NCBI RefSeq assembly: GCF_000981785.2
Contig: NZ_CP011304.1
Coordinates: 1,500,001 to 1,532,000, forward strand
Direction of reading: 5' to 3'
Length of the DNA: 32,000 nt
From: Microcystis aeruginosa NIES-2549
Lineage (GTDB): Bacteria > Cyanobacteriota > Cyanobacteriia > Cyanobacteriales > Microcystaceae
The notes beneath the pieces are model-generated. The model worked only from the letters and a program-made list of their open reading frames with translations. It searched no databases and was not told the DNA's origin. Below, piece by piece: positions 1 through 32,000 of the stretch. How positions within the stretch are numbered: position 1 is the first letter of the stretch; the number at the start of each line of letters is the position of its first letter. The position numbers and the translations under genes were made by a program.

Positions 1-62
1 CGAAGGCAGGAGGCAGTCCCGATGAAAAAATTTTCACCCCCACAGATGAAAGAGGTTTCTTT

Positions 63-94
63 CCCTACACCCCACACCCCACACCCTGCCCCCA
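63..94. repeat. CCCCA/CACCC-rich simple repeat (CCCTACACCCCACACCCCACACCCTGCCCCCA); second copy at 10205-10243
   Basis: Near-identical string at both coordinates, read directly; intergenic. Confidence 0.8.
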
Positions 95-120
95 GGAAAC
101 CCTTTTTTGGTAAACCCTAG

Positions 121-2118
121 CTACAGTCCCGCAATTGCCCCTCGCGCCATAGATGCGATCGCTTGTTCCGTGGCCCGGGGTAGATGATAATATTTACCCC
201 CAGCTTTTAGGGCTAATTCTTTGGCAAAACCAGTGGAGACGAATTTTTTCTCCGTATCGATAACCAGCAGTTTAATGCCTAAAGAGCGAATTTTAGCGGC
301 AATATCGAGCAGTTCTGCCTTAATATCCGGTTTTTCCCCCTCCGGAATCGGTTCGCCTAGAGATTTCGCCAAAGGAATATTACTTCTCCCGTCGGTAATC
401 GCCACAATCACCACTTGACCGATATCCCCCGATAAACGGGCATTCATCCCCACATGAACCGCTTGGGTTAAACCGTGGGCCAAAGGGGAACCGCCGCCAC
501 AGGGCAGGGTTTCTAGACGTTTTTTCGCTAGGGTAATCGATTTGGTTGGCGGCAATAGTACATCTGCTCGCTCACCCCGGAAAGGAATCAGGGCAATCTG
601 GTCGCGATTTTCGTAAGCTTCCGTTAACAGACGCATAACCGCACCCTTGGCCGACTGCATCCGATTCAGGGCCATGGAACCGGAGGCATCAACGACAAAG
701 ACAATTAAAGAACCGGCCTTGCGGGCCAGCCGTTTTGAGCGCAGATCCCCTTCTTCTATAATCACATGACGTTCGGGATTCCTCAAGCGACGGGCTTTTT
801 GATAGGGGGCGGCCGCCCGGAGAGTGGCATCGACGGCGACTCTTTTCACCTTGCCCCGGGGTAACATCGGCTTAATATAACGTCCCCTATCTTCCGAGAA
901 AATCAGGTTACGCGCCCCCGATTTCCCCTGACGCTGGGCCATCTGGGCAAAATACAGCACACTGGGATCCAGTAAAACCCCTTCCGGGTCGAAAACAAAT
1001 TCTTCCGGCAAATTATCGGGCTGTTCCGGTTCTTTTTCCTCCTCTTTCTCCTCCTCTTTTTCTTCCTGTTCCTGCTGGTTTTCGTCTTGGGGCGGTTCCG
1101 GTGGTGGCGGTGGTGGCGGTGGCTGTTGTTCCTGTTCCGGGGGTGGTGGCGTAATCAGCGATCGAGGTACAATAACTAATTCGACGGCTCTTTTTAAGTC
1201 ATCGGCACTGACTAAATCCCGACCTTCTAAAGCGGCGGCGGCCTTGGCTACTCTCACGGCAAAAATCTCGGCGCGATGACCTTCCACCTTACCGCGCACC
1301 GCTTCCTCCACTAGATAACTAATTTGTTCGGGTTTAATTTTTACCTCTTTTAACCATTCCCTCGCTAGGATAATTTCGGTTTTTAGATCATCGATTTCTT
1401 GGGCATATTGGGCGATAAAAGCGGTGGGAGACACAGCATACTCGATCGCCTGATTGACGGCGGTGACTCGTTGGTCTAAACTGAGGACACCATCGGCGGA
1501 AAGGGCAATGGCAATTCTATCTAATAAATGGGTTCGTAAATCCCCTTCTTCTGGGTTATAAGTAGCGATCAGGATCGGTTTACAGGGATGTTGAAAACTG
1601 ATGCCTTCCCGTTCGATTTGGTTACGTCCTTCGCTTAAAACCGTTAGTAATTGGTTAGCAATTTGGTCATCGAGTAGATTAATTTCATCGACGTAGAGAA
1701 TTCCCCGATGGGCGCTGGCTAATAAACCGGGTTGAAAGACCGGTTCCCCCTGTTTCACCGATTCTTCCACATCGACGGAACCCAATAAACGATCCTCGGT
1801 GACTCCTAGGGGAATCTGCACGAAGGGGGCCCGGATAACTTCCGTGGCGACCTCTCCACTGCTATATTCTTCTTTAGTGCGATCGTCCCATTCATCGGGA
1901 TGGTTGGGATCACAATTAAAGACATTACCTGCGATAATTTCGATCGGTGGCAGTAGGGAATGTATCGCTCGCGCCATGACTGATTTGGCGGTTCCCCGAC
2001 GACCGGCAATCACCACACCCCCTAGGGCGGGATCCACTGCGGCTAAAAGTAGGGCTAATTTAATCGCTTCTTGGCCGACAACGGCAGTCAGGGGAAAATT
2101 GAGGGTCACAGTGGGCAT
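121..2118 (-). CDS. chlD: Magnesium chelatase subunit D (AAA+ module, Pro/Glu-rich linker, C-terminal vWA domain)
   Basis: 665-aa ORF. It has Walker A-like GRRGTAKS, Walker [12 protein letters not shown], a long [20 protein letters not shown]...[12 protein letters not shown] linker and a C-terminal vWA domain with MIDAS-like DASGSM. This domain order is diagnostic of ChlD/BchD. Confidence 0.93.
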
Positions 2119-2308
2119 AGATCTAGATTCAGGCGGCCAAATTCTAGTGTAAAACAGAAGCTCCCGGGTCCGGCACTTTTCCCTTTTTGATTCCCGAACC
2201 CAGATTTTAGCTGCATCTCGATCGAGTTCTTTCTCCCCGAACCGATCGAGAAGTTACTGGGTTAATCTAGGATTAGCTCCTAATAACGGCTGTAGAGAGG
2301 AAAGAAAT

Positions 2309-3991
2309 ATGATAACGACAATAATCGATCGCCTTACGGAAACCAACCCGCAAATTATGCGAGAATGGCAAGGAAGATTAACCCCGAAAAATATCTCGAT
2401 CGCCTCGGTTATCTCCCTAGTTGGTCAATTATTAGTTTATTTATACTATCAAAATCTCTTGCCAGTAGGGGCGGGATTTAATCGTTACTGTACCGCTAAT
2501 CCCCCCCATAACAACGATTATGATCCCTATAGTGGGCTTAAATACTGTATCCAAGACTTAAATGGTCAATGGATGATTATCTCCCGGTTATGGTGGTTAG
2601 ATGTCTTCACTTTTCTGAGTATTACCGGTATTTTCGCTCTTTTAGTGGTGGGAACCTATCAATTAATTGCGGATCTTTCCGGGGAAGAGTGCCGGGGTAC
2701 ACTTAATTTTATCCGTCTGAGTCCCCAACCCGCCAAAACGATTTTTATCGGCAAAATTTTCGGGGTTCCCATTCTCCTCTATCTCGTCTGTCTTCTCGCT
2801 TTACCCTTTCACTTGGGGGCGGGTTTATTAGCGGGTATTCCCTTGTCGTTAATTTTAGCCTTCTACGCGGTTCTGATCGCTAGTTGTGCCTTTTTCTATC
2901 ATGCTGCCCTTAGTTTCGCTTTAGCCACGCCATGGTTAGGGGGATTTCAACCCTGGTTAGGCAGTGCTGCAGTCTTAATCTTTGTGTTTTATAGCAGTAT
3001 TATTACTTTATCGGGCTATGGCGGTTTCCGTACCCCCTTTGATTGGTTAATTCTCTTTAATCCTAGTTTTTTCCTTCCCTATCTAGTTAAATCTACCTTT
3101 CTCCCCCCCGATGCGGTACGCTATCTAGGAATCTCACAAATCTTCGATCTGCGTTGGTACGGTCAATCTCTCTGGCAATCGGTTATAATGGGTATTAGCT
3201 TAATTTTGCTCAATTTCGCCCTCTGTACCTACGGTTTAACCAGAATTATCCAGCGTCGCTTCCATAATCCCCTCGCTACTCTTGTTAGTAAACCCCAAAG
3301 TTATTGGATGATGGGCTGTTTTAGCGCTATTAGCCTAGGTTTTGTTTTCCAAACGCTGGAACCGAGCTATATTTTCGATAATTTTGCGATTCTTAGCGTT
3401 TTTGTGGCGATTTTTGGCTTGTTAATCCTTTTTGCCCTCACTCCCCCCCGTCAAACTCTCCAAGATTGGACTCGCTATCGTCATCTACAAGGAAAAAAGA
3501 GCATTAGTCTGGGGAAAGCTTTAATCTTTGGCGAAAAAAGTCCTTCTACCCTAGCCATGGCTGTTAACCTCGCTATTGCCATTTTATTCATCCTTCCCGC
3601 TATTTTTATCGCCCCTCTCCATCAATATAAACTAGCCACTGCAGCCGGGTTTCTCTTGGCAATGAACATGATTTTAGTCTATGCCGCTATCGCCCAATTA
3701 TTGATGTTAGCCGGCACAAATAAACGCGCTTTGCTGGCAGCCACTAGCATCGGCATTTTGATTATTTTCCCTTTCCTCTGTTTCGCTGTCTTGCGGGTTG
3801 ATCCCAGTCAATCTCCGCTTTTATGGTTTTTTACTTTTCTTCCCATTGCCGCTACTAAATACGCTACACTTCCCTCTTTCGCTTTGGCAATCTTCGGTCA
3901 GTGGTTGGGTTTAACCCTCGTCGGATGGCAAATTAATCGGCAATTGAATCGCCTTGGTGCCTCGGCAACTAAAGCGTTAATGCCAAGCTAA
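2309..3991 (+). CDS. Polytopic integral membrane protein of unknown function (possibly ABC-2-permease-like)
   Basis: 560-aa ORF dominated by hydrophobic helices. The N-terminal NPQIMREWQGRL motif is reminiscent of ABC-2-type permease-like proteins (recall only). Divergent from chlD and followed by a hairpin plus T-run. Confidence 0.7.
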   Translation: MITTIIDRLTETNPQIMREWQGRLTPKNISIASVISLVGQLLVYLYYQNLLPVGAGFNRYCTANPPHNNDYDPYSGLKYCIQDLNGQWMIISRLWWLDVFTFLSITGIFALLVVGTYQLIADLSGEECRGTLNFIRLSPQPAKTIFIGKIFGVPILLYLVCLLALPFHLGAGLLAGIPLSLILAFYAVLIASCAFFYHAALSFALATPWLGGFQPWLGSAAVLIFVFYSSIITLSGYGGFRTPFDWLILFNPSFFLPYLVKSTFLPPDAVRYLGISQIFDLRWYGQSLWQSVIMGISLILLNFALCTYGLTRIIQRRFHNPLATLVSKPQSYWMMGCFSAISLGFVFQTLEPSYIFDNFAILSVFVAIFGLLILFALTPPRQTLQDWTRYRHLQGKKSISLGKALIFGEKSPSTLAMAVNLAIAILFILPAIFIAPLHQYKLATAAGFLLAMNMILVYAAIAQLLMLAGTNKRALLAATSIGILIIFPFLCFAVLRVDPSQSPLLWFFTFLPIAATKYATLPSFALAIFGQWLGLTLVGWQINRQLNRLGASATKALMPS

Positions 3992-3996
3992 AAAAT

Positions 3997-4071
3997 ACCG
4001 ACTCACAGGGGAGATTAAATAATATCTCTGCTGACAATTTTCTCCCCTTGAGTGTCGGTTAAATTTTTTTT
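3997..4071 (+). terminator. Candidate intrinsic terminator of the membrane-protein gene
   Basis: ACCGACTCACAGGGGAGA (3997-4014) pairs imperfectly with TCTCCCCTTGAGTGTCGGT (4041-4059), followed by TAAATTTTTTTT. The loop is large (~26 nt), so strength is uncertain. Confidence 0.45.
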
Positions 4072-4080
4072 CCTCAAAGG

Positions 4081-4197
4081 CTTGACAAAACCCCACGACT
4101 TGACAGATAATTTCTTATATAATGGGAATCCGTGCCTGCCTGCGAACCCCCTCTTTTCAGGTCAAATAAAGCCCCAAAAAATTAACCCCAAAAAGTA
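4081..4197 (+). repeat. Copy A of the six-copy TTGACA/TATA/GGGAATCCGTGCCTGCCTGC module
   Basis: CTTGACA at 4081 and 4099, GATAAT at 4106-4111, TATAAT at 4118-4123, GGGAATCCGTGCCTGCCTGCGAACCC from 4124, then a T-run. The tail CAAATAAAGCCCCAAAAAATTAACCCCAAAAAGTAG is shared with copy B. Confidence 0.85.
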
Positions 4198-4210
4198 GGC
4201 TGAGTTAATC

Positions 4211-4342
4211 TCAGTTCCGGTGCTGATTCGGAGCATCTTTCAATTTGACAACGCCTATTGTAGGGCTAATTCATGAATTAGCCCTACACCTAGTAATTTC
4301 AGTTCCCATCTGATTAGGAGCATCTTTCAATTTGACAACGCC
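4211..4342. repeat. Two ~45-nt imperfect direct repeats flanking a perfect 30-nt palindrome
   Basis: 4211-4255 and 4299-4342 share ...GAGCATCTTTCAATTTGACAACGCC. The palindrome TGTAGGGCTAATTCATGAATTAGCCCTACA lies at 4259-4288 and is related to the palindrome at 17744-17773. Confidence 0.8.
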
Positions 4343-4348
4343 ACATTT

Positions 4349-5632
4349 TTACCTTACCACTGATAAACTATCAACGATTAGCGAGGGAGTATAACAGGAA
4401 CCATTCCATTGATTATCGGCCCCCAGAGCGATTAAATTCTGCAAAGCGGTATAAACATTTCCCGTTACCATTGTATCTTTAACTCGTCCGGTGATTTTGC
4501 CCTTTTCTATGCGATAACCCAGATCGATATTGACAGAAAAATCGCCCGAAATATCGGCCCCATGACCTAAAATTTGGTCGATAACTAGGCCCTCATCTAT
4601 TTGCGAGATTAAATCCTCTAAAGTTCCCTCTCCCGGTGCCACGATTAAATTAACTAAATCCGGCATGGGATAAACCCCTAAACCGGGACGAAAACCGTTT
4701 CCCGTCGGAGTAGTTTTTAACAATCTGGCCGTGGTACGATCGCTATAGAATTCCTTAACTCTACCTCCCTCAATTAAAGATAAAAATTTGGTAGGAGTTC
4801 CCTCATCATCAAAGGGACAACTATAGGGTTCTCGGTCCGGTTGTTGGGATAGGGTCAACTTTTCTGACATCACCAATTGACCAATTTTATCACTCCAGGG
4901 CGAGGACTGTTCTAAGATCTGTTTACCATTTAAAGCCATCTCCACCGTACCCCATAAGAGGGTAACTGCATTAGAGGTCAATAAAATTGGTAATTTTCCC
5001 GTGGGACTATCCACATTATTGGCTGCCCATTGTAGTCGCTGCAATAACTGTTTAATTACCGTTTCGGGATGGGGTGTACTGCGGGTATATTCCCCATCAT
5101 AAACCGCCAGAAAATCCTCCCCCCGTACCCATTCAATCCCCAGATAATAACTCAAAGCTGTATCGGTATATTGACAATATAAACCCTCGGAATTAACCAA
5201 ACGGGTGATTTCCCGTTCACATTCCCATTCACCACTACAAATAACCTCAGGATAAACTTGGCGAATATGGCCAATCATTTGATTACCCATCGCGATTAAA
5301 GATTCTACCGCCACATCCTGACCAATCGGGTCATAAACTGCCCGTCGTGGTGCCGAAAATTCGATTTCTTCCGGGGCATTGAGATAGGATAAATTTAACG
5401 CCGTTTCTACTAAAATTTCCGGTTCCACATCACCATAACCCACCGCTAACCCCGGACAACCCTCGCGCCATAATCTTAAGGCAGTTCCCACAGATTCAGA
5501 ACTTTCTAGCTGTTTGAGACGATTAGCCTCAAAAAAAACGGGATGGGAAAGGGAGGAAGATTGATAAACTTCGGCTGCCACTGCTCCCGATTTGAGAGCC
5601 AGTTCGATGAGTTGTTGCGGATCGATCGTCAT
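4349..5632 (-). CDS. pmbA: TldD/PmbA-family (peptidase U62) protein, PmbA/TldE-like
   Basis: 427-aa ORF with family-typical C-terminal region (LGHGADISGDFS, GNVYTALQNL). No HExxxH motif, so it is PmbA-like rather than TldD. Confidence 0.8.
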   Translation of the reverse strand: MTIDPQQLIELALKSGAVAAEVYQSSSLSHPVFFEANRLKQLESSESVGTALRLWREGCPGLAVGYGDVEPEILVETALNLSYLNAPEEIEFSAPRRAVYDPIGQDVAVESLIAMGNQMIGHIRQVYPEVICSGEWECEREITRLVNSEGLYCQYTDTALSYYLGIEWVRGEDFLAVYDGEYTRSTPHPETVIKQLLQRLQWAANNVDSPTGKLPILLTSNAVTLLWGTVEMALNGKQILEQSSPWSDKIGQLVMSEKLTLSQQPDREPYSCPFDDEGTPTKFLSLIEGGRVKEFYSDRTTARLLKTTPTGNGFRPGLGVYPMPDLVNLIVAPGEGTLEDLISQIDEGLVIDQILGHGADISGDFSVNIDLGYRIEKGKITGRVKDTMVTGNVYTALQNLIALGADNQWNGSCYTPSLIVDSLSVVR

Positions 5633-5838
5633 GGTGATAGTTTTTGAGATGATAGCTATCTGATTATCGAAAATTTGGGTTTAAAACCCCGTCGTTTCAC
5701 GATAGCTTTTCTTGATCTCTAATATAGCACTCAAAACCTAGACCCAAAGCAACTTTTGGATAGGATGTCCAGTTGGCATCTCATAGTTAGTAAAAGTGTA
5801 CGCTAATTCAGCAAGGTAAAAATTTTTTGCAAGGGTGA

Positions 5839-5863
5839 TAGGTTTTCTAAAACAGATGGGTAA
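5839..5863 (+). promoter_or_regulatory. SigF-type promoter candidate for pilA copy 1 (TAGGT-N15-GGTAA)
   Basis: TAGGT at 5839-5843 and GGTAA at 5859-5863 with a 15-nt spacer, ~40 nt upstream of the ATG. This matches the TAGGC(-32)/GGTAA(-12) architecture described for the Synechocystis pilA1 SigF promoter (recalled). Confidence 0.5.
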
Positions 5864-5903
5864 ATTGTTTATAGACAGAAAAACATCCATCAGGAATACA
5901 GCC

Positions 5904-6437
5904 ATGAACTCCGCTTTCAAATTCAAACTCATCCAAGCTCTCAACAAAAAGAACGGTAACAAAGGTTTCACCCTCATCGAACTCCTAGTTGTCGTTATCA
6001 TCATCGGTGTACTGGCCGCCATCGCTCTCCCCAACCTCCTCGGTCAGGTGGCCAAAGGCAGACAAGCGGAAGCTCGCACCAACCTCGGTGTCGTTAACCG
6101 CGCCCAACAGGTTTACCGCTTGGAAAACACAACCTTTGGTACTGTATCTCAGTTGCCCGTTCAGTTTACCCTCACCTACTATACAAGTGTTAGCAATGTC
6201 AGTAATGATGCTAACGGTGCCGAGGCACATATGGCTCCTGCGGCAAACTATGTGAACGATATTCTCGAATACGGCTCTGCCGTCAGTCAAACCACCGCTG
6301 GAGTTTTTACTGCTGTTATCTGTGAACAGGCCACTCCCGCCACTTCTACTGCCCTAACCGCAGGTGTTTTAACTACTGCTGGTACTGCTAGTACGGACGC
6401 GGCTTGTGATGCTACTACTGCTCGTCCGGTTCAGTAA
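5904..6437 (+). CDS. pilA: Type IV major pilin PilA (copy 1)
   Basis: 177 aa from the ATG at 5904; the duplicate copy starts at the equivalent ATG, so the track start at 5835 is an upstream extension. Prepilin leader ...NGNKG|FTLIELLVVVIIIGVLAAIALPNL with Glu+5. Two C-terminal Cys (VICEQ, AACDA) and a Thr/Ala/Ser-rich tail. Confidence 0.92.
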   Translation: MNSAFKFKLIQALNKKNGNKGFTLIELLVVVIIIGVLAAIALPNLLGQVAKGRQAEARTNLGVVNRAQQVYRLENTTFGTVSQLPVQFTLTYYTSVSNVSNDANGAEAHMAPAANYVNDILEYGSAVSQTTAGVFTAVICEQATPATSTALTAGVLTTAGTASTDAACDATTARPVQ

Positions 6438-6736
6438 TCCTAGTCTAGAAAAGTATGGGGGTTTTGGAAAATCTGCGCTCTTGGTTACTTTGGGGATAGG
6501 ATTTTAGTCAGTGAACAGTAAACAGTGAGCAGTGAAATAAAAACTCACATTTAATGACAAAGACCGAATCTTAAACCTAATTTGTTAAGCTGAAAGCCAT
6601 GACGTACTGACCTTCTTTTTAGGGAAGGGAATTGCCAGATTCTTTCTTGGATTCCCTTGCCTATTGCCTTGAGAAGCTGATAGCTGAAATCTCCAACGCC
6701 CAACTAGAAAAATACAGGCTATAAGCTGTTAAAAAA

Positions 6737-6993
6737 ATGGAGTTTGCCTTTAATCCCCCCTTGATCCCCCCTTAATAAGGGGGGCAGGGGGGATATACCC
6801 TTAATAAGGGGGGCAGGGGGGATATACCCTTAATAAGGGGGGCAGGGGGGATATACCCTTAATAAGGGGGGCAGGGGGGATATACCCTTAATAAGGGGGG
6901 CAGGGGGGATATACCCTTAATAAGGGGGGCAGGGGGGATATACCCTTAATAAGGGGGGTGTCTGACAACTTGTAACACCTACCTACTTAAGTA
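6737..6993 (+). mobile_element. MITE-like element at the pilA duplication junction (C6-run left arm, G6-run right arm) with an expanded core
   Basis: The left arm ATGGAGTTTGCCTTTAATCCCCCCTTGATCCCCCCTTAATAAGG and right arm CCCTTAATAAGGGGGGTGTCTGACAACTTGTAACACCTACCTACTTAAG both match the element at 17704-17826 in opposite orientation. Confidence 0.7.
6770..6958. repeat. Perfect 29-bp tandem repeat, 6.5 copies (CCTTAATAAGGGGGGCAGGGGGGATATAC)
   Basis: Period 29 verified by position (units start at 6770, 6799, 6828, 6857, 6886, 6915, partial at 6944). No spacers. Thirteen G6 runs on the + strand. Confidence 0.95.
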
Positions 6994-7148
6994 TTTAAAT
7001 TGCTTGTTGAGAGTAGGCAAGAGGCAATAGTAAAGGCATTGGGGGAGATTCCGCTAATCTAAGAATAAGCGGTTTAAATGCGTCTTAGCCTACTTCACTT
7101 ATCACCCCATCACCCCACTTGCCCAAAAAAAATTTTTTGCCAGGGTGA

Positions 7149-7173
7149 TAGGTTTTCTAAAACAGGTGGGTAA
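7149..7173 (+). promoter_or_regulatory. SigF-type promoter candidate for pilA copy 2 (TAGGT-N15-GGTAA)
   Basis: Duplicate of 5839-5863: TAGGT at 7149-7153 and GGTAA at 7169-7173. Confidence 0.5.
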
Positions 7174-7212
7174 ATTGTTTATAGACAAAAAACATCCATC
7201 AGGAATACAGCC

Positions 7213-7746
7213 ATGAACTCCGCTTTTAAATTCAAACTCATCCAAGCTCTTAACAAAAAGAACGGTAACAAAGGTTTCACCCTCATCGAACTCCTAGTGG
7301 TCGTTATCATCATCGGTGTACTGGCCGCCATCGCTCTCCCCAACCTCCTCGGTCAGGTGGCCAAAGGCAGACAAGCGGAAGCTCGCACCAACCTCGGTGT
7401 CGTTAACCGCGCCCAACAGGTTTACCGCTTGGAAAACACAACCTTTGGTACTGTATCTCAGTTGCCCGTTCAGTTTACCCTCACCTACTATACAAGTGTT
7501 AGCAATGTCAGTAATGATGCTAACGGTGCCGAGGCACATATGGCTCCTGCGGCAAACTATGTGAACGATATTCTCGAATACGGCTCTGCCGTCAGTCAAA
7601 CCACCGCTGGAGTTTTTACTGCTGTTATCTGTGAACAGGCCACTCCCGCCACTTCTGCTGCCCTAACCGCAGGTGTTTTAACTACTGCTGGTACTGCTAG
7701 TACGGACGCGGCTTGTGATGCTACTACTGCTCGTCGGGTCAATTAA
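7213..7746 (+). CDS. pilA: Type IV major pilin PilA (copy 2)
   Basis: 177 aa. Differs from copy 1 by T>A in ATSTAL/ATSAAL and by the last three residues (PVQ vs RVN), plus 3 synonymous changes. Confidence 0.92.
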   Translation: MNSAFKFKLIQALNKKNGNKGFTLIELLVVVIIIGVLAAIALPNLLGQVAKGRQAEARTNLGVVNRAQQVYRLENTTFGTVSQLPVQFTLTYYTSVSNVSNDANGAEAHMAPAANYVNDILEYGSAVSQTTAGVFTAVICEQATPATSAALTAGVLTTAGTASTDAACDATTARRVN

Positions 7747-8048
7747 TCCTAGTCTAGAAAAGTATGGGGGTTTTGGAAAATCTGCGCTCTTGGTTACTTT
7801 GGGGATAGGATTTTAGTCAGTGAACAGTAAACAGTGAGCAGTGAAATAAAAACTCACATTTAATGACAAAGACCGAATCTTAAACCTAATTTGTTAAGCT
7901 GAAAGCCATGACGTACTGACCTTCTTTTTAGGGAAGGGAATTGCCAGATTCTTTCTTGGATTCCCTTGCCTATTGCCTTAAGAAGCTGATAGCTGAAATC
8001 TTCAACGCCCAACCAGAAAAATACAGGCAATGTTGCCGGGGCATAACC

Positions 8049-8594
8049 ATGAAATACCTTCTTTTTTTAGCAATTAAATCACAGGGTAAAAAAGCGACGG
8101 GTTTTACTTTAGTAGAATTGCTAGTAGTGGTGATTGTATTAGGGGTTCTCACCGCCGTCGGTTTACCGAATCTATTACAACAAGTCGCCAAAGGTAGGCA
8201 AGCAGAAGCACAGGCGATACTGGGACAAATCAATCGCGCCCAAGTGGCTTATCGCCTCGAAAATCCTACTTTTGCCAACTTAACTCAATTACCCATTAGT
8301 GGCATTAACAACGCTAGATATTATAGTTTTAGTGATTACGATGTCGTTCCTACCAATGCTACTCGGTCCTCCTATAGAGCGCAGGCACTGGATCCATTTC
8401 GTAATGATATTAAAAATTATGCAGGAGGAGTCCGACTGATAAACGGGCGCTTTTTTACCCTTATTTGTGAGGCTATAACTCCTTTACAAGATAGTGTTTT
8501 TGTCGACGGCTCTGGCGCCTGTAGTAGCGATAGCATTGGGTTTAATAATGATTCACAAGGGACTAACCAGCCAAGTCAGGGAGGTCCAATGTAA
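8049..8594 (+). CDS. Diverged type IV pilin-like protein (third pilin)
   Basis: ATG at 8049 gives MKYLLFLAIKSQGKKATG|FTLVELLVVVIVLGVLTAVGLPNL, with conserved QVAKGRQAEA and two C-terminal Cys (LICEA, GACSS). The track start at 7941 is a TTG extension into the duplicated flank. Confidence 0.85.
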   Translation: MKYLLFLAIKSQGKKATGFTLVELLVVVIVLGVLTAVGLPNLLQQVAKGRQAEAQAILGQINRAQVAYRLENPTFANLTQLPISGINNARYYSFSDYDVVPTNATRSSYRAQALDPFRNDIKNYAGGVRLINGRFFTLICEAITPLQDSVFVDGSGACSSDSIGFNNDSQGTNQPSQGGPM

Positions 8595-8721
8595 TGTTCT
8601 GAACAATAGGGAGGTTGATCAAAGTGATCAGTTTCCCGCTTAATATTCATTTACGAACAGTCTCTAAAATAATCGAAAAACCTTTTATTTTTGTTAATGT
8701 TATTGACTTTCGTTCAAAGCT

Positions 8722-9510
8722 ATGCTAGGCGCAAAAAAATCGCTCAATCTATCCCTACTTAAAACTCTTGGTTTAGTTGCCGTTATCGGTGGACTAATCA
8801 TGGCCATTGTCGAAATGCAACAGGAAAAGGTGAAAACCTTGACCAAAGAAAAGTTATTAGAAAGAAATTATAGTCAAGAATCTCGCCTAGAAAATGCTCA
8901 AGTTGAGTTATTAAAAAATATGCCAGCTTTTGGCTTTGACAATATGTTAGCCAATTGGTCAATGTTACAGTTTATTCAATATTATGGCGATGGGGATGCT
9001 CGTCGGGAAACTGGTTACGGTTTAAGTCCCGATTTTATGGAAATTGTCACTAAAAATGACCCCAAATTTGTCCGCGCCTATTTGATGATGTCCGTCCCTT
9101 CTTCCCTGAATGCTGGCAAACCCGAAAGGACCGTTGAGATTATGAATAAAGGTTTATCAAAACTCACTCCTGATGTCACCGATGCCTATTTTATTTGGTT
9201 ATATAAAGGAGTGGATGAACTATTATTTTTAGGTGATATTCCTGCGGCGAAAAAATCGCATCAAATGGCTGCCGATTGGGCGAAAATTGCCGGTAATAAA
9301 TTTATCGAAAAATCCGCTAGGGGAACAGTAAAATTTTTAGAAACTAATCCCGATAGTCGCGCTCCTAGAGTCGGTGCCTGGATGTTAGTCTGGCTGAATA
9401 GCCAAAACGAAGAAACCCGCAAGTTAGCTAGGGAAAATATCGAAAAATTGGGCGGTAAATTGCTTGTGTTCGGCGATAATCAAGTGATGGCAATTCCCCC
9501 CAAGGATTAG
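8722..9510 (+). CDS. Membrane-anchored conserved hypothetical protein downstream of the pilin genes
   Basis: 262-aa ORF with one N-terminal hydrophobic helix (LGLVAVIGGLIMAIV) and a helical soluble part. Same strand as the pilins. From recall, Synechocystis may have a comparable pilA1-pilA2-hypothetical gene arrangement; this is unverified. Confidence 0.7.
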   Translation: MLGAKKSLNLSLLKTLGLVAVIGGLIMAIVEMQQEKVKTLTKEKLLERNYSQESRLENAQVELLKNMPAFGFDNMLANWSMLQFIQYYGDGDARRETGYGLSPDFMEIVTKNDPKFVRAYLMMSVPSSLNAGKPERTVEIMNKGLSKLTPDVTDAYFIWLYKGVDELLFLGDIPAAKKSHQMAADWAKIAGNKFIEKSARGTVKFLETNPDSRAPRVGAWMLVWLNSQNEETRKLARENIEKLGGKLLVFGDNQVMAIPPKD

Positions 9511-9970
9511 GGGTTGGCATCTTTTTTATCCTGCCAAAACTTATGATTTAATAAGCAATCAATATCCTTAGAAAAAGGACAAATATCGGGAAAATTAGCA
9601 TCATATTAAATTCGCATATTCTCCACCGCTTCCTGATAACAATTGTCACAAATATCGGTCAAAAACTGCATAAACTAGGGGAATCTTTAAGGATAGCTTT
9701 TAACTGGGATTGAAAGCGTTTAATTGTTACTTCCCAACCTCGATAACAGTCGGACAAAGGAAGATAACGCCGTTTTAAAGCCTGTTCAAATAATGTAATT
9801 AAACGGTTTTTTAGTTCCCTTTTGTCTCGTCTTCCCAAAGATTCCACCTCCTCGATCAAATTCTCTAAATCAACCTGAGATAGATATCCGGATTTTAATT
9901 GCTTAACCGTTTTCTCTATCCACAAAGCAAAATCTTGATCATAAAGATTTTTTACCTTTGCTAAAGTCAT
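9507..9970 (-). pseudogene. DUF29-family gene disrupted by one frameshift and one in-frame stop
   Basis: The track ORF 9659-9970 (LYDQDFALWIEK...LENLIEEVESLGRRDKRELKNRL) is the DUF29 N-terminal two thirds. The rest reads on in another frame (FMQFLTDICDNCYQEAVENMRI), hits TAA at 9606-9608, then continues YDANFPDICPFSKDIDCLLNHKFWQDKKDANP to a stop at 9507-9509. Confidence 0.8.
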
Positions 9971-10204
9971 AATTTTGACCTTCTCTGTTGAGTAATTACC
10001 TTCATTTTACCGAAACTTCGCCAACAATTTAAGTCTGAATTGGCACTTACTTAAAACTTGCTGAATAAATCTAAAAACCTTGTTGGATAAGGGTTTTAGA
10101 CTTTTTTCCCCGCAAAAAGTGCTGACCATTGGAGGGATCGGGGGTAAAATTCAGGTACTTTTTCCCTGAAAATTAGGTAACTGACTACCTCAAAATTGGT
10201 AAAA

Positions 10205-10243
10205 CCCTACACCCCACACCCCACACCCCACACCCTGCCCCCA
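10205..10243. repeat. CCCCA/CACCC-rich simple repeat (second copy of 63-94)
   Basis: CCCTACACCCCACACCCCACACCCCACACCCTGCCCCCA, read directly. Confidence 0.8.
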
Positions 10244-10416
10244 CCAACAAACTTTTTCAGCAGACCCTACTTAAAACTTGCATTAAAAGTCGCTCGGTTT
10301 GGGTGCATCTCACATTTTCGGAAATACCGATAATCAGCAATTATCAGTCACTCTTAAACTGCTACAAATGTATGAACAGCCGCGTGTAAGCATCCCACCG
10401 AAAAGCTAATGCGCGA

Positions 10417-10476
10417 GGGGTTTGGGGACGGCGCTTGCGTCCCCAACGGGGGTTTGGGGGGTAGAACCCCCCAAAA
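10417..10476. repeat. Two adjacent GC-rich hairpins, each preceded by GGGGTTTGGGG
   Basis: TTGGGGACG-gcgcttg-CGTCCCCAA (10422-10446) and TTTGGGGGG-tagaa-CCCCCCAAA (10453-10475). No flanking T-run on either strand. Confidence 0.7.
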
Positions 10477-10567
10477 GACTGGATTGATGACACAAACCTA
10501 AAAAGCACAGTTTTTAAACTGCACTGATCGAGGGATAATATAACCTTGATATTGACCATGGCGACTT

Positions 10568-11503
10568 ATGAAAATTTTAATTATGGGTGGAACCCGATTT
10601 ATCGGTGTTTCTTTGACTAAAGTGTTAGTAGAACAGGGTCATGAGGTAGTATTATTCAATCGTGGCAATAAACCCGCTCCGGTTGCCGGAGTACGACAGA
10701 TACATGGCGATCGCACTGACCCCTTACAACTTAAAGAAAAGCTTAAAAATGAGAGTTTTGAGGCAATTTTCGATAATAATGGCAGAGAATTAAGTGATAC
10801 TCAGCCCCTCGTCGAAATTTTTAGGGACAGAATCGGGCATTTTGTCTATGTTAGCTCGGCGGGGGTTTATCTAAAATCCGACCAAATGCCCCATAAAGAA
10901 GGGGATAAACTAGATCCCAAAAGTCGCCACAAGGGAAAACACGAGACAGAAAACTATTTAAGCGAGATGGGTTTACCCTGGACTTCCATCCGTCCGGTTT
11001 ATATCTACGGACCGGGCAACTATAATGACCTAGAAGCTTGGTTTTTTGACCGTTTGGTTCGTAATCGTCCTATTCCTATACCTGGTCATGGGGAACATTT
11101 TACCCAATTTGGTCACGTTGTCGATCTGGCTAAGGCCATGGCCGCAGTATTGGGTAATTCTCAGGCTATCGGTCAAGTGTATAATATTTCAGGCGATCGC
11201 TATGTAACTTTTAACGGTTTAGCAAAAGCTTGCGCGGCAGCCATGGGGAAAAATGCCGAGGAAATCGAGATTGTTAACTATAACCCCAAAAAATTTGACT
11301 TCGGCAAAAAGAAACCTTTCCCCCTGCGGGTTCAACATTTTTACGCTGATATTAATAAAGCTACCCGGGAGTTAAACTGGCAGCCTGAATATGATCTCGT
11401 CAGTGGTTTAACAGACTCCTTCCAGAATGATTATCTCGCTTCCGGTCGCGATCGGCAAGAAATAGACTTGGCGATCGATGACCAGATCTTGGCAAACCAA
11501 TAA
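10568..11503 (+). CDS. NAD(P)-dependent epimerase/dehydratase-family SDR (CSP41-like)
   Basis: 311-aa ORF with N-terminal Rossmann motif MGGTRFIG. Overall resemblance to cyanobacterial/plastid CSP41-type proteins (recall). Confidence 0.8.
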   Translation: MKILIMGGTRFIGVSLTKVLVEQGHEVVLFNRGNKPAPVAGVRQIHGDRTDPLQLKEKLKNESFEAIFDNNGRELSDTQPLVEIFRDRIGHFVYVSSAGVYLKSDQMPHKEGDKLDPKSRHKGKHETENYLSEMGLPWTSIRPVYIYGPGNYNDLEAWFFDRLVRNRPIPIPGHGEHFTQFGHVVDLAKAMAAVLGNSQAIGQVYNISGDRYVTFNGLAKACAAAMGKNAEEIEIVNYNPKKFDFGKKKPFPLRVQHFYADINKATRELNWQPEYDLVSGLTDSFQNDYLASGRDRQEIDLAIDDQILANQ

Positions 11504-11551
11504 AATTAATTTTCTGGTGGGGAGTTTTTTACTGTGAGCAGTGAACAGTAA

Positions 11552-11738
11552 GGGACTTGCGCTTTGATAATGTACCTTTTGGGCGAACGCAGTTCGCCCC
11601 TACATTGTGGACAAAATCAGTTACTGTAGGGGCGCAAAGCTTGCGCCCTCCGAGCGCTCAGGTTTGCTGATCACCCTAAGTAGGGGGAGAGAGCCTTCGA
11701 GATGTTGGGGACTTGCGCTTTGATAATGTGCCTTTTGG
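11552..11738. repeat. REPIN-like doublet of GTAG-flanked hairpins bounded by 31-bp direct repeats
   Basis: Direct repeats GGGACTTGCGCTTTGATAATGT(A/G)CCTTTTGG at 11552-11582 and 11708-11738. Inside lie GGGCGAAC-gca-GTTCGCCC-CTACA and TGTAG-GGGCGCAA-agc-TTGCGCCC in inverted orientation. Confidence 0.8.
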
Positions 11739-11798
11739 CCGGTCTGATTCTTCTACAGAGCGATTTTCTGCCTGGGACATTATTCCCACGCAAGTCCC

Positions 11799-12011
11799 TT
11801 ATTGGACATTCCACCAACCGAAGGCCGGCCCGACAAAACGAATAACTAGCCAAACCCCGGCTAAAACTCCTATACCAATCCAGGCACCCCTAGTGGTTAA
11901 CTTGTAAGCTTGGGATGCTTGACTTTTGGTAATCGGTAGCCAAGGCAGGATATTTTCTTCCTGTCCATACTTATCACCCAGGGCCGATTGACGACGTTTT
12001 GATTCACCCAT
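11799..12011 (-). CDS. Small membrane protein (DUF2839-like)
   Basis: ATG at 12011 gives MGESKRRQSALGDKYGQEE... with a C-terminal TM helix (AWIGIGVLAGVWLVIRFV). The track start at 12062 is a TTG extension. Family name is from recall. Confidence 0.6.
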   Translation of the reverse strand: MGESKRRQSALGDKYGQEENILPWLPITKSQASQAYKLTTRGAWIGIGVLAGVWLVIRFVGPAFGWWNVQ

Positions 12012-12164
12012 ACTAATGTCAGTTATTAAGAGGTTTTTCTCTGATTGTATATCGAAAGACAACAGGCCACACCCAATCCTACTGCGTGAAGGGGGGCGAT
12101 CGAAACTGACGGCCGACGACTGACTGTTATAAAATTAAAGGTTGCGACTGAAACGAGAATAATT

Positions 12165-13400
12165 ATGGCAACCATTAACAGTAATTACTTAAAACTAAAA
12201 GCGGGTTATCTTTTCCCGGAAATTGCCCGACGAGTCCAAGCTTTTGCGGCAGCCAATCCCGATGCTAACATTATCCGTCTCGGGATTGGGGATGTCACCG
12301 AACCTTTGCCCCTAGCTTGTCGCGAGGCCATGATTAAAGCGGTGGAGGAAATGGGCGATCGCTCTAGCTTTAAGGGTTACGGGCCCGAACAGGGTTATGC
12401 TTGGTTAAGGGAGAAAATCGCCGTCCATGATTTTCAGGCTCGCGGTTGTGAGATAAGTGCCGATGAAATCTTTATTTCCGACGGTTCTAAGTGCGATACG
12501 GGCAATATTCTCGATATTTTTGGAGATAATAACTCGATCGCCGTTACCGACCCAGTATATCCCGTTTACGTTGATACTAACGTTATGGCCGGACACACGG
12601 GAGAGGTCAACGACCGCGGCGAATACGAGGGTCTGATTTATCTGCCAATTACCGCCGAAAATAACTTTACTGCCCAGATTCCGGCGGAAAAAGTTGATTT
12701 AATCTATCTCTGTTTTCCCAACAATCCCACCGGGGCCACAGCTACCAAAGAACACTTGACAGCCTGGGTTAATTATGCTAGGGCCAACGGATCGATTATC
12801 TTTTTTGATGCAGCCTACGAGGCCTTTATCACCGATGCCAGTTTACCCCATTCCATCTATGAAATCGAGGGGGCGCGGCAATGTGCGATCGAATTTCGCT
12901 CTTTTTCTAAAAATGCCGGTTTTACCGGGACCCGTTGCGCTTTAACCGTGGTTCCCCAAAGTCTGATGGCCAAAGCGGCCGACGGGACGGATGTGCAACT
13001 CTGGAAACTGTGGAATCGTCGGCAATCGACCAAATTTAACGGCGTTTCCTACATTGTCCAACGGGGGGCCGAGGCGGTTTATTCCCCAGAAGGACAAGCA
13101 CAAGTAGAAGAACTTGTCAAGTTTTATTTACAAAATGCAACAATTATCCGAGAAAAATTAACCGCCGCCGGTTTAGAAGTGCATGGCGGCGTAAATGCGC
13201 CCTACGTTTGGGTAAAAACGCCCCAGGGTCTATCGAGTTGGGATTTCTTCGATAAACTGCTACATACCTGTAATGTGGTGGGGACTCCTGGATCTGGCTT
13301 TGGGGCCGCCGGAGAGGGTTATTTCCGGCTATCGGCTTTTAATAGTCGTGCCAACGTCGAGGCCGCTATGGAGAGAATTATCGATAAATTTCAAGGCTAA
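12165..13400 (+). CDS. dapL: LL-diaminopimelate aminotransferase
   Basis: 411-aa ORF. N-terminus [20 protein letters not shown] and PLP-lysine motif [14 protein letters not shown] are characteristic of DapL. Confidence 0.9.
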
Positions 13401-13491
13401 TGGTCAAGAGAGGGATGTTTGCGGAAGCATCCCCCAACAACCCCATCGGGAATTGATAGACTGGTAACTACTCACCGACAAAGGCTCACCG

Positions 13492-14322
13492 ATGCGACCC
13501 TTTTGGCTAGAATCCTTACAGGTAGAAAGATTAACGATCGCAATTGCCAGCTTACCGGCAGCCCTGCAAGGGATCAAGTTGGTGCAGTGGTCAGATTTGC
13601 ACTGCGATGAACAGCATTTGCCTGTAGCTGTCCTGCAAGAAGCGATCGCCATTACTAATCAGGAAAAACCCGATCTCATCTTCCTGACGGGGGACTTTAT
13701 TACCTATAGTCCCAGGCCAATTTTTGCCCTAGTCGAGAGCATAAAAGCTCTCAAAAGTCAAGGGGGTATTTATGCTTGTTTAGGAAATCATGACAGTTAT
13801 CTTCCCAACGCAAGGGAAACGGTCAGATCGGCCTTAACTAGCGTGGGAATTCGGGTACTCTGGAATGAAATCGTCACACCCTACGGCGAAAATTTTCCCA
13901 TCGTCGGATTGGCCGATTATTGGTCCGGGGAATTTTTACCGCAAATCCTCGAGCAAATCTCCCCCGATATACCCAGACTCGTCCTTTCCCACAATCCCGA
14001 TACAGCCATGATTTTAAAGGATTGGCGCGTGGATTTGCAGTTATCCGGTCATACCCACGGAGGCCAAGTGACTATCCCCGGTATGGGTTCCCTACCGATA
14101 GTTTTAGAGGAACTTAGGCGATCGCTGCCTGAACCATATCGTCCATGGGTCCCCTTTCATCGACAGTTCAGCAGAGTAGTCCGATACTGGCAATGGTCCG
14201 AGGGATTTCATCGAGTCGGGGAAAATCAATTATATGTGAATCGCGGCTTAGGAACCTATTTTCCCGGTCGTCTTTTTTGTCCCCCCGAAGTGACGGTAAT
14301 TACTTTGATCAACGGCAGTTAG
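13492..14322 (+). CDS. Calcineurin-like metallophosphoesterase
   Basis: Motifs DLHCD, GDF, GNHD and GHTHGG occur in canonical order. 276 aa. Confidence 0.85.
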   Translation: MRPFWLESLQVERLTIAIASLPAALQGIKLVQWSDLHCDEQHLPVAVLQEAIAITNQEKPDLIFLTGDFITYSPRPIFALVESIKALKSQGGIYACLGNHDSYLPNARETVRSALTSVGIRVLWNEIVTPYGENFPIVGLADYWSGEFLPQILEQISPDIPRLVLSHNPDTAMILKDWRVDLQLSGHTHGGQVTIPGMGSLPIVLEELRRSLPEPYRPWVPFHRQFSRVVRYWQWSEGFHRVGENQLYVNRGLGTYFPGRLFCPPEVTVITLINGS

Positions 14323-14330
14323 TCTTGAAT

Positions 14331-14383
14331 CAGTGATCAGTGATCAGTTATCAGTTATCAGATTTAAGTTTTAAGTTTTAAGT
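14331..14383. repeat. Heptamer tandem repeats (CAGTGAT/CAGTTAT then TTTTAAG)
   Basis: CAGTGATCAGTGATCAGTTATCAGTTATCAG followed by ATTTAAGTTTTAAGTTTTAAG. The inverse array ACTGTTTACTGTTTACTGATAACTG lies at 14533-14560. Confidence 0.9.
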
Positions 14384-14417
14384 GTGGAGCATTAAATCAG
14401 CTGCTGACTATCTAAAT

Positions 14418-14515
14418 TACTCGTTAAGACTGCACCAGAGTTGGGAGCAGGGAGAGGGAGCTTGAGCATTTGTCCTAAAATTTCCCCTACGCAGTTTAAA
14501 TTCAGTACAGCTTAG
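14418..14515 (+). mobile_element. MITE-like ~100-bp repeat (copy 1 of 2 in the window)
   Basis: ~80% identical to the reverse complement of 21531-21630. The ends TTAAGACTGC ... GCAGTTTAA form imperfect terminal inverted repeats. Confidence 0.75.
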
Positions 14516-14572
14516 AATTTTCCTACTGTCTTTTCACTGTTTACTGTTTACTGATAACTGAAAAAACCCCCT

Positions 14573-16402
14573 ATGACAGAAAATAGAGATAACTTCAACG
14601 AAACTTATAAGGCACTAATTGAGCGCATTGTCAATCTAACTTTAGAAGGAAAAATTCGGGCTAAATCACAGGTTTATAACCTTTTGTCCGAGGGAGTAAA
14701 AAATGGCACAGGAGAAATTTTTGAGCGTTGTTTAACCGAAAAAATAATCTTTACTCGCTCACAGTTAGAAACAAAAATTAAAGCGACTAGGGTTTTACGG
14801 GCCCTGGAAACGATCGAAAGTGAATGGGAAAAATATCAAAAAACCAATCAGCAAAATTCTCTCACTGCAGCGGCGATCAATAATCTGGTAAAAATCGATC
14901 GAGAGGATCGTTTACTGACGTTAGTTAATTTAATTGATCCCAATCAAAATAATGCTTTAACCCTAGAACAATTACAACAGTTAGCCAAGCATTTACAGAC
15001 AGTTGCTCAGCAGCGGGGAGAAGCGGATTTATGGCAAATTGCCACGGGAATTAATCTGGGGTTAAATACTTGGTTAAATTTATCGAATGATCTCACCAGT
15101 TGGCTCTACGAACAAAATCGCAATCTTGGTTTTACTAATGATAATGAGCGAGTGACTCCCTGGCAAATTTGGGCAAGTAAAGTTAATCCCTCCTGGTTAA
15201 AACGAGTATTAGAAAGTTTAGCTAATCAACAAGCTTTTGATTCTCTCACCCAGGATTTAACTTTAGCCGATTGGGTAGAAACTGCCATTGTTTTTCAATA
15301 TATCCAAAGGGGACTAATTAACTTTTTTGATCAGCGTATCTATAGCGAAAAATTGGGAGCCAAATTATCTATTTCTACCTTTCTCACCTTTGCTTTAATT
15401 TGGTCACTTTTAACCAATAGTTTCGAGCAAGTTAGTAAAAATTCCCTCTATAGTCGGGGCTGTTTTCAGATGGCTTTACAAATTCTAAGAACCTTTGCTC
15501 AACGGGATTATTTTCCTTTATACGGAGGAATTTTCGCCTCCTTTTCTGGCAGTTATCTCAAGGAGGCATTAGATTATTTATCAATTCCTCTGCGTTATGT
15601 GGAAGGTACGGGAGAAAAGGCGAGAATTTTAACTTTAATTGCCTATTCTAATCGCATTCGCGGCGACTATCCACAGGCTAGAGAATGTCATCAACAAGCT
15701 TTAGAAATTGCTCGTCAACAGCAGGACTCTGCTTGTGAAATAGCTAATTTAAACCATTTATCCCGTCTCAATGCTATCCAAAAAAACTATACAGAAGCGA
15801 TTAATTTAAGTCAGAGAGCCTTAATTTTAAGTCGTCAACAGGGTAATAGTTTAGGACAGGCTAACGCTTTAGCTAATTTGGGTTATAGTCAGGTACAGGA
15901 AGCACAACAGTTAGAGAGATACGATCCCGAAATTTTTCCAAGTTCGATCGAGTATTTACAGCAGGGATTAAAGTTAGCCGAAAGTCTCCAAGATTGGCAG
16001 AGTAAATCCCTTTGTTGTAGCAGTTTAGGTCTAGCCTATATTATCCTGGAAAGACCTCAAGATGCGATTAATATTCTCCTGCAAGGATTGGAATCGGCCA
16101 AATACTACGGAGATCTATATCTGCAAGGTTTATTACTAACTTATTTAGGCGAAGCTTACTATCAAGACAAGAATTTTGAACAGGCAATTTATATGGGTTC
16201 TCTAGGAATGTATTGGCTGCACGAAATCGGTGCAGCAGAATGGCGACAAGCTGCTAGTCTATTAACGGTTATTCGCGGCAAAAATATCGCAGCTTTTGAA
16301 CAGACTTTCAGTCACGAACGTTCCTCCCTGATTAAATCTATTGGACTGGAAGGCTACCAATATATCTCAGAAATTCTCAGCAAATATCAACAGGGTAATT
16401 AG
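14573..16402 (+). CDS. TPR-repeat protein with an N-terminal domain of unknown function
   Basis: 609-aa ORF. The C-terminal ~270 aa shows repeated TPR-like A/L/Y/G patterns (ANALANLGYSQ, CCSSLGLAY, LLTYLGEAYY). Confidence 0.75.
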   Translation: MTENRDNFNETYKALIERIVNLTLEGKIRAKSQVYNLLSEGVKNGTGEIFERCLTEKIIFTRSQLETKIKATRVLRALETIESEWEKYQKTNQQNSLTAAAINNLVKIDREDRLLTLVNLIDPNQNNALTLEQLQQLAKHLQTVAQQRGEADLWQIATGINLGLNTWLNLSNDLTSWLYEQNRNLGFTNDNERVTPWQIWASKVNPSWLKRVLESLANQQAFDSLTQDLTLADWVETAIVFQYIQRGLINFFDQRIYSEKLGAKLSISTFLTFALIWSLLTNSFEQVSKNSLYSRGCFQMALQILRTFAQRDYFPLYGGIFASFSGSYLKEALDYLSIPLRYVEGTGEKARILTLIAYSNRIRGDYPQARECHQQALEIARQQQDSACEIANLNHLSRLNAIQKNYTEAINLSQRALILSRQQGNSLGQANALANLGYSQVQEAQQLERYDPEIFPSSIEYLQQGLKLAESLQDWQSKSLCCSSLGLAYIILERPQDAINILLQGLESAKYYGDLYLQGLLLTYLGEAYYQDKNFEQAIYMGSLGMYWLHEIGAAEWRQAASLLTVIRGKNIAAFEQTFSHERSSLIKSIGLEGYQYISEILSKYQQGN

Positions 16403-17499
16403 TGAATACACAGCATAAGTTATTAATTAATCTCTCGGTACTTTTTCCCCAACCCACGGGAATCAGTACCTACATTCTTAACCTCTTACCCTACCTAAAA
16501 AATTTAGAACCAACCCTACTAACAGCTAATAGTTATCCCGACTTTAACTGTTATTCTATCCCCAAAGGTCTCAGCCCCGATCGAGGAGCGAAAGGTCATT
16601 TAAAACGCTTACTCTGGACTCAGTTTCGGTTATCGTCAATTTACCGACAATTAAACGCCAATTTACTCTTTTCTCCCCTCCCAGAAGCACCGATAAATTC
16701 TCACTGTCGCTTTGTCGTCATGGTCCACGATTTAATTCCCCTGCGGTTTCCCAGTCTTACTTCCCCCTTAACCCACTATTTCCGTTATTATGTGCCGCAG
16801 GTATTACAACAGGCAAAACATATTATCTGCAACTCTCAGGCAACGGCCAAAGATATCACTGAATATTATCAAATTCCCGCCGATAAAATTACTTCTATTC
16901 CCCTAGCCTACGATCATCATCACTTTCGCCCTACTGAAGATAATAAGCCAGAACATCCCTATTTTCTCTATCTGGGTCGTCCCAATCCCTATAAAAATTT
17001 ACCGCGTTTAATCGCCGCTTTTGCCCAACTGCCCCCAGATTTAAGCGATTATCATCTTTGGATTGCCGGCAGCTTTGATCGCCGTTATACCCCCAATTTA
17101 CAACAACAAGCGCGAGAATTGGCAGTCAGCGATCGCATTAAATTTCTCGATTATATCCCCTACGATCACCTACCCAAAGTTATCAGTCAAGCCACTGCTT
17201 TAGTCTTCCCTAGTCTCTGGGAAGGCTTTGGATTGCCCGTTTTAGAGGCTATGGCCTGCGGTACACCCGTCATTACCTCAAATTTGTCATCTTTGCCCGA
17301 AGTCACGGCAACAGCGGCAATTTTAATCGATCCCTATCGAGTCGAGGCCCTAGCCGATGCCCTAAAAATTATCGCTCAAGATCGACAATTACACTCAAAA
17401 TTAAGTCATCTAGGCAAAAAACGGGCCGATGAGTTTAGTTGGCAAAAAACCGGTCTAGCTACGGCAGCAATCTTAAATCAATATCTAGGATGTGCTTGA
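16402..17499 (+). CDS. Family 4 (GT-B) glycosyltransferase
   Basis: 365 aa with the EGFGLPVLEAMACGTPVITS (EX7E) motif. The GTG start shares its G with the TAG stop of the TPR gene. Confidence 0.85.
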   Translation: MNTQHKLLINLSVLFPQPTGISTYILNLLPYLKNLEPTLLTANSYPDFNCYSIPKGLSPDRGAKGHLKRLLWTQFRLSSIYRQLNANLLFSPLPEAPINSHCRFVVMVHDLIPLRFPSLTSPLTHYFRYYVPQVLQQAKHIICNSQATAKDITEYYQIPADKITSIPLAYDHHHFRPTEDNKPEHPYFLYLGRPNPYKNLPRLIAAFAQLPPDLSDYHLWIAGSFDRRYTPNLQQQARELAVSDRIKFLDYIPYDHLPKVISQATALVFPSLWEGFGLPVLEAMACGTPVITSNLSSLPEVTATAAILIDPYRVEALADALKIIAQDRQLHSKLSHLGKKRADEFSWQKTGLATAAILNQYLGCA

Positions 17500-17555
17500 A
17501 AAGTCTTACAGTGGGGACCCCAGACAGGTGACAGCGTTTCCCATCAAAAAATAAT

Positions 17556-17585
17556 TTGACAGATCGGCAGCATTTGCTGTAGGAT
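17556..17585 (+). promoter_or_regulatory. Candidate sigma70-type promoter of tRNA-Ser
   Basis: TTGACA (17556-17561), an 18-nt spacer, then TAGGAT (17580-17585), 20 nt upstream of the tRNA 5' end. Confidence 0.4.
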
Positions 17586-17605
17586 TGATGATCGTGACCT
17601 CAATT

Positions 17606-17692
17606 GGAGAGATGGCCGAGCGGTTGAAGGCGCAGCACTGGAAATGCTGTTTAGGGGTAACTTTAACGAGGGTTCGAATCCCTCTCTCTCCG
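17606..17692 (+). tRNA. tRNA-Ser (anticodon GGA), class II with long variable arm; CCA not encoded
   Basis: Acceptor GGAGAGA/TCTCTCC, anticodon stem CAGCA/TGCTG with loop CTGGAAA, variable stem TTAGGG/CTTTAA, T-arm GAGGG-TTCGAAT-CCCTC, discriminator G. Confidence 0.9.
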
Positions 17693-17703
17693 TACCCAAA
17701 GCA

Positions 17704-17826
17704 CCTTATGAGTAGGTAGGCGTTAAAAATTATCAGATATCCCCGTTATCAAGGGTAGGGTTGATTCATGAATCAACCCTACCTTATCAAGGGGGGATCA
17801 AGGGGGGATTAAAGGCAAAATCCATG
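17704..17826 (-). mobile_element. MITE-like element (same arms as 6737-6993) with a 30-nt perfect palindrome core, 12 nt downstream of tRNA-Ser
   Basis: The reverse complement reads ATGGATTTTGCCTTTAATCCCCCCTTGATCCCCCCTTGATAAGG-[palindrome]-CCCTTGATAACGGGGATATCTGATAATTTTTAACGCCTACCTACTCATAAGG. The palindrome GGTAGGGTTGATTCATGAATCAACCCTACC is at 17744-17773. Confidence 0.75.
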
Positions 17827-17993
17827 TTTAATTTAATTATAACCAGCTACTTAGGTAGTCTTGCAAAAGTAATTTCCCGGTTGAGACAGGAGATTACTTT
17901 TAGTGATTATCTTCTCCCCTGCTCCCCACTTCATAATTGATAATTGATAATTCATAATTCCCAGTCTCCTATACTTTTTAAACAGGATTTAGT

Positions 17994-20900
17994 CTAATTC
18001 CTCGTCGGTAAACCATCTTTACACTTAGCTAACCACTCCAATAAACTATCTAACTGCTGTGGTGGTTTTACCGTTCCTAAACCCCTAACCGTCACCTGTT
18101 TGGGACTATAAACAAAGCGTGATTGTATATGTTGGGGTAGGTGTTCTTGTAATAATTTCCACGCTGGTTCCTCCATAGGAGTTTCTAGGATAATATGCTG
18201 TTTTCCATCGGGTTTAATTCGCGAAAAACCGAGGGATTTAGCCAGATGTTTTAACTCGATTACCTTAAATAATTGTGCCACCGGTGCAGGAATTGCACCG
18301 TATCTATCCACTAAATCCGCGGCAATTTGTCCTAAAGCTTTCTGAGAATTGGCAGTAGCGATCGACCGATAGACATCCATTTTCTGCTCCAGATCGGATA
18401 TATAATCGTTAGGAATAAATGCCGTCAATTTCAGATCGATTTGGGTATCCTCCACTTGGGGAATTTCTTGACCTTGAATTTCCCGCAAAGCTTCCTGTAA
18501 CATTTCCATATATAGATCAAAACCAATCGCTTCCATTTGTCCCGATTGTTCCGCACCTAATAAGTTACCCGCACCGCGAATTTCCAGATCCCTAGTCGCT
18601 AATTGATACCCCGATCCTAACTGGGTAAATTCTTGAATTGCCTTTAATCTTTCCCGAGCGGTTTCTGTTAGTTCTGCCTTGGCTGGATAAAGTAACCAAG
18701 CGTGCGCTTGTACTCCCGATCGCCCCACCCGTCCCCGCAGTTGATAGAGTTGCGCTAAACCGAATTTTTGGGCATCTTCAATGATAATTGTGTTAACTCT
18801 GGGAATATCTAACCCCGACTCCACAATAGTCGTACAGACTAAGATATCCGCTTCCCCATTATTAAAAGCTAACATGGTGGTCTCTAATTCGGACTCATCC
18901 ATACGACCATGGCCGATGGCAATTCTAGCACCAGGAATCATCCCTTGAATTGCTGCCGCTTTTTCTTCAATTCCCTCGATTCTTGGTACTACATAAAAAA
19001 CCTGTCCCCCCCGATCCAATTCATTGCGAATTGCCGTTCTAATCACATCAGAATTATAACTAGAAAGGTGGGTTTGGATGGGACGACGAGAGGGAGGGGG
19101 TGTGGTAATTAAACTCATTTCTCGCACCCCAGAAAGGGACATATAAAGAGTCCGGGGAATCGGTGTCGCACTCAAGGTTAACACATCAATATTACTTTTA
19201 AAAGCCTTAATTTTTTCCTTTTGATTGACCCCAAAACGCTGTTCTTCATCAATTACCAATAATCCTAAATCTTTAAACTCCACCGCTTTACTCAATAACA
19301 ACTGAGTACCCACTACTATATCCAATTCCCCCGTTTTCAAGCGCTGGACGATATCTTTTTTCTCGGAATTGGTGCGAAAACGATTTAATAAACCCACGTT
19401 GATGGGATAGGGGGCAAAACGTTCTTTTAGGGTGTGATAATGTTGTTGGGTTAAAATCGTTGTTGGTGCTAATAAAGCCACCTGTTTATGACCCGTGGTG
19501 ACAGCTTTAAAAATAGCACGAATGGCCACTTCTGTCTTACCAAAACCCACATCCCCACAGACTAAGCGATCCATCGGGCGATCGCTTTCTAAATCCCGTT
19601 TCACATCCTGTATCGCTTTCAGTTGATCAGCAGTGGGTTGGTAGGGAAAAGAATCCTCTAACTCCCGCTGCCAGGGATTATCCATCGGATAGGCAAAACC
19701 CGATTTTTTGGTGCGTTGGGCGTAAATATTGATTAAATCAACCGCTAACTTCTTAATCGACTTCCTGACGCGAGCTTTCGTCGCTTCCCACGCTTTGCCA
19801 GAGATTTTATGTAATTCTGGCTCTTGATTACCTGTATGACGATAACGGGAGAGATTATCAACAGAATCGGCAGGAACCCGCAATAATCCATCGGCATATT
19901 TAATAACTAGATAATCTCGACCTTGCACTATTCCGCTAATTGTGCTTTCCTGCTTTTCTAGTTTGATAAACTGTCCGATGCCATGGTGTTTATGTACTAC
20001 AAAGTCGAGGGGACGGAGTTTGTTCACGTCCACCTGTACCGAGGCTGCTTGCCGACGTTTGCGGACGTAACCAGCAGTATTTAGAAGATGTTGTCCGAAG
20101 AACTCTCGATCAGTAACGACGACTATGCGATAGGTGGGTAGGATAAAACCTTCTAATTCAGCTAATCCTGAGTATTTTAGGGCTGTAGCGGTGTTTTGAA
20201 TGATTAAGCGCTCGATCGCCCCAAAATCGAGGGGATTGGGGATAAATTGGGACGGACAGTCGTGTTCCTGTAATAACGAGACTGTGCGGGAGGGTTGGGC
20301 AGATATTAACCATGTAGCGTACTTATTTACTTTAATACCGCTATAAATCTCTCTTTTTCCCCGTAAAATTTCCGCTAGTTTGGCGAATTGTCCCGGACTG
20401 GTGGGAATCCGACGACTGGAGAGATTAAGGCTATTTTCGCAGAGGTGATCGTCTATTTCTGAGAGGTAGAGATGGGGAAATTTGACCGATATTTGCAGAG
20501 ATTCGCCAAAAGAACGGTGAATTTTCGGTAAAGCTGGTTCTATCTCTTGCCAGCGTTCCCCAATATATTCTATCCAGCGATCGCTTCTAGCTTGACAGCT
20601 TTCCAGTTCATCAAAGGCAATAAGAGTATTTTCGGGGAGATAATCCAATAAAGAGGCAGCTTGAGGGAAGGCCAAGCCTAAAAATCGCTCAATTCCCTCT
20701 GGATAAATGCCATTAGCTAATTTTTCTCGATCTTCGGCCCCCAGATAATCGGCCACTGTGGGGGGAAGAGAAGGGGCAATCATCGCCGCAAAGCTAGTGG
20801 GAGTAAGAAGCAGATTGGGGATAGAATCGAGGGATCTTTGGGTGGCAGGGTCAAATTCTCGCAATTTTTCCAATTCATCGCCGAAAAATTCTAACCTGAC

Positions 20901-21503
20901 TGGTAATTCTGCCGAAACTGGGAAAATATCAACGATATCGCCGCGACGACTCCATTGTCCTTCGGTTTCTACCAGTGAAACCCGTTCATATCCTAATCTA
21001 GCTAGGGTTAGATCGAGGTTTTTGGCTTCTATAACCCTTCCTACCGCAAAATTATCGCTATACTGCTCGAAAACCTCTCTAGGGGGTAAATGGGGCTGCA
21101 GGGCCTTTTCGGTGGTAATGATCGCCATTCCGACCTCTTGATGACCGATTAGTGCTTGTCCTGAGCTACGTCGAAGGGACGATAATACCTGCATCTGTCC
21201 CCAAATCATCTCGGATTCCCGATTAAATGTCTCGTAGGGGCAAGCTTCCGAGGTGGGATAAAAGAAAACACCTTTCCACGTCATCGCTTCTAATTGTGCC
21301 GCCCAACGTGCCGCTTCCTCCAGATTGGCACAAATAATTAAAAGATTTTTTCCTTGACAACGGGCGAAAGCTGTGCTTATTAATCCTTTCGGTAAGCGGG
21401 CAAGGCCCGTTAGGGTTAAATTGCCGTTTTTCTCCAGTTTTTGGATAAGTTCGGCAGTTAATGGCGATTTTTCAATGTTGCGAATAACGGAGGCAAAAGT
21501 CAT
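17994..21503 (-). CDS. mfd: Transcription-repair coupling factor
   Basis: 1169-aa ORF with superfamily 2 helicase motifs [11 protein letters not shown] and [11 protein letters not shown]. Length and domain order are typical of Mfd. Confidence 0.93.
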
Positions 21504-21530
21504 TTTTTCGTGTTCGGCACTCGGTTTTTA

Positions 21531-21630
21531 GTTAAGCTCTACTGAATTTAAACTGCCTCTTGGGAGTTTTAGTACAAATGCTCAGGCTTTCTCTCCCAAC
21601 TCCAGCACTCCGGTGCAGTCTTAACGAGTA
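21531..21630 (-). mobile_element. MITE-like ~100-bp repeat (copy 2, inverted relative to 14418-14515)
   Basis: Reverse complement aligns with 14418-14515. Flanked at 21631-21648 by TATCAGTTATCAGTT heptamers. Confidence 0.75.
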
Positions 21631-21649
21631 TCAGTTATCAGTTCACCGA

Positions 21650-21762
21650 CTACTTTTTGGGGTTAATTTTTTGGGGCTTTATTTGACTTGACCAGAGGGG
21701 GGTCGCAGGCGCACGGATTTTCCATTATTTATATAATATCATGTCAAGCGTTGCTTGGCAAG
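21650..21762 (-). repeat. Copy B (diverged) of the six-copy module, pointing toward mfd
   Basis: Minus strand reads CTTGCCAAGCAACGCTTGACATGATATTATATAAATAATGGAAAATCCGTGCGCCTGCGACCCCCC...CAAATAAAGCCCCAAAAAATTAACCCCAAAAAGTAG. Confidence 0.75.
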
Positions 21763-21836
21763 AAAAAATTTTTTAATTGCCAGCAAAAGATCGATGGCAG
21801 CAAAACCAGTGCATCTATACCACAATATTTTCAGAA

Positions 21837-21881
21837 TGATAACGATTCTCACCGACTGTGATAGGATGAGAATCATAATCA
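21837..21881 (+). promoter_or_regulatory. Two candidate Zur (Fur-family 7-1-7) boxes upstream of znuA
   Basis: TGATAACGATTCTCA (21837-21851) and TGAGAATCATAATCA (21867-21881) each match TGATAAT-N-ATTATCA at 12 of 14 specified positions. The second ends 15 nt upstream of the ATG. Confidence 0.55.
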
Positions 21882-21896
21882 GACTCAGTTAATCCG

Positions 21897-22832
21897 ATGG
21901 GTAAAAAATTCCAGTTAACAGCGATCGCTTTAACCCTGACTATAGCCAGCTTAACAGCTTGTAGCGATTCCTCGGTCAAGGAAGAGGAAGCAAAGACACC
22001 CTTACAGGTGACAGTGAGCATCGTACCGCAGGAATATTTCGTCAAACGCATCGGCGGTGATAGAGTCAGTGTTAATGCCATGATTCAACCCGGCACAGAT
22101 CCCCACACCTATGAACCAAAACCCGAACAATTAAAAACCACAGCCCAATCGCAAGCCTACTTTAAAATCGGTGTATCCTTAGAAGATGCCTGGAAAGATC
22201 GCTTAAACAGTGTTAACCAACAGATGTTAATCGTCGATACCAGTCAAGGAGTAGATAAAATCCCTTTGACAGCAGAACATGATCACGATCATGATCACGA
22301 TCATGATCACAGCAAGGAAGAAAAACATCAAGCTGGAAAAAACACCCTAGATCCCCATATTTGGTTATCACCAAAACGAGTCAAAGCACAAGCAAAGACT
22401 ATTTATCAAACCCTAGCACAACTCGATCCCGATCAGGAAGCTATCTATCGGGCCAACTTGGAAAAATTCAGTCAGGAATTAGACGCATTAGATCAAGAAA
22501 TTCGGCAAAACTTGGCAGGGGTCAAAAACAAAAAATTTATGGTCTTTCATCCCGAATGGGGCTATTTTGCCCAAGATTACGGTTTAGAGATGATCGCGAT
22601 CGAAATCGACGGTAATGAACCCAGTGCTGCCCAGTTAAGTCAACTAATCAAACAGGCCAAAAAAGAGAATATTAAAGTTATTTTTACTCAACCAGAATTT
22701 AGTCAGAAAAGTGCCGAAACTATTGCTAGGGAAATTGGGGGACAGGTAATCCCTATCAGTGCCTTTGCTGAAAATTGGAGTGAAAACCTGCGACAAGTTT
22801 CCCAAAAAATGGCCACAGTTTTAAATCAGTAA
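21897..22832 (+). CDS. znuA: Periplasmic zinc-binding lipoprotein of an ABC importer (cluster A-I SBP)
   Basis: 311 aa. Lipobox LTACS, a His/Asp-rich loop EHDHDHDHDHDHS typical of Zn-specific ZnuA, and the conserved DPHIWLSP motif. Confidence 0.88.
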   Translation: MGKKFQLTAIALTLTIASLTACSDSSVKEEEAKTPLQVTVSIVPQEYFVKRIGGDRVSVNAMIQPGTDPHTYEPKPEQLKTTAQSQAYFKIGVSLEDAWKDRLNSVNQQMLIVDTSQGVDKIPLTAEHDHDHDHDHDHSKEEKHQAGKNTLDPHIWLSPKRVKAQAKTIYQTLAQLDPDQEAIYRANLEKFSQELDALDQEIRQNLAGVKNKKFMVFHPEWGYFAQDYGLEMIAIEIDGNEPSAAQLSQLIKQAKKENIKVIFTQPEFSQKSAETIAREIGGQVIPISAFAENWSENLRQVSQKMATVLNQ

Positions 22833-22945
22833 TTGCTTGTATATGTAGCTAGACACAATTAATTGCACATATCTAACTACCTCTTGCCTATTGCCTATTG
22901 CCTTTTGCCTATCCTAACCAAGAAGTTAATTTTGCTCTATTGTAT

Positions 22946-23641
22946 ATGTCAACGATCATTACCATTAATAATCTCTGGGCCGGCTACGAACAGGAACCGA
23001 TCCTCGAAGATATTAATTTAACCATTGAAGAATTAGATTTCCTGGGAATTATCGGCCCGAATGGAGGAGGAAAAACTACCCTCCTTAAGGTTTTACTGGG
23101 ATTAATTAAACCTTGGCGGGGAGAAGTCAGTATTTTGGGGCAAAGTGTCGAAAAAGGTCGGGAATTAGTCGGTTATGTGCCGCAGTTTGTCGAATGCGAT
23201 CGCTCATTTCCCATCACTGTGGGTGAGGTGGTGAAAATGGGGAGATTGAGCAGCAAAAAACTCTGGCAAGGCTATAGTAAAAAAGATGAGTTAAGGGTAG
23301 ATAAAGCTTTAGATAGTGTGGGAATGTTAGCGTTGAAAAAAAGGTCGATTGCTGAACTTTCGGGAGGACAGCGCCAACGGGTTTATATCGCTCGCGCTTT
23401 AGCGGTAGAACCCCGTCTCTTGATTTTAGATGAACCCACTGCCAGTGTCGATCCCCAAATGCGTGCTAGTATTTTTTCCCTGTTGCAAGAATTGAATGAG
23501 TGGATGACTATTTTAATTATTTCCCATGATCTGGGAACCCTATCTACCTATGTTAAATCGATCGGTTGTCTCAATCGTCGTCTCTATTATCACGGCCAAA
23601 AATCTCTCACTACCGCTATGTTAGAGCAAGTGTATTGTTAA
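22946..23641 (+). CDS. znuC: Zinc ABC transporter ATP-binding protein (C-terminus possibly shortened)
   Basis: Start at ATG 22946 (MSTIITINNLW...). Walker A GPNGGGKTT, signature LSGGQRQRV, Walker B LILDEPT. It ends 16 residues after the CLNRRLYYHG region, immediately next to module copy C. Confidence 0.85.
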   Translation: MSTIITINNLWAGYEQEPILEDINLTIEELDFLGIIGPNGGGKTTLLKVLLGLIKPWRGEVSILGQSVEKGRELVGYVPQFVECDRSFPITVGEVVKMGRLSSKKLWQGYSKKDELRVDKALDSVGMLALKKRSIAELSGGQRQRVYIARALAVEPRLLILDEPTASVDPQMRASIFSLLQELNEWMTILIISHDLGTLSTYVKSIGCLNRRLYYHGQKSLTTAMLEQVYC

Positions 23642-23670
23642 AAGTTTTCTCCCTTTCTACTGTCAAAACC

Positions 23671-23800
23671 CTTGACAAATCCCCGCCCTTGACAGATACT
23701 TATATATAGAATGGGAATCCGTGCCTGCCTGCAAACCCTCTTTTTTTAGGTTAGATAAGCGTCAAGAAAATAAAAACCTAATACCTGACCAGCGCTAAAG
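23671..23800 (+). repeat. Copy C of the six-copy module
   Basis: CTTGACA at 23671 and 23688, GATACT at 23695-23700, TAGAAT at 23707-23712, GGGAATCCGTGCCTGCCTGCAAACCC from 23713, T7, and the tail AGGTTAGATAAGCGTCAAGAAAATAAAAACCTAATACCTGACCAGC. Confidence 0.9.
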
Positions 23801-23906
23801 ACTTATACGAACAAGACTATCTTGCTTGGTTAGAAGAAACGGCCAAACAACTGCGACAAAGACAGACAGATGTATTGGATTGGGGAACCAACAGAGACAA
23901 AAATTA
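23796..23906 (+). pseudogene. 5' remnant of a DUF29 gene (start codon deleted, internally deleted, truncated)
   Basis: Aligns with 27497-27640 of the intact DUF29 gene. It lacks the GGATAGGTTATGACAACTAAAGA segment (between two CTAAAGA repeats) and ~33 nt after GATTGGG. Similarity ends near 23906. Confidence 0.8.
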
Positions 23907-23944
23907 TTATTAGTTGTAAATTTCATTATGACTAGGCTCAATGT

Positions 23945-24012
23945 AATCGCTGTTATTTTGTTGATTAAACTTTAAAATTACCATTGCTGGAACGCCAAGG
24001 GCGATCGTTTAC
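23945..24012 (+). repeat. Island repeat R2, copy a
   Basis: TCGCTGTTATTTTGTTGATTAAACTTTAAAATTACCATTGCT...GGAACGCCAAGGGCGATCGTTT aligns with 25441-25515 and 26288-26362. Confidence 0.85.
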
Positions 24013-24060
24013 AATAGGGGGCAAACTTTTAGAAAGCAACCTTTATTACTATTCTTACTC

Positions 24061-24318
24061 ATGCCCACTCTATCAAGCTTCTATGGAATAAAAATCACCA
24101 TGAACTATAACGATCACAATCCGCCTCATATCCATGCCGAGTATCAAGATTATGAAGCGGTTATAATGATTCACACAGGTGAAGTTTGTGGTCAAATGCC
24201 CAAAAGAGGACTAAATTTAATATGGGAGTGGCTTGATCTACACCAATCTGAACTATTGGAGAACTGGGAAAATGCGCGTCAAAGAAAACCTCTTAACAGA
24301 ATCGATCCCCTTCCCTAA
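24061..24318 (+). CDS. DUF4160-family protein (first gene of a TA-like pair)
   Basis: 85 aa. FYGIKITMNYNDHNPPHIHAEY and C-terminal LLENWENARQRKPLNRIDPL are typical of DUF4160 (recall). Confidence 0.8.
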   Translation: MPTLSSFYGIKITMNYNDHNPPHIHAEYQDYEAVIMIHTGEVCGQMPKRGLNLIWEWLDLHQSELLENWENARQRKPLNRIDPLP

Positions 24319-24586
24319 AAAGGAGCTATTTCTTCATGTTATCTGTGTGGAATATCTGGATAAGTATCAATTAAAGCTAACCTTTAATAATGGAATAGAA
24401 GGGATTGTAGATTTAGAACAAGAATTGTATGGAGAAATCTTTGAACCCTTAAAAGATCAAAGTTTATTTCAAAAAGTATATGTAAATAGTCGGACAATAG
24501 AATGGCCAAACGGAGCAGACTTTGCCCCTGAATTTTTATTTGAAATTGCCCTCGACAAGCAACCAGTGCGATCGCCGATTTTGTAG
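24272..24586 (+). CDS. DUF2442-family protein (second gene of the pair); start uncertain
   Basis: The core VICVEYLDKYQLKLTFNNGIEGIVDLEQ...IFEPLKD...VNSRTIEWPNGADFAPEFL matches the DUF2442 pattern. The first in-frame ATG consistent with this is 24272, overlapping the upstream gene by 47 nt. Confidence 0.7.
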   Translation: MRVKENLLTESIPFPKKELFLHVICVEYLDKYQLKLTFNNGIEGIVDLEQELYGEIFEPLKDQSLFQKVYVNSRTIEWPNGADFAPEFLFEIALDKQPVRSPIL

Positions 24587-24758
24587 GTTGGGTTGACGAA
24601 AGGAAACCCAACATTTCTACACAGAAAATATCCCCTTTCCAAAACGAATTAACACCATTATCTTTTAATTTGTTGGGTTGCGTTCCTTAACCCAACCCAC
24701 CGAATTTTTGAAAAATTTTAGTTGATCTTGTCGGTTGATACGACGAAACCCAACCTAC
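24583..24758. repeat. Cluster of three REP hairpins (GTTGGGTT...AACCCAAC) with GTAG/CTAC flanks
   Basis: GTAGGTTGGGTTGACGAAAGGAAACCCAAC (24583-24612), GTTGGGTTGCGTTCCTTAACCCAAC (24672-24696) and a degenerate CGGTTGATACGACGAAACCCAACCTAC (24732-24758). All lie directly 3' of the RAYT gene. Confidence 0.85.
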
Positions 24759-24761
24759 ATT

Positions 24762-25328
24762 TTATTCCATACCAATATCACTATCAAAGATCAGCCTTTC
24801 TGAAGCCCCCCACATCTGATCATAAATTCCTTCTTCAACATAACGATGAAAACTGGAGTGTTGCCAATCTTTCGGAGCATTTACTAATCCATGATGCACG
24901 GGATTGTAATGGATGTATTCGAGATGATTAACAAAATCTCGATCGCCGTAGGCGCGCCCTTGGCGACCATCTCGAACTTGATGCTCCCAAAAGCGACGTT
25001 GCCAAATAGCCTTTTCTCCTTTATGTTGTCGAGATGTTGAAATTTTACCCTGATATTGAGAATGACATTGACGGCTAAAATAACTTTTAATTAATCGCCA
25101 ACGAGTTGAAAAATCTGCATCTGTTTCAGGCAATGTCCAAAGAGCATGAATGTGATCTGGTAAAATGACAATAGCATCAATCTTAAAATGATGTTGTCGC
25201 ATAACATATTTAAAAGCATTTCGTAGTAAATCCACATTTTCAGGTTAACACAAAATTTTGTGACGATTGTATGTCACAACTGTAAAAAAATAAGTAGCTC
25301 CAGGTGTTTTTGCTCTACGGTATTGCAT
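24762..25328 (-). pseudogene. REP-associated tyrosine transposase (RAYT, IS200/IS605 Y1 family) with in-frame TAA at codon 28
   Basis: From ATG 25328: MQYRRAKTPGATYFFTVVTYNRHKILC, then stop at 25245-25247, then PENVDLLRNAFKYV...AIVILPDHIHALWTLPE (HUH) ...YIHYNPVHHGLV (catalytic Tyr region). The track ORF 24762-25235 is the part downstream of the stop. Confidence 0.8.
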
Positions 25329-25370
25329 CAAGTTAGAATAACATTTATTGGATTGGTGTTTACGCAACTG

Positions 25371-25402
25371 GCGTTGGGTTTCGTGCCTCAACCCAACCTA
25401 CC
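25371..25402. repeat. REP hairpin on the 5' side of the RAYT gene
   Basis: GCGTTGGGTTTCGTGCCTCAACCCAACCTACC. Confidence 0.85.
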
Positions 25403-25440
25403 AAACTTTAAGACCGCAATTCCTTTGGCTTTTGAAAGTG

Positions 25441-25570
25441 CGATCGCTGTCATCTTGTTGATTAAACGTTAAAATTACCATTGCTTGGGATAGGAACGCA
25501 AAGGGCGATCGTTTTTTGATGATGGGGAGGGGCGATTGCTTTTTGGGGAGGAGAAAGTGCGATCGCCTGC
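25441..25570 (+). repeat. Island repeat R2, copy b
   Basis: Core 25441-25515 aligns with R2a and R2c. The tail TTTGATGATGGGGAGGGGCGAT... is shared with R2c. Confidence 0.85.
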
Positions 25571-25577
25571 CCTGAGA

Positions 25578-26012
25578 TTAATCTCTCAACAAAGCTCGAA
25601 AACCAGCTTGCTGAAAATGAATATCCGTTGTTAATGCTTCCGTTATTCTACGCTCTTCCATTACAATAAAAGAAATACAGTCAACAATTCCCCAATTTTT
25701 ATCGTTTCTTTGACAATATAGTTGAAAAGCTTTTTGATAAAGAATTTCCGATAAGGGAATAACTGTCACTGTTCTGTCCTTTTCTAATGAGGACAATAAT
25801 TTAATTGACTTAGAGCGATATTTTTGTTTAGATAAAGCATTGCCAATCTCTAAAATAATGGCTCTGGTTGTAACTAAAGGTGTTTTTGAAGTTTTTAATT
25901 GTTGGGCAATGGCAAGTGCTTTATGATGATAATCGTCCGTAGATGAAGATAAAGCGATCGCATAACTTGTATCGAGAAATTTCTCAGGGTTCATGCTCTT
26001 TTTCTTCGCCAT
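25578..26012 (-). CDS. vapC: PIN-domain (VapC-like) ribonuclease toxin
   Basis: Conserved acidic residues in PIN spacing (FLDTS, ILEIGN, IVDCIS, TTD). Overlaps the upstream antitoxin-like gene. An alternative start at 25994 (MNPEKF) is equally plausible. Confidence 0.8.
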   Translation of the reverse strand: MAKKKSMNPEKFLDTSYAIALSSSTDDYHHKALAIAQQLKTSKTPLVTTRAIILEIGNALSKQKYRSKSIKLLSSLEKDRTVTVIPLSEILYQKAFQLYCQRNDKNWGIVDCISFIVMEERRITEALTTDIHFQQAGFRALLRD

Positions 26013-26217
26013 ATAAATATTTATCTAGATTTTCTGACCAATCTGAGGGGCCGTCTAGTTGTAATGATTCTGCTGTCTCTAAAAAAGAAGTGAGTTCATT
26101 ATTTTCATCCGATAAGTTATCAACAATAATGCGGACACGAGTATTAGCCTTCAATGTAACGGGTTGCTCTGGATGAAAGACCTTTCCGTCAAATAATGCG
26201 TCAATAGAATTAAGCAT
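25984..26217 (-). CDS. DUF104/AF2212-like antitoxin-family protein
   Basis: 77 aa. N-terminal ALFDGKVFHPEQPVTLKANTRVRIIV is the typical small beta-barrel antitoxin motif, with an acidic C-terminal tail. Directly upstream of and overlapping the PIN gene. Confidence 0.7.
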   Translation of the reverse strand: MLNSIDALFDGKVFHPEQPVTLKANTRVRIIVDNLSDENNELTSFLETAESLQLDGPSDWSENLDKYLYGEEKEHEP

Positions 26218-26287
26218 GATCTGTTGGTGAAATGATTTTTACTTGAAATATCTATATTATAAATGTAACACACCAAATTGATTGTTA

Positions 26288-26390
26288 TTCGCTGTCATCT
26301 TGTGGATTAAACTTTAAAACTGCCATTGCTTGGGATAGGAACGCAAAGGGCGATCGCTTTTTGATGAGGAGGAGGGGCGATCTTGTAGGT
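26288..26390 (+). repeat. Island repeat R2, copy c
   Basis: TTCGCTGTCATCTTGTGGATTAAACTTTAAAACTGCCATTGCTTGGGATAGGAACGCAAAGGGCGATCGCTTT, then TTGATGAGGAGGAGGGGCGATCTTGTAGGT (a REP-leader-like end). Confidence 0.85.
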
Positions 26391-26597
26391 GGCTCTTCGG
26401 GACTTGGTATGGTTCGATAGGGGGGCATAAATCGACTCAATCCTTATCTGGCAAGAGATTTAATTGATTAGTTCGCTCCAGATCGCCAACAATTGACAAA
26501 AATTGCGGCAATGTCTGTCTCTATAAAGGTTTCATTCCTTATAACCTCGTCCATTGCATAAGACAAACCGAAGAACCAAAAATACTCCGAAATCCTC

Positions 26598-26864
26598 GTG
26601 AACTTTATTTTAAGTCACCATGCCGAAGAAAAAATTATTCAACGCCAAATCTCTTTAAAAATATTGCAGGACATCCTCAATAATCCTGAGCAAATTTTAG
26701 AAGAAGATGGACTCAAAGTTTATCAAGGTACTTTTGTCGCCATTAACAATAAAACTTATCTTCTGAGAATTTACATTAATGACTTAGTTGAGCCTCAAAA
26801 AATTGTTACACTATATGTTACCAGTAAACTTAGAAAATATAGGCAGCTATCAAATGAAAGCTAA
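26598..26864 (+). CDS. DUF4258-family protein (toxin-like)
   Basis: 88 aa with a GTG start. SHHAEEKIIQRQISLKILQDIL matches the DUF4258 N-terminal pattern (recall). 11-nt overlap with the next gene. Confidence 0.7.
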   Translation: MNFILSHHAEEKIIQRQISLKILQDILNNPEQILEEDGLKVYQGTFVAINNKTYLLRIYINDLVEPQKIVTLYVTSKLRKYRQLSNES

Positions 26865-27057
26865 ATATGATGCTGAAGTTGACGTTTTAACAATTACCTG
26901 GCATGACACACCCGTAGAAGAAAGTGAGGCAATCAGTCCGGGGGTTATTCTTGACTATGATCAAGCAGGTAATGTAATCGGGATTGAAATTCTTAATGCT
27001 TCTCGAAAAATCGAGAATTTTTCTCCGAATGTGCAGGTAGCTATTTCTTCTCGATAA
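26854..27057 (+). CDS. DUF2283-family protein (antitoxin-like partner)
   Basis: ATG at 26854: MKAKYDAEVDVLTITW...GVILDYDQAGNVIGIEILNAS, the typical DUF2283 pattern. The track start at 26788 is an extension. Confidence 0.75.
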   Translation: MKAKYDAEVDVLTITWHDTPVEESEAISPGVILDYDQAGNVIGIEILNASRKIENFSPNVQVAISSR

Positions 27058-27094
27058 AGGTGATCGCTGATCCTGTAGTGCGATCGCTGATCTT

Positions 27095-27126
27095 GTAAGT
27101 TGGGTTGAGGTAACGAAACCCAACAT
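27095..27126. repeat. REP hairpin
   Basis: GTAAGTTGGGTTGAGGTAACGAAACCCAACAT, preceded by the same GCGATCGCTGATCTTGTA leader seen before the REP at 24583. Confidence 0.85.
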
Positions 27127-27171
27127 TACCTTTATTTCTTACCTTAATTTTTGGGGTTTCACTTCTACATT

Positions 27172-27337
27172 TTATTCCATACCAATATCACTATCAAAGA
27201 TCAGCTTTTCTGAAGCTCCCCACATCTGATCATAAATTCCTTCTTCAACCTAACGGTGAAAACTGGAATATTGCCAATCTTTCGGAGCGTTTACTAATCC
27301 ATGATGCACGGTATTCGAGATGATTAACAAAATCTCA
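27172..27337 (-). pseudogene. 3' fragment of a second RAYT gene
   Basis: Aligns with 24762-24940 (C-terminal ~55 codons) with a 14-nt deletion. Cut off at 27337 by module copy D. Confidence 0.8.
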
Positions 27338-27347
27338 ATAAAAAACC

Positions 27348-27478
27348 CTTGACAAATCCTCGCACTTGACATACACTTATATATAGAATGGGAATCCGTG
27401 CCTGCCTGCGAACCCTCTTTTTTTAGGTTAGATAAGCGTCAAAAAAATAAAAACCTAATACCTGACCAGCACTAAAGA
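27348..27478 (+). repeat. Copy D of the six-copy module, directly upstream of the intact DUF29 gene
   Basis: CTTGACA at 27348 and 27365, TACACT at 27372-27377, TAGAAT at 27384-27389, GGGAATCCGTGCCTGCCTGCGAACCC from 27390, T-run, and the AGGTTAGATAAGCGTCAAAAAAATAAAAACCTAATACC tail. The AGAGGA Shine-Dalgarno and ATG follow. Confidence 0.9.
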
Positions 27479-27487
27479 GGATAGGTT

Positions 27488-27928
27488 ATGACAACTAAAG
27501 ACCTATACGAACAAGACTATCTTGCTTGGTTAGAAGAAACGGCCAAACAACTGCGACAAAGACAGACAGATGTATTAGATTGGGAACATCTCGGAGAAGA
27601 AATCGAAGCGCTGGGGAATGAACAGAGACATAAAGTAGATAGTTATCTCCTACAATTGCTCATTCATCTGCTTCTCTACCAATACTGGCCGGAGGAACGA
27701 GAAAGATGTGCGCGGGGATGGCAGGACGAAATCGGTAACTTTCGGGTGGAATTAGAACTTTTATTGGAGTCAAAAACCCTCTATAACTATTTTTTAACCA
27801 GAATCGCCGTTATTTACCCTAAAGCAGTGAAGCGAGTCCGACAAAAAAGCCAATTACCGGCCGATATCTTTGCTGAAAGCTGCCCCTATAGTCCCGAACA
27901 AATCCTCGATTCCGATTTTCTCCCCTAA
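27488..27928 (+). CDS. DUF29-family protein (intact)
   Basis: 146 aa. LYEQDYLAWLEETAKQLR...WEHLGEEIEALGNEQRHKVDSYL...CPYSPEQILDSDFLP is the canonical DUF29 pattern. Confidence 0.85.
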   Translation: MTTKDLYEQDYLAWLEETAKQLRQRQTDVLDWEHLGEEIEALGNEQRHKVDSYLLQLLIHLLLYQYWPEERERCARGWQDEIGNFRVELELLLESKTLYNYFLTRIAVIYPKAVKRVRQKSQLPADIFAESCPYSPEQILDSDFLP

Positions 27929-27956
27929 AATTCCGGCAGATTTTTTCAAAAAAATC

Positions 27957-28070
27957 CTTGACAAATCCCCGCACTTGACAGATACTTATATATAGAATGG
28001 GAATCCGTGCCTGCCTGCAAACCCTCTTTTTTCAGGTTAGATAAGCGTCAAAAAAATAAAAACCTGATAA
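27957..28070 (+). repeat. Copy E of the six-copy module, directly downstream of DUF29 and facing the 3' end of the hydrolase gene
   Basis: CTTGACA at 27957 and 27974, GATACT at 27981-27986, TAGAAT at 27993-27998, the invariant block, a T-run, and the tail CAGGTTAGATAAGCGTCAAAAAAATAAAAACCTGATAACC. Confidence 0.9.
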
Positions 28071-28085
28071 CCGGTCCCTAACTAC

Positions 28086-28952
28086 CTATAAGCTTTTCAC
28101 CCAATCACTAATCAACCGGTTAACCTCTGTGGGAATTTCATCGTGGGGACAATGACCGGCAGTTAGATAATATTCTGTCAGAGAAGGATAGTATTGACGG
28201 AATTTGGCCCCGCGTTCCCTAGTATTCATCCAAGGGTCCCCCTCACCCCATAACATCAACAGGGGACAACTTAACTTTTGCAGGAGAATATCCACATTTT
28301 CCCCCCGGGGAGATTTAAACACAGAAGCAAAAACTTTGGCTGCTCCCGCATCCAGGGAAGGACGACGGATATCTTCTATTAACTGCTCAGTAATGGCACT
28401 GCGATCGAGATATACTTTCTCTAGGGTTTTGCGGATAGTTTTGGGTTGACGGGTATAGAGAAATAAGAGATAACTAGCCCAGGGTTGCAGCAAGATCGAT
28501 CGCAGTAATTTTTGTGCTAAATTAGGCTGACGATTGCTTTCTGTATCGCTAAAGGGACCGGCGCTATTGAGGAGAATTAATCCCCGAACATTCTCGCAAT
28601 GATTAGCAGCTACACAGAGAGAAGCGTAACCCCCCAAAGAATTACCCGCTAAAACCGTCGGTTGGCCCACAACTTCCTTGATAAAATCGTTTAATTGTTG
28701 CTGCCAAAGATTGCCACTATAGACAAGATCCGGTTTAGCTGATCTACCGAATCCTAACAGATCGATCGCCCATACTTCCCATTCTGAGGCTAAACCTTGC
28801 ACATTTTTTCGCCAATGGTCGGTGGAAGCGCCAAAACCGTGGACTAATAGTAAAGGGGGTTTTCCCGCAACTCTAGTACCCGCTTGCACATAGTGTATAG
28901 AATTTCCTTGCCATTGCCAATTTTGCTTTATCGTCAGAGCAGCTGTATTCAT
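28086..28952 (-). CDS. Alpha/beta-fold hydrolase
   Basis: 288 aa with the HGFGAS oxyanion motif, GNSLGG nucleophile elbow and a C-terminal GHCPHDE catalytic His region. Confidence 0.85.
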   Translation of the reverse strand: MNTAALTIKQNWQWQGNSIHYVQAGTRVAGKPPLLLVHGFGASTDHWRKNVQGLASEWEVWAIDLLGFGRSAKPDLVYSGNLWQQQLNDFIKEVVGQPTVLAGNSLGGYASLCVAANHCENVRGLILLNSAGPFSDTESNRQPNLAQKLLRSILLQPWASYLLFLYTRQPKTIRKTLEKVYLDRSAITEQLIEDIRRPSLDAGAAKVFASVFKSPRGENVDILLQKLSCPLLMLWGEGDPWMNTRERGAKFRQYYPSLTEYYLTAGHCPHDEIPTEVNRLISDWVKSL

Positions 28953-29038
28953 CGGCCGTTTTGTTAAGTAATGTGAATAATTCTTAGTCTAACCGATTGA
29001 GAAACTGGAGACAAAGCTAGAGATTTTTAGCCAAACCC

Positions 29039-29150
29039 CTTGACTGAAAACGGAACTTGACATATACTTATATATATAATGGGAATCCGTGCCTGCCTGC
29101 AAACCCTTCATTTTTGGGCAAATAACCCTAAAAAACACTCTCAAAAAAAT
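29039..29150 (+). repeat. Copy F of the six-copy module, upstream of the glycerate-kinase-like gene
   Basis: CTTGACT at 29039, CTTGACA at 29056, TATACT at 29063-29068, TATAAT at 29075-29080, and GGGAATCCGTGCCTGCCTGCAAACCC from 29081. The tail is divergent, with the TTTTTGGG-caaataa-CCCTAAAAA hairpin. Confidence 0.85.
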
Positions 29151-29246
29151 CTTGAGCGGGATTAATCTGCTGGTATGGGTGGCTAACCCCAGAGAATTAC
29201 TCCTGAATCATCGGGACAGTTTTTTGCTAATTCTGATATAACAGCT

Positions 29247-30227
29247 ATGAAGATTTTGACGATTTTACAGGGATTAATCGACAAAAATCCCTTAAGTCAG
29301 GCGGCTCTAGAAGATTTACTAGCGCTCGAATCCTTAAATTTTAGGGAGACTAACCCTCTCATCCTACAGGAAAGGGCGGAACTATTAACGATTCTCTGGC
29401 CGCGAGTCTGGCAAAAATGTCAGGAGTTAGGGATAAATCAGCCAAATCAGATTTTGATCAGCTGTTGGCGCTTGTGGATTCCTTGGGCGCTAGAGCTACG
29501 CAGCCACGCAAAACCGTTGATTCAAGGCATTTTGGCTCCCCAAGGCACGGGAAAGACCACCTTAACATCCATAATGTCGATTATTTTAGCCTATTTTGAT
29601 TTAAAAGTAAATAATCTCTCTTTAGATGATATTTATAAGACCTATAATGAGCGAATAAAATTGCGTCAAAAGGATAAAAGATTGCGCTGGCGTGGTCCAC
29701 CGGGTACTCATGATATAGCATTAGGAATTAAAGTTTTAGAACAGGTTTGTCAGCAAGAAAGTCCGATTTTAATCCCGCGGTTTGACAAGTCACTGCATCG
29801 AGGACAAGGAGATAGAATTGCACCGGAACAAGTGGAGCGAGTCGATATTCTTTTTTTCGAGGGTTGGTTTGTGGGCATGAATCCAGTAGAAGAAACAGTC
29901 TTTGATCATGCCCCCGATCCGATTAATAGCGAAGAAGACCGACAATTCGCCAGGGATAATAATCGAAGATTGCGAGAATATCTACCCCTCTGGTCAAAAA
30001 TCGATCGCTTACTGATTCTTTATCCCCTTGACTACCGTTACAGTTTACAATGGCGACAGGCGGCCGAAACAAAAGGAGGTATGACCCCATCAGAAATCGA
30101 GGAATTTGTCAAGTATTTTTGGAAAAGTTTACATCCGCAATTATTTCTGCCACCCCTGCTCAAACAAGCAGATCTAGTGGTAGAAATTAATCGGGATCAT
30201 AGTCTAGGAAAAATCAGTTATCAGTGA
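29247..30227 (+). CDS. P-loop kinase of the plant-type D-glycerate 3-kinase (GLYK) family
   Basis: 326 aa. Walker A APQGTGKTT, LSLDDIYKT and RGPPGTHD motifs occur in the order typical of GLYK/TDA10-like kinases (recall). Confidence 0.7.
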   Translation: MKILTILQGLIDKNPLSQAALEDLLALESLNFRETNPLILQERAELLTILWPRVWQKCQELGINQPNQILISCWRLWIPWALELRSHAKPLIQGILAPQGTGKTTLTSIMSIILAYFDLKVNNLSLDDIYKTYNERIKLRQKDKRLRWRGPPGTHDIALGIKVLEQVCQQESPILIPRFDKSLHRGQGDRIAPEQVERVDILFFEGWFVGMNPVEETVFDHAPDPINSEEDRQFARDNNRRLREYLPLWSKIDRLLILYPLDYRYSLQWRQAAETKGGMTPSEIEEFVKYFWKSLHPQLFLPPLLKQADLVVEINRDHSLGKISYQ

Positions 30228-30329
30228 GCAGTAGGCAAGAGGCAAGAGGCAAAAGAAAGCCCCAAACTTGTTACTTAACACTATTGACTGAAAACTCCCA
30301 TCTGATAACTGATAACTGATAACTGATAA
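30215..30329. repeat. Inverted heptamer arrays bracketing the kinase/ABC intergenic region
   Basis: CAGTTATCAGTGAGCAGTAGGCAAGAGGCAAGAGGCAAAAG (30215-30255, overlapping the last codons and stop of the kinase gene) and CTGATAACTGATAACTGATAACTGATAA (30302-30329). Confidence 0.9.
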
Positions 30330-30334
30330 AGCTT

Positions 30335-31276
30335 ATGATTGAAGTCGAACATCTGAGTAAAATTTATGGTTCTACCGCGGCAATCAGTGACGTGGATTTT
30401 ACCGTAGAAAAAGGAGAAATTCTCGGTTTTTTGGGACCAAATGGAGCGGGAAAAACCACGACTATGAGGATTTTATCTGGTTATATTCCTGCCACAACGG
30501 GAACAGCAAGGATAGCAGGATACGATGTGCATCAACAATCCTTAGAAGTGCGTCGTCGCATTGGTTATCTTCCCGAAAATCCCCCCTTGTATCCAGAGAT
30601 GACCGTGGAAGGTTTTCTTGATTTTGTGGCGCGGATTAAAGGCATCTCATCGGGGGATAGAAAAGCGCGGGTAGATTTAGTTTTAAGCAAGTGTCAGTTA
30701 CTAGAAAAAAGAAAAGTTATTATCCGCAAGTTATCCAAAGGTTATAAACAGCGTGTGGGAATTGCCCAAGCGATCATACACGATCCACCAGTAATTATTT
30801 TAGATGAACCGACAGTAGGATTGGATCCGAAACAGATTATCGAGGTGAGAAATCTGATTAAAAGTTTAGCGGGAGAACATACAATTATTCTCTCCACTCA
30901 TATTTTGCCAGAAGTGAGTATTACCTGCGATCGAGCGACAATTATTAATCGGGGTCGCATCGTGGCCAATAATATTACTACCGCCCCCCCTGCCAGTTCC
31001 AGTTATGAAATTGAGATCGAGGGTGATAGGGATTCCCTGCTAGAAATCCTGCAACAACTGCCGCAAGTCGAACAAGCAGCAAAAGTCGGCGATAACCTGC
31101 TCAAAATTGTTGGTCAAGTGGGAACAAACTTAGGGGCAGAAATTGCTAGAATAGTTGTCAACAATGGTTATAACTTATTAGAAATGCGTCGCACCCGCAA
31201 AACCCTAGAAGATATCTTTCTGGAAGTAATCGGCAGCGGGGAAAGTAACCAGCAAGAGGAGAGGCATGATCAATAA
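30335..31276 (+). CDS. ABC transporter ATP-binding protein (ABC-2 / GldA-like subfamily)
   Basis: Walker A GPNGAGKTT, signature LSKGYKQRV, Walker B IILDEPT. 313 aa. Overlaps the downstream permease by 11 nt. Confidence 0.88.
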   Translation: MIEVEHLSKIYGSTAAISDVDFTVEKGEILGFLGPNGAGKTTTMRILSGYIPATTGTARIAGYDVHQQSLEVRRRIGYLPENPPLYPEMTVEGFLDFVARIKGISSGDRKARVDLVLSKCQLLEKRKVIIRKLSKGYKQRVGIAQAIIHDPPVIILDEPTVGLDPKQIIEVRNLIKSLAGEHTIILSTHILPEVSITCDRATIINRGRIVANNITTAPPASSSYEIEIEGDRDSLLEILQQLPQVEQAAKVGDNLLKIVGQVGTNLGAEIARIVVNNGYNLLEMRRTRKTLEDIFLEVIGSGESNQQEERHDQ

Positions 31277-32000
31277 TATCTGGGCGATTTTTCGCAAGGA
31301 ATTTCAAAGCTATTTTACCGCCGCCAATGCCTATATCATTATGGGGATATTTTGGTTAGTAGCAGGATTTTTCTTTAACTCCCTTCTCTACGGCATTATT
31401 CTCGATATTAGTATCCAGGAACAATCGGGATTTCTGGTAGCCAGAGATACGGTATCTGAATTTATGACCACTTTCATCGGCATTATTTTATCCTCTTTAT
31501 TGTTGGTAATTTTGCCAGCCCTGTCTATGGGATTATACGCAGAGGAAAAAAAACAGGGAACCCTAGAACTTTTAGCCACTTCCCCCCTGACCAATTGGAG
31601 TATAGCCATCGGTAAATTATTGGGAGTGCTGGCCTTTTTTACCGTGATGATTACCCCCCTCTGGATTTACGAAATAGTAGTTTTTAGTAGCGCAGTTCCC
31701 CCGGTAAATATAGCCAGTATTTTAATGGCTCATCTAGGATTAATTTTACTGGCAGCGGCCATCCTAGCCATCGGGATGTTTATTTCTTCCCTCACCAATA
31801 GTTCTATCCTGGCTTACATCATCACCTTTATCACCATCTTATTTATCTGGATACTGGATGTAATTGCTAACAATGCCGAAACCTTCTTTCGAGATCGCAT
31901 CGGAGGAGAAGTGGGAGAACAGATCGGATTTTTCCTAAAAGAATTGCTCTCCCATCTATCTTGGTATCAACCCTTTAACAATTTCGTGCGGGGAATTTTT
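31266..32000 (+). CDS. ABC-2-type permease (GldF-like), 3'-truncated by the window edge
   Basis: Not in the ORF track because there is no stop in the window. My translation from ATG 31266 is MINNIWAIFRKEFQSYFTAANAYIIMGIFWLVAGFFF...EEKKQGTLELLATSPL..., open for all 245 codons to 32000, with multiple hydrophobic helices. Confidence 0.8.
   Translation, partial: MINNIWAIFRKEFQSYFTAANAYIIMGIFWLVAGFFFNSLLYGIILDISIQEQSGFLVARDTVSEFMTTFIGIILSSLLLVILPALSMGLYAEEKKQGTLELLATSPLTNWSIAIGKLLGVLAFFTVMITPLWIYEIVVFSSAVPPVNIASILMAHLGLILLAAAILAIGMFISSLTNSSILAYIITFITILFIWILDVIANNAETFFRDRIGGEVGEQIGFFLKELLSHLSWYQPFNNFVRGIF

Follow-up and report, generated by a model that had tools for sequence, protein, structure and literature searches.

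The window analysed here, a stretch of 32,000 nucleotides from Microcystis aeruginosa NIES-2549, contains six copies of a short intergenic module, the focal one of which lies between a RAYT gene fragment and a DUF29 gene (Table 1). Five copies carry the exact 26-mer GGGAATCCGTGCCTGCCTGCRAACCC (starting at 4124, 23713, 27390, 27999 and 29081 on the plus strand), which did not occur in 100 shuffles, and the sixth has a diverged block. A profile built from these copies recovered the same six and no others in the window at E<0.1, and the copies are 87-99% identical over 51-69 nt. Our results thereby bear out the six-copy module proposed in a preliminary description of this DNA; reading and aligning the copies also confirmed the layout it gave (tandem TTGACA boxes, -10 hexamers, block and T-run) and the tail subfamilies it distinguished.

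Table 1. Module copies in the window, elements of the focal copy and neighbouring features.
Feature	Position	Strand	Remarks
Class H copy	4074-4208	+	Convergent intergenic region; aimed at the 3' end of a pmbA-like gene, 4349-5632(-)
Class C copy	21637-21773	-	Diverged block GGAAAATCCGTGCGCCTGCGACCCC; mfd 222 nt downstream
Class A copy	23662-23799	+	5' DUF29 remnant behind it, to ~23885; then DUF4160/DUF2442
RAYT gene 3'-end fragment	27165-27339	-	Left junction of focal copy (...AACAAAATCTC/AATAAAAAACCCTTGACA); 88% identical to 24755-24943
Focal copy, class A	27340-27476	+	nhmmer E=6e-41; DUF29 start codon 100 nt downstream
Box 1, TTGACA	27349-27354	+	-35 of predicted promoter P1; promoter scan TTGACA-17-TACACT, 10/12
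Box 2, second TTGACA	27366-27371	+	In P1 spacer, directly before first -10-like hexamer
First -10-like hexamer, TACACT	27372-27377	+	TAnAcT type; promoter scan, 99-copy parse
Second -10-like hexamer, TAGAAT	27384-27389	+	6 nt past the first; alternative -10 or putative sigma-dependent pause element
26-nt block	27390-27415	+	First 11 nt (GGGAATCCGTG) conserved across lineages; nt 12-26, Microcystis-specific homogenised variant
Pyrimidine/T-run, then AGG	27416-27429	+	No intrinsic terminator; hairpin -4.3 kcal/mol, 125/200 shuffles fold equally well
DUF29 gene behind focal copy	27488-27928	+	PF01724, E=9e-44
Class A2 copy	27949-28083	+	Ends 3 nt before the stop of a convergent alpha/beta-hydrolase gene, 28086-28952(-)
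Class B copy	29030-29166	+	Divergent region between the hydrolase gene and a 326-aa gene (29247-30227)

The gene context originally described for mfd, DUF29, PmbA and the alpha/beta-hydrolase holds. Three copies had been said to face gene 5' ends, which is correct for those in front of mfd and DUF29, whereas the label 'glycerate-kinase-like' given to the gene behind copy 29039 is unsupported because its 326-aa product has no Pfam match and only sub-threshold matches to nucleoside-kinase-like families in NCBIfam. Copy 23671 faces only a 5' fragment of a DUF29 gene (codons 4-32), which lacks a Shine-Dalgarno (SD) sequence and an ATG. With 118 related loci added, the family comprises at least 15 locus classes of cassettes with a length of ~100-125 bp. 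As far as tested, its members occur solely in Microcystis and the genomes most closely related to it, and each genome has 2-14 exact blocks; searches of phage, plasmid and viral collections matched no family members, and a literature search with the literal sequence returned no text matching the module. Nine to ten classes face co-oriented, mutually unrelated genes (DUF29, the 326-aa gene, mfd, fumC, pfk, a ureG-type gene, two restriction-modification (RM)/methylase genes and HerA), and another five are aimed at the 3' ends of convergent genes, consistent with the earlier view that the module is not the conserved promoter of a single gene family. Wherever the flanking genes are co-directional or divergent, it is invariably the downstream gene that the module points towards, and in many copies an SD sequence and start codon follow 61-100 nt downstream.

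All copies share one layout, in which TTGACA is followed after 17-18 bp by TAnnnT, after a further 5-6 bp by TAnAAT and then by GGGAATCCGTG, usually with an A/T-rich tract in front of the TTGACA. Promoter scans returned 10-11 out of 12 consensus matches for all window copies, and in every copy scanned 17-18 nt separate the first TTGACA or TTGACT from the GATACT-type hexamer downstream of it, as previously stated. Direct parsing of 99 copies identified box 1 as TTGACA in 84 and as TTGACA or TTGACT in 94, separated from the first -10-like hexamer by 17 nt (59 copies) or 18 nt (36 copies) and thus by one of these distances in 95/99; the identity of 0.53-0.59 obtained for the box 1 segment among class consensuses is an alignment artefact caused by 1-nt offsets. 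The two -10-like hexamers are 6 nt apart in 83 and 5 nt apart in 15 of these copies. T6 is fixed in the first hexamer (99/99), and the second retains A2 in 99/99 and T6 in 98/99 copies, with positions 1, 3 and 5 variable. The constraint on A2 and T6 in both hexamers is the pattern expected of a -10 element read by a sigma factor, and sigma-type constraint on all four hexamers is maintained across lineages. By sequence, the module thus has the near-consensus hexamers and 16-18 bp spacing of a sigma-70/SigA-type promoter, and the strong promoter-like core noted at the outset stands, as near-consensus sigma-70-type hexamers within a dispersed homologous module. With no more than 12 bp between it and the second hexamer, box 2 would be without a role in a simple sigma-70 model, and its strong conservation counts against the promoter reading. 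It shows an identity of 0.92 in the canonical classes, is degenerate at pfk and ureG and has decayed at fumC as well. The literature searched yielded no primary transcriptome or map of transcription start sites for Microcystis.

The predicted initial transcribed sequence reads GGGAATCCGTG...CCTGC...ACCC, followed by a U-run and CAGG. Among the 10 canonical class consensuses, identity reaches 1.00 in GGGAATCCGTG, 0.92 in the remaining block and 0.89-0.92 in box 2 and the hexamers; the spacers and tails show values of 0.60-0.64 and 0.25-0.55, respectively. The description of the block as invariant applies to the Microcystis paralogues but not beyond them, as a variant form, GTGTCGCCCTGC, is found in sister-lineage copies and, within Microcystis, at fumC, pfk and ureG. 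Since relatives carry this other variant, the 'invariant' 26-mer represents a lineage-specific version that has been homogenised among paralogues, and the universally conserved part consists of TAnAAT-GGGAATCCGTG plus scattered positions. The tail of the ureG copy resembles that of classes H and C, and spacers and tails are common to different classes; judging from these shared segments, the classes are related by homology and not by motif convergence. The near-complete conservation of block positions 12-26 in ~10 Microcystis classes exceeds the needs of promoter escape and may instead stem from a bound factor or from gene conversion. The block also contains GAATC, a potential target of GANTC methylation by the class-F methylase; this enzyme belongs to the generic beta-class methyltransferases and permits no conclusion on this point.

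The positions of the module are fixed across strains and partly kept in relatives with 81-92% protein identity, lineages in which the same layout persists, as it does at pfk, the ureG-type gene and fumC. No empty sites were found among the Microcystis loci selected via the block, nor among 12 Microcystis loci fetched via a neighbouring gene instead. All 12 loci fetched via the hydrolase gene contain a class A2 orthologue, as do two sister-lineage contigs; the class B copy is present in the Microcystis hydrolase loci that reach that far, and class C orthologues are found in loci L009, L023, L036 and L059. The only absence seen concerns class B in a relative with 88% identity (L073), whose intergenic region measures 48 bp. 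Polymorphism does exist in the arrays, which contain 0-2 extra cassettes. In addition, copies A and A2 of locus L072 share spacer, flank and block variant with each other, against their Microcystis orthologues; at the sequence level, concerted evolution of paralogous cassettes is evident.

We consider it probable that the module belongs to a family of propagated SigA-type promoter-plus-leader cassettes that spread by promoter capture rather than transposition, initiate rightwards and are maintained by gene conversion. From their sequences, we infer that RNA polymerase would initiate rightwards at the predicted promoter, thereby transcribing the unrelated co-oriented gene in 9-10 locus classes and producing antisense transcripts into the 3' end of the convergent gene in five others. 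The second -10-like box could serve as a second start-site selector ~12 nt downstream of the first. Alternatively, it may constitute a sigma-dependent promoter-proximal pause element, because it would occupy approximately positions +1 to +6 of the P1 transcript, with GGG and a putative YG pause step coming next at the offsets known from lambda PR'. The cassette would have spread through duplication and recombination, and unequal exchange between neighbouring copies would alter copy number, giving rise to the DUF29 cassette arrays. Purifying selection on the polymerase-contacting core, together with gene conversion, would uphold the likeness of paralogues and could thus account for the lineage-specific 'invariant' block. 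Five classes have no gene to drive, which speaks against the promoter reading, and firing into a convergent 3' end needs a justification of its own.

It is conceivable, although rather unlikely, that the conserved segment serves as a common operator or leader, such that a single trans-acting repressor, RNA-binding protein or small RNA binds either the DNA between the second -10-like box and ~+26 or, at the RNA level, the 5' end of the transcripts. Under such a scheme, which would be compatible with the promoter reading, pfk, fumC, ureG, mfd, DUF29, the RM genes and the antisense transcripts would be co-regulated. Block positions 12-26 are 92% identical in the canonical classes, compared to ~60% for the spacers, and two discrete block variants (GCCTGCCTGC and GTCGCCCTGC) are each common to several loci, as expected if targets track the specificity of a factor. 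Moreover, the housekeeping genes equipped with the element are old and stable loci, and the block overlaps the predicted start site. Repressor operators typically overlap the start site. However, the block contains neither a palindrome nor a clear direct repeat, RNAalifold detected no conserved RNA structure, and the served genes lack evident functional coherence. All 76 Microcystis occurrences of the 20-mer fall inside modules on the same strand (76/76), so that no gene for a fully complementary trans-acting RNA exists in the genomes scanned. Given that the homologous stretch is longer than 100 bp and takes in positions that do not look functional, shared descent and gene conversion can explain the identity of the block.

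A more elaborate scheme, which we regard as doubtful, takes the module as a multi-copy chromosomal analogue of a phage late promoter, combining a consensus promoter with a sigma-dependent pause (TAnAAT-GGG-N6-YG) and using box 2 and/or the block as the recognition sequence of a dedicated trans-acting factor. The pause itself, already raised under the promoter-cassette reading, has its model in lambda PR', where a -10-like element at +1 to +6 is followed by GGG at +7-9 and the polymerase pauses at +16/17 with TNYG (PMC9191641, PMC5001585). If the first hexamer is the active -10, the module contains the corresponding pause-element hexamer and GGG as defined in these studies; it reads TAnAAT-GGG-AATCCGTG, with GGA in place of GGG in a minority of copies, and includes TCCG as well as a T-G step at the +16/+17 offset. 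In the lambda register, C stands where the pause consensus has T (+14 equivalent), and a perfect TNYG (TCCG) lies 2 nt nearer to the hexamer. The second box and GGG thus match the geometry of sigma-dependent pause sites, although we know of no demonstration of such pausing for a cyanobacterial RNA polymerase. As in lambdoid PR' promoters, the presumed -10 is followed at a distance of ~6 bp by a -10-like hexamer, then by GGG and, 10-11 nt after the hexamer, by what may correspond to the pyrimidine-G step, and a conserved element occupies the spacer between -35 and -10. In lambda, the Q-binding element (QBE) sits at this place. Unlike its lambdoid counterparts, however, the Microcystis module is chromosomal, present in multiple copies and located before housekeeping and accessory genes. 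It also has C instead of T at the +14 equivalent, and neither a Q-like gene nor a downstream terminator was identified for it in the loci analysed. If the analogy were true, more than 15 unrelated housekeeping and defence genes, as well as antisense transcripts, would pass through a single promoter-proximal checkpoint, and the two block variants would represent specificity classes co-evolving with the factor.

It appears improbable that each module is the gene of an independent small RNA, i.e. of a ~30-120-nt transcript whose block acts in trans, as entertained in the preliminary description. A strong promoter-like core followed by a conserved segment of ~50 nt and a T-run is what such a gene might look like, several copies lack a downstream gene, and terminator-like hairpins lie ~95-125 nt downstream of two window copies (4219-4237 and 29201-29216). 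Yet scans of Rfam, both at gathering thresholds and at E<=10, gave chance-level matches only, in line with the first impression that the module belongs to no named RNA family. Single folds of both strands were no better than those of shuffled sequences (z-scores +0.3 to +1.4), and RNAalifold analysis of 60 variants yielded -2.4 kcal/mol and only a 4-bp mini-stem; a 4-bp CCUR/YAGG pairing spotted by eye was not recovered. The T-run is not preceded by a stable hairpin, and an intrinsic terminator at this site was rejected, with the energy of its hairpin lying within the shuffle range and no terminator called. The tails, where a terminator would be situated, vary between classes and strains, being diverged to 25-55% identity, and many copies lead straight into an SD sequence and start codon. 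The small-RNA reading is therefore not supported.

Equally remote is the idea that the module is the relic of a non-autonomous transposable element, either MITE-like or mobilised by RAYT/IS200 functions, with promoter-like hexamers arising by chance and no selected function. The module is short, intergenic and multi-copy, with five classes residing in insertion-tolerant convergent intergenic regions, and the window has a RAYT gene and a RAYT fragment in and next to the array. Classes H, B and G possess inverted repeats of 11-13 nt at their flanks, among them GGTTAAATTTTT/AAAAAATTAACC in the class H copy, but these consist mostly of homopolymeric T/A, are class-specific and do not occur in the A, A2 and F copies. 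No target-site duplications or direct flanking repeats were found, and left boundaries vary within one class, with one of them being a breakpoint inside the RAYT fragment. The Microcystis copies examined thus display none of the features of a MITE, namely shared terminal inverted repeats, target duplications and presence/absence polymorphism. The REPs of the RAYT gene (24762-25330, minus strand), which is flanked by the palindromes GTAGGTTGGGTT...AACCCAAC, are unrelated to the module, so that a link to this neighbour was rejected; the module does not qualify as a REP or REPIN, which would be expected to form a GC-rich palindrome with a conserved GTAG-type 5' motif, flanking the RAYT or matching its repeats. 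Insertion polymorphism was not seen in Microcystis, copy numbers are low, and the cross-lineage sigma-type constraint on four hexamers further argues against a relic, as does the lack of family members in phage, plasmid and viral collections, which also led us to discard an origin from such elements. The 'dispersed element' of the preliminary description therefore stands as a dispersed homologous module but finds no support as a mobile element, with all Microcystis orthologous sites examined being occupied. Visual inspection of class H raised the idea of a target site of the type TTAA or of ends resembling integron attC (GTTRRRY/RYYYAAC), which was dropped because classes H and C are homologous beyond the putative end. 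Finally, a leaderless micro-ORF starting at the ATG of TATA-ATG-GGA in TATAATGGG (MGIRACLRT...) is next to negligible: although ATG, GTG or TTG occupies the start position in nearly all copies and one Leu codon varies between CTG, CTA and TTG, it is disfavoured by mostly non-synonymous substitutions, a variable stop (12-28 codons), a frameshift in the mfd-class (class C) copy and an ACG start in another.

The cassettes that we propose resemble putative mobile promoters (PMPs), defined by an identity of 80% or more across 50 nt or more in front of non-paralogous genes of one genome (Matus-Garcia, Nijveen, van Passel 2012; summarised in PMC3575422). PMPs are described as lacking a known association with mobile elements and as absent from Rfam, and their proposed role is transcriptional rewiring by promoter reuse. 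The window copies show the corresponding degree of identity and are followed by DUF29, the 326-aa gene, mfd or no gene at all; like PMPs, they are highly similar sequences upstream of non-paralogues, without a known mobile element or Rfam family. PMPs are a descriptive class without a defined architecture, whereas the cassette has a fixed layout with doubled -35 and -10 elements and a conserved predicted leader, includes copies facing gene 3' ends and is fixed among strains and, in part, even among species, with concerted evolution. Correia elements, ERIC and REPIN, cited in the same source (PMC3575422), are promoter-bearing intergenic repeats able to supply neighbouring genes. The module shares with them its short intergenic nature, its potential as a promoter source and the presence of a RAYT gene in the same region of the window, but it lacks what characterises them: inverted repeats at the termini or REP hairpins, duplicated targets, a high copy number and polymorphic insertions. 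Among cyanobacterial RNAs, NsiR1 and Yfr2 are multi-copy small-RNA families with conserved hairpins, terminators and Rfam entries. They, too, pair a repeated promoter with a short conserved segment, predicted to be transcribed in the case of the module, in cyanobacterial intergenic regions. Unlike them, the module, compared via Rfam only, has no Rfam match, conserved structure or terminator.

Should the cassettes be active promoters, a single promoter-leader unit has been reused in Microcystis to rewire a heterogeneous set of genes, with gene conversion keeping its copies alike. This set would include pfk and fumC of central metabolism, as well as genes for urease maturation, transcription-coupled repair and restriction-modification and small accessory genes. 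This would be a clear case of promoter propagation in nature, one whose history can be traced through the fixed copies, the variant of the sister lineage and the arrays of cassettes. The conserved copies aimed at gene 3' ends would exemplify antisense control in a bloom-forming cyanobacterium, and the doubled -10 element with its GGG makes a testable prediction on sigma-dependent pausing beyond the enterobacterial and phage models. Moreover, the cassette is a candidate for a strong, portable native promoter in a genus with few genetic tools.

A TTGACA-type box followed by two -10-like hexamers marks the module in all of its genomic contexts. The 26-nt block GGGAATCCGTGCCTGCCTGCRAACCC is a real repeat, with five exact copies in the window (table) and none in 100 shuffles, and a profile built from the six copies of the preliminary description retrieved exactly six matches there (E = 1e-41 to 2e-30), with none further below E = 0.1. 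The module layout, the R position, the divergence of the copy at 21650 and the tail subfamilies were as originally described. Among 99 parsed copies, box 1 reads TTGACA in 84 and TTGACT in 10, and lies 17 nt (59/99) or 18 nt (36/99) from the first -10-like hexamer, which takes the forms TATACT, GATACT, TACACT and GATAAT. A gap of 6 nt (83 copies) or 5 nt (15 copies) leads to the second hexamer (TATAAT in 49, TAGAAT in 29), directly followed by GGGAATCCGTG in 86 of the 99. In the second hexamer, A2 (99/99) and T6 (98/99) are kept while positions 1, 3 and 5 vary, as expected if sigma region 2 reads this hexamer. An independent consensus scan scored box 1 and the first hexamer at 10-11/12 in every scanned window copy, the module accounting for 6 of the 15 window sites with scores of at least 10/12. 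Between class consensuses, identity is 1.00 for GGGAATCCGTG, 0.92 for block positions 12-26 and ~0.9 for box 2 and the hexamers, dropping to 0.60-0.64 for spacers and 0.25-0.55 for tails. No tandem CTTGAC boxes were found outside modules in 470 kb. Class-specific inverted repeats bracket box 1 in the pfk and fumC-antisense classes (table), and visual inspection showed shorter ones in classes D, J and B.

A profile search of the first locus set gave 100 copies in 12 locus classes, whose downstream genes were identified by Pfam. Two extra classes, upstream of phosphofructokinase and of a UreG-type GTPase, came from a later scan with a variant block, and a sister-lineage contig added a copy facing znuA. 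A co-oriented gene start lies 61-430 nt away in nine or ten classes; in five (A2, H, I, J, K1), the module sits in a convergent intergenic region, aimed into a 3' end. The mfd, DUF29, PmbA and alpha/beta-hydrolase assignments hold by Pfam; the 326-aa gene, previously called glycerate-kinase-like, belongs to no Pfam family and has only sub-threshold kinase-like NCBIfam matches. The copy at 23671 faces DUF29 only as a 5' fragment (codons 4-32) that has neither a Shine-Dalgarno sequence nor a start codon; the lost segment matches a deletion from one CTAAAGA repeat to the other, both of which the intact copy shows. In many Microcystis strains, fumC is flanked by two modules, a diverged copy predicted to be its sense promoter and a canonical copy filling the 120-bp convergent region. 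The class F tandem copies lie 228-390 bp apart; other strains (e.g. locus L017) carry a single one.

Window coordinates of features, unless an L handle (locus from another genome) is given, and locus classes of the module
Feature	Position	Strand	Context
26-nt block, exact copies	4124, 23713, 27390, 27999, 29081	+	
Class A			DUF29
Class A2			hydrolase 3' end
Class B			326-aa gene
Class C			mfd
Class D			fumarase C
Class E			Eco57I-type RM enzyme
Class F	L014 1573-1906, L032 6929-7262, L037 1246-1742 (tandem copies)		N6/N4 methylase-Mrr fusion; often tandemly duplicated
Class G			HerA
Class H			pmbA 3' end
Class I			fumC 3' end; whole 120-bp convergent intergenic region
Class J			convergent intergenic region
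Class K			K1 aimed into convergent gene's 3' end; K2 in divergent region before 54-aa ORF
fumC with two modules	L015 4808-6440		also L011, L019, L020, L030, L041, L042, L054, L080-L116
Inverted repeat around box 1, pfk class	L082 5127-5148		TTAGGG-TTGACAAATG-CCCTAA
Inverted repeat around box 1, fumC-antisense class	L015 6396-6420		GGCGGGGCTTGACAAATCCCGCC
DUF29 5' remnant	23787-23885		
CTAAAGA repeats, intact DUF29 copy	27470-27500		
Insertion between module+DUF29 units	~23885-27165		DUF4160/DUF2442, RAYT, PIN-domain gene, DUF4258/DUF2283
RAYT gene	~24762-25330	-	NCBIfam NF047646, 150.9 bits (cut-off 80); one in-frame stop
RAYT region with flanking REP-like palindromes	24580-25402		GTAGGTTGGGTT...AACCCAAC
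Second RAYT 3' fragment	27165-27339		88% identical; abuts focal module copy
Perfect tandem array	6769-6958		29-nt unit CCCTTAATAAGGGGGGCAGGGGGGATATA, 6.6 copies, 100% identity
Type IV pilin-like gene	7213-7746		downstream of array
CTGATAA-type heptamer repeats	21629-21643, 30302-30329		STRR-like
tRNA-Ser(GGA)	17605-17693		promoter matches at 17528 and 17556

Several other features were noted. The short repeats at 6374/6509 are found again at 7683/7818, so that a segment around the two pilin-like genes may be duplicated. The heptamer repeats adjoin several module copies, also downstream of class H (L047-L049), and are expanded in some strains. The two promoter matches before tRNA-Ser(GGA) are near-consensus and unrelated to the module.

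The preliminary description had presented the module as a dispersed promoter or small-RNA candidate; its promoter-like, dispersed character stands, whereas the results speak against a small RNA and also against a MITE. Flanking inverted repeats of 11-13 nt (85-100% complementary) in classes H, B and G would fit a transposable element. However, they consist mostly of T/A homopolymer, vary with the class and do not occur in the focal A, A2 and F copies; no target duplications surround the copies, and left boundaries vary within one class. The left edge of the focal copy is a breakpoint within a RAYT (REP-associated tyrosine transposase) gene fragment, similarity to RAYT 24755-24943 stopping between ...AACAAAATCTC and AAT; the REP-like palindromes of the RAYT gene are unrelated to the module. 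As for an RNA gene, five copies and the opposite strand fold no better than shuffles (z = +0.3 to +1.4), RNAalifold on 60 distinct variants yielded -2.4 kcal/mol with a 4-bp mini-stem as the sole structure, and the module matches no Rfam family. The hairpin preceding the T-run (-4.3 kcal/mol) was equalled by 125 of 200 shuffles, no terminator was called there, and the region where one would need to sit differs between classes and strains. A peptide gene starting from the ATG within TATAATGGG can be dismissed, given frames of 12-28 codons, mostly non-synonymous changes and a frameshift in the mfd copy.

An exact scan for the 20-mer core, with one genome for each of 185,579 species, returned 59 loci, 57 of them in Microcystis; the other two (Cellvibrio, Agreia) are at chance level for a 20-mer. 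All 76 occurrences in Microcystis lie within modules, on the module strand. Exact copies per genome number 2-3 in two complete genomes, the lowest counts, and ~14 in one MAG, the highest; the window alone has five. IMG/VR viral contigs, phage records and plasmid records all lack the element, and searches of the literature found neither a mention of the module sequence nor a Microcystis primary-transcriptome study.

No empty site was detected among the block-selected loci, including the mfd and fumC copies not chosen by the 20-mer. To remove the ascertainment bias of this selection, loci were also fetched via the neighbouring hydrolase gene. In all 12 Microcystis loci obtained in this way, A2 and/or B is found at every site that the contig covers, none being empty; both are present in the eight full-length loci and in L069, accompanied by 0-2 extra A-type cassettes per locus. 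The module also occupies the hydrolase 3' end in two contigs of a more distant lineage (81-92% protein identity, syntenic genes), one of which has it before DUF29 and znuA, too. In the 88%-identity relative there is no B copy, the intergenic region measuring just 48 bp, and no module lies near the hydrolase orthologues of Rippkaea and Crocosphaera, where synteny differs. The lack of empty sites and the copies in the distant lineage thus indicate that module copies are old and fixed rather than recently mobile; the variable part is the tandem copy number of cassettes. Comparison with the sister-lineage contig L072 (ZnuA-ABC-module-DUF29-module-hydrolase) identifies an insertion between two module+DUF29 units of the window, a small toxin-antitoxin-type island.

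The reported invariance of the 26-mer is not universal, and the compared sequences indicate that this block is lineage-specific. The sister-lineage block reads GGGAATCCGTGTCGCCCTGCAGACCC, and the GTGTCGCCCTG variant is retained in Microcystis at fumC, pfk and ureG. Kept across lineages and old classes are box 1, both hexamers and the distance between them, GGGAATCCGTG, CCTGC, ACCC, the T-run and usually CAGG. In spacer, left flank and block variant, the A and A2 copies of L072 agree with each other and not with their Microcystis orthologues, which is concerted evolution. In the pfk copy, an insert of ~70 nt separates the block from the T-run/CAGG, and the tail at ureG matches that of H/C; both observations show that the cassettes of all classes are homologous and did not arise as motifs by convergence.

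The simplest and most likely account of the module is a primary-sigma promoter reused at many loci ("promoter propagation"), given the conserved TTGACA-17/18-TAnAcT, the sigma-type constraints and the fact that a downstream gene is always faced where present. Such reuse resembles that described for putative mobile promoters (PMPs; PMC3575422). The second hexamer could be a second -10, with starts ~12 nt further downstream. Should the first hexamer instead be the active -10, its downstream neighbour would occupy ~+1 to +6, followed by GGG. At lambda PR', a sigma-dependent pause element lies at +1 to +6, followed by GGG at +7-9 and a pause at +16/17, with the consensus TNYG (PMC9191641; PMC5001585). 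In the module, a T-G step falls at the +16/+17 offset and is preceded, at a distance of two bases, by a perfect TNYG (TCCG); the everywhere-invariant stretch ends exactly there. Such a pause geometry, we infer, would explain the conservation of TAnAAT-GGGAATCCGTG without any RNA function. Polymerase contacts do not explain the conservation of box 2, within the spacer, and of block positions 12-26; candidate causes are a bound factor and/or gene conversion. The module family would represent propagated promoters of a known kind, with predicted promoter function, an unusual architecture and clear evolutionary signatures.
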